Shown one piece after another: positions 1 to 64,000 of a stretch of DNA of 64,000 bases. The notes under the pieces are model-generated. The model did not search any database. It saw only the letters and a program-made list of their open reading frames with translations, and was not told the origin of the DNA. How positions within the stretch are numbered: position 1 is the first letter of the stretch; each line of letters starts with the position of its first letter. Source of the DNA: an uncultured Acidobacteriaceae bacterium. Lineage in GTDB: Bacteria > Acidobacteriota > Terriglobia > Terriglobales > Acidobacteriaceae. The position numbers and the translations under genes were made by a program. Location: contig CAWDPH010000008.1 in NCBI GenBank assembly GCA_963804135.1, positions 87,741-151,740 on the forward strand, read 5' to 3'.

Positions 1-1
1 G

Positions 2-760
2 CAAGGCGATTCCATCCTGCTGGTCACGCCCGCGGGCCGCGCGCTGCTCATTGATGCTGGAGGCATGGCGCAGTGGATGCATTCGGACTTCGATATCGGC
101 GAGCAGGTGGTCTCCTCTTATCTTTGGAATCGAGGCATCGATCGTCTGGACGTGGTCGTGATCACGCATCCTCATGCCGACCACCTCGGCGGGATGCCGG
201 CGGTGATCGCGAATTTCCACCCGCGGGAACTTTGGATCAGTATCGACAAGCCGGTGGGCGAACTGGCTCCGATCGTTGCGCAAGCCCAGAGCGCGGGAAT
301 GATAGTCTCCGTGGAGAAAGACGGCGATACATTCGATTACGGCGGAACGCACTTCCGCGTATTCGCTCCGGGGCGCGATCAAATTACCGGGTCGATGCGT
401 CCGAACGACGATTGCCTGGTGTTTACGGCCACTCTTGGCGGCACGACCGCTTTGCTCGAGGGAGACGCGGAACGTCCGGCAGAACGGCGGGTGGTGGAAG
501 AGCACCCGGAAGCGATGCTGCTCAAGGTCGCTCATCACGGAAGCGCGAGCGGAACTTCCGCCGATCTGCTCGCGACGGTGCATCCGCGCTTTGCGGTCAT
601 TTCTGTTGGCGCGCGAAATGTTTATGGACATCCGCGGCGCGAAGTGTTGGAGCGGCTACAGAAGGCCGGTGTGAAGACCTACCGCACCGACGCGGAGGGC
701 GCGGTCAGCTTTTACCTGGACGGCAAGTCGGTGACTCCGGACGTGGCGCTTCTGCACTAG
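2..760 (+). CDS. comEC: ComEC/Rec2-family competence protein, C-terminal metallo-beta-lactamase-fold domain (5' end outside window)
   Basis: Frame is open back to nt 2 (..GDSILLVTPAGRALLIDAGG..), so the Met at 65 is internal. HxHxDH zinc motif ITHPHADHLGG, later VAHHGS and YRTD..GAV are typical of the ComEC MBL domain. Confidence 0.75.
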   Translation, partial: QGDSILLVTPAGRALLIDAGGMAQWMHSDFDIGEQVVSSYLWNRGIDRLDVVVITHPHADHLGGMPAVIANFHPRELWISIDKPVGELAPIVAQAQSAGMIVSVEKDGDTFDYGGTHFRVFAPGRDQITGSMRPNDDCLVFTATLGGTTALLEGDAERPAERRVVEEHPEAMLLKVAHHGSASGTSADLLATVHPRFAVISVGARNVYGHPRREVLERLQKAGVKTYRTDAEGAVSFYLDGKSVTPDVALLH

Positions 761-783
761 AGTCGGTCTCATAAACGGTTGGC

Positions 784-951
784 CCTCAGGGGCTAAAGCC
801 CGCATTTCTTGCGGCCCTGAGCGGCACGGCTGAAGCCGTGCCCTTCCCACGGCCCGCTCGAATTAAGATTTCTCCGCTGCCAGCAGCGGCTAAAGCCGGA
901 ACCATTTTCAGCGACTTGCGGTATGCCTGAAGGCATACGCTGATACGAAGC
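784..951. repeat. Family-A palindromic intergenic repeat, two tandem modules (GGCTAAAGCC...GGCACGGCTGAAGCCGTGCCCTTCCC; second module ends CTGATACGAAGC)
   Basis: Hairpin cores at 825-840 (CACGGCTGAAGCCGTG) and 921-938 (GTATGCCTGAAGGCATAC). Near-identical modules recur at 6700-6863, 16799-16870 and 55886-55953. Confidence 0.75.
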
Positions 952-991
952 GTGAGTCCTCTCTACAGAAAGCGTCTATCTACAGAAGACG

Positions 992-1435
992 TCAGTGAGC
1001 GGGGTGGGCTTCCAGCCAGGATTGAAGAATCAAGACGGCGGCCATCCTGTCCACTGCTTGTCCACGCTTCTTGATCGAAAGATCGGTTTCGCGCAGCAGG
1101 CGGTTGGCTTGGGTTGAGGTCCAACGCTCGTCCCACAGATGGACGGTCAGGCCGAAGTGGGTGTGCAGATCGTCGGCGAAACGGCGCATCTTTTCCGATT
1201 GCGTTCCTTCCGCGCCGCTTAAGCGCAGGGGCAGGCCGACCACAATCTCCTGGACTTCGTATTTCGCCAGCACTTGTCCCAGGGCCTCCAGATCGCGGCG
1301 TTTGTTCTGACGCTGGATCGTATCCAACCCCTGCGCGGTGATGCCCAGCGGGTCGGAGACGGCGACCCCGATTCTCTTCGAGCCGACATCGAGGGCCAGA
1401 ATACGGCTGTTGCCGGGTACGCCAGGTGCGTGCAT
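992..1435 (-). CDS. ruvX: Holliday junction resolvase RuvX (YqgF family)
   Basis: 147 aa. ILALDVGSKRIGVAVSD N-terminal motif, VVGLPLRLSG, DERWTS; size and motifs fit YqgF/RuvX. Confidence 0.9.
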   Translation of the reverse strand: MHAPGVPGNSRILALDVGSKRIGVAVSDPLGITAQGLDTIQRQNKRRDLEALGQVLAKYEVQEIVVGLPLRLSGAEGTQSEKMRRFADDLHTHFGLTVHLWDERWTSTQANRLLRETDLSIKKRGQAVDRMAAVLILQSWLEAHPAH

Positions 1436-1483
1436 CCGTTAATTGTAGATGGCCCGGTTCCCGAATCACGTAGGCCCGACCCA

Positions 1484-1570
1484 GGGTTCCTCCGTGGACC
1501 TCAGTGTCCCCTGTGGTTTCAGCCTTTTCCCAATCAACCACTGGGGACACTGAGGTCCACGGGGGAACCC
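1484..1570. repeat. Family-D inverted-repeat element (35-nt arms, 17-nt loop)
   Basis: GGGTTCCTCCGTGGACCTCAGTGTCCCCTGTGGTT (1484-1518) versus AACCACTGGGGACACTGAGGTCCACGGGGGAACCC (1536-1570): reverse complements with 2 mismatches. Lies in the divergent ruvX/permease intergenic region. Confidence 0.85.
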
Positions 1571-1693
1571 TCTAGATGCCGACTTTGCGGATACGGTCTA
1601 ACCGAGGTCTAACCGCAATTCCGGTGATGCAATTCCCGCGGCGCTGAGGCAAAATTGTGGGCCAGTCGGGAGAGGGGTGGGTAAGCGCAAAGT

Positions 1694-2737
1694 ATGGAGA
1701 TCTCTGAAACACCCCGCGGGCATCACTGGTCGCTGACGCTGCTGGGCATCGGCTTGATCGTTCTGTTCGCCTACTACGGCGAATCGGTGCTGGCGGTGCT
1801 GTTCTTTGCCATTCTGCTGAGTTTTATGCTCTCTCCGGTGGTGCAGGCGCTGGAGTATCTGCATGTTCCGCGAGCTCTCGGGGCGCTGATCGGCGTGGCC
1901 GCGCTGCTGGCGGCGGTTTATGGCATCACGGCGGCGTCTTACAATCAAGCCGCTGTTTTCGCGGACAACGTTCCGAAGTATTCGCAGAAAATCCGCTCCA
2001 TCCTGCAGCCCTTCCGGCAGCAGGCGGAGAACCTTGAAAAAACGGGCGAGGCGGTTGGGGAGCCCGAGCCCTCGAATGTGGTGCCGGTGCGGCAGGTGAA
2101 GAGCTGGACCGACGTGCTCACCCACGGAGCCGGCACTTTGACCGACATCCTGCTGTCAGCGTCGTTCATCCCGTTCCTGGCTTATTTTCTGCTGACCTGG
2201 CAGAGCCACGCGCGGTCGGCCACGGTAATGCTGTTTCCTTTGCGTCACCGGAACACGGTTTTCGTGACCTTGGGGCTGATCGGGAAGATGTTGCAGAGTT
2301 TCATTGTGGGGAACCTGCTGATCGGGCTGCTGATGTCGGGCGTGAGCGTGGCGATTTTCGGGTTGCTGCACGTCCCCTTCTTCTACTTCGTCGGCTTTCT
2401 CAGCGGCTTTCTGAGCCTGGTTCCGTACCTCGGAATCGTGCTGGCGATGGTGCCGCCGATCCTGGTCGGCCTGGGGCAACTGGATGCGGGAGACTTGGCG
2501 ATAGTGGTGCTTTGCGTGATCGGGCTGCATCTTTTCGCGCTGAATGTTCTCTATCCCAAGCTGCTGGGAAACCGCCTGAGACTCAATCCGCTGGCAGTCA
2601 CGATCGCGTTGCTGTTCTGGGGAGCGGTCTGGGGCGCCATCGGATTGGTGCTCGCCATTCCGATCACGGGCGCGATCAAGATTGTGTTCGACCACGTCGA
2701 GTCGATGAAGCCGTATGCGGATTGGCTGGGCGAGTAG
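1694..2737 (+). CDS. AI-2E family transporter (PerM/UPF0118 permease)
   Basis: 347 aa polytopic membrane protein. Overall layout and the C-terminal LAIPITGAIKIV segment are typical of the family. Confidence 0.85.
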   Translation: MEISETPRGHHWSLTLLGIGLIVLFAYYGESVLAVLFFAILLSFMLSPVVQALEYLHVPRALGALIGVAALLAAVYGITAASYNQAAVFADNVPKYSQKIRSILQPFRQQAENLEKTGEAVGEPEPSNVVPVRQVKSWTDVLTHGAGTLTDILLSASFIPFLAYFLLTWQSHARSATVMLFPLRHRNTVFVTLGLIGKMLQSFIVGNLLIGLLMSGVSVAIFGLLHVPFFYFVGFLSGFLSLVPYLGIVLAMVPPILVGLGQLDAGDLAIVVLCVIGLHLFALNVLYPKLLGNRLRLNPLAVTIALLFWGAVWGAIGLVLAIPITGAIKIVFDHVESMKPYADWLGE

Positions 2738-2744
2738 AGATCTT

Positions 2745-2775
2745 TTCACCGCGGAGACGCAGGGAGCGCCGAGAG
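2745..2775. repeat. Solitary family-D repeat arm (TTCACCGCGGAGACGCAGGGAGCGCCGAGAG)
   Basis: Same word structure as the arms at 35124, 40536, 42049 and 49936. I found no convincing partner arm. Confidence 0.6.
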
Positions 2776-3001
2776 CATCTCTTTGGAATCTCGAAACCTG
2801 TATCCCTTTTTCACGAGGAAACAACGACGGAGCGACTGACTCTAAATCGGTCTTTTGGGTTTCGCCGGGGTTTTCAACGGACTGTGGAAACTGCCTGTTG
2901 ATAACGCTGGTATTCGGTCCTTGACGATGGTGTGGATGGTAGATAAATATGTACACGTATCAAAAATCCCACAACTTTCGAGTCGAAGGAGTCCGCTCCA
3001 C

Positions 3002-3217
3002 ATGCCCAGCGTCTTCGTGGTACCGGTGTACGTCGAGGTGTCCAGTGGGTTCGAGCGTGCGATTGATACGTTAGAATTTTATCTGCGCCGAGCGGGGTAT
3101 GTGTTCCATACTGGCAAGCCCTTAGCGGAAGACTTGGAAGACATAAAGGCCAGGCTCAGCGACGGCACTCAAGAGGTTGATAGTGAGCACCCCGGAGGAA
3201 GAGCGTTTTCTGCTTGA
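3002..3217 (+). CDS. hypothetical 71-aa protein (first ORF of islet operon)
   Basis: ATG at 3002 preceded by AAGGAG (about 10 nt upstream). The longer track ORF from 2855 has no signal. No recognisable motif. Overlaps the next ORF by 35 nt. Confidence 0.35.
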   Translation: MPSVFVVPVYVEVSSGFERAIDTLEFYLRRAGYVFHTGKPLAEDLEDIKARLSDGTQEVDSEHPGGRAFSA

Positions 3218-3401
3218 ATGTTGGGCGCAGAATGTATGCTCACAATGTTCCAAGCAAATCCCAGAGGGCAAGCGTGTCGGCAGTGGCAAGAAGAGCGATG
3301 GCGGCTTTTGCTCCCTTGACTGCTATGGCGAATACCACAAGAAAAGGCTGGTAGAAAAACATAAGAATCTCAGGGACGAAGAGCAGCGTCGTAATAATTG
3401 A
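3183..3401 (+). CDS. small zinc-ribbon protein, CxxC...FCSxxC (FCS/TRASH-like)
   Basis: GTG at 3183 with AAGAGG 6 nt upstream (TTG at 3177 also possible). CSQC...GGFCSLDC cysteine pairs, basic C-terminal tail. Confidence 0.5.
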   Translation: MSTPEEERFLLECWAQNVCSQCSKQIPEGKRVGSGKKSDGGFCSLDCYGEYHKKRLVEKHKNLRDEEQRRNN

Positions 3402-3422
3402 ACGCGAAGGGCAGGACTCGAA

Positions 3423-4637
3423 TTGGACAACGTAGAACGATCATTGTTTCCAGAGATATACGACAAACGGGTTGGGAACGGGATTTTGCCATGGCAACAG
3501 ATCAGGCGGATGGTGGAGACCGGCCGGATAAGCGCGAGCCCAGAAGTGTCGGACTCTCAGCTCCAACCGGCGAGCCTGGATCTGCGCCTAGGCCGCGAGG
3601 CTTATCGCGTTGAAGCGAGTTTCCTCCGTGGCCGCTCGGCCACTCTTCTTACAAAGGTGCATGAGTTGCTCCACTCCACAATTGACCTCACCCAGCCAAC
3701 ACCGCCTTTGCTGGAACCCCGCGTCGTGTACATAATCCCGCTGCTCGAACGACTCAAGCTCCCAAACGATATTCAGGGCGTCGCCAACCCGAGGAGCACA
3801 ACTGGACGTCTTGACATATTTACGCGATTAATCACCGAGTTCGGTGATGAGTTTGACCACGTTGAGAAGGGGTACTCTGGCCAACTCTATGTAGAAGTTT
3901 CTTCCAGAACGTTTCCGATCCGTCTGAGGGCTGGGATGAAGCTCAACCAACTACGCTTTGTGCGTGGCACTTCAGCCAGGCTGGGTACCGGGAATCTGAG
4001 AGAGCTGGCGAAAGAGCAGCGCCTTGTCTACGATGCCGAAGGCAGCCCCGCGAAGAATCACGTCGGCGACGGCGTGGAGATCACGGTAGATCTAGAGGGC
4101 GACAACCGCTCAAGTATCGTCGCCTATAAAGCCAAAGGATCTGATCGGGAGATAGAACTGGACAAAATCGATTACTACGACCCAGCGGATTTCTGGGAGG
4201 CAATCCCAAGGCCCGGCAATGGCCGCATTGTTCTCGATGCTGGCGGTTTCTATCTATTAGCCTCGAAGAAGAGGGTGCGCATCCCTCTCGATCATGCGGC
4301 GGAAATGGTCGCGCATGACCCTAGCATGGGAGAATTTCGCGTTCACTACGCCGGATTCTTCGACCCCGGCTTTGGATATGGGGCCAATGGGGAAATTCCG
4401 GGAACGAAGGCGGTGCTGGAAGTCAGGGCATACGAGGTACCGATGCTGCTAGAGGACGAGGATCTAGTCGGCAGACTGCACTACTACCCGATGGCAGCTA
4501 TCCCGGATAGAGTATATGGCCTTTCAATAGGTTCTTCGTATCAGCAGCAATGGCTTGCTCTCAGCAAGCAATTCAAGCGCCCCGAGGCGCAGCGAGATCG
4601 CATGTCGGGCCCTGCTCCCAGCCTAGCCACAGCTTGA
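3423..4637 (+). CDS. 2'-deoxycytidine 5'-triphosphate deaminase, long two-domain form (Pfam DCD / PF06559-like)
   Basis: TTG start with GGCAGGA upstream. First half has [28 protein letters not shown] and GQLYVEVSSRTFPIRLRAGMKLNQLRF. Second half has EFRVHYAGFFDPGFGYG and AVLEVRAYEVP. These match my recollection of the long DCD family. Confidence 0.85.
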   Translation: MDNVERSLFPEIYDKRVGNGILPWQQIRRMVETGRISASPEVSDSQLQPASLDLRLGREAYRVEASFLRGRSATLLTKVHELLHSTIDLTQPTPPLLEPRVVYIIPLLERLKLPNDIQGVANPRSTTGRLDIFTRLITEFGDEFDHVEKGYSGQLYVEVSSRTFPIRLRAGMKLNQLRFVRGTSARLGTGNLRELAKEQRLVYDAEGSPAKNHVGDGVEITVDLEGDNRSSIVAYKAKGSDREIELDKIDYYDPADFWEAIPRPGNGRIVLDAGGFYLLASKKRVRIPLDHAAEMVAHDPSMGEFRVHYAGFFDPGFGYGANGEIPGTKAVLEVRAYEVPMLLEDEDLVGRLHYYPMAAIPDRVYGLSIGSSYQQQWLALSKQFKRPEAQRDRMSGPAPSLATA

Positions 4638-4775
4638 CCCTGTCGGCCTTGCGGCGCTATCCCAAGTGGTTTGCGGCTGTCCGTGTGCACTTCCGCTGCC
4701 GGTTGAAGCAGATGCTCCTCCCACGATCGAGAGCAACTGTCGCTCTTCAGACTCAAGCATCAGTTTGTCAGACCC

Positions 4776-5411
4776 TCAGCGGGCAAGGAGGCGCGTCAGC
4801 AGTGCGCCTATTATGGAGCCTAGCAGGGCCGACAAAAAAGCCAGGAGGCCGGGCCTAGCGTTTATTCGGTCCAATAGCCGCCAGAACCGCCCGACGCCGG
4901 CGGGGCCCTCAATTTTCTTGCCGGGGCCTGTGTAGGGGATAACCCCCAGGCCAACTTTATGCACGACAAGGGCGCAGAACTTTTGCCCCTGCTTCAGGGT
5001 CTTCTCCTTCATGCCTAAATTAAACAACGTGACCACGAGATGATCGTGATATCCAGGGTCAATCTTCGAGAGCGTGTTAGAAACGCCGTCTTGTAAAAGC
5101 CCCACCTTGGGCACAATGTACCCGAGCATCGACTGAGGCAGCCAGACCTGCTCCTCGGTTTCGATCAAGATTGCGCCACCAGGCAGCAGAGTAATCTCTC
5201 CCCCTTCGCGCAGAGTCCACCGTTCCGAATCCCGGTGGTCTTTGTACGCCCGACCTATTCGCAGGTCATAGGTCGCGTTAGGCTGCTCTCCTTGTAGTTG
5301 GCTCTTGTCCAGGTTGAGGATCAGCATGGCGCTGCCCTTAGGGTCGAACTGATCTTCTCTGGCTACAACGGTAGGATTGGTTCCGTCCGTCACGAAGGGA
5401 ATCACCGACAT
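4776..5411 (-). CDS. Dcd/dUTPase-fold protein with C-terminal transmembrane anchor
   Basis: ATYDLRIG, LLPGGAILIETEEQVWLP and KIDPGYHDHLVVTLFNLG match Dcd/dUTPase barrel motifs. The protein ends in the hydrophobic helix LLAFLSALLGSIIGALLTRLL. ATG at 5411 has GAGG 7 nt upstream; ATG at 5417 is the alternative. Confidence 0.7.
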   Translation of the reverse strand: MSVIPFVTDGTNPTVVAREDQFDPKGSAMLILNLDKSQLQGEQPNATYDLRIGRAYKDHRDSERWTLREGGEITLLPGGAILIETEEQVWLPQSMLGYIVPKVGLLQDGVSNTLSKIDPGYHDHLVVTLFNLGMKEKTLKQGQKFCALVVHKVGLGVIPYTGPGKKIEGPAGVGRFWRLLDRINARPGLLAFLSALLGSIIGALLTRLLAR

Positions 5412-5460
5412 TGGCATACCTCATGCGCTAACTGCTAAGAACAGAGAAGTTTCGCGTCTC

Positions 5461-5488
5461 ATTATATTCGGGGACCGCCAATAAACAA
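5461..5488 (-). promoter_or_regulatory. candidate sigma70-type promoter of the 4776-5411 gene (TTGTTT-16 nt-TATAAT on minus strand)
   Basis: Reverse complement of 5461-5466 is TATAAT and of 5483-5488 is TTGTTT, about 45 nt upstream of the start codon. Confidence 0.4.
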
Positions 5489-5521
5489 GGGGAGTTTTAC
5501 ACGGTTCCCTCCGGGCGTTCC

Positions 5522-6589
5522 GTGCGCAGAGCCCTTAAGCGTTACTCTCGGAAGCTTCCCCTCCGCCCGGGTCTGTTGCATTCTTTGGAGAGCCTCTACA
5601 CTGGAATCTTGCGCACCCTGATCAAACTGTTCTTGGTTGTCGTTCTCGCCGTCGTCGGCTGGGCGGCTTGGCAGGTCTATGCGCCGGTCACGCCTCCAGC
5701 CAATACTTCTCTGCTGCTGCATTCCGGGTATTCGACGCGGCGCATCGCGGCCGAGTTGAAGAAGGCGGGCGTGATTCGCAGCGAACTGGCGTTCCGGCTC
5801 TGGCACGCGTGGCATCGCAAGCCATCGTTGAAGGCGGGCGAGTATCTTTTCGAGCGCGCGGCTACTCTTCCACAAGTTCACGAGCGGATCGGGCGGGGCG
5901 ATATCTACTTCCACACCGTCACCATTCCCGAGGGCTATACGGTGTTCGATATTGCCAAGGCGATGGAGGACGCGGGGCTTGGATCGGCGGCGGATTTTGT
6001 GCAGGTTGCCGAAACTCAGACCCAGTTGATTTCGGATTTGGCGCCGGACGCCAAGTCGCTGGAGGGGTATCTCTTCCCCAACACCTACGAGTTCACGCGG
6101 ACCGAGACTCTGGAAGAAATGGCGGCGACGATGGTCCATCAGTTCCGGCAGGTGGCGCAGCAGATTGGGCTGAACTCGGACGTCCCGCGGATCGTGACCA
6201 TGGCTTCAATCGTTGAAAAAGAGACTGCGGCTCCGGAGGAACGGCCCCGCGTGGCCAGCGTGTACTACAACCGGTTGGCGCAAAGGATGGCGCTCGACGC
6301 CGATCCGAGCGTGATCTACGCCGAGCAACTGACGGGCACGTATTCGGGAAGCCTGCATCACGCCGACTTGTCCGTGAAATCGCCCTACAACACCTATCGT
6401 TTCCCAGGGCTGCCACCCGGACCTATCGCGAATCCAGGAAGAGGCGCTCTCGAAGCGGCGCTGCATCCCGACAGCACAAAGTTTCTTTATTTTGTTAGCG
6501 ATGGCAACGGGCGCCACCGCTTCGCCTGCAGCCTGGAAGAGCACAATCGGAACGTGGTCGCCTATCGGCGCGCACTTGGGCTGCGGTAA
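5522..6589 (+). CDS. mltG: endolytic murein transglycosylase MltG (YceG-like)
   Basis: 355 aa with an N-terminal TM helix. GEY, TIPEG, LEGYLFPNTYEF, ASIVEKE, YNTYRFPGLPPGPIANPG motifs. Confidence 0.9.
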   Translation: MRRALKRYSRKLPLRPGLLHSLESLYTGILRTLIKLFLVVVLAVVGWAAWQVYAPVTPPANTSLLLHSGYSTRRIAAELKKAGVIRSELAFRLWHAWHRKPSLKAGEYLFERAATLPQVHERIGRGDIYFHTVTIPEGYTVFDIAKAMEDAGLGSAADFVQVAETQTQLISDLAPDAKSLEGYLFPNTYEFTRTETLEEMAATMVHQFRQVAQQIGLNSDVPRIVTMASIVEKETAAPEERPRVASVYYNRLAQRMALDADPSVIYAEQLTGTYSGSLHHADLSVKSPYNTYRFPGLPPGPIANPGRGALEAALHPDSTKFLYFVSDGNGRHRFACSLEEHNRNVVAYRRALGLR

Positions 6590-6699
6590 ACAGCTAGTCA
6601 GCGGTACGACTGAAGCGGGCCACGGAACGAGTCGGATGTTCCGACGCCCAGCCCCTAACACGCTGCGGAAAAACCCACCGAGCGCGCAAGAAGCTCACC

Positions 6700-6863
6700 T
6701 CCGGCGCTGAAGCGCGACACATTTTTAAGGACTTAACGGCACGAGTAAACTCGTGCCCTTCCCAAAACCTGCTTGAAATGGAGTTTTTCCGCAGCCTGCT
6801 TAAAGGGGCGTCTGATTTTGAAGACCTTAGCGGGATCGCCAAAGCGATACCCTGATACGAAGC
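6700..6863. repeat. Family-A repeat cluster
   Basis: ACGGCACGAGTAAACTCGTGCCCTTCCC (6735-6763) and CGGGATCGCCAAAGCGATACCCTGATACGAAGC (6831-6863) parallel the two modules at 784-951. Confidence 0.65.
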
Positions 6864-6954
6864 CAGAGTGTTTCCTGCTGAGCGCTGAACCGTTTGCTGC
6901 CTTATACTAATCAGATACCCAAGTAGCGAAAGGTTCTCAGGTACTGGCATAGGA

Positions 6955-7890
6955 ATGTATCGTCCTCATCTGCGCTTGCTTTGTCTATTATTTCTGACGG
7001 CGGCTACTTTCCCGCTGAGCGGGTGTCTGTTCCGGACGCGTACTCTGGACCGTCAGTTCTCCAACCAGCCGCTGAAGACGGCGACCCAGCAGGATCTGAT
7101 CGAATACGTCAACACGCAGGCTGCCAAGATTCAGTCGATGCAGGCGACTGTGGATATTGACGCTTCGGTTGGGGACACGAAGAACGGCCGCATCACCGAT
7201 TACAAAGAGATTCGGGGTTACGTGCTGGCGCGCAAGCCCGCCATGCTCCGCATGAAGGGCCTGCTGCCGCTGGTGCGAAACACGGCTTTCGATATGGTGA
7301 GCGACGGGCAGGAATTCAAGCTCTGGATTCCTCCGAAGAACAAGTTCTTCGTGGGCCAGGACGATGGCGACAACTACCAGCCCGACAAGCGGCTGGAGAA
7401 CATGCGGCCCCAGTACATTTACGAAGCGCTGCTGATACCGGAAATCGGGCGGGACGAGATTGCGGTAATGGAAAACGGCTATGAAACCGTGTTGGACGCG
7501 AAGAAGCATCGGGTCGAGCAGCCGAATTACGCTCTGGCCGTCATCCGCAAGGGGCCCCAGGGTTGGTATTTGTGGCGCAAGATCGAGTTCAGCCGAACTG
7601 ACCTGCTGCCGCGCCGGCAAAGGATCTACGACCAGCAGGGAAACGTCGCGACCGACGCTCACTACCACGACTACAAAGACTACGCGGGGATTGCATTCCC
7701 AAGTACGATTGAGATCGAGCGGCCGCGGGAGGATTACGACATCATCCTCAGCATGGTCAAGCTGGAAATCAATCGCGCGCTGACCGACGATCAGTTCGCG
7801 CTGGAGCAGCCGCCGGGAGCCGAGGTGGTGCACCTCGATTCCTCCAACACCAGGGCGGCGGCGAAAGGGTCGGAAAGCCACCGGAGGTAG
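6955..7890 (+). CDS. lipoprotein, putative LolA-like / outer-membrane lipoprotein-sorting fold
   Basis: Signal peptide with lipobox FPLSGC. Function inferred only from size and adjacency to an FtsX-type permease. Confidence 0.45.
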   Translation: MYRPHLRLLCLLFLTAATFPLSGCLFRTRTLDRQFSNQPLKTATQQDLIEYVNTQAAKIQSMQATVDIDASVGDTKNGRITDYKEIRGYVLARKPAMLRMKGLLPLVRNTAFDMVSDGQEFKLWIPPKNKFFVGQDDGDNYQPDKRLENMRPQYIYEALLIPEIGRDEIAVMENGYETVLDAKKHRVEQPNYALAVIRKGPQGWYLWRKIEFSRTDLLPRRQRIYDQQGNVATDAHYHDYKDYAGIAFPSTIEIERPREDYDIILSMVKLEINRALTDDQFALEQPPGAEVVHLDSSNTRAAAKGSESHRR

Positions 7891-7905
7891 TTCTCCAGAA
7901 AAAGC

Positions 7906-9012
7906 ATGATGAATCGCATGATCGTCGGGAATTTGGTGCATCGGCCGGTACGCTCGCTGATCAGCATTGTGGCGGTGGCGCTGGAAGTCGCGATGATTCT
8001 GCTGATTGTCGGGTTCTCGCTGGGGATGCTGCAAGACTCACGCACGCGGACTGCGGGCATCGGGGCGGATGTGATCGTGCTGCCCCCGGGATCGTCTTTC
8101 ATCGCCGGGCTGACCGGCAGCCCGATGCCGATCAAGGTGGCCGGCGTTCTGGCCAAACTGCCGCACGTGGAACATGTCGCTCCGGTGATCACGCAGGTCT
8201 CGACCTCCGGCGCGCTGGAGATCATCGCCGGAATCGATCTGCCGAGTTACGAGAGCATGTCGGGCGGCTTTCACTATCTGAAGGGCGGTCCGTTCCAGGG
8301 GCCGAATGATGTGCTGGTCGACGATTTGTTTGCCCAGTCCAAGCACTCCAAAGTCGGCGACACGATCGAGATCCTCAATAACCCGTTCCACATCTGCGGC
8401 ATTGTCGAACGCGGCAAGGGTGGACGAAAATTCCTTCCCCTGAGCACCTTGCAGGATCTGACCGGCGGCAAGGATAAGGCCTCGGTCATGTACCTCAAGC
8501 TCGACGATCCCGCGAACGCGGATGCGGTGGTGGACGAGATCAAGCAGGTGCCGGGGATGGAACGCTACGTCGCCAGTTCGATGGCCACCTATCTTTCGAT
8601 GATGACCCCGACTCACATTCCCGGCCTTTCGACCTTTATCGATGTGGTGATCGGGATTGCGGTGGTCATCGGGGTCCTGGTGATTTTTCAGGCGATGTAT
8701 ACGGCGGTGATGGAGCGGACGCGCGAAATCGGCATTCTGAAATCGATGGGCGCGTCGAAGCCCTATATCGTAAACGTAGTGCTGCGGGAAACGGCGCTGC
8801 TGGCGGTGGGAGGCATCCTGCTGGGCATCGTCGCGAGCGTGGTGGCCCGGAGCCTGATTCATAATCGGCTGCCCCTCACGCCCATGGTACTGGCCGGGGC
8901 ATGGGTTGCGCGGGCTGCCTTGATTGCTCTGGCCAGCGCGGTCGCCGGTGCGCTGTATCCGGCGTTCAAGGCGGCGCAGAAGGATCCCATCGACGCGCTG
9001 GCTTACGAGTAG
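7906..9012 (+). CDS. ABC transporter permease, MacB/LolC/FtsX family
   Basis: 368 aa. N-terminal TM, large periplasmic domain, C-terminal FtsX-type TM bundle (REIGILKSMGASK motif). Confidence 0.85.
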   Translation: MMNRMIVGNLVHRPVRSLISIVAVALEVAMILLIVGFSLGMLQDSRTRTAGIGADVIVLPPGSSFIAGLTGSPMPIKVAGVLAKLPHVEHVAPVITQVSTSGALEIIAGIDLPSYESMSGGFHYLKGGPFQGPNDVLVDDLFAQSKHSKVGDTIEILNNPFHICGIVERGKGGRKFLPLSTLQDLTGGKDKASVMYLKLDDPANADAVVDEIKQVPGMERYVASSMATYLSMMTPTHIPGLSTFIDVVIGIAVVIGVLVIFQAMYTAVMERTREIGILKSMGASKPYIVNVVLRETALLAVGGILLGIVASVVARSLIHNRLPLTPMVLAGAWVARAALIALASAVAGALYPAFKAAQKDPIDALAYE

Positions 9013-9131
9013 GGGGCGCCACTCTTCGTTTTCGCTTTCAATTCGCCCCATGGGTAGGGGCTCTTTCCTCTCTAATAATTTTGCTCGCAAATCGGCAGAG
9101 AATGCACGATACTGCCGGTGAAACTGCGCCG

Positions 9132-9140
9132 TGCTATAAT
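9132..9140 (+). promoter_or_regulatory. extended -10 promoter element TGCTATAAT upstream of the H1-like gene
   Basis: TGnTATAAT at 9132-9140, about 105 nt upstream of the ATG at 9246. No good -35, as expected for extended -10 promoters. Confidence 0.4.
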
Positions 9141-9245
9141 CGCGCGCCGGTACGCAGAAACAGTGCAGTTTCGCAGCCGGTTGTCCTAATTCCCTGGCCC
9201 TGCTCGCGAATGCGCGCGGGTGACCGCAAATACGCAGGAGGAGAT

Positions 9246-9680
9246 ATGCGCTTCGATGATCCGACTCTGTATGGTCGGGACGATGAGACGGATGAGTTCA
9301 GCGACAGCGGCGCCTATGGCGAATCGCTGGAAGAAGATCTAGACGAAGAAGAAGAAGAGGAAGAAGAACCAGCCCTGGTGGAGGAAGACGACGAACTTCC
9401 CGCGCCTTTGGTACGGGAGCCCGTGGCAACACCCGCACCCGTAACTCCGTCGGGCGGCGGCGGCCAGGGTGGGCCGCCTAAGAAGAAGGCGCCTGCCAAG
9501 AAAGCCCCCGTCAAGAAGGCTCCTGCCAAGAAAAAGGCGGCAAAGAAGCCGGCCAAGAAAGCGGCCAAAAAGCCGGCCGCCAAGAAAAAGGCCAAACCCG
9601 CGAAGAAGAAAAAAGCGGCGAAGAAGCCGGCCCGGAAAGCGGCAAAGAAGAAAGGCACCCGCAAGAAAGGCCGCCGTTAA
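9246..9680 (+). CDS. histone H1-like Lys/Ala/Pro-rich DNA-binding protein with acidic N-terminal half
   Basis: ATG at 9246 with AGGAGGAG upstream; the 5' part of the track ORF from 8901 overlaps the permease. Poly-Glu block followed by KKAPAKKAPVKKAPAKKKAAKKPAKKAAKK repeats. Confidence 0.7.
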   Translation: MRFDDPTLYGRDDETDEFSDSGAYGESLEEDLDEEEEEEEEPALVEEDDELPAPLVREPVATPAPVTPSGGGGQGGPPKKKAPAKKAPVKKAPAKKKAAKKPAKKAAKKPAAKKKAKPAKKKKAAKKPARKAAKKKGTRKKGRR

Positions 9681-9703
9681 CGACTCACGCTAGCCACTAA
9701 AAT

Positions 9704-9731
9704 GATGGCGGAAGCTCGGGCTTCCGCCATC
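9704..9731. terminator. intrinsic terminator hairpin between convergent genes
   Basis: Perfect 12-bp stem GATGGCGGAAGC/GCTTCCGCCATC with loop TCGG. On the minus strand it is followed directly by ATTTTAG (good for the RidA gene). On the plus strand the T-run is 7 nt away (weaker). Confidence 0.65.
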
Positions 9732-9735
9732 TCAC

Positions 9736-10131
9736 TCATTTTTCTTCTTGCACGATCGCTTCCGCTTCGATCTCCACCAGCATTTCTGGAGACACCAGCG
9801 CCGTGATCGCCATCATGGCGCTCGCGGGACGAATGTCGCGGAAGAACTCGCCGTGCGCTTTTCCAACTTTTTCCCAATCCGCAATGTTGGTAAGGAACAC
9901 GCGCGTGCGTACCACATCTTTCAGGGAAGCTCCGGCACGCTCCAGCGCGCGTTCAATGTTGTTGATGGTCTGAACGGCTTGCGCGTACGCATCGCCTGTA
10001 CCGACGAGTTTTCCGTCGACGCCAGTTGCGGTTGTGCCTGCAACATGAATGTGTGCACCGACACGAACCGCACGGGAGTAACCGACGATCGGCTCCCACG
10101 GCGTTCCGGTTGAAATGTTGATTCGCTCCAC
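9736..10131 (-). CDS. RidA/YjgF/TdcF-family (Rid) protein
   Basis: GTG at 10131 with GGAGG 4 nt upstream gives about 131 aa ([22 protein letters not shown]...). The longer ORF to 10263 adds a non-homologous extension. Confidence 0.85.
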
Positions 10132-10396
10132 TCTGCCTCCGCTCTTCTTGGTGTTTCTTTGTAAATAGATTCCGAAACCCAATTTTTCGATCCACGTGAT
10201 GCGAAAATTAGCAGCCGCCTGCCTTGGCTGCCAGCAGATACACGCGAACGCCGCGCCCCACACGGACGTCTAATGACATAGTGGCTCAATGGTCACTTGC
10301 ATTGATCGTCGATTCACGGTATTTAATCCGCACGAGTTCTTGTTCCGATGGGAATAGGAATAAGAGAGGCCGGGGTTAGGGAAGGAAGTCGGGGCC

Positions 10397-10951
10397 ATGG
10401 AGATTCCGGAGACGCATCCGCTACAGCAGTTGTTTGTTGAACTGGTCGGACGCCACTATGCCCAGGAGATTGGAATTCGCGATCCGCAAGTGGTGAGTTA
10501 TGTCGCGCATCTGCTGTCGGAGTTTTGCGATGCCGAGCAGTTGTTGAAAATTCGCAATGCGGCCGGGAAGCCCCTGAACGATGTGGGCGAGATGCTGATC
10601 GAGTCGGACCCGATCTACGGCCCGGCGCCCTCGTTCGACCGCGAGCGCCAGGTGCGCAAGCATATCGGCGACTTTACGCTGTTCTACGCCGGCATGTTTC
10701 CGGAGAGCATCAACCACTATCGCCTGCGCCGCCAGCGCGTGGAAAATTTCGTGGATTGGGTGAAAGCGGGCAAAGAAAGCTACTACATCGTCTCCAAGTT
10801 CGAAGACTTCGAATACGCCAAGGTGGCGCCGCTGTTCGCGCAACTGTCGCAGAGATTCGAGCAGTGCGTGTATGGACTGAACCTGGTGAAGAACGAGCTT
10901 GAAGTGATGCAGCACCCGATCGCGCGGAGAACGAACGAATTGCTGATGTAG
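10397..10951 (+). CDS. conserved hypothetical protein
   Basis: 184 aa with AAGGAAG upstream and coding-like composition. No motif I can name. Confidence 0.55.
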   Translation: MEIPETHPLQQLFVELVGRHYAQEIGIRDPQVVSYVAHLLSEFCDAEQLLKIRNAAGKPLNDVGEMLIESDPIYGPAPSFDRERQVRKHIGDFTLFYAGMFPESINHYRLRRQRVENFVDWVKAGKESYYIVSKFEDFEYAKVAPLFAQLSQRFEQCVYGLNLVKNELEVMQHPIARRTNELLM

Positions 10952-10953
10952 GA

Positions 10954-11440
10954 GAAGTCAGAAGTCAGAAGTCAGATTGAAGAAGTAAAACCCTTTGCCG
11001 TTCGGACGGACGCTACAAAGATAGCTACCAGTTCCTTGGCCTCCTGAACTATTTCTTGCAACTTTGCCTCGGGGAAGATTCCAGCATCCCGCATCACCTC
11101 CAACCAGAACGCTGTTTCGTCGGCTTCTTCCAGTACAATACCGAGTTTCGCGACGAATTCCGCACGAGAGCGGGCTCGGCAAGCGGCGCGGTAGTTAGCC
11201 CCAATCGAAGTACCCGAGCGAAGGAGTTGCTTACCTAATATTCGAGCCTCATCAGTCTTGGGCAGCGAGCGAAATAGTTTGATGATGCGTAGTGCAAAGT
11301 TTCTTGTCCGCTCCTGCAGTTTCTCAAAGTGTTCCACCCCTGAGATCTAACGCCTGCCCCGCTCAATTCGCAGCGACTCTTCGCACACTCAAATTGGTCG
11401 GTTTTACTTCTTCAATTTGAGTTCTGACTTTTGACTTTTC
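10954..11440. mobile_element. Inverted-repeat-flanked cassette carrying the four-helix-bundle gene
   Basis: Left arm is GAAGTCAGAAGTCAGAAGTCAGATTGAAGAAGTAAAAC (10954-10991). The right arm (11401-11440) reverse-complements to GAAAAGTCAAAAGTCAGAACTCAAATTGAAGAAGTAAAAC. Inserted between convergent genes. Confidence 0.55.
10972..11337 (-). CDS. four-helix-bundle protein (TIGR02436 family; former 23S rRNA intervening-sequence protein)
   Basis: 121 aa. LLRSGTSIGANYRAACRARSRAEFVAKLGIVLEEADETAFWLEV is the family signature. Confidence 0.85.
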   Translation of the reverse strand: MEHFEKLQERTRNFALRIIKLFRSLPKTDEARILGKQLLRSGTSIGANYRAACRARSRAEFVAKLGIVLEEADETAFWLEVMRDAGIFPEAKLQEIVQEAKELVAIFVASVRTAKGFTSSI

Positions 11441-12033
11441 ACCATTCGCCGGCCGGCGATTTCGAAGTTTCCTTCCAACACAATCCTGATCGCCTCCGTG
11501 TAAGCAATGTGTTCCTGCTCAAGAATTCGCGCCGCCAGCGTGTGCTCGTCATCGGAGTCCAGCACAGGGACAGTTTTCTGCACAACGATGGCGCCGTGAT
11601 CGAGTTCTTCGTCCACAAAATGCACCGTGCAGCCGGACACTCTTACGCCATAGGCGAAGGCCTGCTGCTGGGCTTCGAGTCCCGGGAAGGATGGCAGTAA
11701 GGACGGATGGATATTGAGAATTTTCGCCGGGAACTGCCGCACGAACCAGGGCGAGAGCAGGCGCATGTAACCGGCGAGGCAGATGAGATCGACTTTGTTG
11801 TCCAGAAGCGCAGCCACAACTTCGCGGTCGTGCTGCTCGCGCGGCTTGTTTTTCGATGCAATGACGAGCGCGTTGAGCCCTCGCTGGCGAGCGGTTTCGA
11901 CGCCGAGAGCATCGGCACGGTTCGAAATCACGACCGCGATGCGGGTGTCGGGTATCCGGCCAGCCGCAATGCTGTCGGCGATGGCCACAAAGTTCGAGCC
12001 GCGTCCGGAAAGCAGAATGCCGAGGTTTTTCAT
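11404..12033 (-). CDS. purN: phosphoribosylglycinamide formyltransferase
   Basis: MKNLGILLSGRGSNF start (ATG at 12033; the track start at 12042 is TTG). NIHPSLLPSFPG motif. The last ~11 codons (KSQKSELKLKK) lie in the repeat arm. Confidence 0.9.
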   Translation of the reverse strand: MKNLGILLSGRGSNFVAIADSIAAGRIPDTRIAVVISNRADALGVETARQRGLNALVIASKNKPREQHDREVVAALLDNKVDLICLAGYMRLLSPWFVRQFPAKILNIHPSLLPSFPGLEAQQQAFAYGVRVSGCTVHFVDEELDHGAIVVQKTVPVLDSDDEHTLAARILEQEHIAYTEAIRIVLEGNFEIAGRRMVKSQKSELKLKK

Positions 12034-12102
12034 ACAAGACAATGACCGGGCTTCATAAAAGGGGTCGATAAAAGCTAAGCGCCAAAAGCTAGAAGCCCGT
12101 TC

Positions 12103-13230
12103 CTAGCTGAACATCACCTTGCGATCGCCCTTGACGATGCGGCCGACGCTGTAGAACTTTTCCCCGGCGCGTTCCAGCAGGGTCTGCGCTTTCTTGAACT
12201 TCTTGGCGGGAACCACGATTAGCATGCCGAGGCCCATATTAAAGGTGCGAAGCATTTCTTCCTCGGCGACGTTGCCAAGTTTCTGCAAATGCTCAAAGAT
12301 GGGCAGAACCGGCCAAGTGCCGCGTTCGATCACGGCCGACGTGCCTTTGGGCAGCACGCGGGGCAGGTTTTCGGTGATGCCGCCGCCGGTGATATGCGCC
12401 AGCGCCGCGACACAGTCGCCCGCGATCATCTTGCGAATGATCGGCCAGTAGCTGCGATGGGTCCGCATGAGTTCGTTGCCGACCTTGTTCTTGATCTCGC
12501 TGACAAAAGTTTCCAGAGAATAGCCGGCGACGTCAAAGAGCAGTTTGCGAGCCAGCGAGTATCCGTTGGTGTGCAGGCCGTTGGAGGGCAAGCCGAGAAC
12601 GCAATCCCCCACCTGCACGTCTTTGCCGCTGATGACGCGGTCGCGTTCCACTACTCCAACGATGAATCCGGCAAGGTCGTACTCGCCATCGGGATAAAAC
12701 CCCGGCATTTCGGCGGTCTCGCCGCCGATCAGGGCGCAGCCGTTATGCTTGCAGGCTTCGGCCAGTCCGCCGACAACTTTTTCGGCGATCTCCGGATCCA
12801 GGGTTCCGGTGGCCAGGTAGTCCATGAAAAACAACGGCGCCGCACCCTGCACCGCGATGTCGTTGACACAGTGATTCACCAGGTCGCCGCCGACGGTGTG
12901 ATGCATGCTCATGTCGAAGGCGACTTTCAACTTGGTGCCCACGCCATCGACGCTCGAAACCAGCACTGGATCCAAATACTTTTTATCGACCGAAAACAAC
13001 CCGCCGAATCCGCCAATCTCGCTCAGCACTCCCTTGGTGAAGGTTTTGTGGGCCAGATACTTGATGCGTTGCTTGGTGCGGTTGCCACGATCGATGCTGA
13101 CACCGGCATCGGCGTAGGTGATCGGGTCGGCTGGGAGGTTGGGATTCTGGGCCACTTTTTTGTCCGTCGTTGTTAGTCCGTCATTACCAGGGTGGAAAGA
13201 TCGGGTGCGCCACCCAGCCGGAGGAAGCAT
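12103..13230 (-). CDS. purM: phosphoribosylformylglycinamidine cyclo-ligase (AIR synthetase)
   Basis: ITYADAGVSID, DGVGTK, GGETAEMPG motifs. Start is uncertain (ATG 13230, or internal GTG near 13155). The track ORF up to 13587 overlaps the next gene's start. Confidence 0.9.
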   Translation of the reverse strand: MLPPAGWRTRSFHPGNDGLTTTDKKVAQNPNLPADPITYADAGVSIDRGNRTKQRIKYLAHKTFTKGVLSEIGGFGGLFSVDKKYLDPVLVSSVDGVGTKLKVAFDMSMHHTVGGDLVNHCVNDIAVQGAAPLFFMDYLATGTLDPEIAEKVVGGLAEACKHNGCALIGGETAEMPGFYPDGEYDLAGFIVGVVERDRVISGKDVQVGDCVLGLPSNGLHTNGYSLARKLLFDVAGYSLETFVSEIKNKVGNELMRTHRSYWPIIRKMIAGDCVAALAHITGGGITENLPRVLPKGTSAVIERGTWPVLPIFEHLQKLGNVAEEEMLRTFNMGLGMLIVVPAKKFKKAQTLLERAGEKFYSVGRIVKGDRKVMFS

Positions 13231-13369
13231 TTCAGGCGCAACAAATTTTAGCACGTCTGGACTTGCCTCCGGCGGGCCGGGGTGGGTAGACCTCGGACAA
13301 GGCTTTTCCAGGCGCAAGGGCGAACTCGCTTTATAATGCTGGTCCAACTCTTTTCTTCCGGAGACAAGC

Positions 13370-15010
13370 ATGAGGATTCTGGCAGTTCTTCTTTTCGCCG
13401 TGCTGACGATTCCGTTTACGGTTGCGCAGCAAAACCAGGACACCACGCCCGAGAGCGCGAAGCAGGCCGCATCCAAGAAAGATAAGAAGCAGGCAACGCC
13501 TGCGAGTGCCGCAACTCCAGATAAGACGGCGGAGAGCGGCAAGACCGCCGAGCCGGCCAAAACCGACGCGAGCGAAGCGGCGGACAAGGAAGAACATTAC
13601 GATGTCGCGGAAGTCCCGCCCGTAATCACGCATCACCAGATCACGCTCAACGGCAAGGCTCTCAGCTATACGGCGACGGCCGGCCGGCTCCCCATCAAGC
13701 GCGACGACGGCAAGACGGAAGCGGAAATGTTTTTCGTCGCTTATACGCTTGACGGACAGGATGCGGCAAAGCGTCCGCTGACGTTCTCGTTCAACGGCGG
13801 CCCCGGATCCGCATCGGTGTGGCTGCACATGGGGGCGCTCGGACCGAAGCGCGTGGTCCTGCAGGCGAATGGCTTCATGCCGGCAGCGCCTTACCGTCTG
13901 GAAGACAATCCCGACACGCTGCTCGACCGCAGTGACATCGTCATGGTGGATGCCATGGCCACGGGCTATTCACGGGCCGCAAACGCCGAACTTACGAAAA
14001 AGTTTCTGGGCGTAAAAGGCGATGTACAGGCCTTTGGAGAATTCATCCGCCTCTACATTTCCCGCTACGATCGTTGGAGTTCTCCGCTGTTCCTGCTGGG
14101 GGAAAGTTACGGCACGACGCGCGCCGCCGGCATTGCCGGATATCTGGCGGATCACGGCATCGCTTTCAACGGCGTGACCTTGCTTTCGATGGCCCTGGAT
14201 TTCCAGACATTGGAATGGAACAAATCGAACGACCTGCCCTATTTTCTGCTGGTACCCACGTTCAACATGATCGCGGGCTATCATCGCAAGCTGGCTGCCG
14301 ATCTCACGCAGGATGTGGCGAAAACGCGGGAGGAGGTCGTGCACTGGTCGTCCAATGATTACGCGCTCGCTCTGGGCAAAGGCGACGCCATGACGCCGGA
14401 AGAACATCGCAAGATTGTCGACCAACTGTCACGCTACATCGGGCTGCGGCCAGAAGTGATCGAAGCGCACAACCTGCGGATCGACGTTCCCACCTTCACC
14501 AAAGAGTTGCTGCTCGATCAGAAACTGGTTGTCGGGCGCCTGGATGGCCGCTTCAGCAGCCCTAATCCCGACGGCGATCATTCCTATGATCCGACCGGCG
14601 CCGCCATTCTGCCGCCCTACACTTCGGCATTCAACAACTACCTGCGCACCGAACTGAACTACAAGTCCGACATGCCCTACCGGGTGTTCGCCTACGACCA
14701 ACCCGGTTTCCAGAAGTGGGAGTGGGGCAATGCCGTGGAAGGCTTTCCCAGCACGGCGGGCGGACTGCGATCGGCCATGATCAAGAATCCTTATATGAAG
14801 ATTCTGGTGATGGAAGGCTACTATGACCTGGCTACGCCGTTTGCCGCAGCGAATTGGACGATGGATCACCTGGACCTCGGCGCGCAGTCTCGCCAGAATA
14901 TTTCCTACGCCACCTACAAGTCGGGACACATGGTTTATGTCGATCGCGCCGAGCATGACAAGATGAAAAAAGATCTGGTGGAATTCATGGAGAAGTGCCT
15001 GCCGAGGTGA
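13370..15010 (+). CDS. S10-family serine carboxypeptidase, secreted
   Basis: Signal peptide; FNGGPGSASVWLHMG and LLGESYGT (catalytic Ser) motifs. GGAGA RBS; TATAAT at 13332-13337. Confidence 0.85.
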   Translation: MRILAVLLFAVLTIPFTVAQQNQDTTPESAKQAASKKDKKQATPASAATPDKTAESGKTAEPAKTDASEAADKEEHYDVAEVPPVITHHQITLNGKALSYTATAGRLPIKRDDGKTEAEMFFVAYTLDGQDAAKRPLTFSFNGGPGSASVWLHMGALGPKRVVLQANGFMPAAPYRLEDNPDTLLDRSDIVMVDAMATGYSRAANAELTKKFLGVKGDVQAFGEFIRLYISRYDRWSSPLFLLGESYGTTRAAGIAGYLADHGIAFNGVTLLSMALDFQTLEWNKSNDLPYFLLVPTFNMIAGYHRKLAADLTQDVAKTREEVVHWSSNDYALALGKGDAMTPEEHRKIVDQLSRYIGLRPEVIEAHNLRIDVPTFTKELLLDQKLVVGRLDGRFSSPNPDGDHSYDPTGAAILPPYTSAFNNYLRTELNYKSDMPYRVFAYDQPGFQKWEWGNAVEGFPSTAGGLRSAMIKNPYMKILVMEGYYDLATPFAAANWTMDHLDLGAQSRQNISYATYKSGHMVYVDRAEHDKMKKDLVEFMEKCLPR

Positions 15011-15014
15011 GAAA

Positions 15015-15165
15015 GGTCAGGTCTCAGGTCTTAGGTCTCAGGTCAGTTCTCAAGTCAGTTCTCAGTTGAACCTTAGATGCGCAGCGGTGCCAGGAGAAAT
15101 CCGGCACTGGGCAGGTCGTGTTGGTTTCCCTGACACCTGAGACCTAAGACCTAAGACCTAAGACC
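15015..15165. repeat. Family-D inverted-repeat element (GGTCAG/GGTCTYAG word arms)
   Basis: GGTCAGGTCTCAGGTCTTAGGTCTCAGGTCAG (15015-15046) versus CTGACACCTGAGACCTAAGACCTAAGACCTAAGACC (15130-15165). Confidence 0.8.
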
Positions 15166-15180
15166 TTTAATGCTGAACGC

Positions 15181-16047
15181 ATGCGCGCCGCCGTCATCTT
15201 CGGGTTGGGAACCTCGCCGGCTGACTTGAAGCTGTTTCAAGCTGGCTCGGCAACCGGGTGGTCGCAGGGACTGCCCACTTCTACTGGCGACGCCGATGCC
15301 ATCCTGATCTTTGGCGGGGACGGCACGATCCATCGTCATCTTCCGGCGCTGGTACGGCTCAAGCTTCCGGTGCTGATTGTTCCCTCCGGCAGTGGAAACG
15401 ATTTTGCCCGCGCGCTCAAATTGCGTTCGATGCGAGACTCGTTGCGCCTCTGGCGTGATTTTGAATCGGGGAAAATGAGCGCGCGGCCAGTCGATCTTGG
15501 GGTCATCGTGCCATCCGCCGCGCCGGAGCGCACCCACTATTTCTGCTGCGTCGCCGGGTGCGGGCTGGACTCTGCCGCGGCTCGGAGCGCCAATCGGATG
15601 CCGCGCTGGCTGCGCGGACATGGCGGCTATGCGCTGGCCCTATTGCCGCTGCTGCTCAAACTCCCGGCTGTTTCGATGTGGCTGGCACAGATCAATGGTG
15701 CAGATCGCACCGAGGCCGAGAAAACCACCTTGCTCGCCGCATTCGCCAACACCCAGTTCTATGGAGACGGCATGCGCATCGCGCCGGAAGCGGATTTTGC
15801 GGACGGTAAGCTCGATGTTTGCCGGATCGGCACGCTGAGCCCGCTTAAGCTGCTTAGCTTGTTTCCGACGGTGTACTTCGGGCGGCATCTCCTTGTACCC
15901 GAAGTTGAATACTCGCGGGCGGAGCGCGTACACCTGCAGACCGAGACTCCGATCGAGATCTACGCTGACGGGGAGTTTGTGTGTGAGACGCCCGCCGAGA
16001 TTTCCGTGGCCGCGGGCGCGCTGCGGGTGATTTGTTCGCCGCCCTAG
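15181..16047 (+). CDS. diacylglycerol/lipid kinase family protein (YegS/BmrU-like)
   Basis: ILIFGGDGTIHR and VPSGSGNDFARAL motifs of the DAGK catalytic domain. Confidence 0.8.
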   Translation: MRAAVIFGLGTSPADLKLFQAGSATGWSQGLPTSTGDADAILIFGGDGTIHRHLPALVRLKLPVLIVPSGSGNDFARALKLRSMRDSLRLWRDFESGKMSARPVDLGVIVPSAAPERTHYFCCVAGCGLDSAAARSANRMPRWLRGHGGYALALLPLLLKLPAVSMWLAQINGADRTEAEKTTLLAAFANTQFYGDGMRIAPEADFADGKLDVCRIGTLSPLKLLSLFPTVYFGRHLLVPEVEYSRAERVHLQTETPIEIYADGEFVCETPAEISVAAGALRVICSPP

Positions 16048-16073
16048 AACCGCAGCACGTCACGCAACACTCT

Positions 16074-16155
16074 GTCATCCTGAACGAAGCGAAGGACCTA
16101 TGCGGCTCGCCTGTGCCAGCAGAATGCAGAGGTCCTTCGCTTCGCTCAGGATGAC
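16074..16155. repeat. Family-B hairpin repeat (GTCATCCTGARCGAAGCGAAGGACC arms), probable bidirectional terminator
   Basis: 25-nt arms at 16074-16098 and 16131-16155 are reverse complements with one mismatch. Lies between convergent genes. Second copy at 43514-43590. Confidence 0.75.
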
Positions 16156-16174
16156 GGAGTAGATTTACGATCTC

Positions 16175-16756
16175 CTAGCGAACTCGGCCGTACCGCGCAT
16201 CGAGCGCAAGGTTCAGTTCGAGGACGTTCACGCGCGGCTCGCCCAGGAATCCCCATTGCCGGTTCTCAGAGTTTTCAAGAACCAGGCGCGCGACTTCAGC
16301 TTCCGGAATCTTGCGTTCTGACGCCACGCGCCGAATCTGGAACTGGGCCGCCGCTGGCGTGATGTCCGGGTCGAGTCCCGATCCCGATGTCGTCACCAGA
16401 TCGACCGGGATAGGAACGCCTGGATTTTCGGCTTGCAGCTTGGCAACGTCTCCGTTGACGCGGCCAATCAGCTGCGTGTTGGTCGGGCCCAGGCTCGACC
16501 CGCCCGAGGCAGTGGCGTCGTAGCCCGCGGCGCCCGCGGCGGATGGCCGCGAATGAAAGTAGCCCGGCCCGGAAAATGGCTGCCCAATCAGCCGCGAACC
16601 AATCACCACTCCATCCTTCCCGTGGATGAGTTGGCCGTTGGCCTGCTTGGGGAAGATCAACTGCGCGAGTCCGGTTACCAGCAGGGGATACAGAATTCCC
16701 AACAGCACCGTCGTCGCAATCGTCATGAGTACCGCGGTAATCAAATTCTTCTTCAT
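16175..16756 (-). CDS. kdpC: potassium-transporting ATPase subunit C
   Basis: 193 aa with an N-terminal TM helix. GSRLIGQPF, SGGSSLGPTN, VTTSGSGLDPDITP motifs. Confidence 0.95.
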   Translation of the reverse strand: MKKNLITAVLMTIATTVLLGILYPLLVTGLAQLIFPKQANGQLIHGKDGVVIGSRLIGQPFSGPGYFHSRPSAAGAAGYDATASGGSSLGPTNTQLIGRVNGDVAKLQAENPGVPIPVDLVTTSGSGLDPDITPAAAQFQIRRVASERKIPEAEVARLVLENSENRQWGFLGEPRVNVLELNLALDARYGRVR

Positions 16757-16798
16757 AGGTCTTCTCTGTAAGTGGATAGTGAACGGAAGCGAGCAGTT

Positions 16799-16870
16799 CC
16801 CTCAGGGGCTAAAGCCCGGTGTTTATGCGTCTGGTAGCGGCACGGCTGAAGCCGTGCCCTTCCCAAGACC
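16799..16870. repeat. Family-A repeat inside the kdpB-kdpC spacer
   Basis: CCTCAGGGGCTAAAGCCCGG...GCGGCACGGCTGAAGCCGTGCCCTTCCCAAGACC, same orientation as the copy at 784-849. Confidence 0.75.
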
Positions 16871-16915
16871 CTGCCTACAACCGTTATTAAATCCGCTCTG
16901 GCCACCACCAGTTCC

Positions 16916-18943
<2,028 letters not shown>

Positions 18944-18951
18944 GCGCAGCC

Positions 18952-20751
18952 TCAGAAGGTTTTCCCTGCCATCATCAGCAGGTGTTCAAGTATCGGTCCT
19001 AAACTCAGGGCCGGGAAAAATGTCAGCGCTCCCACGATCACGATCACCGACACCAGCAGAACGGTAAACAGGGGCGTAGTCACCGGGAACGTGCCCGCCG
19101 AAGCGGGCACCGCCCTCTTTTTCGCCAGATTGCCGGCAATCGCGAGCATGGGGATGATCATGAAGAATCGCCCCACCAGCATCGTCATCGCACCTGCGTT
19201 GTTATACCAAAGCGTGTTGCCGTTTATGCCGCCGAACGCGGAGCCATTGTTCCCTGCCGACGACGTAAACAAGTAGAGGATTTGGGTCAAGCCGTGTGGA
19301 CCCGCATTGCTGATGCTCGAGGTGCCAAATCCCTCGACCGATGAAATGCCCGTGAGCACTAGAATGATCAGCGGGAAAACCAGGGTGACCAGCATCGCCA
19401 TCTTCACGTCATAGGCTTCAATCTTCTTGCCCAGATATTCCGGCGTTCGCCCGACCATAAGTCCGGCGATGAACACCGACAGCACCACATAAATCAGAAT
19501 GCCGTACAGGCCAGCGCCCACTCCTCCGAAAACGGTTTCGCTGAGCATGATGTTGACCAGCGGCACCATTCCGCCCAGCGGAGTAAACGAATCGTGTTGG
19601 CCGTTAATGGCGCCACAACTCGCGTCGGTGGTGATGGTGGCAAACAACGCGGAGTTGGCGATGCCAAAGCGCACTTCCTTGCCTTCCATGTTGCCGCCCG
19701 GCTGCATCGCGGTGGCGTGGTGGTCGACTCCGTGCAGCAGAGGATTGCCTCGGGACTCGGCCCAGTAAGCCGTCGTAACCCCGCACAGGAACAGAATCGC
19801 CATCGCCGCCCAGACCGCCCAGCCGTGACGCTGCGACTTAGTCATTCGGCCCAGCGTATACGTGAGACCTGCCGGGATCGCGAAGATGGAAAGCATTTGC
19901 AGAAGGTTGCTGAGCGGTGTGGGATTCTCAAAGGGATGGGCGCTGTTGGCGTTGAAAAATCCGCCGCCATTCGTGCCCAGCATCTTGATCGCCTCTTGAG
20001 AAGCAACCGGTCCTTGTGCGATGGTCTGATCGGTCACGGTGTCCATCACCGCTTTGCCGTCCGGCCCAACCATCGGCTTGCCGTCGGTTCCCGTCTTCTG
20101 GACCTGTTGCGGCTCGATCAGTTTGGCCGTGTCGTACGGCTTGAGGTTTTGCACGACTCCCTGCGAAACCAGGAGCAGGGCATAGACGATGCAGGCAGGC
20201 AACAGTACCCATAGGGTGGAACGGGTCATGTCGACCCAGAAGTTTCCGATGGTTTCTTTTTCCTTGCGCGCGATGCCGCGAATGAACGCGATCGCCAGCG
20301 CGATCCCGACGGCCGCCGACGCAAAATTGTGGTAAGCCAGGCCAGCCATCTGTGTGAGATAGCTCATGGTCGACTCGCCCGAATAGTTCTGCCAATTGGT
20401 GTTCGTCGTGAACGACGCGGCGGTGTTAAAGGCCAGCGCTGGAGGGACGGCGGCAAACTTCTGCGGGTTCCACCATGGCAGTAAATGCTGCGCGCGCTCC
20501 AGCAGATAGAGCAGCAGCATGGAAGCGCCGCTGAACAGCAGCATGGTGACGGCGTATTCCGTCCAGCGCATCTCGCGTTCCTCATCGACGCCGGTGACGC
20601 GGTAAAGCAACCGTTCGATCGGACGGACCAAGGGGTCGAGAAAAGTGCGTTCCCGGTTGAACACTTTCGCCATGTACACGCCGAGCGGCTTCGTGATCGC
20701 CAGAATCAGAGCTAGAAATACGCCGATCTGTATCCAGCCATTGGTTGTCAT
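18952..20751 (-). CDS. kdpA: potassium-transporting ATPase subunit A
   Basis: 599 aa polytopic protein. [16 protein letters not shown] start and [20 protein letters not shown] selectivity-filter region. Confidence 0.97.
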
Positions 20752-20752
20752 T

Positions 20753-20842
20753 TCAGAATTTCTCCGGTCTTAGCAACGCGTACAGGAGGTAGACCATCAA
20801 TCCTGCACTTACAATCAGCATAATGATCGATTCAGCATTCAT
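20753..20842 (-). CDS. kdpF: potassium-transporting ATPase subunit F (29 aa, not in ORF track)
   Basis: Hand translation gives [29 protein letters not shown]. The stop is 1 nt before the kdpA ATG. The YALLRPEKF ending is typical of KdpF. Confidence 0.8.
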
Positions 20843-20869
20843 AATTGATTTGCCTCAGGCCATTTATCC

Positions 20870-20956
20870 TCAGCGAATTCGATCGCAGAACTGCACATAA
20901 CCCAGCGACAGCAGGAAGAACGCTATCGCGACCACGACAAAGATCAGGTCTTGCAC
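20870..20956 (-). CDS. 28-aa hydrophobic micropeptide upstream of kdpF (not in ORF track)
   Basis: GTG at 20956 preceded by GGAGGAGG (4-nt spacer). Translation is VQDLIFVVVAIAFFLLSLGYVQFCDRIR, a single TM helix. Confidence 0.45.
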   Translation of the reverse strand: MQDLIFVVVAIAFFLLSLGYVQFCDRIR

Positions 20957-20994
20957 GGAACCTCCTCCAAATGTGGACTACCTTCTTGTCACAA

Positions 20995-22770
20995 TCAGAA
21001 TTTCACCATGATGTCGATGTCGACCAGCGACTCGTCCCTGCGAAGATCAGGGAACCATACGGTGCTGCCTTGTGCCCCGCAGGCCGTTTGCGCGCCGCTG
21101 AGGGTCATGGACATGGACGAATTTCCGTCGTTGCAAGCGAAAAATTGGGGATACCCGTTGTTGGTATAGGGCACTCCACCAGAACCGGGCGGCGTAACTC
21201 CGCCGCGACCCGTCCAATACGGCACGTTCGCGTGGCGATAGTCGTACTCCCAGCGGAACGTGAGCCACTGCCTGGGCATGTAATCGTAGGTTACCGACAC
21301 ATCCCAGGCCTTGAATGGATCGCCGGGGTTCCCGGTAAAATAGGGGGCGTTGATCGCCGCGGAGGGTGCAGTCTCGCCGTTGATAGGCGGGAGCAGGACC
21401 AGATAGCGTCCCGGATTGTTAATCTGGCCGCCTCCTATGGTTAGTCCGTATGTATCCTTCTTGAACCAGGCGCGGTTATAAAGCATGTAGCCGACAAAGC
21501 TCTGCTTGGGACCGCCCGAAGTATTCCCGTGGCAGCTCACCCCGCCGCCAAATTCGCAACCCAGATCGCCAGTGAAGGAAAACGCCATCTTGTCGAGGCG
21601 GTTTCCCGGTTTGTCGTAATACTTGATCTCGATACTGTCGTCGGTGTGGATGCGGCCGCGCTTCGGTATGTATAAGTCGTCGTGGCCAAGGCCGTAATTG
21701 TTGGAGATGATGTTCATCCAGGGTCTCGGGGTCCACTTGATCTGCCCACCCACGCCCTTCCTCGAATTGGCAGAGCCATACGATTGCCATCCATTGATGA
21801 GCCATGGCTCGATCTTCAAGTGGGGGGTGGGGAAGATCTGCACTCGCAAGCCTTCGAAAAACCAGGGTGTATTGGAGGAAACGTACGAAGGCTGGTAGGC
21901 CCAGTTGTCGAAGTTGTAATAGCTGAACAGGCCGATGTACGACATGAAAATTCCCGCGTCAATGTTGATCCCGTTCAACGCGTTAATGTGATAGCCGCCG
22001 TACGCTTCCGACAAGTAACGGTCCGCATCGTTGACTGTCCATTGCCCCTTGGCGTAGCTGGGGTCATTGCGCACCGTCGCCGTGGAGTACATACCAAACT
22101 GAGTCATAAATCTGGCGCGCACGTTGTCGTAATGGAAGTCGCCGCCGATGCCGAGCTGCTCCAACTGCATTTCGTTGGCGCGAAAGATTTCGCTCGACCC
22201 GCCTATCGAGTTGTCGACTGGCTTGTTGAAATCATAGTTGTAGGTAATATCGGCACGAATTTCCGGGGTGAAGAATTTCGAGTCGAACGCCGTGTCTTTG
22301 TTGCGCGGGTTGCCGTTGAGCCAGGTCCAGTCCCAATCCGAAAAAGGCGCGATCTTTTCCTTCTTGGTGGACGCGTTGGACGGCGGTGCGGCCTCGGCGC
22401 CGCTCTGCGGTTGCGTGAGAGAGGGCTGCGCCAATAAAGCTGAAGTTAAGGGGACCGCGGGAACATTCGGCCCTTTCGATGCTGCTTCACTTCCTTCCGC
22501 TGTGGATGCCGGCCCTTGCTGCTCGTTTCGCTTTTGCAGTTGGGTTTCCAGTTGTGCGATCCGTGCCTTCATGGCTTCGAGTTCTTTCATGACGGCAGGT
22601 GGAATCGGTTGGTCTGACGTTCCCTCTTGGACGGCGGTGCCCCTTGTGTCAGAAGCGGTCTGCTGCCCGTGCATTGGAAGTGTTAACACCAACGCGCCCA
22701 GCGCCATCAGTAACATGCGCTTCCCTATCGTTTTGCCCATGCTCTTGTCTCGAGTCGTTCCTGGATTCAT
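20995..22770 (-). CDS. putative outer-membrane beta-barrel porin co-oriented upstream of kdpFABC
   Basis: Signal peptide (KRMLLMALGALVLTLPMHG), coiled-coil segment (MKELEAMKARIAQLETQLQK), then an aromatic-rich alternating region ending ...DIDIMVKF (terminal Phe). Start uncertain: 22770 has GGAGA upstream; 22740 also possible. Confidence 0.6.
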   Translation of the reverse strand: MNPGTTRDKSMGKTIGKRMLLMALGALVLTLPMHGQQTASDTRGTAVQEGTSDQPIPPAVMKELEAMKARIAQLETQLQKRNEQQGPASTAEGSEAASKGPNVPAVPLTSALLAQPSLTQPQSGAEAAPPSNASTKKEKIAPFSDWDWTWLNGNPRNKDTAFDSKFFTPEIRADITYNYDFNKPVDNSIGGSSEIFRANEMQLEQLGIGGDFHYDNVRARFMTQFGMYSTATVRNDPSYAKGQWTVNDADRYLSEAYGGYHINALNGINIDAGIFMSYIGLFSYYNFDNWAYQPSYVSSNTPWFFEGLRVQIFPTPHLKIEPWLINGWQSYGSANSRKGVGGQIKWTPRPWMNIISNNYGLGHDDLYIPKRGRIHTDDSIEIKYYDKPGNRLDKMAFSFTGDLGCEFGGGVSCHGNTSGGPKQSFVGYMLYNRAWFKKDTYGLTIGGGQINNPGRYLVLLPPINGETAPSAAINAPYFTGNPGDPFKAWDVSVTYDYMPRQWLTFRWEYDYRHANVPYWTGRGGVTPPGSGGVPYTNNGYPQFFACNDGNSSMSMTLSGAQTACGAQGSTVWFPDLRRDESLVDIDIMVKF

Positions 22771-23147
22771 AAAGATCAGTTCTCCACGTCGCCTGGCCGG
22801 TCCGCCTCGCAGTCGAGCAGCGTTCCCCCCACGTGGCCGGAGTTGCCGGTTCTCTCGGATAAGCGCCGCCAGGAACCACAACAAAAAGGCCACAGCCAGC
22901 GCAATCAACGTGAGCAAGAAATAAATCATTCCGGTGCACTCGGAGGCGGCTTCCGTGCCATCTCGATTAGATTCAGGGCGCCGTAAGAGGGGAGTAAGGA
23001 GTTCGTAAGGAAGTCATAAAGAAAAGTGCCACGTGAACGGTATTGTCGGCTCGGCAGAAGTGGAACGGGGCATCTTTGCAAACAATTTATGAACCCTTTA
23101 TTCAAAATTTGCGGGTTTGTGAATCCGATGATGTGGGGAGGAAAGAC

Positions 23148-23561
23148 ATGACAAACACACATCACATCTTCGGACGGCTCACTACCTTAACTGCTGTCTG
23201 GCTGGTTTTGGCCGCCTGCACTGCGGCGGTCCCTGCGGTTGGACAGGCTTCGACCCACCTCAGCAAGAAGGAACTGAAAGCGCTATCGGCGTCGCCCGCA
23301 GGTCAGGAACGGTTGGCAGCGTACTACCGGGATAAAGCCCAACATCTGAGGGCGAAGGCAGAGGAATTCTCGGCACAGGCGGACTATCTCGCGACGCAGC
23401 CTGCGACCGTTGAATCGAAGCAGGGCATTTCCTGCAACTGCACGAGCCACTACCGCTATTTTTCGAAGCTGTACGCTCAGGAAGCCAAGGATGCGGAGAC
23501 GCTGGCAGCGAAATACCACCAACTCGCGCAGGACTGGCAATCGAAAACGACCCAGCTGTAG
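23148..23561 (+). CDS. hypothetical secreted helical protein
   Basis: ATG at 23148 with GGGGAGGAAAG upstream. Signal peptide LTAVWLVLAACTAAVPAVGQA. No family recognised. Confidence 0.5.
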   Translation: MTNTHHIFGRLTTLTAVWLVLAACTAAVPAVGQASTHLSKKELKALSASPAGQERLAAYYRDKAQHLRAKAEEFSAQADYLATQPATVESKQGISCNCTSHYRYFSKLYAQEAKDAETLAAKYHQLAQDWQSKTTQL

Positions 23562-23647
23562 TTGAAGAGCCAACCACCCCAGCCGGCGAAAAGCGCGCGG
23601 TCTGGGGACCCCGGCGGGGGCGGCTGTCCCTCGCAAGTTTTCGCGGG

Positions 23648-24340
23648 TCAATCTCCGGGCTCGAAGCGGTAACCAACCCAGGGATCGGTCACGATGTATC
23701 GGGGGGAATTTGGCGAGGGCTCAAGCTTCTTGCGGAGCTGTGCCACGAACACGCGCAGATATTCAACCTGTTCTGTACTCGCACCACCCCACACGGCCGC
23801 GAGCAAGGCGCGATGGGTCACCACTTTGCCGGGGTGGCGGGCGAGATAGACGAGCAAGTCGAATTCTTTCGGCGTTAGGTGGACGGCACGGTCTTTCACT
23901 AAAACGCTGCGGGCTCCGGGATCGATCTTGAAGTCGCCCGCTTCGATCGGCCCGAGTTCCGACTCTTCCGTGCGCGAGCGGCGGAAACTGGCGCGGACGC
24001 GCGCCAGGAGTTCCTCCATGCCGAACGGCTTGGTGATGTAATCGTCGGCGCCCGCATCCAGCGCCTGAACCTTGGTGCGCTCTTCACCGCGCACCGAGAG
24101 CACGATGATGGGAATCTGCGTCTTCGTCCGCAGCCGCCGGCACAACTCCAGGCCGTCCATGTTGGGCATGGCGAGGTCGGTGATGACCATATCCGGCGAC
24201 CAGTCTTTCATGATCTCGAGCGCAGTCTCGCCGTCGTTGGCCACGCGAATGTCGTATCCGTGACTGGACAGAGAAGTCCGCAGCACCCGCGTGATCTGGG
24301 ATTCATCGTCGACGACCAGAATGTGTTTATGGTCGGGCAT
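23648..24340 (-). CDS. kdpE: OmpR-family response regulator KdpE
   Basis: Receiver domain plus winged helix. VLSVRGEERTKVQALDAGADDYITKPFGMEELLAR is KdpE-like. The ATG lies 5 nt after the stop of the kdpD N-terminal gene. Confidence 0.9.
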   Translation of the reverse strand: MPDHKHILVVDDESQITRVLRTSLSSHGYDIRVANDGETALEIMKDWSPDMVITDLAMPNMDGLELCRRLRTKTQIPIIVLSVRGEERTKVQALDAGADDYITKPFGMEELLARVRASFRRSRTEESELGPIEAGDFKIDPGARSVLVKDRAVHLTPKEFDLLVYLARHPGKVVTHRALLAAVWGGASTEQVEYLRVFVAQLRKKLEPSPNSPRYIVTDPWVGYRFEPGD

Positions 24341-24345
24341 GACGA

Positions 24346-25470
24346 CTAGCCGGGTTCCTGGGTCACAATGTGCACGTCCACGGCCGGGGCGTCGCGCAAA
24401 AACTGATGGATCGCGGAAAGATAGAAATACCGCTTCCAGCCCCGCGTGGCGGAGCGCCCAAAGACTACCTGCGTGATGTGTTTCTGGTTGACGAATTCCG
24501 CGACGGCATGGGCCACGCTCTTTCCCTTTAGCCGCGCCACCGACGCTCCAACGTTTTCGGCAAAGCGAATGTTCGCGGCCAGCGTTCGCTGATTGGCTTC
24601 GCTTGTGTCCTGCCCCAGGTCGGTGTAGACGACAAAGAACTCGGCATTCATCGCCTGGGCCATGCGCGCCCCGCGCGCCACCAGATACTGCGCCGCTGGA
24701 TTCGAACTGATGCAGACCGCGATGCTTTCGCGGATGGCAACCGGCGCTCGATCGTCCGCTTGGTCTCCGCGATGCTGTTCCAGGCTTAGATCCACCTGTT
24801 GGGCCACCTGGCGCAAGGCCAGCTCGCGCAAAGCGATCAGGTTCGTCTCGCGGAAGAAATTTTCCAGCGCCCGTCCCACTCGTTCCTGCGGATAGACGTC
24901 GCCGCGCCGCATACGGTTCTGCAGCGCCTCCGGAGTCAGGTCGATCATCACCACTTCGTTGACTCTTTGCAGCACCCAGTCGGGAACGGTTTCGCGCACC
25001 TGGATGCCGGTGACTCCCTGCACCGTCGGGGTTACGCTCTCCAGATGCTGGATGTTCATGGTGGAAAGAACATCGATTCCCGCGTCCAGCAGCTCCAGCA
25101 CGTCTTCATAGCGCTTGCGATGCTTGCTGCCCTCGATATTGGTGTGCGCCAGTTCGTCCACCAGCGCGACCCGAGGGTGGCGCGAGAGAATGGCATCGAC
25201 GTCCATCTCTTCGAAGAGCGCGCCCTTGTACTCGATCGCTTTGCGCGGCACCGCTTCCAGATTCGTGAGCAGATCTGCCACGGTTTTCCGTCCGTGGGTT
25301 TCCACCACTCCGATCGCCACATCCTCGCCGCGGCTGTGCCGCCGGATCGCCTCGGTCAGCATGGTGTGGGTCTTGCCCACGCCGGGGGCGTATCCAAGAA
25401 AGAGCTTGAACACGCCTCCCTTCTTTGTCGGCGAAACGTCCGCCAGCCACTGTTCGGGAGTCTTGGGCAT
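24346..25470 (-). CDS. kdpD: KdpD N-terminal sensor domain plus Usp domain (stand-alone; no kinase domain)
   Basis: 374 aa. FLGYAPGVGKTHTML Walker-A-like motif and the rest of the KdpD N-terminal domain, then a Usp-like domain. Ends before any TM or HisKA region. Confidence 0.9.
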   Translation of the reverse strand: MPKTPEQWLADVSPTKKGGVFKLFLGYAPGVGKTHTMLTEAIRRHSRGEDVAIGVVETHGRKTVADLLTNLEAVPRKAIEYKGALFEEMDVDAILSRHPRVALVDELAHTNIEGSKHRKRYEDVLELLDAGIDVLSTMNIQHLESVTPTVQGVTGIQVRETVPDWVLQRVNEVVMIDLTPEALQNRMRRGDVYPQERVGRALENFFRETNLIALRELALRQVAQQVDLSLEQHRGDQADDRAPVAIRESIAVCISSNPAAQYLVARGARMAQAMNAEFFVVYTDLGQDTSEANQRTLAANIRFAENVGASVARLKGKSVAHAVAEFVNQKHITQVVFGRSATRGWKRYFYLSAIHQFLRDAPAVDVHIVTQEPG

Positions 25471-25517
25471 CGCGCTTATTGTCGTTGAGAGATGTGAGTT
25501 TGTCGATGCATGAACAA

Positions 25518-25621
25518 GGTCAGAGGTGAGAGGTCAGATTGCAGAGGTGAAATCCCGGCATCCAGGGTGCCCTTTTGTGTGACCGGTCTAACCTCTGCAA
25601 TCGGACCTCTAACCTCTGACC
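25518..25621. repeat. Family-D inverted-repeat element in the divergent kdpD-N / kinase promoter region
   Basis: GGTCAGAGGTGAGAGGTCAGATTGCAGAGGT (25518-25548). The reverse complement of 25591-25621 is GGTCAGAGGTTAGAGGTCCGATTGCAGAGGT. Confidence 0.85.
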
Positions 25622-25644
25622 TCGCTTTGTCATACAATCGCCTC

Positions 25645-27123
25645 GTGCACGCCGCCGCCAGATTTGTATCGGGATACCTGATCGCGGCGCTGTCTGTCGC
25701 TGGGATTACTCTCGTCGGCTACCGCTGGCTTCATCTGAATCCGACCACGATCGCGCTCGCCTTCCTGCTCGGCGTCCTCGGGATTTCGGCTTCCTGGGGC
25801 ATACGGCAAGCCGTTTTCATGTCGGTGATTGCCACCCTCGCGTTCAATTATTATTTCCTGCCTCCGATCGGCACTTTTACCATCGCCGATCCGCAGAACT
25901 GGATCGCACTCTTCGCCTTCCTGGTCACCGCAGTCACGGCCAGCGAACTGTCGGCGCGCGCCCGTCGCGGGACGCGCGCTGCCGTCGAGCGCCAGCAGGA
26001 ACTGGAACGCCTCTACGCCTTCAGCCAGTTGCTGCTATCGAGCGACAACCCGGCCGAGTTGTTGAACTTGATTCCCCGCTACATCGTCGAATCTTTTGGT
26101 ATCCGGTCGGCGGCAGTTTCGTTGTCGAGCCGCAGCGACGTTTATCGTTCTGGCCCCACCATCGATGGGTTGGAGTCGCGCGATCTCCAATTGATCTGCT
26201 TGCGCGGTGAACCTCGATTTGATGCTGCTCATGAGCTGGCCTTCATGCCGCTCCGCATGGGCATGCGCGTGGTGGGGTGCATGGGCGTCTCCGGTTCGGA
26301 GCTTTCGCGGCAAACCCTGGAGGCCATCGGCAGCCTGGTGGCCATCTCCGTCGAGCGCGCGGGCGCCGTCGAGAAACTCAGCCGCGCGGAGGCCGCCCGC
26401 GAAAGCGAGCAATTGCGCTCCGTCCTACTCGATTCGGTCACGCATGAGTTCCGCACTCCGCTGACCGCCATCAAAGCGTCGGTGACGTCGCTGCTCGGCA
26501 GCCCGAGTCGTTCGTCGGACGGTCATTTGCCGGAGGCTCATTCGCCCGGCCATACTGACGAAGAAAGACAGGAACTGCTGACCATCATCAACGAAGAAAG
26601 CGACCGCTTGAACCGGCTGGTAGGAGAAGCCGCCGAGATGGCGCAGTTGGATGCCAACAAAGTGGAATTTCGCTTCGCATCCGCGTCCATCGGCAGCGTG
26701 GTCGAGGAAGCGCTCGACGAACTGAAGCAACTCCTGGTGCACCATCCGGTGGACGTCAGAATTCCCGCCGGCCTTCCCAACGCGCGCATGGACCCCGCTC
26801 ACATCAAGGAGGTCCTCGTGCACCTGATCGAAAACGCAGCCAAGTACTCACCCGCCGACGCTCCCATCCGCATCACTGCGGAAGCCAAGGACCAGACCCT
26901 CACCATCAATATTGCCGATCGCGGTCCCGGTATCGACGATTTCGAGCAATCGCTCGTCTTCGAGAAGTTTTATCGCGGACGAAATCAGCGGGTGCAAGTC
27001 CACGGCACCGGCATGGGACTGGCCATCTGCAAAGCCATCGTGGAAGCCCACGGCGGGCGGCTGGGCGTTACCAGCCAGTTGGGGCATGGGTCGGTTTTTT
27101 ACTTCAGCTTGCCGGTGGGGTGA
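25645..27123 (+). CDS. sensor histidine kinase corresponding to the KdpD C-terminal half (membrane domain, GAF-like, HisKA, HATPase)
   Basis: GTG at 25645; the track ORF from 25510 begins inside the repeat. Four TM helices, H-box SVTHEFRTPLTAIK, G-box GTGMGLAICKAIVEAHGG. Confidence 0.85.
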   Translation: MHAAARFVSGYLIAALSVAGITLVGYRWLHLNPTTIALAFLLGVLGISASWGIRQAVFMSVIATLAFNYYFLPPIGTFTIADPQNWIALFAFLVTAVTASELSARARRGTRAAVERQQELERLYAFSQLLLSSDNPAELLNLIPRYIVESFGIRSAAVSLSSRSDVYRSGPTIDGLESRDLQLICLRGEPRFDAAHELAFMPLRMGMRVVGCMGVSGSELSRQTLEAIGSLVAISVERAGAVEKLSRAEAARESEQLRSVLLDSVTHEFRTPLTAIKASVTSLLGSPSRSSDGHLPEAHSPGHTDEERQELLTIINEESDRLNRLVGEAAEMAQLDANKVEFRFASASIGSVVEEALDELKQLLVHHPVDVRIPAGLPNARMDPAHIKEVLVHLIENAAKYSPADAPIRITAEAKDQTLTINIADRGPGIDDFEQSLVFEKFYRGRNQRVQVHGTGMGLAICKAIVEAHGGRLGVTSQLGHGSVFYFSLPVG

Positions 27124-27227
27124 GCGCGGAGGAGTTGACCAGACAATCGCGACTGACGACAACCTGAATTAGTAGCCATCGAGGTTGTCAACAACCTGTT
27201 GAGATACCGCCAACTTCACGGCCTTGA

Positions 27228-27256
27228 TTGACTCGCCTGTTTCGCCCACGTAAGAT
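27228..27256 (+). promoter_or_regulatory. candidate promoter TTGACT-17 nt-TAAGAT, 8 nt upstream of the kinase GTG start
   Basis: Hexamers at 27228-27233 and 27251-27256. The start codon at 27265 would sit at or next to the transcription start. Confidence 0.35.
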
Positions 27257-27264
27257 TTGCGCCA

Positions 27265-29682
<2,418 letters not shown>

Positions 29683-29723
29683 AATACGCCAGGTGTGTGG
29701 GCACTGTCCACCATTGACAGCCC

Positions 29724-29799
29724 TGGTGGGCCCGCCTGGATTCGAACCAGGAACCGACAGATTATGAGTCTGCTGCTCTAACCGTTGAGCTACGGGCCC
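29724..29799 (-). tRNA. tRNA-Met (anticodon CAU), elongator type; tRNA-Ile2 (lysidine) not excluded
   Basis: 76 nt. The sequence GGGCCCGTAGCTCAACGGTTAGAGCAGCAGACTCATAATCTGTCGGTTCCTGGTTCGAATCCAGGCGGGCCCACCA folds as a cloverleaf. Encoded CCA; lacks the initiator features (no 3 GC pairs in the anticodon stem). Confidence 0.85.
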
Positions 29800-29897
29800 C
29801 GCTTCCATATCTTACACATTCGCGGCGAGCGCGGGTTACCACCGTCACACGTCACCCACTCGGGCTCGGGGTATGATTGCCCAGAAGCATCCATGGT

Positions 29898-30824
29898 ATG
29901 AAGAAGAAGCTGCGCTTCCTGCTTTCGCTGACCAACGACGATAACGATTACCAGATCGAGCAGGCCGCCGCTGCGCGCCAGGCAGCCGGCAAACTGGGGG
30001 TTGAGCTCCAGATCGTCTACGCCGGCAACGACGGCATCGTGCAGAGCCAGCAACTTCTCGCCAGCATTCATTCCGCGAACGCTCCGCGGCCCGACGCCAT
30101 CATCTTCGAACCCGCCGGGTCTACCGCGCATCCCCAGGTTGCCCGTGCCGCTGCCGACGCTGGAATTGGAGTGGTGCTGCTGAATTCGAACGCCGATTAC
30201 ATCTCCGAACTCCGCCGCCGTTCCCATGTGCCGGCGTTTACCATTACTTCCAACCACGAGGAGATCGGCCGCATCCAGGGAAAGCAACTGGGCGCGCTGC
30301 TGCCCGCGGGCGGAATCGTTCTCTATATTCAAGGCCCCCCCGATAGTCTGGCCGCCAAACAGCGCTACACCGGGTTGCTCGAAACCAAGTCCGAGAACGT
30401 GAAACTTCGCGCCCTCAAAGCCCATTGGACCGAAGCCAGCGCCCACAAAACGGTGGGCCAGTTTCTCCGTCTTTCCACTTCACGCGATGCGCACATTGAG
30501 GCGGTTTGCGCGCAAGACGATTCCATGGCCATGGGAGCCCGCAAAGCCTTCGAGGAATGCAGCGAACTTCGCAAGGAGTGGCAGAAGATGCCGTTTCTCG
30601 GTTGCGATGGACTTCCCAGGACCGGGCAAGAGTGGGTGCGGCGCAATCTGCTGACCGCCACCATTTTCGATCCGCCGAATGCGGGTCAGGCCATTGAGAT
30701 GATGGTGAAATCGATTGCCAGCGGCACGCTGCCGGCCGAGCGCACATTCACGGTCGCGAAATCCTTCCCCACGCTCGAAGTGCTGGCGCAATCGACACGC
30801 GCGCGTGCCGCATCCAGTTCCTAG
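29898..30824 (+). CDS. periplasmic-binding-protein type I (sugar-binding/LacI ligand-domain-like) protein
   Basis: FLLSLTNDDNDYQ, AIIFEPAG, GVVLLNS, VCAQDDSMAMGA resemble RbsB/LacI-core family landmarks. No clear signal peptide or HTH. Start uncertain (29877 or 29898). Confidence 0.65.
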   Translation: MKKKLRFLLSLTNDDNDYQIEQAAAARQAAGKLGVELQIVYAGNDGIVQSQQLLASIHSANAPRPDAIIFEPAGSTAHPQVARAAADAGIGVVLLNSNADYISELRRRSHVPAFTITSNHEEIGRIQGKQLGALLPAGGIVLYIQGPPDSLAAKQRYTGLLETKSENVKLRALKAHWTEASAHKTVGQFLRLSTSRDAHIEAVCAQDDSMAMGARKAFEECSELRKEWQKMPFLGCDGLPRTGQEWVRRNLLTATIFDPPNAGQAIEMMVKSIASGTLPAERTFTVAKSFPTLEVLAQSTRARAASSS

Positions 30825-30951
30825 CAATTGCTGGAAACCACAGCTTTGGTTTTCGATTCGTTCCGGCTTCGCATCGGGGGATCGTACGAGCGATGCCGCA
30901 AAGCCGCCGCTCATTAATGGTGATGGTCCCTTTTGGGGCTCTGCGCCCTAT

Positions 30952-31281
30952 CTAGTGCGCGTTGGGTGGCATGATCGGCGCTGCAGGAACAACTTCCGCA
31001 GGCGCGCTGTTGTTCACCAGATCTTTCAATTCCTTGCTGGGCTTGAAGAACGGAATCTTCTTTGCCGGAACTTCCACGCGGTCGCCGGTTTTCGGATTCC
31101 GGCCCACGCGCGGCTTGCGCTGGCGCGTGCGGAAGCTGCCAAAACCGCGGATTTCAATCTTGTCGCCCACCCGCAGCGAGCGCACCACGCTGTCAAAGAT
31201 CGTGTCCACAATCACTTCGCTGTCTTTGCGGGTGAGTTCCGCCAGCCGGGAAACTTCTTCGATCAGGTCAGCCTTCGTCAT
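30952..31281 (-). CDS. HU/IHF-family DNA-binding protein (IHF beta-like)
   Basis: MTKADLIEEV..., IEIRGFGSF, GRNPKTGDRVEVPAKKIPFFKPSKELKD closely follow the IHF-beta pattern, with a short Pro/Ala-rich C-terminal tail. Confidence 0.85.
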   Translation of the reverse strand: MTKADLIEEVSRLAELTRKDSEVIVDTIFDSVVRSLRVGDKIEIRGFGSFRTRQRKPRVGRNPKTGDRVEVPAKKIPFFKPSKELKDLVNNSAPAEVVPAAPIMPPNAH

Positions 31282-31396
31282 AAGCCTTTTGCTCCCTTGG
31301 GGGCGTTGCCGCCTCGTTGTCCGCCGTGCGCCTGCCTATAACCTTCTCAAATTTAAGGGGTTCTATGCAAGTAGGGAAGTGGGCACCTGAGAAAAA

Positions 31397-31458
31397 GTTC
31401 CCAGTTCCCAGTGAAGGACGCGCCTCTTTCTGAGAACTGGGAACTGAGAACTGGGAAC
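31397..31458. repeat. Family-D inverted-repeat element (GTTCCCA word arms)
   Basis: GTTCCCAGTTCCCAGT (31397-31412) versus ACTGGGAACTGAGAACTGGGAAC (31436-31458). Confidence 0.7.
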
Positions 31459-31461
31459 TAG

Positions 31462-32370
31462 CTACTTCCACAGATAATAAAAGCCGACCTGCTGTTCCAG
31501 CAGCTTCTCCCGCGTGGGCAAATAGTCGGAAACATCGCCGAACAACAGATCGAGGCCCGAGCGCCTCTCTTTGGGCGGGTAGACCAGTGTCGGCTCGCCT
31601 GAAATATTCACCGCCTGGGCCGTATCCTTCACCGCGCCTTCGAAGTCCGCGATCTGATCCACCAGCTTCAGGTCGGCCGCCTGCTGGCCGGTCCAGACTT
31701 TTCCATTCGCGATGGCGCGGATGTCGGCTTCCTTCGCATGCCTCCCGTCGGCCACCGCCTGGATGAACTGCGTATGCATATTGTCAATCAAGCCCTGCAT
31801 GTACTCGCGCTCCGCCGGCGTCATTTCGCGCGTCGGGCTGCCCGTGTCCTTGAATTCTCCCGCCTTCATGGTAATCGCATTCAGTTTCGCCCACTTCAGC
31901 AGTTCGCCGTAGTTTACCCATTCGGCAATCACGCCGATCGATCCCACGATGCTGCCCTTATCGGCATAGATCTTGTTGGTGGCCGACGCCACGTAATATG
32001 CGCCGCTCGCGCCCACGGTCTCAATCGAAGCGACGATGCGTTTCTTCTTTTCGTCGCGAATTCGCTTCACTTCGCGATAGATCTCCTCCGACGCAGCCAC
32101 GCCGCCTCCAGGCGAATTCACATGAATGATGATGGCCTTGACGGAATCGTCATCGGCAAACTTCTTCAGCTGGGGGACGATCTGCTTGGGAGAGAAAATT
32201 ACGCCGTCCAGTTCAACCACGGCAATCTTGGAGCCGAAGCCCGAAAACGATGCTTCATCCTGGCCGCCGAAACTTAGGTACACCAGCGTGAACACGGCCA
32301 CCACGAACAGCGTAAATAGCCCGCCGCCCACCAGAAACCATATCCATATCCGCGAACGCCCTTCCGCCAT
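31462..32370 (-). CDS. sppA: signal peptide peptidase SppA, 36K type
   Basis: N-terminal TM. IIHVNSPGGGVAASEEIY and GASGAYYVA motifs. Confidence 0.9.
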   Translation of the reverse strand: MAEGRSRIWIWFLVGGGLFTLFVVAVFTLVYLSFGGQDEASFSGFGSKIAVVELDGVIFSPKQIVPQLKKFADDDSVKAIIIHVNSPGGGVAASEEIYREVKRIRDEKKKRIVASIETVGASGAYYVASATNKIYADKGSIVGSIGVIAEWVNYGELLKWAKLNAITMKAGEFKDTGSPTREMTPAEREYMQGLIDNMHTQFIQAVADGRHAKEADIRAIANGKVWTGQQAADLKLVDQIADFEGAVKDTAQAVNISGEPTLVYPPKERRSGLDLLFGDVSDYLPTREKLLEQQVGFYYLWK

Positions 32371-32423
32371 AATTAGGAAAGTGTAGCACCGCGGGCGCTA
32401 GGTCGGTCAGACGGGGTCGGTCG

Positions 32424-33350
32424 TCACTTGATTTCGAAGTTCCGGGGATCGAGCTGCACGTTGTGGGAGATGGAGGTTTCGGTAATGCTGAATTCAACAA
32501 CCGATGTCTGCGCAACCGCGAGATTTGCTCGTCTCGCGGTAGCTGAGTTCCCCCACGCTGCGGCATCCCTGCCGACTGGATTAATGGGGTTATCGACGGC
32601 AAACTGGATGACCCATCTACCCGGCAATGACAGCTTGTCGGTATCCTTGAAGTCGGAGAACCGCTCTTCAAGGCGATAGTGGCTGGATTGTTGCTGTGCG
32701 TTCTCCCGTTCTCGCCTTGCGAGCTGCGGATCGATTGTAAGCGAGTAACTGGTCATAACATGCCGGAAAGTTGTGGCTTCAAAGTAGAGCAGAATTTCCA
32801 GATCGCTGCGTTTGGCGGGCTCATATCGCAGCTGATGCAGTTCGCGACCGCCAATTTTTCTTAGTCCCTCGTAGTGCAATTTCCCGTGGTGATCTTCGAG
32901 GTTGGCCAAAACCCATCCCGTGGAAAGAACGCCACCCCACAAGCCCTCAGTAAGAATTTCATCGTGGACGTGGACGAACTCGCCGAAGTTGGAATAGTTG
33001 CCGGGCGTGACGTAGCCAATCGTCGTTTTTCCCCCATCGCTGACAAATCGCTCGCCATGATAACTGGGACTCGGCAGTTTCAGGAGCGTGACGAACTTGT
33101 CGCCCTCGGAGACAAAAACTTGTTTTCCGTCCGCATTGCCGCTGCCGCCGCTGAGCACATGGAACTGCACTATACCTTCCGCTAGGCGGCTTTTCACTGC
33201 GTCCCGAGCCTGCTGGGTCCCGATGGAATTCAAATGCTGCTTGACCAAGTCGCCGATCTGCAATTCATCCTTGGCTAAGCTGGCCGAAAGCATCGCCAGC
33301 ATCGCAATCAACACCGCAAGAGATCGCATCCACAACCTCCGAATCGTCAT
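32424..33350 (-). CDS. hypothetical secreted protein
   Basis: ATG at 33350 gives the signal peptide MTIRRLWMRSLAVLIAMLAMLSASLA. The track ORF up to 33464 overlaps the hyuB start. No family recognised. Confidence 0.5.
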   Translation of the reverse strand: MTIRRLWMRSLAVLIAMLAMLSASLAKDELQIGDLVKQHLNSIGTQQARDAVKSRLAEGIVQFHVLSGGSGNADGKQVFVSEGDKFVTLLKLPSPSYHGERFVSDGGKTTIGYVTPGNYSNFGEFVHVHDEILTEGLWGGVLSTGWVLANLEDHHGKLHYEGLRKIGGRELHQLRYEPAKRSDLEILLYFEATTFRHVMTSYSLTIDPQLARRERENAQQQSSHYRLEERFSDFKDTDKLSLPGRWVIQFAVDNPINPVGRDAAAWGNSATARRANLAVAQTSVVEFSITETSISHNVQLDPRNFEIK

Positions 33351-33419
33351 TTCCTTATTCGGGGAAGGCGGCCAGTATAGTCCACAATCATGCCGAGTTG
33401 GCGTACACTCGTCACGCAC

Positions 33420-35126
33420 ATGCGTGATCCCGTCGAACTCGAGGTTTTCAAGAACCTCTACCACTCCATCGCCGAGGAGATGGGAGCCGCCCTGCGCCGG
33501 ACTTCGTTCTCTCCCAATATCAAAGAGCGCCGCGATTACTCCTGCGCAGTTTTCGACTCAGCCGGCCAGGTCATCGCCATGGGCGATCACATGCCAGTGC
33601 ACCTGGGCTCCATGCCCATGTCGGTTGCGGCGGCTGTGGGGCAATGTGAGCTACAACCGGGCGACGTCGTCATGCTCAACGATCCCTTCCGCGGCGGCAC
33701 GCACCTGCCTGACATCACGCTGGTCATGCCGGTGTACATCCGCAAAGGCAAGAGCGGCGGGCGAGGGCGCCCGCCCTACACAAGCACTCCCGACTTCTAT
33801 GTCGCTTCTCGCGCTCACCACGCCGATGTGGGCGGAACTTACCCCGGCTCGATGGGACCCTGCCGCGAAATTTACCAGGAAGGCTTCCGCATTCCGCCGG
33901 TCAAAATTATGCGCGGCGGAAAGCTTGTCGCCGATGTGTTGGCGCTTCTCCTCAACAACGTCCGCACGCCCGAAGAACGCGAAGGCGACCTCGGCGCTCA
34001 GATCGCCGCTTGCCAGACCGGCGCCCAACGCCTTCGTGAAATCTGCGACCGCTACGGAATCGCCCGAGCCAAACAAGCCGCCGCCGATCTGCTCGTCTAT
34101 TCCGAACAAATGATGCGAGCCTTTCTGCGTACGATCCCGCCTGGCCACTACCAGGCCGAAGACTTCCTGGATAACGATGGCGTGGAAGACAAGCCCGTGC
34201 GCATCGGTGTGACCATCGGAGTCAAGGCTTCATCCAACAAGAAATCCCCTGTAGAGACGCGGCTTGCCGCGTCTCCCTCAGCATCGAGCAAGAAGCCGCC
34301 TGCCTCTGTCACCATCGACTTCACCGGCAGCGATCCGCAAGTCCAAGGCGCAATCAATGCGGTCGAGGCCATCACCTACTCAGCCTGCTTCTACGTCTTC
34401 CGCTGCCTGCTCCGCGAAGACGTGCCCGCCACCTCCGGCCTGATGCGACCCATCCGCGTCATCGCTCCATCGGGAACCGTGGTCAATGCCAGGCCTCCGG
34501 CCGCCGTTGCCGGGGGCAACGTGGAAACTTCGCAGCGGATTGTCGACGTGCTGCTGAAAGCCCTGGCGCAGGCGATTCCGGACCGCATCCCGGCCGCCGC
34601 CGCCGGCACCATGAACAACCTCACCATCGGCGGCACCGATTCACGAAGCACTGATTCTCTAAGCGCTGACCCGCGCTCCCAGCAGCCCTTCGCTTATTAC
34701 GAAACCATCGCCGGGGGCATGGGCGCGCGCCCCAATAAGGACGGGGTCTCGGGCGTCCACACCCACATGACCAATTCCCTGAACACTCCCGCCGAGGCCC
34801 TCGAATACGCGTACCCGTTGCGCCTGCGGCAATATTCTTTTCGCTCCCAAAGTGGAGGCGCGGGCCTCCACACCGGTGGCGATGGAATCGTGCGTGAAAT
34901 CGAAGTCTTAACCGATGCCCAGGTCACTCTGCTCGCCGATCGCCGTTCTCGCGGGCCCTACGGCCTGGCCGGAGGAGCCGACGGCTCTCCCGGCCGCACC
35001 CTGATCGTCCGGAGGGACGGTTCTGCGGAAGAAATCCCCGGCAAGACTAGCGTCCGCCTGCGTTCCGGGGAAAGAGTCCTCATAGAATCGCCGGGTGGCG
35101 GTGGCTGGGGCAGACCAAAGCCTTGA
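33420..35126 (+). CDS. hydantoinase B/oxoprolinase family protein
   Basis: MRDPVELEVFKNLYHSIAEEMG start. DYSCAVFD, GDVVMLNDPFRGGTHLPD, IDFTGSDPQV..INA, GGGGWG near the C-terminus. Confidence 0.9.
   Translation: MRDPVELEVFKNLYHSIAEEMGAALRRTSFSPNIKERRDYSCAVFDSAGQVIAMGDHMPVHLGSMPMSVAAAVGQCELQPGDVVMLNDPFRGGTHLPDITLVMPVYIRKGKSGGRGRPPYTSTPDFYVASRAHHADVGGTYPGSMGPCREIYQEGFRIPPVKIMRGGKLVADVLALLLNNVRTPEEREGDLGAQIAACQTGAQRLREICDRYGIARAKQAAADLLVYSEQMMRAFLRTIPPGHYQAEDFLDNDGVEDKPVRIGVTIGVKASSNKKSPVETRLAASPSASSKKPPASVTIDFTGSDPQVQGAINAVEAITYSACFYVFRCLLREDVPATSGLMRPIRVIAPSGTVVNARPPAAVAGGNVETSQRIVDVLLKALAQAIPDRIPAAAAGTMNNLTIGGTDSRSTDSLSADPRSQQPFAYYETIAGGMGARPNKDGVSGVHTHMTNSLNTPAEALEYAYPLRLRQYSFRSQSGGAGLHTGGDGIVREIEVLTDAQVTLLADRRSRGPYGLAGGADGSPGRTLIVRRDGSAEEIPGKTSVRLRSGERVLIESPGGGGWGRPKP
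34251..34275. repeat. Family-C palindrome GTAGAGACGCGGCTTGCCGCGTCTC located in frame inside hyuB
   Basis: 9-bp stem GAGACGCGG/CCGCGTCTC with loop CTTG. An identical 25-mer occurs intergenically at 55826-55850. Confidence 0.85.
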
Positions 35127-35237
35127 ACCGCGGAGTACGCAGAGTACGCAGAGGAATTCTTTAACCACAGGGGGCACAGGGGACCACGGGAAGCCCGGTT
35201 ACAAAAGACTCTGCGCCCTCCGCGTCCTCTGCGGTAA
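35124..35237. repeat. Family-D inverted-repeat element (nested)
   Basis: Arm TGAACCGCGGAGTACGCAGAGTACGCAGAGG (35124-35154, begins with the hyuB stop codon) pairs with arm CTCTGCGCCCTCCGCGTCCTCTGCGGTAA (35209-35237). They flank TTAACCACAGGGGGCACAGGGGACCACGGG (35161-35190). Confidence 0.75.
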
Positions 35238-35289
35238 GAAGCCTTTTTCGCTAGAATTCAATGTGCAGGCTTTCAGGGAGTAACCAGCG

Positions 35290-36429
35290 ATGAGATTCTT
35301 GCGTCCTTTTGTTTTTGCGATTGTTCTGGCGTCCGCTTTCTTCTACTTCACCACCCATCACAACGGACGTCTCCATCCCGCCAATTGGATCAGCCGTCCG
35401 CAGCACGTGGAAATCACCGAAGCCGCCGGCAGCGAAGCGTTCGACGCCGAAGAACAGAACAACATCAATGTCTACCGCAAAAACATTGGAGCCGTTGTCA
35501 ACATCACCTCGCGCGTCATGACCTTCGACTTCTTCTACGGGCTGGTTCCGCAGGAGGGCCAGGGCTCGGGCTTCGTCATCGACAAAGAAGGACACATCCT
35601 CACCAACTATCACGTCATCGCCGATGCGCGCGAGGTCTGGGTCACGCTCCACAATCGCAAGAAATATAAGGCCGCCATCGTCGGCAGCGACCGCGCGCAT
35701 GATTTAGCCGTGATCCAGATCAAAGCCATCGATCTCCAGCCCATGACGCTCGGCGACTCGACCAACCTGCAAGTCGGCCAGAAAGTCTACGCCATCGGCA
35801 ATCCCTTCGGCCTCGCCGGCACGCTCACCCGCGGCATCGTCAGTTCCATCCGCCAGGTGCAGGAGCCCGACGGCATGGTCATCGAAGAAGCTATCCAGAC
35901 CGACGCCGCCATCAACCCCGGCAACTCCGGAGGCCCGCTGCTCAATTGGCACGGCGAAGTCATCGGCATCAACACCATGATCGCCTCCAGCGTGGGCCAA
36001 AGCGCCGGCATTGGCTTCGCCATCCCGATCAACACCGCCAAAGCGGTGCTTAACGATCTGGTTACCCTCGGACGCGTGCGCCGTCCCGCGCTTGGCGTCC
36101 GCACCATTCCCATCGATTCCGAAATCGCCAGCGAGCTTGGTCTTGCCGCCGACTACGGACTGCTTATTGTGCAAGCCGTTCCCGGAGGCTCCGCTGACCG
36201 CTCCGGATTGCGCGGCGGAAGCGAACGAGCCTACCTCGGCAACACTCCGATCATGATCGGCGGAGATTTAATCGTCGCCATCGACGGAGAAAAAGTCGAC
36301 AGCCAGCAAATCCTAGCCCAGGTCATGAACAAGCACCGGGCTGGGGACACGGTGAAAGTAACTATTTTCCGCGGCAAGAAGCAGTTGGAAGTATCGGTAG
36401 TGCTGGGCGAAGCGCGGGACCAGGTGTAA
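35290..36429 (+). CDS. HtrA/DegP-family serine protease with PDZ domain
   Basis: N-terminal TM. TNYHVI (His), HDLAVIQ (Asp), GNSGGPLLN (Ser). The C-terminal PDZ is followed by VTIFRGKK. Confidence 0.9.
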   Translation: MRFLRPFVFAIVLASAFFYFTTHHNGRLHPANWISRPQHVEITEAAGSEAFDAEEQNNINVYRKNIGAVVNITSRVMTFDFFYGLVPQEGQGSGFVIDKEGHILTNYHVIADAREVWVTLHNRKKYKAAIVGSDRAHDLAVIQIKAIDLQPMTLGDSTNLQVGQKVYAIGNPFGLAGTLTRGIVSSIRQVQEPDGMVIEEAIQTDAAINPGNSGGPLLNWHGEVIGINTMIASSVGQSAGIGFAIPINTAKAVLNDLVTLGRVRRPALGVRTIPIDSEIASELGLAADYGLLIVQAVPGGSADRSGLRGGSERAYLGNTPIMIGGDLIVAIDGEKVDSQQILAQVMNKHRAGDTVKVTIFRGKKQLEVSVVLGEARDQV

Positions 36430-36462
36430 GGCGGGACGCCCACGGACTTGGAATCGGGTGCT

Positions 36463-37392
36463 ATGGACGACGTTGAGTTTCCCGGACAACCGGATACGCG
36501 CGAACCAGGGATGCCCGAACACCTTTCTACGTTTCACGAGAAACTGAGCCGCTACCAGACCCCCACAATTACGGATAGCATCTGTTGCTGGACGGATTTG
36601 CTGGGCTTCGGCTCCGATCTTTACGGGGCGAAATGGGAACCCTCGGAGGCTCTCTGGATATCCATCTTCAATAGGATCACCGAAGCCCATCGCGATTGTT
36701 ATCGGAAGCTCGATCTCTTGACTGAGTTCGCGCTCACTCTCAATGACGGCATCGTACGCTGCTGCGACCTAGCGAATATTGATCATATTGACCGACTTTC
36801 GATGTGGTTCAGAGAATGCATACTCACACACAACCGCATCAACGAGCGCGAGCAGCGTCAACAGCTTCCGGGGGCGCGCACCGTTCTGGCTCATGGCAAG
36901 AAATTGATTCATGGACCCTCCGAACTAACCGTTGAGGATTTCGTACTCAATTACACGAAGCTGGATCCCAGCGGACCTAGCAGGCTACCGAGGAAAGTCG
37001 CAGAACGTATAGTAGCTTCTAACCCCGAGCCCTTACAGCTCAACTTAGCATTTTCGAAGGCCTATATCCTGGACCGTTTAGGGAGCAGGGGTGGGATAAA
37101 GGGCGGGCACTTCTATATCGACGAGGGCGTGTTGCAAGCGATTGCCCACTTTGCTAAAACAAAACCGCACCTTCGGGCTCCAATAGACCGTGAGGAGGGA
37201 ACAAGCCGCCTTTTCGCAATCCCAAGACAAGATGACGAATATTCTCAAGACGACGAATATTTTCACCTTGGATTTCGTCTCCAACTGCCGCGGATTTCCA
37301 TCAACACGACAGAAATCGAGACCAGCGTCTATCGGGTGGTAGAATTCTATCCTTGGGATGAGCCGCTGCCATTTACATTGCCAGTCGTCTGA
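36463..37392 (+). CDS. hypothetical protein; motif order suggests a divergent class III nucleotidyl-cyclase-like palm domain
   Basis: ATG at 36463 (TTG at 36448 possible). ICCWTDLLGFGS, LTLNDGIV, ARTVLAHGKKLIHG, LQLNLAFSKAYILDRLG...GHFYIDEGV occur in cyclase-like order. The 3' half is AT-richer. The CDS call is moderately safe; the function is inference. Confidence 0.5.
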   Translation: MDDVEFPGQPDTREPGMPEHLSTFHEKLSRYQTPTITDSICCWTDLLGFGSDLYGAKWEPSEALWISIFNRITEAHRDCYRKLDLLTEFALTLNDGIVRCCDLANIDHIDRLSMWFRECILTHNRINEREQRQQLPGARTVLAHGKKLIHGPSELTVEDFVLNYTKLDPSGPSRLPRKVAERIVASNPEPLQLNLAFSKAYILDRLGSRGGIKGGHFYIDEGVLQAIAHFAKTKPHLRAPIDREEGTSRLFAIPRQDDEYSQDDEYFHLGFRLQLPRISINTTEIETSVYRVVEFYPWDEPLPFTLPVV

Positions 37393-37452
37393 CTCCTCCA
37401 ACGGTAGAGCCAAGAGCAGAAGCCCCGATCCCTCCGCCCTATCATCTTCCCC

Positions 37453-37827
37453 ATGCCCGACGTCGACTGGATCCGCAAACTTTGCCTCTCCTTCCCCGAC
37501 GTCACCGAGGACATGCCGTGGGACGACGACCTCTGCTTCAAGGTCCGCGGCAAAATCTTTACTGGCATGGTCCTTTCGGACGGGCGGTTTCCGCGCATCA
37601 CTCTTAAATGCGCGCCGGAGACGTTTCACGAACTGCTCGAGATCGAAGGCATCTCCCCCGCGCCTTACGTCGGACGTTACAAGTGGGTGACGCTCGCCAA
37701 CTCCAACGTCCTGCCCTCAGACGAACTCGAAGCCCTCATTCGCCAGTCGTACGGCCTGGTCGCCCCCAAAGCGCCAAAGAAGAAATCCGCGAGCGGGAAA
37801 CCGCCCAGCAGTCACGGCAAAAGGTGA
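37453..37827 (+). CDS. MmcQ/YjbR-family protein
   Basis: 124 aa. LCLSFPDVTEDMPWDDDLCFKVRGKIF...LKC...PYVGRYKWVTL matches the YjbR pattern. Confidence 0.8.
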   Translation: MPDVDWIRKLCLSFPDVTEDMPWDDDLCFKVRGKIFTGMVLSDGRFPRITLKCAPETFHELLEIEGISPAPYVGRYKWVTLANSNVLPSDELEALIRQSYGLVAPKAPKKKSASGKPPSSHGKR

Positions 37828-37834
37828 AGGCTGT

Positions 37835-37907
37835 CCTCCGTGTTCCTCCGTGTACCCCGTGGTTAAAGCCTTTGCCTTTCTTCGCGCCCTCCGTGCCTCG
37901 GCGGTGA
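37835..37907. repeat. Family-D solitary arms
   Basis: CCTCCGTGTTCCTCCGTGTACCCCGTGGTTAA (37835-37866) is the complement type of the 35161 arm. GCGCCCTCCGTGCCTCGGCGGTGA (37884-37907) is the complement type of the 49936 arm. Confidence 0.65.
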
Positions 37908-37959
37908 CCCGGTTTGACTCCCGTAACCCGCTAAGCTAGCCTCGTACTTCACCCACTCC

Positions 37960-39711
37960 ATGCGCATTCAACGTAGTTTCCTGATCCTCTGCAGCCTGTG
38001 TGCTTTACTGGCCTCGACTGTCGCGGCCGCGCCGTTGCGTCCCACGCACGCTCCACATGCCATCGTCACCAGCGTCCACGAGCTCGCCTCGCGCGCCGGG
38101 GTTGAGATGTTGCAATCTGGAGGCAATGCCGTCGATGCCGCCGTCGCCACTGGCTTCGCACTCGCCGTCGTTCATCCTCAGGCCGGAAACCTCGGCGGAG
38201 GCGGCTTCCTTCTTCTGCGCAACGCCACCGGCGAAACTCACTTCATCGACTTCCGGGAAAAGGCGCCTGCCACGGCCACCGAAAACATGTATCTGGACGC
38301 CCAGGGCAACGTCCTCCCAGACTCCAACAAGGATTCCAGCGTCGTGGGGTACAGGTCCGTAGGCGTCCCCGGCTCGGTTGCCGGCCTGGTCTATGCGGAG
38401 AAGAAATACGGCAAGCTGTCGCTGGAAAAAGTAATCGCTCCCGCCATCAAGCTCGCCCGCGATGGCTTCCCGCTCGCTTATGAAGACACGCAGGATCTGA
38501 AACGGGATGAGTACCTCGCGCAGTTTCCGGAATCGAAACGCATTTTCCAGCGTGACGGAAACTACTACCAGGCCGGCGAACTACTGAAGCAGCCCGAACT
38601 GGCCCGCACCCTGGAGCGCATCGCCAAGGATCCCGGCGAGTTCTACCACGGCGCCATGGCGCGCGAACTGGCCGCAGCTATCCACAAAGGCGGAGGCCTG
38701 GTCACCGCCGCCGACCTCGCCGCCTACGAAGTCAAGGAGCGCGAGCCCATTCGCGGCTCCTATCGCGGCTACGAAATCATCAGCGCTCCGCCGCCATCTT
38801 CCGGCGGAGTGGCGCTGGTCGAGATCCTGAATATTCTTGAGGGCTTCGACCTGGCGAAACTCGGCAACCACTCCGCCGCTGCCATCCATCTCGAAGCCGA
38901 AGCGTTTCGTCGCGCCTTCTACGATCGCACCGATTTCTTGGGAGATCCCGACTTCGCCAAAGTTCCCGTCGCGCAGCTCATCGACAAGAAGTATGCCGCC
39001 GCCTGGCGCGAATCCATCGACCCGAACCACGCCAGCGTGAGCAAAGATCTGAAACGTCCGGCCTTCGCTGAACTGGAGCGCGTCGCCCAGTCCCGCCCGG
39101 TCGCCATTCGCGAGCCTGAGAACACTACGCACTATTCCGTGGTCGATGCCGAAGGCAACGCGGTTTCGGTCACCACGACGCTCAACGACTCTTTCGGCTC
39201 GCGCGTCACGGCCGAAGGTCTGGGCTTCCTGCTCAACGACGAAATGGACGACTTCGCCGCCAAACAAGGCGTCCCCAACGCTTACGGACTCATCCAGGGA
39301 CCGGCCAACGCCATCGGCCCGGGCAAGCGTCCGCTCTCGGCCATGACGCCGACCATCGTCCTCAGGAAGGATGGGCTCAAGGACGGCAAGCTTTTTCTGG
39401 TTCTCGGCTCGCCCGGCGGCCCCACCATCATCACCACCGTCGCCAATATCCTCATCGGCGTGGTGGACTTTTCGCTCGACATTGCGGAAGCCGTCAACGC
39501 GCCCAGGTTTCATCATCAGTGGCTCCCCGATGAGATTCTGGTCGAAGACCGCCTTTCTCCCGATACAATGAAGGTTCTCGGTTCCAAAGGACACAAGCTG
39601 AAGGTCGAGCATTTTTGGGGAGACGGCGAGTGCATCATGATTGACCCCAGAACCGGCGAGCGCCTCGGCTCGAGCGACGGACGCAACAATGGGAAGGCGG
39701 TAGGTTACTGA
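37960..39711 (+). CDS. ggt: gamma-glutamyltransferase
   Basis: 583 aa with a signal peptide. GGNAVDAAVA, the autoprocessing TTHYSVVD motif, GSPGGPTIITTV. Confidence 0.95.
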   Translation: MRIQRSFLILCSLCALLASTVAAAPLRPTHAPHAIVTSVHELASRAGVEMLQSGGNAVDAAVATGFALAVVHPQAGNLGGGGFLLLRNATGETHFIDFREKAPATATENMYLDAQGNVLPDSNKDSSVVGYRSVGVPGSVAGLVYAEKKYGKLSLEKVIAPAIKLARDGFPLAYEDTQDLKRDEYLAQFPESKRIFQRDGNYYQAGELLKQPELARTLERIAKDPGEFYHGAMARELAAAIHKGGGLVTAADLAAYEVKEREPIRGSYRGYEIISAPPPSSGGVALVEILNILEGFDLAKLGNHSAAAIHLEAEAFRRAFYDRTDFLGDPDFAKVPVAQLIDKKYAAAWRESIDPNHASVSKDLKRPAFAELERVAQSRPVAIREPENTTHYSVVDAEGNAVSVTTTLNDSFGSRVTAEGLGFLLNDEMDDFAAKQGVPNAYGLIQGPANAIGPGKRPLSAMTPTIVLRKDGLKDGKLFLVLGSPGGPTIITTVANILIGVVDFSLDIAEAVNAPRFHHQWLPDEILVEDRLSPDTMKVLGSKGHKLKVEHFWGDGECIMIDPRTGERLGSSDGRNNGKAVGY

Positions 39712-40532
39712 TGCTGAGGGCGGTATCGACGTACGTCTATGTCAAGGAACGGCTCCATCCGGGCTTGCTCGACGAGCTCGTCAAGGCGGGAGCCCAGGCG
39801 ATTGAAATCTTCGCCGCCCGCCAGCATTTCGACTACGCCAATCGCAAGCAGCATGTGCGCGAAATCGCCGACTGGTTCCGCTCCACCGGCATTCCACTCA
39901 ATTCCGTCCACGCGCCTTTGTATTCCGACTACGAGTGGGGACGCACCGGCGGGCCGCCGGTGAACATCGCCTCCACCGATCGCGCCCATCGCATCGACGC
40001 CATGGACGAGATTAAACGCTCGCTCGAAATCGCCGAGCATATCCCGTTCCGCTTCCTCGTGCAGCACATCGGCAATCCCAATGACACCTTCGACGACAAG
40101 AAATTCGAAAACGCCATGACCTCGGTCGAGCACCTGCGCGCTTTCGCCAAGCCGCTCGGCGTTCGCGTGCTGCTGGAAAATATTCCCAACGAATTGTCCA
40201 CCCCTGAACGTCTGGTCGAATTCATCAAGACCATGCATTTCGACGACATCGGCGTGTGCTTCGATTGCGGGCACTCCCACATGATGGAAGGAATTCCCGA
40301 AGGCTTCGCCATCCTGAAGAACCACATCTGCTCGACCCACGTGCACGACAACAATAAGGATAAAGACTCACACCTCTGGCCGGGCAGCGGATCGATCGAC
40401 TGGAACGAGACCATGGAATTGCTACGCACGGCACCGCAAAAGCCTCCCCTGTTGCTGGAAATCGACGGCGAAGAAAGAAAGAACCCCGGCGAAGAAGTGA
40501 GCACAACCTTCAAAAAGCTGGAAGACTCGTAG
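39711..40532 (+). CDS. sugar phosphate isomerase/epimerase (xylose-isomerase-like TIM barrel)
   Basis: 273 aa. LENIPNE, CFDCGHSHM, HVHDN metal-ligand pattern. The ATG overlaps the ggt stop (TGATG). Confidence 0.8.
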   Translation: MLRAVSTYVYVKERLHPGLLDELVKAGAQAIEIFAARQHFDYANRKQHVREIADWFRSTGIPLNSVHAPLYSDYEWGRTGGPPVNIASTDRAHRIDAMDEIKRSLEIAEHIPFRFLVQHIGNPNDTFDDKKFENAMTSVEHLRAFAKPLGVRVLLENIPNELSTPERLVEFIKTMHFDDIGVCFDCGHSHMMEGIPEGFAILKNHICSTHVHDNNKDKDSHLWPGSGSIDWNETMELLRTAPQKPPLLLEIDGEERKNPGEEVSTTFKKLEDS

Positions 40533-40535
40533 GAA

Positions 40536-40707
40536 TTCAACCGCAGAGGACGCAAAGCTCGCAGAGTCTTTTTTTGACTGGTTTTCCCCTGTCTCCGTGC
40601 CCCTGTGGGAAGAGACTTTGAAGCGGCAGATTTATAGCACCAAACGCAGGAGGCAGGGAAGGGTTAAGCCGTCTTTTCTCTGCGCCCTCAGCGTACTCTG
40701 CGGTTCA
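40536..40707. repeat. Family-D inverted-repeat element (nested)
   Basis: TTCAACCGCAGAGGACGCAAAGCTCGCAGAG (40536-40566) versus CTCTGCGCCCTCAGCGTACTCTGCGGTTCA (40678-40707). They enclose a CCCCTGTCTCCGTGCCCCTGTGGG segment. Confidence 0.75.
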
Positions 40708-40720
40708 TGGTTTTGACTTT

Positions 40721-42046
40721 ATGCCAGCACCCATCAGCACGATTGCAGAAATAGGCAAGTACGAAGGCCAGTCCGTCACCATCCGCGGATGGCTCTACAA
40801 CCTGCGCGAAAGCGGTAAGCTCCTCTTCCCTCAATTTCGCGACGGCTCCGGCGTCATCCAGGGCGTAGTCCCGAAGAACGCGGTTCCGCCCGAAGTCTTC
40901 GACGCCATCAAAGGACTCACCCAGGAATCGAGCGTCATCGTCGAAGGCAAGGTTCGCGCCGACAAGCGCGCCCCTGGCGGCTATGAGCTCGACGTCTCGA
41001 ATGTCCAGGTCGTGCAGCGCGTGCCCGAGGCGACTCCCTACCCCATCACTCCCAAAGAACACGGCGTCGACTTCTTGATGGAGCACCGCCATCTCTGGCT
41101 GCGTTCGCAGCGCCAGGCCTCCATTCTGCGCGTGCGCGCGGAAATAATTCGCGCCGCCCGCGATTTCTTTGACACCAACGGTTTCACGCTCACCGACCCG
41201 CCTATCCTCACGCCCGCCGCCTGCGAAGGGACCTCTACGCTCTTCCCCGTCGACTATTTCGAAGAGCAAGCCTACCTAACGCAATCCGGCCAGCTCTACA
41301 TCGAAGCCACTGCGATGGCGCTCGGCAAGGTTTATTCATTCGGTCCAACTTTCCGCGCAGAAAAATCGAAGACCCGCCGCCACCTCACCGAATTTTGGAT
41401 GGTCGAACCAGAAGTCGCCTACGGCACGCTCGACGACCTCATGGAACTCGCCGAGGGCTTGCTGACCTTCTTGGTTAAACGATGTCTGGACCGCCGCCGG
41501 CCCGACTTGCAAACCATCGGCCGCGACCTTGCGAAGCTCGAAAAAATCGAGGCGCCCTTCCCGCGCATCACTTACGACGAGGCGGTCGGCAAGCTGCAGG
41601 AAGGCCACTCCCAGGGCGTGCTCGAAAATAAATTCGAGTGGGGCGGAGATCTCGGGTCGCCCGACGAAACCTATCTTTCATCGTTGTACGACCGGCCGGT
41701 TATGGTCCATCGCTATCCGGCCAGCGTGAAAGCGTTTTATATGGAGCCCGATCCGCAGCGCCCCGAACTCGCTCTCTGCGTCGACGTGTTGGCCCCGGAA
41801 GGATACGGCGAAATCATTGGCGGCTCACAGCGCATGGCCTCGCACGACTTGCTCCTGCAACGCATTCGCCAGCACAATCTGCCCGAAGAAGCCTTCAAGT
41901 GGTATCTTGATCTCCGCAAATACGGCAGCGTCCCGCACTCCGGTTTCGGCATGGGCATCGAGCGCGCCGTAGCCTGGATCTGCGGCTTGGAGCACGTGCG
42001 TGAGACCATCCCCTTCCCGCGCATGCTGCATCGGCTGTACCCGTAG
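40721..42046 (+). CDS. asnS: asparagine--tRNA ligase
   Basis: 441 aa class II synthetase. [57 protein letters not shown]...IPFPR are AsnRS-type. Confidence 0.9.
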
Positions 42047-42048
42047 CA

Positions 42049-42533
42049 TTGAACCGCAGAGATCGCTGAGTTCGCTGAGTTCGCTGAGAAAGTCATTGCA
42101 GGAGTGCCCTTTTGATTCAAGCAGAACAGCTAAACGCGATCACCGAACAGATCATCGGTGCGGCGATGGACGTTCATCGTGCGCTCGGGCCTGGATTACT
42201 GGAATCGGCCTACGAAGCGTGCTTAGTGTTTGAACTTCGCGAGCGCGGTCTGCGCGTCGAGCAGCAGAAGGCGCTCCCGATCACCTACAAAAGCGTAAAA
42301 CTCGATTGTGGTTACCGATTGGACTTGGTGGTGGCTGATTGCGTGATCGTCGAAATCAAAGCCGTCGAGAAGCTAAATTCGGTGCACGACGCTCAGCTGC
42401 TCTCCTACCTCAAGCTAGCCGATTGCCGAGTAGGATTGCTCCTGAACTTTCACTGCACCATGCTGAAGCACGGAATTCGCAGACTGGTGAATGATTTCCC
42501 TTCCTCTGCGAACTCTGCGATCTCCGCGGTTAA
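42049..42533. mobile_element. Inverted-repeat-flanked cassette carrying the GxxExxY gene
   Basis: Left arm is TTGAACCGCAGAGATCGCTGAGTTCGCTGAGTTCGCTGAGAA (42049-42090). The right arm (42503-42533) reverse-complements to TTAACCGCGGAGATCGCAGAGTTCGCAGAGG. Confidence 0.55.
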
Positions 42534-42537
42534 ATAG
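42112..42537 (+). CDS. GxxExxY protein (TIGR04256; PD-(D/E)XK-like)
   Basis: TTG start with GCAGGAG upstream. GPGLLESAYEACL (the GxxExxY motif), DLVVADCVIVEIKAV, QLLSYLK. The C-terminal SSANSAISAVK is encoded by the right repeat arm. Confidence 0.85.
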   Translation: MIQAEQLNAITEQIIGAAMDVHRALGPGLLESAYEACLVFELRERGLRVEQQKALPITYKSVKLDCGYRLDLVVADCVIVEIKAVEKLNSVHDAQLLSYLKLADCRVGLLLNFHCTMLKHGIRRLVNDFPSSANSAISAVK

Positions 42538-42544
42538 GAAGCGT

Positions 42545-43489
42545 ATGCCTCAACGAAGCAGAACGTTCACCAGCATTACCCCGCGCCACATCCGCGTGAT
42601 TGGCGTTCCTCTTGATCTTGGCCAATCGCGCCGCGGCGTTGACATGGGGCCTTCCGCCGTCCGCGTTGCCGGACTCGAAGCCCGCCTCGAGGCGATCGGC
42701 CACATTGTCGAAGACGCCGGCAACATCGCGGTCGCCATCCCCGAACAGAAAAAAGCAGGCGCCGCCCACGCCAAGTACCTCAAGGAAATCACTGCCACCT
42801 GCACCAAGAGCGCCGATCTGGTATTGAAGACGCTCGAAGCCGGCAAAGTTCCTCTCGTCCTGGGCGGCGATCATTCAGTCGCCGTCGGCACGGTGTCAGG
42901 CGTGGCCGAGTTCTACCGCCGCAAGAACCAGAAAATCGGACTGCTCTGGATCGACGCCCACACGGACATGAACACTCCCGATTCTTCCCCCAGTGGCAAC
43001 GTTCACGGCATGCCGCTCGCCTCGCTCATGGGCCTTCCTCCGCTCGAACTTGGCAGGATCTACGACTTTTCGCCCAAAGTACGGCCGGAAAATTGCGTAC
43101 TTGTCGGCATCCGCGATGTTGACCACTTCGAAAAAGAACACATACGCCAATCCGGAGTCCAAGTCTTCACCATGCGCGATATCGACGAACGCGGCATGCG
43201 CGCCGTCATGGAGGAAGCTCTCCGCATGGCTGGACACGGCACCGCCGGCTATCACGTCTCGCTCGACATGGACTGGATCGATCCCGAAGACGCGCCCGGC
43301 GTTGGAACCCCCGTATGGGGCGGCGCTACTTATCGCGAAGCGCACCTCGCCATGGAAATCATTTCCGACCATGGACGCATGACGAGCTTCGAAATCGTGG
43401 AAGTAAACCCCGTCATCGACCAGCGCAACCAGACCGCCGACTTGGCCGTCGAGCTGGCACTCTCGGCGTTTGGGAAGAAAATCCTCTAG
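42545..43489 (+). CDS. rocF: arginase
   Basis: IGVPLDLGQSRRGVDMGP, LGGDHS, WIDAHTDMNT, SLDMDWIDP Mn-ligand motifs. ATG at 42545; the track ORF from 42491 starts inside the upstream gene. Confidence 0.9.
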   Translation: MPQRSRTFTSITPRHIRVIGVPLDLGQSRRGVDMGPSAVRVAGLEARLEAIGHIVEDAGNIAVAIPEQKKAGAAHAKYLKEITATCTKSADLVLKTLEAGKVPLVLGGDHSVAVGTVSGVAEFYRRKNQKIGLLWIDAHTDMNTPDSSPSGNVHGMPLASLMGLPPLELGRIYDFSPKVRPENCVLVGIRDVDHFEKEHIRQSGVQVFTMRDIDERGMRAVMEEALRMAGHGTAGYHVSLDMDWIDPEDAPGVGTPVWGGATYREAHLAMEIISDHGRMTSFEIVEVNPVIDQRNQTADLAVELALSAFGKKIL

Positions 43490-43513
43490 CGGCCGCTAAC
43501 GTCTATAAGAGTT

Positions 43514-43590
43514 GTCATCCTGAGCGAAGCGAAGGACCTGCTGTTTGCTGAGCGGCCCAAAAGCAGGTCCTTCGCTTCGCTCAGGATGAC
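43514..43590. repeat. Family-B hairpin repeat, probable bidirectional terminator
   Basis: GTCATCCTGAGCGAAGCGAAGGACC (43514-43538) and its exact complement (43566-43590), with the stem extended by CTGCT/AGCAG. Lies between convergent genes. Confidence 0.8.
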
Positions 43591-43617
43591 AAGTCATGAA
43601 AGGTCTAATCGAACCGC

Positions 43618-44451
43618 TCACTGCACATCGGAAACTTTTCCGTTGATAAACGTAACCTTAATATCCTTGTAAACGTAGATCTGTTTAGCGCCAAGATTGA
43701 CGATCTTATCCGGCACTCCGATCGCGGCTTTCACTTGATCGGGAGTCTGGCCTTTCTCTATTTGCTGAGGTTCTGGCGGGGGCGCTTGTTGTTGCGATTG
43801 CCCCCCGCCTCCGCCTCCACCCTGCTGGTTGCCGCCTTGCTGGTCATTACCATTGCCATTGCCGCCCTGCTGTCCGCCCTGGTCGCCGCCACTGTCATCG
43901 ATGGCAAGCAGTCCGGCGATCGTATCTTCCACCTGGGAGGGGTTGGTGTTGGCCAGTGTTCCTTTGGGGAACTGAAAAACAACGTCGGCCTTGTAGAACG
44001 TCTTCGGATCGGTGTTGTTACAGGAATCGCAGGCGACGATGCCGATGACCACCTGGTCTTTCTCCAAACTGACGGCGAGCTTGGAGGGATAGACTTTTGT
44101 GTCCTTCTGGAAAAACTGGGTGGTTGGCGCCTGTTGCCCAATTTTACTCATGAAGTGGCCGAAGACCTTTTGCCCAACCGGATTCGGGGAGTGAACCGCT
44201 CCGTTTTCATATTTGGTGGAGAAAATGCTCTGGTCGGAATAAGGCACACCGAGGATTCCGCCCTTCTTGACGGCCAGGATGGTGCCCGCCTCCACTACGG
44301 CAGCTCCACTTGAGTCGGCACCCATCTTCACCAGCGTATATTGCGCTTTGAGCTGGTCTTCGAGTGAAACCTGCGCGACCACGATGCCGGGCGCGATCCC
44401 GACAACAATCAAAGCGACAACCAAGACAATCATCTCGATTCTCTGCCGCAT
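43618..44451 (-). CDS. hypothetical secreted protein with Gly/Gln-rich linker and small C-terminal BamE/SmpA-like segment
   Basis: N-terminal TM/signal, GGDQGGQQGGNGNGNDQQGGNQQGGGGGGGQSQQQ low-complexity run, C-terminal GQTPDQVKAAIGVPDKI...YVYKD. Confidence 0.5.
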   Translation of the reverse strand: MRQRIEMIVLVVALIVVGIAPGIVVAQVSLEDQLKAQYTLVKMGADSSGAAVVEAGTILAVKKGGILGVPYSDQSIFSTKYENGAVHSPNPVGQKVFGHFMSKIGQQAPTTQFFQKDTKVYPSKLAVSLEKDQVVIGIVACDSCNNTDPKTFYKADVVFQFPKGTLANTNPSQVEDTIAGLLAIDDSGGDQGGQQGGNGNGNDQQGGNQQGGGGGGGQSQQQAPPPEPQQIEKGQTPDQVKAAIGVPDKIVNLGAKQIYVYKDIKVTFINGKVSDVQ

Positions 44452-44595
44452 TTCAACCTTCCTCCTGTAAGTCTGCTCCTCCGATTCCCGAGTGGGAAGG
44501 AGCGTCCCCGGTGGCTCTCCATTCCGTTAGAAGAAGCCGGAAACGTCGCGTTCCTTACACGACGTTCCCGGGTCCAACGATTCAGCTTGCCGACT

Positions 44596-46452
44596 TTACT
44601 GTGGCTGCTTGGCTTCCGCCTCCGCCTGATCAGCTTCTTGTTGTTGCGCTTTCAAGTCGCTTTCTACACTCGTGTCCGGCGTTGGTGCGGGGACTTCCCC
44701 AGCCTGCGTCTTGGTGTCGGGGGCGGCCGGTAATCCGTTCTTCCCCTGCTTATCGGCCAACTCCTTCAGCCCGGCATCCATCTGGATCCGCAGTTGATTG
44801 TGCATCTCCTGCAAGTCGTCGACGGGCACTCCTACGGTGGCGCCGACCGCACACTCATCCTTCTTGCTGCTCTTTACGGTTGCGTCGACCATGTTGTCAT
44901 CGTCCGGTTTGTCGCCGGTACGGTAGACCACATCGCCAGGAGTAAGCGAGCACTCCACGCTATCCGACGTGGTTAGATCCTCGTCGGTGGAGACTACGAA
45001 GAGGCGGATCTTGGGATCGAGCGCCGCTGGCACCTGGTCCCCGCTCGGAGCATCCTTCTGACCATTTGCCGCCGCATCCTTTTCCGCGGCGATCTCGTTC
45101 TTCATCTCGTCGGCGAGCTCCTTCTTCACGTCAGCACTCATCCCCGTTGCATTGTCCTTCGCCGCCGGTGCTGCCGCGCCTAACATGTATTGGCCATAGG
45201 CCGCCTCGAGGTTCGCGGCAATCAGCGGATCGGTCGTCCACAACGAAGCGATCATATCCGACGACTCTGGCCCCAGCTGCAGAGGCATCAGTTCGCCGTT
45301 GTCGCCTCCGGCAGCCGCCTCCTGCTGCGCCGCATAAGCAGCTTGCAAGTTCGCCGCAATCAAGTAATCCGTCAGCCAAAATGCAGCCGTCGGATACACC
45401 GGATAGGGCTGATAGTAAGGGCCGTAATACCCATACCAGGGCGCCCCGCCCCAGCCCCAGTTGTAATAAACCGGTGCGGGCCACGGATTGTAGGCCCATC
45501 CGTAGTACGCGGGACCATAGTAATAGGCGGGCGCGTAACCGTAATATGGACGGCCGCCATAGTAGTAGTTGCGGTACCCATACGCGTAGTAGTGTCCGCC
45601 CCTATAGTAGGTTCGCTGGGAATACTCCCGGCCGCCATGGCGATAGTAGGCGCGCTGGCTGTATCCCCCGTGTCGTCCGTAGCTCACCACCCGGCGTCCG
45701 TTGTGCATGCTCTCAACGTGCCGGCCGCCATGCGCCCCGTGATTGATCGTCATCCCACTCTTGGTGTGGATCGTGCGCACCTGGCCATTCTTGCGGAAAG
45801 TCGCGCTCCCACCGCTCTTCAGGGAAACCGTCTTACTTCCCGCGGGCTGATGCCGGTTGGCCGTCTGCCCGGCCCTGTTCCCGCCGGCTTGGCCGGGCTT
45901 GTTCCCGCCGGCTTGGCCGGCCCTGTTCCCGCCAGCTTGGCCAGCCCTGTTCCCGCCAGCTTGGCCGGCCTTGTTCCCGCCGGCTTGGCCGGCCTTGTTC
46001 CCGCCGGCTTGGCCGGGCTTGTTCCCGCCGGCTTGGCCGGCCCTGTTCCCGCCGGCTTGGCCAGCCCTGTTCCCGCCAGCTTGGCCAGGCTTGTTCCCGC
46101 CGGTTTGCCCAGCCCTATTCGCGCCCGGGCCGCCGACTCCCCTATTGTTCGCGCCCGCCGGACCGCGATTGTTAGCGTTTGCTCCACCAGGTCCGCGGTT
46201 GTTCGCGCCTGCTCCACCGGGTCCACGATTGTTCGCGGCAGCGCCGCCGGGCCGCTGTGCGCCGGGGCTTCCCCCCGGGTGCTGCGCTGGGGCGGAATGC
46301 GCGGCCGGAGCGGAGGCACGGGGTGCGGATGCGTGGGCTGCCGGTGCACTTGGCTTGTTGTGTTGCGCTGAAGCAACCGCGGTTACCGTAAGAATAACCA
46401 ACAATACGGACCATTTCGGCAGGACGTTCTTTCCTCGGATGTTCGAATTCAT
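44596..46452 (-). CDS. secreted repetitive Gly/Asn/Ala- and Tyr-rich protein
   Basis: ATG at 46452 with CAGGAGAG RBS. Signal peptide, then (GQAGGN[KR][AP]) x ~10, NNRGPGGA repeats and a YYxxGY-rich block. The C-terminal half is acidic and non-repetitive. Confidence 0.6.
   Translation of the reverse strand: MNSNIRGKNVLPKWSVLLVILTVTAVASAQHNKPSAPAAHASAPRASAPAAHSAPAQHPGGSPGAQRPGGAAANNRGPGGAGANNRGPGGANANNRGPAGANNRGVGGPGANRAGQTGGNKPGQAGGNRAGQAGGNRAGQAGGNKPGQAGGNKAGQAGGNKAGQAGGNRAGQAGGNRAGQAGGNKPGQAGGNRAGQTANRHQPAGSKTVSLKSGGSATFRKNGQVRTIHTKSGMTINHGAHGGRHVESMHNGRRVVSYGRHGGYSQRAYYRHGGREYSQRTYYRGGHYYAYGYRNYYYGGRPYYGYAPAYYYGPAYYGWAYNPWPAPVYYNWGWGGAPWYGYYGPYYQPYPVYPTAAFWLTDYLIAANLQAAYAAQQEAAAGGDNGELMPLQLGPESSDMIASLWTTDPLIAANLEAAYGQYMLGAAAPAAKDNATGMSADVKKELADEMKNEIAAEKDAAANGQKDAPSGDQVPAALDPKIRLFVVSTDEDLTTSDSVECSLTPGDVVYRTGDKPDDDNMVDATVKSSKKDECAVGATVGVPVDDLQEMHNQLRIQMDAGLKELADKQGKNGLPAAPDTKTQAGEVPAPTPDTSVESDLKAQQQEADQAEAEAKQPQ
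45877..46116. repeat. 24-bp tandem repeat (about 10 units) inside the 44596-46452 CDS
   Basis: The unit GTTCCCGCCGGCTTGGCCGGSCYT is iterated head to tail and encodes GQAGGN[KR][AP] on the minus strand. Confidence 0.85.
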
Positions 46453-46960
46453 AGACTCTCCTGTGAGATGCGAAGCCCTATCCTCATCCATCCATCAACG
46501 AGAAACAAAAGCAGCCGGGCAACTGTGTCCAGCCTGTGGTCCCGCTCTTGGATTTCTTCGATGAGAGCCTCTGGGTCCGAGTGCCATGGGGGAAGGGCCG
46601 GGCACCGGCCTTCGAAGACCCGATAATTTCACACCCGTTTCACCGCGGTGTCAAGCAATCTGCTGGAGAAATTTACATCTGTCAGCATGTAGCGATCGAG
46701 GGACTTGCTTTTCTGGGAGTGGGCTCGGCTGACAACACTATCTCTTGCCGCTTCGTAACCGAACCCCAGTACTACAAATTTTGGAGGCAAGCTTGGCAAT
46801 GTGGTCCCGGTCGCCGACGGGAAGGCGGAGATCTTCAAGGACTTCGCTTCTTCTCTTTGCCTGGGTTATCGGGCACGACCGCGCCCTTTGGTCACCTCCA
46901 AAAGTAACTTCGGTAATTGGGGGGTGCCCCGACGTTCGCCGATAAACTAAATGGATAGCG

Positions 46961-47959
46961 ATGTTGACGCATGGGCACATTCGGCCGGTACTGCTGGCGC
47001 TCTTTGTTTTGACGTACGCTGTCTTGACGTACGCTGCGGCGGCCGAAAGCGCGAACGATTCCTCAAACCTGCCTACGTACCGCAGTATCGTCTCACAAGT
47101 CCAGGTTACATTCTTCGCCACCGACGAAAACAATCGTCCGGTTGCGGCCTTGACGAAGTCGGACTTTGCGGTTGTGGACAACGGCCTTGTGATTCGCAAT
47201 TTCCGGAGCTTCACCGCTGCCGATGAAACCTCGCTCGACGTGGTTGCGCTGGTCGACCTGAGCGAATCGGTAGCGCCGCGCCTTCGAGTCGCCATTCGCG
47301 AGGTGGAGCAACTGGTTGCCCGGGAGCAGTCGATCGCCGATGACAACGTCGCCGTTCTGTATTTTGGAGCACAGTCCGGAGGAACGTCCGGAGCGACGTT
47401 CGGAGGCACGTCCGCTGGGGCGTCGGGTGAAATCCGGCCTGCCATCCTGTGCTCGAGCGGTTGCCACGCTTCCGGCTCCGTGAGTAGCCTCCTCAGGGTG
47501 AAGAGCGGCGGTACCACGCCGCTGTTCGACGCTTTAATATTCGCATCCGAATTCATCTCGCATCATCGGCGGGCGGGGGCGAGGCCGGTGCTGATTTTGT
47601 TCTCGGACGGCAACGACACCATCAGTCTGCATTCTGCACGCGAGGCGCTGGACGCGGTGGTGACCGGTGGCGCCCTGATCTACTCGGTGGATACGGGGAA
47701 ACCGGCGGACCCGTCGGCGGGCGGCATGTTCCTGCGGCAAGTGTCGGATGCCAGCGGGGGGCGGTACTTTGCTCTGCAAGACGGAGTCGCAAACGTGATG
47801 AGCGCGGTGCTCGAGGACCTGCGCGCCTCCTACGTGGTGACCTACGATCTGCCCAGCCATCAGGCTGGATTTCATTCTCTGCGCCTTATGCCAACCCACA
47901 ACGTCAACCTCAGATTCCATAGCCGGAACCGGTACTACGATGAACCCAGCCTTCGCTGA
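46961..47959 (+). CDS. von Willebrand factor type A (VWA) domain protein, secreted
   Basis: Signal peptide. MIDAS-like VVALVDLSESV, GGTTPLFDAL, ILFSDGNDT. Confidence 0.75.
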   Translation: MLTHGHIRPVLLALFVLTYAVLTYAAAAESANDSSNLPTYRSIVSQVQVTFFATDENNRPVAALTKSDFAVVDNGLVIRNFRSFTAADETSLDVVALVDLSESVAPRLRVAIREVEQLVAREQSIADDNVAVLYFGAQSGGTSGATFGGTSAGASGEIRPAILCSSGCHASGSVSSLLRVKSGGTTPLFDALIFASEFISHHRRAGARPVLILFSDGNDTISLHSAREALDAVVTGGALIYSVDTGKPADPSAGGMFLRQVSDASGGRYFALQDGVANVMSAVLEDLRASYVVTYDLPSHQAGFHSLRLMPTHNVNLRFHSRNRYYDEPSLR

Positions 47960-47983
47960 TGGGAGACTGCCGATTGGAGACTT

Positions 47984-48448
47984 ATGAAATTGAAATTCAC
48001 ATTGCGACTGGCCCTGGTTTTGACGGGCATTTCCGTTGCTTTGGCCGCCCCACTCGGTATCTATCAACATGGAACCGTGATTCGTATGCGCATGGGCGAC
48101 TGCGCGCTCACGCACCGGGGCTTCATGACCACGTTTGGGCCGTCGCAAGCTCCAGGCGATGAGGGAGCCTGCCCAGAGTACATCCTGATGACCGATAAGG
48201 TTGTGTTTTTGATCGTGGGCAAGTCGTCGAATCAACTGGTGCCGCTCTCGGAAGTCATCGATTTCCGTTTACAGAACAAAGAATTGGCGGTGCGCGTGGA
48301 CGATGCCCGCCACGAATCCAAGTTCGCCATTAAGGAAATGACGCTGCGCTCGGAGTGGGAGCGCATCCAGAGGCACATCGAGGGTCAACTCAACGAATCG
48401 CGGCGCGAACCCGTGGATACGTCGCTGGCGCGGAGGAACCCGGATTAA
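47984..48448 (+). CDS. hypothetical secreted protein
   Basis: GGAGA RBS and signal peptide MKLKFTLRLALVLTGISVALA. No family recognised. Confidence 0.5.
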   Translation: MKLKFTLRLALVLTGISVALAAPLGIYQHGTVIRMRMGDCALTHRGFMTTFGPSQAPGDEGACPEYILMTDKVVFLIVGKSSNQLVPLSEVIDFRLQNKELAVRVDDARHESKFAIKEMTLRSEWERIQRHIEGQLNESRREPVDTSLARRNPD

Positions 48449-48470
48449 CCGAGTCATGCTGGTGCGTTTG

Positions 48471-48675
48471 GACATGAGATCAAACCCTATTACCGCAAAG
48501 GACGCAGAGCGCGCTGAGAAAAGACGGTTGTGAATCTCTTCACGTTCGACGGCGTGGAAACAATTAACTTGGCCTCGTCGGCACAGGGGGCATGCCGGGA
48601 TACAGTCCAAAAAAACTCTGCGGACTCAGCGTTCTCCGCGGTTCAATTCCGGCGAATCTGGCATGAGATCAACCC
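48471..48675. mobile_element. MITE-like family-D element bounded by a direct repeat
   Basis: Arms are ACCGCAAAGGACGCAGAGCGCGCTGAGAA (48492-48520) and CTCTGCGGACTCAGCGTTCTCCGCGGT (48616-48642). Outside them lie GACATGAGATCAAACCC (48471-48487) and GGCATGAGATCAACCC (48660-48675). Confidence 0.55.
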
Positions 48676-48729
48676 ACGAACCAAAGCTGCGATTGACGGA
48701 AAACACGCCGGGAGCCAGACTGAAATGTC

Positions 48730-49932
48730 ATGGCAAAATTTCGGGTTGGCATTCTCTTTGGCGGACGCAGCGGCGAGCATGAAGTGTCGCTGCTGTCGGC
48801 GGCTTCCGTTCTGAAGGCAATCGATAAAACAAAATACGAAGTGGTTCCCATCGGCATCACGAAAGACGGCCGATGGCTCACGGCGGAACATGCCGAGAGA
48901 TTGCTGAAAGGAGACGCGGGCGGGGGCGCCCGCGCCACACAACCTACGCAGCTTCGCGCGGGCGATCCGGAGGCTACTCCGGGGGCAGCGCTGCTGGCCA
49001 CGGGCGAGTCGGTGGTGGTTCCTCCCGAACCGTCGCATCGCGAAGCTGGACTGGCGCCGTTTCAGACCGATGCGAATCTGCGGCGCGCCGCCGATCGGGC
49101 CATCAACGTCGACGTTATTTTCCCCGTGCTCCACGGAACCTTCGGCGAAGATGGGACGATTCAGGGTCTGCTCGAGCTGGCCGACATCGCCTACGTAGGC
49201 GCCGGCGTGCTCGGCTCCTCCGCGGGCATGGATAAAGACATTATGAAGTCTTTGTTCCGCGCCGCCGGATTGCCCATCGTGAAACACGCGACCGTGGTGC
49301 GCGGCCAATTCGAGCGCGAGCCCAGGAAAGTAGAAAAGCTGGTGGAGAGCAAGCTGAAATATCCGGTCTTCGTGAAGCCGGCAAACCTGGGGTCGTCGGT
49401 GGGAATCTCGAAGGCGCACGATCGCAAGGAACTCGGCCCGGCCATCGCGGAAGCGGCAAAGTTCGATCGCAAGATCGTGATCGAAGAAGGCGTCGGCGGA
49501 AAGAAGAACAAGGCACGCGAGATCGAGTGCGCGGTGCTCGGCAACGACGATCCCAAAGCGTCGGTTGCCGGAGAAATCGTTCCCTGCAAGGAGTTCTACG
49601 ACTACGACGCAAAGTATCTGGCGGAGGGGTCGGAAGGGATCATCCCCGCGAAGATCACAAAAGCGGAAATGAAAACGGTGCAGAGGCTGGCAATCGCGGC
49701 GTTTCAAGCCGTCGATTGCACCGGCCTGGCGCGCGTCGATTTTCTGATGGACCCCAAATCCCGCAAGATTTTTGTCAACGAGATCAACACCATGCCGGGC
49801 TTCACCGCGATCAGCATGTATCCCAAGCTGTGGGCGGCAACGGGAGTGCCGTATCCCGAGTTAATCGATCGGCTGATCCAGTTGGGGATCGAGCGGCACG
49901 AAGACAAGAAGCGGAATCGATACAGCCGATAG
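48730..49932 (+). CDS. ddl: D-alanine--D-alanine ligase
   Basis: VGILFGGRSGEHEVSL, VLHGTFGEDGTIQG, KPANLGSSVGI, EINTMPGFT. About 400 aa owing to a low-complexity insert near residue 60. Confidence 0.95.
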   Translation: MAKFRVGILFGGRSGEHEVSLLSAASVLKAIDKTKYEVVPIGITKDGRWLTAEHAERLLKGDAGGGARATQPTQLRAGDPEATPGAALLATGESVVVPPEPSHREAGLAPFQTDANLRRAADRAINVDVIFPVLHGTFGEDGTIQGLLELADIAYVGAGVLGSSAGMDKDIMKSLFRAAGLPIVKHATVVRGQFEREPRKVEKLVESKLKYPVFVKPANLGSSVGISKAHDRKELGPAIAEAAKFDRKIVIEEGVGGKKNKAREIECAVLGNDDPKASVAGEIVPCKEFYDYDAKYLAEGSEGIIPAKITKAEMKTVQRLAIAAFQAVDCTGLARVDFLMDPKSRKIFVNEINTMPGFTAISMYPKLWAATGVPYPELIDRLIQLGIERHEDKKRNRYSR

Positions 49933-49935
49933 TTC

Positions 49936-50075
49936 TTCACCGCCGAGACGCCGAGTTCGCCGAGAAAGTCTTTTTTGGGCTTTTGACCGATACTTTCCGA
50001 TTTGCTGTGTCCTCTGGGATCTTTGTGGGTTAAACCCATGGCTCGTCTCGGCGCACTCGGCGTCTCGGCGGTGAA
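49936..50075. repeat. Family-D inverted-repeat element
   Basis: TTCACCGCCGAGACGCCGAGTTCGCCGAGAA (49936-49966) versus TCTCGGCGCACTCGGCGTCTCGGCGGTGAA (50046-50075). Confidence 0.8.
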
Positions 50076-50313
50076 AATCTCTGGTGGACAGACTGGGGAG
50101 ATTCGTGGTATCCGCCCGCCCCGAATCGCGTTTGACACTGTTCCAACGCGGTTGCTATAGTCAGGGAGTCCCTGTTGGACGTGATTTCGAACCAGCTGGA
50201 ATTGTCCTAGGGTCGTCCGCCAGGTCGGCCTCAACGCAACTTAAAGACCACGCCAGCAGTCCGCTATGCAACGTCCCGCATGTCGCGCCCAAACGCGCGT
50301 CGACGCAGAGGCT

Positions 50314-52251
<1,938 letters not shown>

Positions 52252-52274
52252 ATTCCAAGGCCGTCAAGAATTAA

Positions 52275-52303
52275 GGCCCCCCTGAGGGGTGGCCCTTTTT
52301 CTT
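52275..52303. terminator. intrinsic terminator after rpsA (GC-rich hairpin plus CTTTTTCTT)
   Basis: GGCCCCCC-TGA-GGGGTGGCC stem with one bulge, followed by a T-run. Convergent with the 52313 gene, whose side also has a T-rich run. Confidence 0.65.
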
Positions 52304-52312
52304 GCCCTTAGC

Positions 52313-52711
52313 TCACTTGCTGCCGGCTTTAGTGTCGATTTTCAAATCGATGTAAACCTGCGGGCGATCGTCAAATTGGCTGACCGTTTTTGTGCCACTC
52401 TTGCGGTTGTTGTACTGCGCATACACTTCGTAATCGATGGTGGGCTGGAGGGCCGGGAAACGGTAGGCACCGTCCGGACCCACGATGTAGGTTTTCACGG
52501 AGCGAGTGCGAGTGTTGGTCAGATATACGACTGCATTCGGCAAAGGATTATCGCCGCCGTCGAGCACCTTGCCCGTGAGCAGGCGGGTCTTGTCTGGCTT
52601 CGAAGAGCGGCCGAACTGCGGCGCCGGAGCGGCTAGGGCCCGGGTCGAGAATACCGGCGCCGACACGATGACCAGCAGCGCAGCCGCAACCGTAATGACC
52701 GCATTCTTCAT
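52313..52711 (-). CDS. small secreted carboxypeptidase-regulatory-like (Ig-fold) domain protein
   Basis: ATG at 52711 gives the signal peptide MKNAVITVAAALLVIVSAPVFS. GKVLDGGDNPLPNAVVYL...GPDGAYRF pattern. Confidence 0.55.
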   Translation of the reverse strand: MKNAVITVAAALLVIVSAPVFSTRALAAPAPQFGRSSKPDKTRLLTGKVLDGGDNPLPNAVVYLTNTRTRSVKTYIVGPDGAYRFPALQPTIDYEVYAQYNNRKSGTKTVSQFDDRPQVYIDLKIDTKAGSK

Positions 52712-52764
52712 GAAATTCTCGTTTGCCGCCAATGGTTGCCGTCGATTCCCCGCCACGGCGGCTC

Positions 52765-53160
52765 TTACCAGTCTAAATGAAGACCGATGTCGGAACGCTC
52801 GTCGTTGTCGATATGCACGGTGACTTCGGAGCCAGGCTTCAGCCGTTTGCCCGAGGAAAGCTTGACGCCTTTGACGTCCGCCCAAACAATGTAGTCGGCG
52901 GTGCCGGCGGGCAGCCGCTGGGCGAACTCGCCGGTGTGATTGGAGTAAAGCTCCCAGCGGGCTTTGTTGGCCTTGTCAGTGGCCAGCCGGATCTTCACTT
53001 TGATGCCATAGACTGGGTGCCCGTCCGGGTCCCAAACCGTTCCGAAGATTAGAGCGTAAGGCTTCGGCTTTTCGCGGCCGCTACCGGGAGCGCTCGCGGG
53101 CGCAAGCAGAGACACCAGGAACACGGCCGGCAAAGCCAGCCCGGCCAAGCGGCGGAACAC
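52765..53160 (-). CDS. small secreted carboxypeptidase-regulatory-like domain protein (paralogue of the previous)
   Basis: GTG start, signal peptide, FGTVWDPDGHPVYGIKVKI...NHTGEF pattern. Confidence 0.55.
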   Translation of the reverse strand: MFRRLAGLALPAVFLVSLLAPASAPGSGREKPKPYALIFGTVWDPDGHPVYGIKVKIRLATDKANKARWELYSNHTGEFAQRLPAGTADYIVWADVKGVKLSSGKRLKPGSEVTVHIDNDERSDIGLHLDW

Positions 53161-53180
53161 CCGGAAATGTGCGGAGTTGT

Positions 53181-53399
53181 TCAGGAATCCTCGTCCTCAT
53201 CCTCTTCGTCGTCGTCGACGTCTTCATCGTCCTCGTCGTCTTCTTCGAGCTCGTCCGCGCCGACGACTTTCAATTCAACGGGATTCACCGTGACCACCTC
53301 GAAGTCCGTGCCGCACTCCGGGCAGGAGACGACCGCGCCTTCATCGACTTCATCTTCGTCGATGTCGAGATCCGTCTCGCATTCAGGACAGTACACCAT
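53181..53399 (-). CDS. LysW-like zinc-ribbon protein with polyacidic C-terminal tail
   Basis: ATG at 53399 with GGAGG 5 nt upstream. MVYCPEC...VSCPECGTDFEVVTVNPVELKVV, then about 30 Asp/Glu residues. Confidence 0.55.
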   Translation of the reverse strand: MVYCPECETDLDIDEDEVDEGAVVSCPECGTDFEVVTVNPVELKVVGADELEEDDEDDEDVDDDEEDEDEDS

Positions 53400-53459
53400 G
53401 ATTTCCTCCACACTCGGGGTACCCTGTTATATTTAGTTTCTTCGTGAGGAAAAGGTCAA

Positions 53460-54917
53460 GTGGCTAACCAGAAAAATTCCGCAATGGCCGAATCTGTGAG
53501 TTTTCGCTGTTTTTCCACAAACCTTGTGGCCGGCGTGATGGTTGCCCTGGCGCTGGCGTCTTGCGGTCCTCTGTGCCGCGCGCAGGAAATGGCTCAGGAA
53601 CCGCCGCGCCTGGCGGCGGACCGGCACACCGATCCGCGCATCGCCGAGGCGATCCGGCAGGTTTCGGCGGACCATATCCGGCAGACAATTGAAAAGCTGG
53701 TCGGCTTTCAGAACCGGTCGACGATCTCCGCGCAGGACGAGGAATCGATCAAAGCCGGCAAGGGAATCGGGGCGGCGCGGGAGTGGATCAAGGCGGAGTT
53801 CGAGCGTTATTCCAAAGACTGCGGCGGCTGCCTCGAGGTGAAAACCGACAGTTTCACCGAGCAGCCCGGCGACCGCATTCCGAAGCCGACAGAAATCACC
53901 AATGTTTATGCGGTGCTGCGCGGAGCCGATCCGCAGCAGGCAAACCGCATCGTGCTCGTAACCGGCCATTACGACTCGCGCAACAGCGATAATTTTAACG
54001 GGACCGACCCTGCGCCGGGGGCGAATGACGATGGCAGCGGGACGGCGGTGAGCCTGGAATGCGCCCGAGTCCTGAGCAAGGCGCAGATCAAGTTTCCAGC
54101 CACGATTATCTTTCTAACCGTTGCCGGCGAAGAGCAGGGTCTCTACGGCAGCAAGCACTTCGCCCAGATGGCCAAACAGCAGGGATGGAAGATCGAAGCG
54201 GCCCTGAACAACGACATCGTAGGCGGAAACCTCGGGGCCGACCAGGATGCGGGCGTGGTGCGCGTGTTTTCCGAAGGACTGCCGGCGGCGGCGACGGAGG
54301 CTGAAATCCGGCGAATTCGAGCGCTCGGCGGAGAAAGCGACTCGCTTTCGCGCGAACTGGCCCGCTACATCGCCGATGTCGGGCGCTCCTACGATGCTCG
54401 GGTCAAGCCCCTTCTGATTTTCCGCCTAGACCGCTTTCTGCGCGGAGGCGACCACTACTCGTTCAATCAGCAGGGCTTTGCCGCGGTGCGGTTCACGGAA
54501 TTCCGCGAGGACTTCAACCATCAGCATCAGAACGTTCGTAAGGATGACGTCAGCGGCATCGAATACGGGGACCTGCCGAAGTTCGTGGACTTCGACTACG
54601 TGGCGCAGGTAGCGCGGCTGAACGCGGCTACTCTGGCCTCGCTGGCATCGGCTCCAGCGCCGCCGACCAGCGTAAAAATGCAGACGAAGAACCTCGATAA
54701 CGACACAACTTTGACGTGGGAACCTTCGGCCGGAGCGGCCAGCTACGAGGTAGTCTGGCGCTCGACGAACGCGTCCGATTGGGAGTACGTCCAAACGGTC
54801 AGTAGCGGTACGCGTGCAACCCTGAAGGTTTCGAAGGATAATGTGATATTCGCCGTGCGCACGGTGGACGCGGCGGGACATCGCAGTCTGCCGGTTGTGC
54901 CGGAGCCAGAAAGATAA
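53460..54917 (+). CDS. M28-family metallopeptidase with C-terminal fibronectin type III domain
   Basis: VLVTGHYDS, GANDDGSGTAV, AGEEQGLYGS zinc-ligand motifs. The C-terminal LTWEPSAGAASYEVVWR is FN3-like. Confidence 0.85.
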   Translation: MANQKNSAMAESVSFRCFSTNLVAGVMVALALASCGPLCRAQEMAQEPPRLAADRHTDPRIAEAIRQVSADHIRQTIEKLVGFQNRSTISAQDEESIKAGKGIGAAREWIKAEFERYSKDCGGCLEVKTDSFTEQPGDRIPKPTEITNVYAVLRGADPQQANRIVLVTGHYDSRNSDNFNGTDPAPGANDDGSGTAVSLECARVLSKAQIKFPATIIFLTVAGEEQGLYGSKHFAQMAKQQGWKIEAALNNDIVGGNLGADQDAGVVRVFSEGLPAAATEAEIRRIRALGGESDSLSRELARYIADVGRSYDARVKPLLIFRLDRFLRGGDHYSFNQQGFAAVRFTEFREDFNHQHQNVRKDDVSGIEYGDLPKFVDFDYVAQVARLNAATLASLASAPAPPTSVKMQTKNLDNDTTLTWEPSAGAASYEVVWRSTNASDWEYVQTVSSGTRATLKVSKDNVIFAVRTVDAAGHRSLPVVPEPER

Positions 54918-54948
54918 AGTGCCTCGCGGACAAACCATCTCGTTCAGC

Positions 54949-55758
54949 ATGCCCCCCTTTGCGGGGTGGGTGAAACGCATCATTATCGCTTGCACTGCGA
55001 TCTTCCTGCTGGAACTGATCGTGCGCCGTGTATTTGGCGCCAGTCTCGGCTGGGTGGATGAGTGGTTTGCACTGATACCGGTCTTCGTGATGAAGGGCGA
55101 GATCTGGCAACTTGTGACCTATTCGCTCCTACATCTCAACTTCAGTCATCTGTTCTTCAACATGCTGACGCTCTGGTTCATCGGCGCATACCTGGAGAGC
55201 GACTGGGGATCGCGGCGATTCATCGAGTGCTACACCTTTTGCGTGGTGGGCGCCGCGCTGGTAACCATTGCGGTCTCTTATTCACATTTTCTGGGAATGA
55301 ACGAGCACGGCGGAACCGTGGGCGCCTCGGGGGGCATTTTCGGACTGCTGATGGCCTTCGGCATCCTTTATGCCGACCAGGAAATGTTTCTGTTTCCGCT
55401 ACCATTCCGGATCAAGGCCAAGTACCTGGTCGGCATCTGGGTGATCGTCGCTCTCGTTGCGATTTTCGATCCAAGGCAAGGTGGAATCGCGGTGTTTGCT
55501 CATCTCGGCGGATTGCTTTTTGGCTACCTCTGGGTGAAGTTCCTGCCTTCTCGCGGCCTCAGCTATGCGGCGTCGGAGCGCTATTTCGGCGTGCGCAACT
55601 CTTACTACCGCTGGAAGCGGCGGCGCGCGGCGAGAAAATTCGAAGTCTACATGAAAGATCACGACCGCAAAGTCACCTTCGACGAACACGGAAACTACGT
55701 GCCCCCCGACGATAACGACAAGACCAATGGCGGATCGAAATCGGGCTGGGTGAATTAG
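54949..55758 (+). CDS. rhomboid-family intramembrane serine protease
   Basis: Six TM helices. HLNFSHLFFNM, catalytic GASGGIFGL and AHLGGLLFG. Confidence 0.85.
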   Translation: MPPFAGWVKRIIIACTAIFLLELIVRRVFGASLGWVDEWFALIPVFVMKGEIWQLVTYSLLHLNFSHLFFNMLTLWFIGAYLESDWGSRRFIECYTFCVVGAALVTIAVSYSHFLGMNEHGGTVGASGGIFGLLMAFGILYADQEMFLFPLPFRIKAKYLVGIWVIVALVAIFDPRQGGIAVFAHLGGLLFGYLWVKFLPSRGLSYAASERYFGVRNSYYRWKRRRAARKFEVYMKDHDRKVTFDEHGNYVPPDDNDKTNGGSKSGWVN

Positions 55759-55825
55759 CCGTCAGCCGTCAGACATCAGCTCTCAGTAAAATCTACCGCA
55801 CGCAATCCTCCAGAAAACTCCGGCC

Positions 55826-55850
55826 GTAGAGACGCGGCTTGCCGCGTCTC
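55826..55850. repeat. Family-C palindrome GTAGAGACGCGGCTTGCCGCGTCTC (intergenic copy)
   Basis: Identical 25-mer to 34251-34275. Confidence 0.85.
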
Positions 55851-55885
55851 GGACTGCCTAAGAATTTTGGTCCGCGACGGTTTTC

Positions 55886-55953
55886 GGGAAGGGCACGACT
55901 TCAGTCGTGCCGCTACAGCCCGCTGGAAATACGGGCTTTAGCCCCTGAGGGCC
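55886..55953. repeat. Family-A repeat, inverted orientation
   Basis: GGGAAGGGCACGACTTCAGTCGTGCCGC...GGGCTTTAGCCCCTGAGGGCC. Overlaps the last 5 codons and the stop of the 55938-56606 gene. Confidence 0.75.
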
Positions 55954-56606
55954 AGTTCTTCAAATCTGGCTAAGATGCTTGCCGGGAGTTCCACCGCTCG
56001 TTCTTTCCCTTTGAATCCCAAATCGTGACCTGCGCCTTTCACTGTCATCAACTCGGTTTTGGCCGGGATCAGTTTCAGCGCCTTCGCTAATTCCTCGGTG
56101 CTTCCAAATGGATCGCGCGTTCCATGCACGAACAGGCTCGGAGCGCGCAGGTCGGGGAGATGCTGAATGCGGAGCTGTTCCTTTTTGCGCGGTGGATGTA
56201 ATGGGTACGAAAGCAGGAGGAGTCCGGAGACAAGCTCTGGTTCGGCGGCGCAGAGTATGGTCGACTGGCGCCCACCGTAGGAGTGGCCGCCGAGAAAGAT
56301 CCGGCCCGTGACATTCTTGCGCAAGGCAGCGACCGCGTTGCCAAGGCCCGCGCGATCGCGTTCCGCATTTCCCGGAAACGGCGGGCCGGTGCGCCGCTCC
56401 TGGCGGTAGGGCAGATCGCAGCGCAGAACGAGGTAACCCTGTCCGGCAAAGGTTTCGCTGAGCGCCACCAGCAAAGGAGCCGTCGAATCCGAACCCGCGC
56501 CGTGCGTCAGGATCAGCGCGTCGCCGTTTGGCGCATCGGGGGCGTGCAGCCAGCCTCGTACCGCGGGCTCGACCGAGTGCTGAAAGAATGGGATCGCAGG
56601 CTGCAT
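55938..56606 (-). CDS. alpha/beta hydrolase (dienelactone-hydrolase / KANL3-Tex30-like)
   Basis: ILTHGAGSD, nucleophile elbow GGHSYGG, HGTRDPFG, GAGHDL. Start at ATG 56606 (or 56675). The rest of the 629-aa track ORF is antisense to the GT4 gene. Confidence 0.75.
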   Translation of the reverse strand: MQPAIPFFQHSVEPAVRGWLHAPDAPNGDALILTHGAGSDSTAPLLVALSETFAGQGYLVLRCDLPYRQERRTGPPFPGNAERDRAGLGNAVAALRKNVTGRIFLGGHSYGGRQSTILCAAEPELVSGLLLLSYPLHPPRKKEQLRIQHLPDLRAPSLFVHGTRDPFGSTEELAKALKLIPAKTELMTVKGAGHDLGFKGKERAVELPASILARFEELALRG

Positions 56607-56780
56607 CGCAGTAAAGCTCCTGGATTCTGGGCCGTGGCTGGCAACGTCATGCCGATTATAGGCCGTGATTTTCATCGGTGCCCCGCGAGCCGCGATCCTT
56701 GACCGTGGAACGGGGGCGTGGCAAGAGCAATCCGGCGAATTCCCTGTGTTCTCCGTGTCCTCTGTGTTTAAATTCCATTC

Positions 56781-57941
56781 GTGAAAGTAGCTATCGATAT
56801 CCGTCGCATGACGGAATTCGGCGTGGGCACCTACATCCGGAATGTAGTCCGCACGCTGGCGCGCCTGGACCGCGACAGCAAATACTTCCTCATTGGGTCG
56901 CCGGCGAAGGTGGCGGAATGTGGCGCGCTGCCGCCGAACTTCCACGCGGTGGCGCTGGACGGCGGCGACGACACGCTCAAAGGGAATCTCGCTTTCCGGG
57001 CGATTGTGAAGCGCCTGGAATGCGATGTGGTTCACATCCCGCACCTGTTCTGGATTCCGCGCGGGCTGAGCTGTCCTTATGTTTTGACCGTGCACGATCT
57101 GTTGGAGCACATGTATGGATCGCGCAACGCCTCCAGTTTGCGGCGCAGCCTGCACTTTTACCTGACGCGGCGCGTGTTGCGCAAGGCGGCGCGCGTGATT
57201 GCGGTGTCGCAATTCACCAAGAACGAAATCGAAAAGCTGTTGGCGATTCCCGATGCGCGCATCGAGGTTGTGTACAACGCGATTGACGAGCGCTTTCTGC
57301 GCGGCCACGCCACCGACGCGGATCGCGAACTGATTGCCCAGCGTTATCTGGTGAACTATCCCTTCATTCTGTATGCGGGCGCGATTCGGCCCCACAAGAA
57401 TGTGGTGCGCATCATCGAAGCGTTTTCGGCGCTGAAGAGCGAACTGCACAAGCAACAGCAGTTTCCGGATTTGAAGCTCATCATCATCGGGGACGATCTG
57501 TCGAGCCATCCGCGGCTGCGGCGCACGGTTGTACGGAGCGGGGTGCAGAACGACGTGCGCTTCCTGGGATTTGTGCCTATCGAAGTGCTGCGCATTTTTT
57601 ATGATGTCGCGAAGATTTTTGTGTTTCCGTCGCTTTACGAAGGATTTGGATTGCCGCCGCTGGAGGCGATGGCTCACGGAACGCCGGTGGTCACTTCGAA
57701 CACATCGAGCCTGCCGGAAGTGGCGGGGAACGCGGCGCTGCTGGTGAATCCGGAAAACGTGTTTGAAATTCGACGCGCTTTGCAGCGCGTGCTGCTGGAT
57801 CCGGCGCTGCGCGAGCGCATGAAACAACGCGGCTACGAACAGGCGCAGCGATTTTCCTGGACGAACTCGGTGGCGCGAATTCTCGATATTTATCGCGAAG
57901 TAGCGGGCGGCCGCGTGTCCCGCGGGGTCGCCGCCGACTGA
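56781..57941 (+). CDS. glycosyltransferase family 4 (GT-B, Glycos_transf_1)
   Basis: GTG start. VFPSLYEGFGLPPLEAMAHGTPVVTSNTSSLPEVAG is the classic EX7E region. Confidence 0.85.
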   Translation: MKVAIDIRRMTEFGVGTYIRNVVRTLARLDRDSKYFLIGSPAKVAECGALPPNFHAVALDGGDDTLKGNLAFRAIVKRLECDVVHIPHLFWIPRGLSCPYVLTVHDLLEHMYGSRNASSLRRSLHFYLTRRVLRKAARVIAVSQFTKNEIEKLLAIPDARIEVVYNAIDERFLRGHATDADRELIAQRYLVNYPFILYAGAIRPHKNVVRIIEAFSALKSELHKQQQFPDLKLIIIGDDLSSHPRLRRTVVRSGVQNDVRFLGFVPIEVLRIFYDVAKIFVFPSLYEGFGLPPLEAMAHGTPVVTSNTSSLPEVAGNAALLVNPENVFEIRRALQRVLLDPALRERMKQRGYEQAQRFSWTNSVARILDIYREVAGGRVSRGVAAD

Positions 57942-57989
57942 AGTTTTGTGTGGTGGCGGGGCTCAGCCCCGTCCCCACACTCCCGTATA

Positions 57990-59897
57990 ATGAAAATTTC
58001 CGCGATGAATTCTGGCCCTGCGCGCAATCTCGATCCGCTGACAACTGAGAGCACATCCCGTCCGAACCGCTTGCTTTCGGACTGGCGCGTCTGCGTGCTG
58101 GCGCTGATTGCACTGTGGGCGGTCATCTACATGGCCGGACTGTCGCGGCCCGCCTTGCTCGACGATGCCGACACGGTGCATGCCGAGGCGGCGCGCGAAA
58201 TGGTGCAGCGCCACGACTGGGTAACGCTGTACGCCAACGGCATCCGCTATCTGGAAAAAGCTCCGCTGATGTATTGGGGAGTGGCGACCAGCTACACGCT
58301 GTTCGGCGTCAGCGAGTGGAGCACGCGCCTTCCGCTCATGCTGGGCGTGCTGGCGATGATTCTCTCCACCTACGGTTTGGGACGCTGGGCCTTGGGCGGC
58401 GAAGGCGGATTCGATTCCGGGCTGGTGCTGGCAACCGCGCTCGGACCGTATCTTTTCACCCGCTTTCTGATTCCGGATGTGCCCGTGGGTCTTTGGCTGA
58501 CGCTGACGTTTTGGCTTTTTCTGGTGTCGCTGGAACAACCGAAGCAGGAACAACAGAAGCTGGAACAATCGAAGCCCGCGCGCTGGACTTGCTGGGGCCT
58601 CGCCGCCGTCTGCGCGCTCAACGTGCTTACCAAGGGGCTGATCGGGCTGGTGTTCCCGGCGGCAGCGATCGGGCTTTACCTGTTGCTGACGGGGAATTTG
58701 CGGCACCTGCTCAAGCTGCGTTTGCTTTCGAGCGCGGTCGTCTTTTTCGCGATCGCCGCGCCCTGGCACATTCTGGCGGCGCTGCGAAACCCGGCGCAGG
58801 GCCAGGTCCGCGGATTCCTTTGGTTCTACTTCGTCAATGAACACCTCCTGCGTTTTCTGAACCGGCGCGTTCCGCGTGACTACGACACGGTTCCGCTGGT
58901 GCTGTTCTGGGCGCTGCTGGTTTTGTGGCTGATTCCGTGGACTGTGTTTCTTCCGCAGTCGCTGCGGGAAGTGCCGCGGCGGTGGCGCGAATTCCGCGCG
59001 CAGATGACGCGGCGGCAGCGGGCGTATCTCTTGTTTTTCTTGTGGAACGTGGTGATCGTGGGCTTCTTCAGCCTCTCGACGCGGCAGGAATACTACACCA
59101 TCCCGGCCATTCCCGGGATGGCGCTGCTGGTGGGCGGATGGCTGCAACGGGAGAGGGCTTCCGCTGCAGACAGCCGGGAACGACGCAGCGGGCGGACTTC
59201 GTCGGCGGTATTGCTGGTGGCAGGCGTCGTCATCGCGGTGGTTGGTTTTGCACTGCTCATGTTCTCGAAGGCGCCGGTTCCGGGCACGGATCTGTCGGAC
59301 CTGCTGCGGAAACATCCGCAAGACTACGCGCTTTCTTTCGGGCATTTTCTCGATTTGACCCCGCAGGCAATGGGGGCATTCCGCGTGCCGTTGTTTGGAT
59401 TCTCGCTCGCATTTCTACTGGGAACGCTCGCCAACTGGCTCCTGCGGCGTCGCGGGCAGGCGGGAGCGGGGAATGCGTCGCTGGTGGCGATGATGGTGGT
59501 CCTGCTGGCGTGCGTACGGATTGCGTTCGGCATTTTTTCTCCGATTCTTTCGTCGAGGGACCTGGCGATGGCGATTCGCGAACGGTACCGGCCCGGCGAT
59601 CGGATCGTGGTGATAGGGCTGTATGAAAATGCGTCGTCGCTGAATTTCTACACCGGCATCCCGTTGCACAGTTTGCGCGTGCCGGGCGGAAACATGTGGT
59701 ACGGAACGCAGTTTCCGGGAGCGCCGCGGGTTTTCGAAACGCAGGCTTCGTTTGTCGAGATGTGGAAGGGGCCGCAGCGCGTTTTTTTGTGGGCAGAAGA
59801 GGATGAACCACCGGCACTACAAGGATTGGCGCGGTATGTGGTCGCGCGGCGCGGCGGCAAGATTATTTTCGCCAATCAGCCGATGCCTTCGCGGTGA
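57990..59897 (+). CDS. ArnT/PMT-like (GT39/GT83-type) membrane glycosyltransferase
   Basis: About 12 TM helices. LLDDADTVHAEAAREM...YLEKAPLMYW first-loop motif typical of the ArnT/PMT_2 family. Start uncertain (57948, 57990 or 58005). Confidence 0.8.
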   Translation: MKISAMNSGPARNLDPLTTESTSRPNRLLSDWRVCVLALIALWAVIYMAGLSRPALLDDADTVHAEAAREMVQRHDWVTLYANGIRYLEKAPLMYWGVATSYTLFGVSEWSTRLPLMLGVLAMILSTYGLGRWALGGEGGFDSGLVLATALGPYLFTRFLIPDVPVGLWLTLTFWLFLVSLEQPKQEQQKLEQSKPARWTCWGLAAVCALNVLTKGLIGLVFPAAAIGLYLLLTGNLRHLLKLRLLSSAVVFFAIAAPWHILAALRNPAQGQVRGFLWFYFVNEHLLRFLNRRVPRDYDTVPLVLFWALLVLWLIPWTVFLPQSLREVPRRWREFRAQMTRRQRAYLLFFLWNVVIVGFFSLSTRQEYYTIPAIPGMALLVGGWLQRERASAADSRERRSGRTSSAVLLVAGVVIAVVGFALLMFSKAPVPGTDLSDLLRKHPQDYALSFGHFLDLTPQAMGAFRVPLFGFSLAFLLGTLANWLLRRRGQAGAGNASLVAMMVVLLACVRIAFGIFSPILSSRDLAMAIRERYRPGDRIVVIGLYENASSLNFYTGIPLHSLRVPGGNMWYGTQFPGAPRVFETQASFVEMWKGPQRVFLWAEEDEPPALQGLARYVVARRGGKIIFANQPMPSR

Positions 59898-60009
59898 TCG
59901 GCGGGCCGTATCGCGGCGGGTCGTATCAGGGCATCGCTTTAGCGATGCCGAAAGTTCTACTCTTGGAATGCGCCTTCAGGCGCTGTCAGTCGAACGCCAG
60001 CAATCCTGC

Positions 60010-61206
60010 TTATGGGGAAATCCTGCTCAGGCGGCCGTCTTTCAGGCCGAACACCTCGCCTCGCCAGTGGATGCGGTTGCCCATAAAACCTGCGGCCCAG
60101 ACGAGCGGCGCAATCAGGTCTCGCAGCGGCAGCAAGGCAACATTTCGGAAAATCTGCCGGTCGTTGAGCACGACCGCCGCCGCGACGATGCCGACAGCCA
60201 GCCGCGCGGCGACCGTCAGCGCGAATAGTCCCCACGCCCACGCCGCCCCTCGGGCAGCCGCCAGCGTCGCCAATGCCCAGGGCAGGCCGAAGGTGAACAG
60301 CAGTCCGGCGTATCCCCAGTGGCGCGCATCCCGAATGGTCCGCGACCAGCGCACTTGATGTTGGAAAAACTGCCGCAGCGTGTAGGCAGGCAGGAATGTC
60401 GTGACGGTCGCGGCGCTGAGTTCGACTTTCTTCCCCGTTGCTGCGATGCGGCGGCCGAGTTCATAGTCGTCGGCCAGATAGTCGAGCAGTGGTTCGAATC
60501 CGCCGATGGCTTCCAGGTCGCGACGCCGAAAGGCCAGCGTGGAACCCAATCCGAAGCGCAATCCCCTCTCGAGAAACCTTGCGCTCAATACGCCCGGTAC
60601 GAAGTCGGTGCCGATGCCTAAGGCTTCGAGGCGCGAGCCCAGGGTCGGGCCGGCTGCACCGCGGTAGAGGCAGGTCGCCAATCCCACCGACGCGTCCCTG
60701 AGCGGCGTGATCACTTTCCGCAAATAGTCGGATGGCACGCGGATGTCGCTGTCATTCACCAGGAGTGTTTCGTGACGCGCGGCAGGCAACATCTGCACCA
60801 GATTGCTGACTTTGATGTTTGCTCCCAGAACGCGATTGCAGACGATCAGTTCGATCGGGAGGTTGGGATATTTTGCCTGGAGCTTCCGCACCACTTCAAG
60901 GGCTGGATCGGCGGGTTCGCTGACCCCGAAGATCAATTGAACGTGAAATTGCGGATAGTCCTGTTCGCAGTGGCTGCAAAAGCTTTCCCAGATCTCGGGA
61001 TCGACGCCCTTCAAAGGCTTGAGAATGGAAACGGGAGGCAGGTTGCTTTCTGGCAGCGGAGGGTGGTTGAGTATCTTGCGCCTGTCGTTGAGGAAACTGG
61101 ACAGCCCGAGCGCGGAGAGGAAATAGAAGAACAGACTGCCAGCAGTTCCGATTGCGGCGGCCGCTTCGAGCAGTGCTCTCGTTGTCAGTGGCGGGGTCGG
61201 CAGCAT
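60010..61206 (-). CDS. GT2/GT21-family glycosyltransferase (ceramide glucosyltransferase / HpnI-like)
   Basis: PPVSILKPLKGVD, LVNDSDIRV (D.D), QVRWSRT (Q/RxxRW) with flanking TM helices. Confidence 0.8.
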   Translation of the reverse strand: MLPTPPLTTRALLEAAAAIGTAGSLFFYFLSALGLSSFLNDRRKILNHPPLPESNLPPVSILKPLKGVDPEIWESFCSHCEQDYPQFHVQLIFGVSEPADPALEVVRKLQAKYPNLPIELIVCNRVLGANIKVSNLVQMLPAARHETLLVNDSDIRVPSDYLRKVITPLRDASVGLATCLYRGAAGPTLGSRLEALGIGTDFVPGVLSARFLERGLRFGLGSTLAFRRRDLEAIGGFEPLLDYLADDYELGRRIAATGKKVELSAATVTTFLPAYTLRQFFQHQVRWSRTIRDARHWGYAGLLFTFGLPWALATLAAARGAAWAWGLFALTVAARLAVGIVAAAVVLNDRQIFRNVALLPLRDLIAPLVWAAGFMGNRIHWRGEVFGLKDGRLSRISP

Positions 61207-61433
61207 GGATGTGTCTCATAATAAATCGAATGCATGGAACTAGCCTGCATGGAACCAGCCGGCCCTCCGTCGCGATATTGCAGTTTTGTCGCATGTCGAG
61301 GGCGGTGCGGAAGCTCGGCCGTCCAAGTTCTCACGCGAACTCTTTAGCGGCTGGGCATCGGCTCCGCCTTTTTCCGCAGCTCCGCTGGCTCGCCACGGGT
61401 GCCGGAACGCAGAACTCAAGGCCGGCGGATACA

Positions 61434-61871
61434 ATGGCATATGCGAACTGGCCAGGAGACCGCCCGGTGACCAATCCCGCGTCCCAGTCTCCATCGAAAG
61501 TCGCGCGCCGATGGACCGTGATCGCCTCCGGCCTGCTTCTCCTGGCTCTGGCCCTGGTCGTTATCTACACCGGGCCCAATGCGTTTTTCAGCCCGGTCGC
61601 TTTGGTGGTGGTGGCCGCCATCGGACTGGCCGCGCTCCTGCTCCAGGTTTGGTTTCGCCGGGATCTTCCGGTTCATTCTCCCCTCTGGCTTAACACCCTC
61701 GGCATTCTCTGTGCCATGGTTTCGCTGTTCGCCGATTACCTCCGAATGACACGCCGCGCGCTCGATCTCGTGGCGTTTGCCGCCGTGGTCTGTTTCGGTA
61801 TCAGCGGATCCCTCATCCTGCACGCCCTGCGACGCCGAGTACAGACTCCGCAATCGACTGGGACGGAGTAG
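61434..61871 (+). CDS. hypothetical membrane protein (4 TM)
   Basis: ATG at 61434. The upstream part of the track ORF overlaps the GT21 start region. Hydrophobic helices throughout. Confidence 0.45.
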   Translation: MAYANWPGDRPVTNPASQSPSKVARRWTVIASGLLLLALALVVIYTGPNAFFSPVALVVVAAIGLAALLLQVWFRRDLPVHSPLWLNTLGILCAMVSLFADYLRMTRRALDLVAFAAVVCFGISGSLILHALRRRVQTPQSTGTE

Positions 61872-61963
61872 GTTCGTATCCGGGTATCGCTTCACGCGAT
61901 ACCGCAACTCTTCCGAAATCAAACGCCCCCTTTAGGATCTGAATTCCCAGTTACAATGCCGCT

Positions 61964-62824
61964 ATGCGCGTCACCTTGTTTGGAGCCTCGGGACTGCTTG
62001 GCCAGGACCTGGTTCGGGAATTGAACCGTGAGCACAATCAGTTGACGGCGTTTTCCGTCGAAGACGCCGACCTGCGAAACCACGCGCGCGTTCGCGACCT
62101 GGTTCGCGATTCCCGTCCCGAATGGATTCTTCTGCTCGCCGCCTACACCGACGTGGATGGCTGCGAATCCAACCGCGATCTCGCCTTCGCCGTGAATTGC
62201 GACGGCGCCGTCAATGTGGCCGAGGCTGCCCGCCAAGCCGGCTCGCGATTGCTGTTCGTGAGCACCGACTACGTTTTCGATGGCAGCAAACGTTCGCCGT
62301 ACCAAACCGGCGATCCCAGAAATCCAACCAGCGTTTATGGCGAGAGCAAAGCCCGCGCCGAGGAACGGCTGATCGAGATTCTGCCCGAGGTCTGCATCGC
62401 CCGCACTTCATGGCTGTTCGGACACGGCGGCAAGTGCTTCCCCGCAACCATTCTCAAGCTGGCGTCAACGCGTCCTGAGATTTCCGTGGTAAACGATCAG
62501 CGTGGCAGCCCGACGTTCACGTGCGATCTGGCATCGGCTCTCGTGCGGCTATGCCACGCGTCCGCTCGCGGCATCGTGCACGTCACCAATTCCGGCAACT
62601 GCACCTGGTACGAGTTTGCCGCCGAAATCGTGCGCATGTCCGGATTGCCGACCGCAGTCAAACCCGTGACGACAGCCGAATTTCCGCGTCCAGCTCGCCG
62701 CCCCGCCTACTCCGTTCTGTCGCCTGACAGTCTGCACGCCTACAACATCCACCTGCCAGAATGGCAGGACGCGTTGCGCCGCTATCTCGCGAGCGCGCCC
62801 GCTGCTGTTTCGGCGGTCCCGTAG
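61964..62824 (+). CDS. rfbD: dTDP-4-dehydrorhamnose reductase
   Basis: MRVTLFGASGLLG Rossmann start, STDYVFDG, YGESKARAE (YxxxK), NDQRGSPT. Confidence 0.9.
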   Translation: MRVTLFGASGLLGQDLVRELNREHNQLTAFSVEDADLRNHARVRDLVRDSRPEWILLLAAYTDVDGCESNRDLAFAVNCDGAVNVAEAARQAGSRLLFVSTDYVFDGSKRSPYQTGDPRNPTSVYGESKARAEERLIEILPEVCIARTSWLFGHGGKCFPATILKLASTRPEISVVNDQRGSPTFTCDLASALVRLCHASARGIVHVTNSGNCTWYEFAAEIVRMSGLPTAVKPVTTAEFPRPARRPAYSVLSPDSLHAYNIHLPEWQDALRRYLASAPAAVSAVP

Positions 62825-62994
62825 GCCTGCTGCCTCGATCGATGCGCGAGCCTCCGGCGCGAAGAAGGTCGGTTTCCGGGTTGTCGCCAGCCATCCAAAG
62901 GCGTCGCATCCGATGCAACCCACTCTGAAGCTCCCGCGCTGTCCAACCCCCGCTGCCGTGGTTTATCCTTGTTTTTCTTTCCCGAGGATCAACC

Positions 62995-64000
62995 GTGAAC
63001 AAGCGACTCTGTTGGGTTCTGCTAGCCGCGCTCTGTGTTTTGCTCTTTCCTTTCGCACTTTCCGCCCAGCCTTATGACCCGGCGATGTATCAGGACCTTC
63101 ACTGGCGCATGATCGGCCCGTTTCGCGGCGGACGCACCGTGGCCATTTCCGGCGTTCCCGGCCAGCCGAATGTCTTTTACATGGCGCCGAACAACGGTGG
63201 AGTCTGGAAAACGACCGACTTCGGCCGCACCTGGAATCCGATCTTCGATAACCAGCCGACCGGCTCGATAGGAGCGCTTGCCGTAGCGCCATCGAATCCG
63301 GACACGATCTACGTCGGCAGCGGAGAAGGTCTGCGCCGACCCGATCTCTCGGTAGGCGACGGTATCTACAAATCCACCGACGCCGGCCGCACCTGGCAGC
63401 ATCTGGGTCAACGGGATGGCGCGCTGCGCGACGCGCAACAAATCGCCGCCATCGTCATCGACCCCAAGGATCCCAATCGCCTCTTCGTTGCGGCCCAGGG
63501 ACATCCCTACGGCCCGAACCCCGAGCGCGGCATCTTCCGTTCGCTCGACGGCGGCCAGACGTTCCAAAAAGTTCTGTACAAAGACGAAAACGTCGGAGGC
63601 ATGGACCTCGTTTTCGATCCCCATAATTCGCAGGTTATCTTCGCCAGCATGTGGTCCTCGCGCCGTCCGCCTTGGACTACCGGCGGCGGCTACACCGGAC
63701 CGGGCAGTGGTCTCTACAAATCCACCGACGGCGGAAACACCTGGCGGCAACTCACCAAAGGATTGCCCGGCGCTGCCGAAGGCGTCGGCCGCATCGGCCC
63801 TGCTGTTTCTCCCAGCGATCCCGGCCGCATGTATGCCTGGGTGAACACGACGAAGATGAACGTGAGAACCAGCGGCATCTACCGCTCCGACGACGCCGGC
63901 GAAAGCTGGCAGCAAGTAAACGACGAAGAACGTGTCTGGGGACGAGGCGACGACTTCGGTTGCGTCCGCGTAGATCCGCGAAACAAAGACGTCATCTACG
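62995..64000 (+). CDS. secreted BNR/sortilin-Vps10-like beta-propeller glycosidase-like protein (3' end outside window; absent from ORF track)
   Basis: GTG at 62995 with GAGGA 6 nt upstream. My translation is VNKRLCWVLLAALCVLLFPFALSAQ...GGVWKTTDFGRTWNPIF...IYKSTDAGRTWQHLG...YKSTDGGNTWRQL...YRSDDAGESWQQV, with repeated S/T-D-x-G-x-T/S-W BNR motifs. The frame is open to nt 64000. Confidence 0.75.
   Translation, partial: MNKRLCWVLLAALCVLLFPFALSAQPYDPAMYQDLHWRMIGPFRGGRTVAISGVPGQPNVFYMAPNNGGVWKTTDFGRTWNPIFDNQPTGSIGALAVAPSNPDTIYVGSGEGLRRPDLSVGDGIYKSTDAGRTWQHLGQRDGALRDAQQIAAIVIDPKDPNRLFVAAQGHPYGPNPERGIFRSLDGGQTFQKVLYKDENVGGMDLVFDPHNSQVIFASMWSSRRPPWTTGGGYTGPGSGLYKSTDGGNTWRQLTKGLPGAAEGVGRIGPAVSPSDPGRMYAWVNTTKMNVRTSGIYRSDDAGESWQQVNDEERVWGRGDDFGCVRVDPRNKDVIY

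What the first reader, a model, noticed from the sequence alone, without database searches (positions are those of the whole stretch)
2745..5521. AT-richer accessory islet with two different dCTP-deaminase/dUTPase-fold genes plus a zinc-ribbon micro-operon: candidate nucleotide-pool-manipulating (defence-like) module
A block of about 2.8 kb sits between the AI-2E permease (ends 2737) and mltG (starts 5522), and its composition and signals differ from the flanks. A hand count of 3421-3480 gives 26/60 G+C, whereas neighbouring housekeeping genes look near 60%. E. coli-like hexamers stand out: TATAAT on the minus strand at 5461-5466, and TTGACG at 2921-2926 followed by an AT-rich stretch. The block encodes four ORFs. 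(i) A 71-aa ORF overlaps (ii) a 72-aa CxxC..FCSxxC zinc-ribbon protein. (iii) A 404-aa two-domain DCD-family dCTP deaminase follows. (iv) A convergent single-domain Dcd/dUTPase-fold protein of about 210 aa ends in a hydrophobic helix. Bacteria normally need a single dcd. Two unrelated versions of this fold side by side, one membrane-anchored and both in a compositionally deviant islet, do not look like housekeeping. The published anti-phage dCTP-depleting enzymes (AvcD/DcdV type) use the zinc cytidine-deaminase fold, so a dUTPase-fold version would be a new architecture. Hypothesis: a dCTP/dUTP pool-editing module for defence, counter-defence or modified-base metabolism.
Basis: partly seen in the sequence, partly recalled or inferred. 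Interest (0 to 1): 0.75.

Follow-up and report, generated by a model that had tools for sequence, protein, structure and literature searches.

The report
Mobile dCTP-deaminase cassette with membrane-anchored dUTPase-like partner
The 2.7-kb block is a real, variable insert that carries a dCTP deaminase operon and an uncharacterised membrane-anchored dUTPase-like protein, which sits beside dCTP deaminase genes in many phyla and has replaced the ordinary dUTPase gene in some bacteria, so it looks like a travelling thymidine-precursor pathway and not a proven phage-defence system.

Summary
Between perM and mltG lie four real genes: a 71-aa protein (orf71), a 72-aa C4 zinc-finger protein (Zn72), a two-domain dCTP deaminase (DCD, orthologue of PDB 2R9Q), and a convergent 211-aa Dcd/dUTPase-fold protein with a C-terminal membrane helix (TM211).

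The block is accessory in position. Close relatives have an empty perM-mltG gap, unrelated cargo, or a ~50%-identical version of the same module there. Other relatives carry orf71-Zn72-DCD between hfq and HU, with or without TM211.

TM211 is the novelty. The family is small and tail-anchored, and lacks the catalytic Glu/Ser/Arg of Dcd and motifs II (Ser), IV and V of Dut. It lies next to a dcd gene of three different types in 39 of 49 species. It sits exactly in the dut slot (coaBC-dut-moeB) in four alphaproteobacterial loci. It is AT-richer than its host in 47 of 49 loci.

Best reading: a horizontally mobile dCTP→dUTP→dUMP cassette in which TM211 handles dUTP, probably as a divergent dUTPase.

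Defence is not supported. There are no PADLOC hits, no defence-island context and no phage or plasmid copies. It is not excluded either.

The parts
1694..2737 (+). perM (AI-2E family transporter), conserved left flank of the variable interval
   Evidence: Pfam PF01594, 145 bits. 82-98% identical in 80 mltG-anchored relatives.
2799..5508 (.). Variable segment (insert relative to relatives with an empty site)
   Evidence: Nucleotide homology to relatives stops at window 2735-2798 and resumes at about 5509-5593. There are no flanking direct or inverted repeats of note, no integrase and no tRNA.
3002..3217 (+). orf71: small conserved protein of unknown function, first gene of the operon
   Evidence: ATG preceded by GAAGGAG. 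The N-terminal 54 aa are 70-72% identical in L005, L006, L008, L047 and L063-L066, and 61% over 36 aa in L014, even where DCD is only 51% identical. No Pfam, NCBIfam or PADLOC hit.
3183..3401 (+). Zn72: 72-aa C4 zinc finger of FCS/TRASH type followed by a long basic helix
   Evidence: C19 is nearly invariant; C22, C43, C47 and the core of the RVGSGKKSDGGFCSLDC motif are invariant. 84 clusters; the hits that carry a name are Terriglobales. It lies directly upstream of the two-domain DCD in the Acidobacteriaceae modules where it is detected. AF2 pLDDT 87. Pfam zf-FCS and DUF2116 score only below threshold.
3423..4637 (+). DCD: two-domain 2'-deoxycytidine 5'-triphosphate deaminase
   Evidence: Pfam DCD_N 211 bits and DCD_C 222 bits. 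NCBIfam NF005734 equivalog 434.7 bits against a cut-off of 283. 311 bits to PDB 2R9Q over residues 19-385.
4638..4775 (.). Spacer between the convergent DCD and TM211 genes
   Evidence: 138 nt. No consensus terminator was detected in it.
4776..5411 (-). TM211: tail-anchored Dcd/dUTPase-fold protein, candidate divergent dUTPase
   Evidence: Pfam DCD and dUTPase. AF2 pLDDT 91.5 with a helix at 187-210. Foldseek best matches are archaeal Dcd-like dUTPases, DCD-DUT and Dcd. Family conservation is shown. Genomic linkage to dcd, dut and thyX is shown.
5522..6589 (+). mltG (YceG), conserved right flank
   Evidence: Pfam PF02618, 276 bits. Anchor of 80 related loci.

Best explanation
The block is one copy of a horizontally mobile pyrimidine-deoxynucleotide cassette.

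The operon orf71-Zn72-DCD makes a two-domain dCTP deaminase that converts dCTP to dUTP. This step is inferred from family membership.

The convergent gene encodes TM211, a dUTPase-superfamily protein (the fold is trimeric in known members) held at the inner face of the membrane by a C-terminal helix. TM211 takes care of the dUTP, most likely by hydrolysing it to dUMP for thymidylate synthesis. This step is inferred from fold, retained nucleotide-binding residues and genome context.

Zn72 and orf71 are lineage-specific small partners of DCD. Their role is unknown; regulation or assembly is a guess.

The cassette spreads by recombination. It lands next to, or replaces, resident dcd or dut genes. 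In this genome it sits in a recombination hotspot between perM and mltG.
For: 1. DCD identity: NF005734 equivalog and 2R9Q orthology.

2. TM211 fold: confident model. The nearest structures are Thermococcus pacificus and P45 dUTPases, Bacillus halodurans DCD-DUT and E. coli Dcd, with TM-score about 0.7 on the target. It keeps YDLRxG, the motif-III Asp118 and Tyr121, and an invariant SNTxSKxDPGY hairpin.

3. Linkage in 49 species-level genomes:
- TM211 is adjacent to a dcd in 39. The dcd is of three types: two-domain, cyanobacterial single-domain, and E. coli-like. These cover about 10 different gene arrangements across Acidobacteriota, Cyanobacteria, Bacilli, Myxococcota and Dehalococcoidia.
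- thyX lies upstream in 14 Nostocales loci, including a tight thyX-TM211-dcd array in L036.
- dut and ung are neighbours in L056, and dut and dcd in L058.

4. In-situ displacement: L018, L024, L042 and L045 have coaBC-TM211-moeB, whereas close relatives L147 and L148 have coaBC-dut-moeB (in L149 dut follows coaBC and moeB lies further on). Flanks are 84-91% identical right up to the gene borders. A vestige of the dut start codons remains in L042. In L056 the neighbouring canonical dut has lost motif V.

5. Mobility as a pair:
- TM211 is AT-richer than its locus in 47 of 49 cases, by up to 0.31.
- The adjacent dcd is AT-rich too, while native genes are not. In Archangium, dut is 0.69 GC, dcd 0.55 and TM211 0.48.
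- In Nodosilinea a dcd 3' remnant has native GC, while the full dcd and TM211 are AT-rich.

6. In Acidobacteriaceae the module occupies at least 4 loci, and two contigs of one MAG each carry a copy.
Against: - TM211 lacks residues that canonical enzymes need. Val replaces the motif-II Ser. There is no conserved motif-IV Arg/Gln and no motif V. The Dcd Ser111, Arg115 and Glu138 equivalents are V, Q and T. Catalysis is therefore unproven, and the protein could be a binder only.
- It co-occurs with an intact trimeric dut in Archangium and with a dimeric dUTPase (PF08761) in two Bacilli, so it is not always the only dUTPase.
- No whole genome could be checked for absence of dut.
- The biochemical activity of the two-domain DCD family was not verified in the literature available.
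- Four loci carry TM211 alone, without dcd or dut nearby.
Confidence: 0.5

Rival explanations
1. TM211 is a non-catalytic (pseudoenzyme) nucleotide sensor or regulator. It binds dUTP, dCTP or dTTP at the membrane and modulates or tethers Dcd, and does not hydrolyse dUTP.
For: It has lost the motif-II Ser, motif IV, motif V and the Dcd catalytic triad. It coexists with bona fide dUTPases in Archangium and in two Bacilli. It is tightly linked to dcd of any type.
Against: Precise replacement of dut in the coaBC-dut-moeB slot, kept through several species, is hard to explain for a protein without dUTPase function. The partner Dcd belongs to three unrelated subfamilies, which argues against a specific protein-protein fit. 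The active-site hairpin is the most conserved part of the family, which is unusual for a dead enzyme.
Confidence: 0.2
2. The cassette is a conflict system (defence or counter-defence). Dcd and TM211 would edit dCTP/dUTP pools during phage infection, or TM211 would be a dUTPase variant that escapes phage inhibitors. Diversifying selection and horizontal transfer would follow from that.
For: - Patchy distribution: 49 of about 185,000 species by pattern scan.
- AT-richer than its locus in 47 of 49 hosts.
- It sits in a variable hotspot that in one relative carries a SAMHD1-like HD protein.
- The DCD cassette is only 51-62% identical between genomes whose tmk, holB and priA are 84-92% identical.
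- Two copies occur in one MAG.
- An Mrr-type endonuclease or Dcm/Vsr/DUF262 genes are neighbours in L016 and L054.
Against: - No PADLOC hit for any of the four proteins.
- Among 150 neighbouring ORFs, every PADLOC family shown was hit by a single ORF, mostly methyltransferase and PD-T4-6 models.
- Absent from IMG/VR, phages and plasmids.
- Usual neighbours are housekeeping genes.
- It replaces housekeeping dcd or dut, and does not add to them.
- There is no abortive-infection-type effector domain beyond a single TM helix.
Confidence: 0.15
3. Nothing special: vertically inherited housekeeping dcd and dut that happen to lie together.
For: orf71-Zn72-DCD lies in a conserved housekeeping neighbourhood in several relatives. 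No other dcd or dut is present in the 64-kb window.
Against: The perM-mltG interval is empty or otherwise filled in most of 80 relatives. The module is found at four or more loci. TM211 presence is variable and its composition is foreign. TM211 fails the membership tests for both Dut and Dcd.
Confidence: 0.05

Closest known systems
Two-domain dCTP deaminase (Pfam PF06559+PF22569; NCBIfam NF005734; PDB 2R9Q, Agrobacterium tumefaciens)
   Same: The 404-aa protein matches over its full length with both domains, scores above the equivalog cut-off, and scores 311 bits to 2R9Q.
   Different: Here it is preceded by two conserved small genes (orf71, Zn72) found only in Terriglobales-type Acidobacteria. 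It is exchanged between close relatives as a divergent cassette.
Archaeal Dcd-like dUTPases (P45, PDB 9LN3; Thermococcus pacificus, 8Y1W) and bifunctional DCD-DUT (Bacillus halodurans 4XJC, Methanocaldococcus jannaschii, Mycobacterium tuberculosis)
   Same: These are the best structural and profile matches of TM211. TM211 has the same jelly-roll core, the T-x-E and DPG(Y/W) motifs, and no deaminase Glu, as in the archaeal dUTPases.
   Different: TM211 has P-K-V instead of R-S-S in the phosphate-binding motif, and Gln instead of the following Arg. It has a conserved MSVIP N-terminus and a C-terminal transmembrane helix. It is bacterial and horizontally mobile.
Canonical trimeric dUTPase (Dut; PF00692, TIGR00576)
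   Same: Same superfamily. The motif-III Asp, Tyr and Asn are retained. TM211 occupies the dut slot after coaBC in four alphaproteobacterial loci.
   Different: It scores 39 bits against a cut-off of 102.55. The motif-II Ser, motif-IV Arg/Gln and motif V are missing, and it is membrane-anchored.
Anti-phage nucleotide-depletion enzymes (dCTP deaminase AvcD/DcdV type; dGTPases)
   Same: They act on the same metabolite pool, and dCTP-to-dUTP conversion would lower dCTP.
   Different: The defensive dCTP deaminase has a zinc-dependent cytosine deaminase domain plus a kinase domain (bioRxiv 10.1101/2021.04.26.441389). Neither domain is present here, and there is no PADLOC match.

Membership tests
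Two-domain DCD (NF005734 / PF06559+PF22569) | DCD_N followed by DCD_C over the full length, scoring above the curated cut-offs | tested here: met
   DCD_N 210.7 bits and DCD_C 222.4 bits. NF005734 434.7 bits against 283.
Two-domain DCD (NF005734 / PF06559+PF22569) | Homology to the solved family member 2R9Q over both domains | tested here: met
   311 bits, residues 19-385 against 10-368.
Two-domain DCD (NF005734 / PF06559+PF22569) | dCTP deaminase activity | not testable with these tools
   Needs an enzyme assay. No paper on this subfamily was found.
dCTP deaminase Dcd (TIGR02274), for TM211 | Score above the equivalog cut-off | tested here: not met
   44.1 bits against 92.8.
dCTP deaminase Dcd (TIGR02274), for TM211 | Catalytic Glu138 with Ser111 and Arg115 (E. 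coli numbering) | tested here: not met
   The aligned positions are Thr128 (nearly invariant), Val103 (invariant) and Gln107 in most members.
Trimeric dUTPase Dut (TIGR00576 / PF00692), for TM211 | Score above the curated cut-off | tested here: not met
   TIGR00576 39 bits against 102.55. NF001862 31 bits against 103. Pfam dUTPase 25.4 bits against 22, a marginal pass over a partial stretch.
Trimeric dUTPase Dut (TIGR00576 / PF00692), for TM211 | Motif III (N...IDxxY) with catalytic Asp and sugar-gating Tyr | tested here: met
   Asn112, Asp118 and Tyr121 are invariant.
Trimeric dUTPase Dut (TIGR00576 / PF00692), for TM211 | Motif II Arg-Ser, motif IV Arg..Gln, motif V RGxxGFGS arm | tested here: not met
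   P-K-V replaces P-R-S. The motif-IV positions are variable or Ala/Ser. Motif V is replaced by a linker and a TM helix.
Defensive dCTP deaminase (AvcD/DcdV type) | Zinc-dependent cytidine/cytosine deaminase domain plus N-terminal kinase or P-loop domain | tested here: not met
   Pfam shows only dUTPase-superfamily domains.
Known or candidate defence systems (PADLOC-DB 2.0) | Any of the four proteins matches a defence-system model | tested here: not met
   0 families at E <= 0.1.
Known or candidate defence systems (PADLOC-DB 2.0) | Habitual location among defence genes | tested here: not met
   150 neighbouring ORFs from 18 loci were scanned. Every PADLOC family shown was hit by a single ORF, mostly cytosine-methyltransferase and PD-T4-6 models. 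Restriction-type neighbours were seen only in L016 and L054.
zf-FCS / TRASH zinc finger, for Zn72 | C-x2-C ... F-C-S-x2-C metal-binding signature | tested here: met
   C19 is nearly invariant; C22, F42, C43 and C47 are invariant; S44 is nearly invariant.
zf-FCS / TRASH zinc finger, for Zn72 | Score above the Pfam gathering threshold, or a significant fold match | tested here: inconclusive
   zf-FCS 15.7 bits against 22.4, with 16 of 26 members matching weakly. The best Foldseek hits are eL24 and the ZMYM5 TRASH domain, at E about 0.6-1.3 only.

The most novel reading that the evidence does not exclude
The dcd-TM211 pair is a mobile nucleotide-pool conflict cassette. TM211 would be either a membrane-tethered dUTPase that escapes phage-encoded dUTPase inhibitors, or a dUTP/dCTP sensor-effector. 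Repeated xenologous replacement of dcd and dut by AT-rich copies would then reflect an arms race with phages that manipulate dCTP/dUTP, such as phages with uracil-containing or modified-cytosine DNA. This would be a dUTPase-fold counterpart of the known nucleotide-depletion defences.
Probability: 0.15. Interest if true: 0.85.

Novelty: new variant of a known kind. Interest (0 to 1): 0.58.

Why it matters
- Many prokaryotes lack every known dUTPase gene (Kerepesi et al. 2016, PMC5122711). A tail-anchored, motif-poor member of the superfamily that can take the place of dut would be a candidate for part of that gap. It would also show that dUTP clearance can work without the canonical motif-II Ser and motif-V arm.
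- It shows that core enzymes of dNTP metabolism (dcd, dut) are replaced by foreign cassettes through recombination at the resident gene.
- It gives clear experiments: enzyme assay, dut complementation and localisation.
- If the conflict reading were right, it would add a new fold to nucleotide-pool immunity.

Tried and rejected
- Promoter/terminator scan: hexamers are at chance level.
- Rfam on 2500-5700: nothing.
- Repeats at the insert borders: only short chance matches, no att-like repeats, integrase or tRNA.
- TM211 in IMG/VR, phages and plasmids: only distant ordinary dcd/dut at under 36% identity.
- PADLOC and PHROGs on the four proteins: no defence hit, only generic phage dcd/dut families.
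- Zn72 structure search: no significant match. orf71 has no family hit.
- The idea that TM211 completes a pseudo-trimer with the two-domain DCD was dropped, because TM211 pairs equally with single-domain Dcd types.
- A search for the hfq-HU locus in the window, to see whether a second dcd exists, found that locus is not in the 64 kb.
- Literature searches for membrane-anchored dUTPases, for the 2R9Q family and for dUTPase-fold defence found nothing relevant. The one exception is an unvalidated mention of a dUTPase domain among predicted defence genes (PMC13092281).
Full report
**What is there**

The interval between perM (1694-2737) and mltG (5522-6589) holds four genes.
- orf71 is at 3002-3217 on the + strand.
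- Zn72 is at 3183-3401 on the + strand and overlaps orf71 by 35 nt.
- A 404-aa DCD is at 3423-4637 on the + strand, 21 nt after Zn72.
- A 211-aa gene, here called TM211, is at 4776-5411 on the - strand, convergent with DCD.

The ORF at 3398-3613 is a shadow ORF inside DCD.

DCD has the DCD_N and DCD_C domains. It passes the NCBIfam equivalog NF005734 at 434.7 bits against a cut-off of 283. It aligns over its full length with PDB 2R9Q at 311 bits.

TM211 matches Pfam DCD (46 bits) and dUTPase (25 bits), but fails every curated NCBIfam cut-off for Dcd and Dut. Its AlphaFold model is confident (pLDDT 91.5) and shows a jelly-roll core, a linker and a helix at 187-210. Of 161 full-length family members, 158 have a hydrophobic C-terminal segment.

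**Composition and signals**

The block is 55.0% GC against 59.1% for the window. That is the lowest window of its size, and it ties with the kdp region. GC3 is 0.56-0.61 for the operon and 0.68 for TM211, against 0.715 +/- 0.053 for the window's genes.

No Rfam family matches and no border repeats were found.

In every relative examined, wherever the module sits, its genes have GC3 of 0.57-0.64 against 0.65-0.79 for the flanks. The AT-richness is therefore a property of the module, not a sign of recent arrival in this one genome.

**The islet is accessory in position**

I anchored on mltG and fetched 80 related metagenomic loci with mltG 78-96% identical.
- In many of them, perM ends about 100-150 bp before mltG.
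- Others carry unrelated inserts of 0.45-7.7 kb. These include a CPBP-type protease in the closest relatives, an M13 peptidase, a permease plus nitrilase, a glycosyltransferase/radical-SAM cluster, a Ser/Thr kinase, and an HD/SAMHD1-like protein.
- Six carry TM211-Zn72-DCD in a co-directional arrangement with only about 50% protein identity to the window's genes.

Nucleotide homology to relatives stops at about 2735-2798 and resumes at about 5509-5593.

Elsewhere in Terriglobales-type genomes, orf71-Zn72-DCD lies in a conserved tmk-holB-hfq ... HU-rseP-priA neighbourhood. It occurs there without TM211 (L063-L066) or with TM211 inserted between DCD and HU (L005, L014, L047).

At that syntenic locus the DCD proteins are only 51-62% identical between genomes whose tmk, holB and priA are 84-92% identical. 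rseP is also mosaic, at 63-81%. The window's DCD is 90-93% identical to those of L005, L065 and L066.

Further contexts exist (an amino-acid permease with EF-G, and others). Two contigs of one MAG each carry a copy with unrelated flanks.

**TM211 is the interesting part**

The family is small. It has 109 clusters at 90% identity, and 117 clusters at 50% identity with E <= 1e-30. Nearly all members are 205-245 aa, and none is fused to another domain. A sister family has an SKVS motif and C-terminal hydrophobic segments.

The invariant residues are YDLRxG, P-K-V, SNTxSKxDPGY, FNLG and a Cys.

Compared with E. coli Dcd, the catalytic Ser111, Arg115 and Glu138 correspond to Val, Gln and Thr. TM211 is therefore not a deaminase.

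Compared with Dut, the motif-III Asn, Asp and Tyr are kept. The motif-II Ser, the motif-IV Arg/Gln and motif V are absent.

The best structural neighbours are archaeal Dcd-like dUTPases (8Y1W, 9LN3), DCD-DUT (4XJC) and Dcd.

**Genome context of TM211**

A pattern scan of one genome per GTDB species gave 49 loci. They come from Acidobacteriota, Cyanobacteria, Alphaproteobacteria, Bacilli, Archangium and Dehalococcoidia.
- In 39 loci, TM211 is directly next to a dcd gene. The dcd is the two-domain type, the cyanobacterial single-domain type or an E. coli-like type, in about ten different arrangements.
- In 14 Nostocales loci, thyX lies upstream. L036 has a tight thyX-TM211-dcd array.
- L056 has dut-ung-TM211, and its dut lacks motif V.
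- L058 has dut, dcd and TM211 together.
- Two Bacilli add a dimeric dUTPase.

The key case is four alphaproteobacterial loci (L018, L024, L042, L045). They have coaBC-TM211-moeB where close relatives have coaBC-dut-moeB. The flanks are 84-91% identical up to the gene borders, and L042 keeps a vestige of the dut start. This is a precise in-situ displacement of dut.

**Mobility**

TM211 is AT-richer than its locus in 47 of 49 cases. In the Alphaproteobacteria it is 0.38-0.43 GC against 0.65-0.71 for the locus.

The neighbouring dcd shares this foreign composition, while native genes do not.
- In Archangium, dut is 0.69 GC, dcd 0.55 and TM211 0.48.
- In Fischerella/Westiellopsis, the E. coli-like dcd is 0.35 and TM211 0.34, next to the native dcd at 0.41.
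- In Nodosilinea and Halomicronema, a 3' remnant of dcd has native GC (0.53), while the full dcd (0.40-0.43) and TM211 (0.38-0.39) are AT-rich.

The pair therefore enters by recombination at the resident dcd and can replace it.

TM211 is not found in IMG/VR, phage or plasmid collections.

**Interpretation**

Shown:
- The four genes are real.
- The block is a variable insert.
- The module moves between loci and between genomes.
- TM211 is a distinct, tail-anchored subfamily tied to dcd, dut and thyX.

Inferred:
- DCD deaminates dCTP to dUTP.
- TM211 handles the dUTP, most likely as a divergent dUTPase that feeds dUMP to thymidylate synthesis.

The dut displacement and the thyX-TM211-dcd array support the enzyme reading. 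The missing canonical residues, and coexistence with other dUTPases in three genomes, argue for caution. A non-catalytic sensor or regulator is the main rival.

A defence role is not supported. None of the four proteins hits PADLOC. Among 150 neighbouring ORFs, every PADLOC family shown was hit by a single ORF, and restriction-type neighbours were seen in only two loci. The usual neighbours are housekeeping genes.

The patchy, AT-rich, frequently replaced behaviour keeps a conflict-related reading alive at about 15%.

The known defensive dCTP deaminase uses a zinc deaminase domain plus a kinase domain, which is absent here.

**Small partners**

Zn72 is a conserved C4 finger of the FCS/TRASH type followed by a basic helix. 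The evidence is a confident model (pLDDT 87), sub-threshold Pfam hits and no significant fold match. It is found directly upstream of the two-domain DCD in the Acidobacteriaceae modules where it is detected.

orf71 has a conserved 54-aa N-terminal part and no known relatives.

The roles of both are unknown.

**Limits**

Only 64 kb of the source genome is available. I could not test whether the genome has another dcd or dut, or whether the hfq-HU locus is occupied.

No experiment backs any activity.

The GTDB scan used two peptide patterns and so undercounts the family.

Noticed in passing
L098:6015-7385 (perM-mltG interval of a relative): The same hotspot carries a 456-aa HD + HD_assoc_2 protein with a SAMHD1-like N-terminal motif, in a low-GC insert (51.5% against 57.1%). 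This is another dNTP-pool type enzyme at the site where the window has the DCD module.
   Followed up: partly
L052:9506-11359, L051:9486-11367, L055:6042-7856: In Nodosilinea, Halomicronema and Leptolyngbya, TM211 is flanked by a full dcd and a partial 3' dcd copy that is 62-73% identical. In L051 and L052 the remnant has host-like GC while the full dcd and TM211 are AT-rich, which indicates cassette entry by recombination inside the resident dcd.
   Followed up: yes
L056:8666-9118: The canonical dut next to ung and TM211 in a Rhizobiaceae MAG ends ...ATEYGAKASPL* in place of the RGxGGFGST motif V. This suggests decay of dut after TM211 arrived.
   Followed up: partly
L005, L047, L064, L065 (hfq-HU locus): The DCD cassette is only 51-62% identical between genomes whose tmk, holB, priA and HU are 84-100% identical, and rseP is also mosaic (63-81%). 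The reason for this repeated allele replacement is unexplained.
   Followed up: partly
L041 and L057 (two contigs of MAG MFD02248.bin.2.114): Each contig carries TM211-Zn72-DCD (DCD region about 92% aa identical by tblastx, TM211 about 71% nt identical) with unrelated flanks. This means either two copies in one genome or two strains in one bin.
   Followed up: partly
L018, L024, L042 (coaBC-TM211-moeB): TM211 has stayed at 38-43% GC in genomes of 65-71% GC, although it has diverged about as much as its flanks (about 81% nt identity between L018 and L042). The low GC looks maintained, not merely un-ameliorated.
   Followed up: no
L054:6909-10067 and L016:10824-11813: In two loci TM211 lies next to restriction-type genes. 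In a Vicinamibacterales genome these are a C5 cytosine methyltransferase, a Vsr-like ORF and a DUF262-like protein (my reading of the translations; the methyltransferase hits PADLOC MTase models). In a Pyrinomonadaceae genome it is a HARE-HTH + Mrr_cat endonuclease.
   Followed up: partly
window:16916-25470: The only other region of the window with similarly low GC (about 55%) is an ordinary kdp cluster (kdpA, kdpB, kdpD-like sensor, response regulator) plus a BBP2 beta-barrel porin.
   Followed up: yes
P0430-P0455 (library proteins): A sister family of 230-260 aa Dcd-like proteins has an SKVS motif in place of RSS and hydrophobic C-terminal segments, so membrane-anchored Dcd-like proteins form a wider group. 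Its genomic context was not examined.
   Followed up: no
L061:4151-6323: In a Candidatus Acidiferrales MAG the order is DCD-TM211-Zn72, and TM211 matches in two pieces in different frames (5438-5716 and 5722-5952). This is a possible frameshift or pseudogene.
   Followed up: no

Follow-up and report, generated by a model that had tools for sequence, protein, structure and literature searches.

A tail-anchored Dcd-like protein encoded beside dCTP deaminase genes: a candidate membrane-tethered dUTPase

The 64,000-nucleotide stretch of DNA analysed here (the window), from an uncultured Acidobacteriaceae bacterium, carries a gene for a protein of the dUTPase/Dcd superfamily that ends in a predicted membrane helix and whose relatives are usually encoded next to a dCTP deaminase gene. 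Tentatively, we favour the reading that it is a dUTP pyrophosphatase tethered to the membrane, whose phosphate site has been re-wired and which would act after Dcd. The genes concerned are the following.

3177..3401, + strand: small Cys4 zinc-ribbon open reading frame (ORF) of 74 aa, directly upstream of the long DCD; weak zf-FCS/DUF2116 matches
3423..4637, + strand: long two-domain 2'-deoxycytidine 5'-triphosphate deaminase (long DCD), convergent neighbour; PF06559 and PF22569
4776..5417, − strand: gene for the tail-anchored Dcd/dUTPase-like protein, 213 aa from the ATG at 5417, with the stop TGA at 4776-4778

Gene, fold and membrane helix

The reading frame at 4776-5417 on the reverse strand is a real gene. 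A chance or decaying frame is ruled out by motifs invariant across more than 88 homologues and by a high-confidence fold; in sets of 88 to 194 homologues the family motifs show little or no variation. The probable true start, placed by gene callers and by the family consensus (MSVIP...), is Met3 (ATG at 5411) and gives a product of 211 aa.

The protein is a member of the dUTPase/Dcd superfamily by both sequence and fold. It is matched by Pfam PF22769 DCD (E 7.9e-12, 46 bits against a cutoff of 27) and by PF00692 dUTPase (E 1.3e-5, 25.4 bits against 22). The AlphaFold2 model (pLDDT 95.4, pTM 0.87) is matched by Dcd and Dut structures with a Foldseek probability of 1.00, the top matches being 8y1w, 9ln0/9ln3, 4xjc, 2qlp and 1xs4. 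Two parts of the model are pertinent here.

4956..5327, − strand: beta-rich dUTPase/Dcd-fold core, residues 31-154 (AlphaFold2 model)
4782..4853, − strand: predicted C-terminal transmembrane helix, residues 189-212, with a hydrophobic core (residues 190-208) at 4794-4850

Residues 190-208 form the most hydrophobic 19-mer of the protein (Kyte-Doolittle 2.12), with an approximate insertion dG of -0.6 kcal/mol as against at least +8 for the soluble proteins Dcd and Dut, and no further hydrophobic segment was found in the protein. In the AlphaFold2 model, residues 189-212 make up a single helix (pLDDT above 90) that follows a short one at residues 178-186. A C-terminal hydrophobic segment is present in 155 of 161 full-length relatives. 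The protein is predicted, from sequence and model, to be tail-anchored: it has a single hydrophobic helix within the last ~30 residues and no signal or membrane segment at the N-terminus, and its insertion and orientation are likewise predictions. The original prediction, of a Dcd-like protein with a C-terminal transmembrane helix, is borne out on both counts by these matches, the fold, the hydrophobicity and insertion values and the conservation of the segment among relatives.

The same prediction had allowed that the family might turn out to be a common, characterised housekeeping variant of Dcd. This is not the case. NCBIfam matches of the protein all fall far under their cutoffs, with 44.1 bits against 92.8 for the Dcd equivalog TIGR02274, 39 against 102.6 for TIGR00576 (Dut) and 31 against 103 for NF001862 (Dut). 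About 117 clusters at 50% identity were counted among 1.84 billion representatives. The tail-anchored family thus belongs to no characterised housekeeping family; it is rare, uncharacterised and patchily distributed across at least five phyla. Complete genomes that carry it include OY762427.1, NZ_CP170991.1, OZ251506.1, OZ240228.1 and NZ_CP102578.1, and Nostoc and Fictibacillus are among the carriers. No account of it turned up in literature searches on membrane-anchored dUTPase or Dcd and on PDB 8y1w. Sources that name its genes mostly use "dCTP deaminase".

Active-site residues and sister families

Residue equivalences to E. coli Dcd were taken from a profile alignment, and the regions that bear on catalysis are listed below.

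5259..5279, − strand: motif I region, N47-A-T-Y-D51-L-R53; Asp51 aligns with the motif I Asp
5103..5108, − strand: motif II, K104-V105; aligns with E. coli Dut R71-S72 and E. coli Dcd R110-S111
5049..5087, − strand: motif III, G111-V-S-N114-T-L-S-K118-I-D120-P-G-Y123 (alignment; PMC5519681)
5028..5030, − strand: Thr130, at the position of the Dcd catalytic Glu138 (alignment)
4887..4955, − strand: putative C-terminal lid region, residues 155-177, with conserved Tyr162, Lys167, Ile169 and Gly171

The triad Ser111/Arg115/Glu138 of E. coli Dcd is replaced by Val105/Gln109/Thr130, with Thr130 found in 184 of 194 homologues (87/88 in a smaller set). A threonine in place of the catalytic Glu, and a GRSS loop reading PKVG, had both been proposed from a hand alignment; the profile alignment agrees on each and adds that the whole triad is gone. 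Because of this replacement the protein, judged by its sequence, cannot deaminate dCTP, in keeping with its score under the TIGR02274 cutoff.

The residues of dUTPase are retained in part. The hand alignment had put Gly at the catalytic Asp of dUTPase, which was a misplacement. The Asp that serves catalysis in E. coli Dut is Asp90, which corresponds to Asp83 of the M. tuberculosis enzyme (PMC5519681); Asp90 is the first D of L-I-D90-S-D-Y93 and aligns with the invariant Asp120, which is equivalent to Asp128 of Dcd, and the Gly of IDPGY aligns with the non-catalytic second Asp of IDSDY. Tyr123 corresponds to Dut Tyr93, Asn114 to Dut Asn84 and Lys118 to Dcd Arg126. Both Asp120 and Tyr123 occur in 88 of 88 homologues, as Dut motif III demands. 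The motif I Asp, which coordinates Mg (PMC12524310), is Asp at position 51 in 84 of the 88 homologues and Glu in 4; the member L031 carries Asn and Thr at the positions of Asp51 and Arg53.

The phosphate side is altered. In motif II the basic residue is kept at the Arg position and the conserved Ser is replaced by Val105 ([KR]V in 188 of 194 homologues; V105 in 88/88). The motif IV Gln position is Ala/Ser149 and the motif IV Arg position (residue 146) is variable; the intervening C148 is found in 88 of 88. In dUTPases the alpha-phosphate receives hydrogen bonds from the side chains of the Ser of motif II and the Gln of motif IV, which activate it for attack (PMC3905902). The glycine-rich motif V (RG..GFGS type) is missing, and the C-terminus consists instead of the presumed lid, in which Tyr162 aligns with Tyr171 of E. 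coli Dcd, followed by the membrane helix.

Two sister membrane-anchored Dcd-like families were recognised: family (b), of 234 aa, encoded after cyanobacterial dcd, and family (c), of 266-274 aa, encoded upstream of dut. Both have in common with the tail-anchored family, here (a), a [KR]-V motif II, a DP[GD][YW] motif III, the loss of the Glu and of the motif IV Gln, C-terminal membrane helices and matches to PF22769. Identity is 21-37%. Unlike (a), they have Pro or Ala at the Glu position and apparently two C-terminal hydrophobic segments, as judged from the sequences. In family (c) the motif I Asp is Asn, and in many genomes its gene is in an operon with a canonical dut.

Gene neighbourhood

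The long DCD next to the gene is a genuine deaminase by NCBIfam NF005734 (434.7 bits against a cutoff of 283). A genuine dcd lies within about 1 kb of the tail-anchored gene in 36 of 42 genomes, drawn from Acidobacteriota, Cyanobacteria, Chloroflexota, Bacillota and Myxococcota. On metagenome contigs a dcd neighbour was seen in 61 of 80, and in 24 of the 28 with at least 1.3 kb on both sides. The partners belong to four very different Dcd types, one of them two-domain, lie in varying orientation and are often in an operon with the tail-anchored gene; the cyanobacterial partner is the universal housekeeping dcd. A functional tie between the protein and the adjacent DCD, which the original prediction had raised, is strongly supported by this conserved linkage. 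A promoter and terminator scan of positions 3000-5700 gave nothing above shuffled expectation that bears on the gene pair.

The zinc-ribbon ORF recurs upstream of the long DCD, at 48-63% identity, in loci L001-L004, L009, L024, L038 and L046 and on about 45 metagenome contigs, and completes the conserved module, as its third member, in loci of the Terriglobales type. Programmed read-through from it into the DCD was considered and rejected: the two are in frame with each other in the window and in L001, L024 and L046, but in L009 and L038 they are not, and the zinc ribbon has a small gene of its own. The tail-anchored, zinc-ribbon and DCD genes are swapped as one cassette between conserved flanks (84-95% identical), the sequence identities of the three proteins co-vary, and the same type of module is found in different contexts.

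The gene can also occupy the place of dut. In the proteobacterial loci L013, L014 and L037 it lies directly between coaBC and moeB. This slot after coaBC holds a canonical dut in 77 of the 80 closest CoaBC relatives, 28 of which show coaBC>dut>moeB, and no intermediate coaBC-dut-X arrangement was found among the 80. Similarly, the position convergent to dcd in Nostocaceae holds the tail-anchored gene in about 20 loci and a canonical dut in 4. The 80 closest relatives of a Nostocaceae Dut include only about six Nostocales and no carrier of the tail-anchored family; most Nostocales would accordingly have neither dut nor the tail-anchored gene. In Archangium (L047), canonical dut, dcd and a member of the family lie side by side.

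Readings of function and comparison with known enzymes

In the favoured reading the protein would probably be a homotrimer, by analogy with other members of the superfamily, with the catalytic-type domain facing the cytoplasm and each subunit tethered to the membrane through a single C-terminal helix. It would most likely take the product of the deaminase, binding Mg-dUTP and hydrolysing it to dUMP and PPi. For this it would use the nucleoside pocket (Asn114, Thr115, Asp120, Tyr123), Asp120 as the water-activating residue and the motif I Asp51. In the phosphate site, Lys/Arg104, Lys118, Tyr162 and Lys167 would stand in for the usual Ser and Gln, and the family-specific His61/Arg62 may also take part.

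Several observations argue for the dUTPase reading. The nearest relatives in sequence and structure are archaeal Dcd-like monofunctional dUTPases without the Glu, and archaeal "dCTP deaminases" have proved to be efficient dUTPases without deaminase activity (PMC5122711). The catalytic Asp and sugar-stacking Tyr of Dut are invariant (D120, Y123), and conservation extends to Asn114, to Asp51 of motif I and to a basic residue where motif II has its Arg. The adjacency to dcd, the dut slot after coaBC and the convergent position in Nostocaceae point the same way. Even a weak dUTPase activity can be physiologically useful, as the kcat of M. tuberculosis Dcd:dut (0.033 per second, against 1.22 per second for Dut) implies (PMC5519681). 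Against it stand Val105 in place of the motif II Ser, Ala/Ser149 in place of the motif IV Gln and the unconserved motif IV Arg. We know of no characterised enzyme of the superfamily that lacks the motif II Ser, nor of any reason for anchoring a dUTPase to the membrane, and both count against the reading. So does the coexistence with canonical dut and dcd in Archangium, and so does the operon of family (c) with canonical dut, which would be redundant if the clade were dUTPases.

Alternatively, and as a close rival ranking just behind the dUTPase reading, the protein may be a pseudo-enzyme: a membrane-anchored trimer that binds dUTP, dCTP or dTTP with very slow turnover or none, and regulates, senses for or tethers the co-encoded Dcd (and Dut where present). 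A possible mechanism is docking of trimer on trimer, like the hexamers of Dcd-family enzymes, combined with a nucleotide-dependent ordering of the lid, which leads straight into the membrane helix. A suspicion of this kind had been voiced in the original prediction; it still stands through Val105 and Ala/Ser149, but its argument from a missing Asp fails, as Asp120 is present. The residues for both known chemistries are replaced (V105/Q109/T130 for Dcd; V105 and A/S149 for Dut) and the nucleoside pocket is nevertheless invariant, the anchor is conserved in family (a) and in both sister families, and L031 has Asn/Thr at Asp51/Arg53. The co-occurrence with canonical dut in L047, and the operon with dut of family (c), which has lost its motif I Asp, are also in agreement with a regulatory role. 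The same is true of the exchange of three genes as one cassette with co-varying identities, yet this can be explained by adjacency alone. That the gene sits precisely in the dut slot after coaBC, and that coaBC-dut-X does not occur among the 80, better fits functional replacement; a single conserved docking surface is hard to picture for four very different partner Dcd types; and the closest relatives are active enzymes. It is conceivable, if somewhat doubtful, that families (a), (b) and (c) together form an unrecognised clade of membrane-anchored pseudo-dUTPases that would bind pyrimidine deoxynucleotides with no efficient hydrolysis, serving as nucleotide-sensing regulators or tethers of the neighbouring soluble dCTP deaminase and dUTPase. 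Such a clade would be a membrane-linked layer of control on the flux from dCTP to dUMP, passed on together with the partner enzyme in a cassette that can be exchanged.

An enzyme of the same fold acting on another substrate, or by another chemistry, in pyrimidine deoxynucleotide metabolism is unlikely. Such an enzyme might act as a pyrophosphatase on dCTP or dTTP, hydrolyse dUDP/dCDP or work on a modified pyrimidine nucleotide, with the invariant Val/Gln/Thr that line the 4-position pocket setting the specificity. The replaced residues are themselves invariant (V105 88/88, T130 87/88, C148 88/88), which speaks less for decay than for a new, defined pocket; Asp120 and Asp51 are kept, and the contacts on the beta- and gamma-phosphate side are altered. 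Nevertheless, no particular substrate is positively indicated, and the gene contexts point specifically to dcd and dut.

Least probable, and by our estimate very improbable, is a mobile module of the conflict or anti-phage kind, manipulating dCTP/dUTP pools with the membrane-anchored paralogue as sensor or effector: the patchy distribution, the truncated gene copies in some Nostoc genomes, the cassette replacement between 84-95% identical flanks, the recurrence of the module type in different contexts and the defence-flavoured neighbours of a few distant members without a dcd neighbour (GmrSD_N/NsnA and a C5 methylase at L044; NA37 and a RelA_SpoT matching the candidate PDC-S33 at L358; an SDH-type protease at L325) are outweighed by the housekeeping genes around it in the window and most loci (mltG, coaBC, moeB, EF-G, tmk/holB, psb genes), by the housekeeping nature of the cyanobacterial partner, by the absence of any match to the PADLOC defence models, which include nucleotide-depleting dCTP deaminases, for the protein, its DCD or the zinc-ribbon protein, and by a tblastn search of 50,697 phage and 72,556 plasmid records that found no family member and only remote Dcd/Dut matches of at most 29% identity.

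The control of dUTP lies at the heart of thymidylate synthesis and of the exclusion of uracil from DNA, and a recognisable dut gene is missing from many prokaryotes (PMC5122711). If active as proposed, the protein would represent a new membrane-bound class of bacterial dUTPase, one that works without the Ser and Gln thought to be needed by all characterised trimeric dUTPases, and would close annotation gaps. If inactive, it would give the Dcd/Dut enzymes their first regulatory paralogue anchored in the membrane, and would be a clean case of a pseudo-enzyme co-evolving and being exchanged together with its catalytic partner.

Among known systems, the archaeal Dcd-like dUTPases are the closest: 9ln0/9ln3, Pyrococcus furiosus dUTPase P45, and 8y1w, the Thermococcus pacificus dUTPase with dUMP, give the best sequence match (E 6e-9) and the best Foldseek match (E 2e-10). 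Like the tail-anchored protein, they have a Dcd-type DPG[WY] motif III with its Asp and no deaminase Glu (Met at that position), and are often annotated "dCTP deaminase". Unlike it, they are soluble, measure about 155 aa, lack a membrane helix and retain the RSS of motif II and the R..Q of motif IV. The tail-anchored protein keeps neither RSS nor the Gln and shares only 24-25% identity with them; on these sequence features it would not be placed in their group.

E. coli Dcd (1xs1/1xs4) and the long DCD (PF06559) have the same fold and share DLR.G, T.E....P and IDPG[WY] with the protein, and E. coli Dcd likewise lacks the motif IV Gln. The protein differs from E. coli Dcd in having Val/Gln/Thr for Ser111/Arg115/Glu138 and in the added anchor. 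The bifunctional dCTP deaminase-dUTPases (M. tuberculosis 2qlp/2qxx, M. jannaschii 1ogh/1pkh, B. halodurans 4xjc) are structural neighbours and show that dUTP hydrolysis is compatible with a DPG motif III of the Dcd type. To our knowledge they retain both the Glu and RSS, unlike the tail-anchored protein, and have not been described with a membrane helix. Compared with canonical homotrimeric Dut (E. coli, M. tuberculosis), the protein is membrane-anchored and lacks the Ser of motif II, the Arg/Gln of motif IV and the glycine-rich motif V, yet the two share the motif I Asp, the Asn...Asp-x-x-Tyr of motif III and the basic residue of motif II.

Active-site residues and membrane anchor

The gene of interest, whose family is here called family (a), lies convergent with a long, two-domain dCTP deaminase (DCD) gene and divergent from mltG. 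The features concerned are:

4776-5417, minus strand: family (a) gene, Dcd/dUTPase-like, an ORF of 213 aa
3423-4637, plus strand: long DCD gene (PF06559/PF22569; NF005734 at 435 bits)
3177-3401, plus strand: Cys4 zinc-ribbon ORF (CSQCSK...CSLDCY) of 74 aa, directly upstream of the long DCD gene

Gene callers and the family consensus (MSVIP...) put the start at 5411, two codons further in, for a length of 211 aa. The protein matches PF22769 (dCTP deaminase-like, E 7.9e-12) and PF00692 (dUTPase, E 1.3e-5) above the Pfam thresholds, and falls far under the cutoff of all curated NCBIfam Dcd/Dut models (score 44 vs a cutoff of 92.8 for TIGR02274, and 39 vs 102.6 for TIGR00576). A confident AlphaFold2 model (pLDDT 95.4, pTM 0.87), built with 54 homologues as input, consists of a beta-rich core (31-154) followed by a loop of lower confidence and two helices, one short (178-186) and one long (189-212). 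The hydrophobic segment, residues 190-208 (GLLAFLSALLGSIIGALLT), is bordered by an Arg on each side. Its approximate insertion free energy is -0.6 kcal/mol, compared with +8 to +13 kcal/mol for the best 19-mers of the E. coli and cyanobacterial Dcd/Dut, and of 161 full-length relatives, 155 have a similar C-terminal segment. The protein belongs to the dUTPase/Dcd superfamily and is membrane-anchored. It is probably tail-anchored with its N-terminus inside, because it carries no N-terminal signal.

E. coli dcd and dut were aligned to a profile of 88 full-length family (a) homologues, and a multiple alignment gave the same residue correspondences.

Residues of the family (a) protein and their counterparts in E. 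coli Dcd and Dut
K104: Dcd R110; Dut R71
V105: Dcd S111; Dut S72
Q109: Dcd R115; no Dut entry
N114: no Dcd entry; Dut N84
K118: Dcd R126; no Dut entry
D120: Dcd D128; Dut D90
Y123: no Dcd entry; Dut Y93
T130: Dcd E138; no Dut entry
146 (variable): no Dcd entry; Dut R116
A149 (Ser/Ala across the family): no Dcd entry; Dut Q119

The original prediction had the Dcd catalytic Glu replaced by Thr and the GRSS loop reading PKVG. Both parts stand, T130 being paired with E138, and the protein is not a dCTP deaminase. The further claim that the dUTPase catalytic Asp had become Gly was wrong. The catalytic residue of dUTPases is Asp90 in E. coli and Asp83 in M. tuberculosis (PMC5519681); Asp90, the first Asp of LID90SDY93 in the profile alignment, pairs with an invariant Asp120, and the Gly sits under the second, non-catalytic Asp of the motif. 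Trimeric dUTPases activate the alpha-phosphate for attack through hydrogen bonds from the motif II Ser and motif IV Gln (PMC3905902). Here the Ser is replaced by Val105, invariant in all 88 homologues, and the Gln by Ala/Ser149.

Conserved residues concentrate at the known nucleotide-binding motif positions. Those that are invariant or nearly so are N47, Y50, D51, L52, R53, G55, Y58, H61 and R62 in the N-terminal half; P103, [KR]104, V105, L108, G111, S113, N114, T115, S117, K118, D120, G122 and Y123 in the middle; and T130, F132, N133, L134, G135, F147, C148, Y162 and K167 later. Across a wider set of 194 sequences, 188 have [KR]V and 184 have Thr in place of the Glu. That the substituted positions are fixed and do not drift speaks against a decaying gene.

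Linkage to dcd and dut

Among 90%-identity clusters, 109 proteins were recovered. When 1.84 billion representatives were searched exhaustively with a profile, 117 clusters at 50% identity had an E of up to 1e-30; with a limit of 1e-10 the number was 818. The family is genuine but rare; its members are named 'dCTP deaminase', 'dCTP deaminase domain-containing protein' or 'hypothetical' in their sources, and a literature search found no description of it. It is not one of the common housekeeping variants of Dcd.

A homologue of 47% identity is directly upstream of a long DCD, and one in Nodosilinea is flanked by a short Dcd. A genome scan with one genome per species located 42 family (a) loci, in Acidobacteriota (including Vicinamibacterales and Pyrinomonadaceae), many Cyanobacteria, Alphaproteobacteria, a Dehalococcoidia, two Bacillaceae and Archangium. 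At 36 of them dcd is no further than about 1 kb away. The partners belong to four types (long, cyanobacterial KST-type, E. coli-like and Bacillus-type), and every one inspected retains the Glu. Orientation of the pairs varies, and the gaps are often operon-like. Among metagenome contigs, a Dcd neighbour was found in 61 of 80, and in 24 of the 28 with at least 1.3 kb on both sides.

The link extends to dut. At three loci without a dcd neighbour (L013, L014, L037), the family (a) gene lies exactly between coaBC and moeB. That slot holds canonical dut in 77 of the 80 closest CoaBC relatives (order coaBC>dut>moeB in 28), none of whose loci has a family (a) member. When 80 dcd loci of cyanobacteria were compared, about 20 had a family (a) gene convergent just after dcd (three truncated), 12 had a sister family (b), about 47 had nothing there, and 4 had canonical dut in that place, followed by another sister family (c). 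In Archangium, dut, dcd and a family (a) member stand side by side. Family (a) is thus rare, uncharacterised and linked in function to dcd, or in a wider sense to dcd/dut.

Some lineages can do without the gene. Truncated copies, some in Nostoc/Cuspidothrix, occur at L132 5619-5945, L137 5794-6294, L151 5666-5857 and L048 10001-10336, a list that includes an acidobacterial remnant adjoining a transposase-like ORF. Additional dcd 3' fragments lie beyond the family (a) gene (L041 9486-9707, L042 9506-9847, L045 6042-6305), three in tandem at L198 4630-4987, and full-length dcd is duplicated in tandem in some cyanobacteria (L165 4370-4972, L214 5093-5689). The dcd 3' end looks like a recombination or insertion hot spot. 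Among the 80 relatives closest to a Nostocaceae Dut (L211-L290), Nostocales number only about six; other cyanobacterial orders and then Clostridia, at 62-70% identity, make up the rest. This suggests that few Nostocales have a canonical dut and that their KST-type Dcd may be bifunctional.

A few other family (a) genes without a dcd neighbour adjoin genes with a flavour of defence: a GmrSD_N/NsnA-like gene, a C5 DNA methylase and a Vsr-like ORF (L044 6909-9290), NA37 and a RelA_SpoT protein (L358 6703-8788; PADLOC candidate PDC-S33), or an SDH-type ClpP-like protease (L325 4566-5552). An adjoining ORF at L361 1826-2863 has no Pfam or PADLOC match.

The acidobacterial module and the sister families

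The zinc-ribbon ORF keeps its position, at 48-63% identity, throughout the Terriglobales-type loci and in about 45 metagenome contigs; in L001-L004 it is not annotated as a gene. Some contigs (L321, L326, L333, L344), compared with window 1694-9012, have flanking genes 84-95% identical to the window's, namely the FtsX-like gene, ORF 6955-7890, MltG and the permease 1694-2737. The module inside, however, is only 44-52% identical, with the zinc-ribbon and DCD genes inverted. A module of the window's type, with a 93% identical DCD, resides in another context, between priA and holB/tmk (L295 and L364 were also compared), and the same context is also occupied by a divergent module type. The three genes thus travel together like a cassette, both in inheritance and in exchange. 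Near the FtsX-like gene, an ORF at 8901-9680 (plus strand), overlapping its end in a different frame, encodes an acidic stretch and then a long Lys/Ala/Pro-rich repeat tail (KKAPAKKAPVKKAPAKKKAAKK...) recalling histone H1-like or AlgP-type proteins.

Families (b) and (c) also give Pfam DCD matches. Both have a [KR]-V motif II, neither the Glu nor the motif IV Gln, and terminal hydrophobic helices, and remoter profile-search matches follow the same pattern. The family (b) protein (234 aa, Dcd-like, motif SRVSQVSRGLSNISTKVDPGW, Pro at the Glu position) seemingly has two C-terminal membrane helices; its gene lies about 60-250 bp after cyanobacterial dcd on the same strand (L141, a plasmid of Nostoc sp. 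NIES-4103, and L143, L145, L147, L149, L152, L153, L156, L159, L164, L174). In at least 11 of 80 dut loci, from cyanobacteria, a Fusibacter and a Methanococcoides, the gene next upstream of canonical dut belongs to family (c). Its Dcd-like protein (266-274 aa, seemingly with two membrane helices) has K-V-S in motif II, with Ala in place of the Glu and Asn in place of the motif I Asp, and the gene ends just before dut, at about 4001 (L211, L212, L214, L215, L219, L228, L229, L231, L239, L280, L289).

Possible functions and the archaeal dUTPases

The original interpretation is in part supported. We tentatively favour the reading that the family (a) protein could be an active dUTPase, because its nearest relatives are active enzymes, because the Asp, Tyr, Asn114 and motif I Asp are all kept, and because dut positions are precisely occupied in two independent settings. 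Almost as likely is the reading that the protein would be a non-catalytic binder or regulator. Both side chains that activate the alpha-phosphate and the motif IV Arg are absent, the membrane anchor is conserved, family (a) occurs alongside canonical dut and family (c) in an operon with it, and the genes move jointly as a cassette. A different substrate or chemistry is unlikely. A role in conflict or defence is very improbable: a few distant members adjoin GmrSD/methylase, RelA-SpoT or protease genes, but the protein, its DCD and the zinc-ribbon ORF had no PADLOC match, and no family (a) member occurred among the searched phages and plasmids. The interest of the family is that it offers a directly testable case of two alternatives, either a dUTPase that dispenses with the 'essential' Ser and Gln or a pseudo-enzyme tethered to the membrane as a partner of Dcd/Dut.

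The active dUTPase reading can be set against the closest solved structures. The top PDB matches by sequence are 8y1w and 9ln0 (E about 1e-8), and Foldseek likewise ranks first 8y1w (Thermococcus pacificus dUTPase with dUMP) and 9ln0/9ln3 (thermostable dUTPase P45), followed by bifunctional DCD-DUTs and E. coli Dcd. The archaeal enzymes at the top of both lists are Dcd-like yet monofunctional dUTPases (PMC5122711). At the Glu position 8y1w/9ln0 have Met where family (a) has Thr, so that a missing Glu is nothing unusual in a dUTPase of that lineage. The loss of the Ser and Gln is unusual, since the archaeal enzymes retain RSS and R..Q, whereas family (a) has neither residue.
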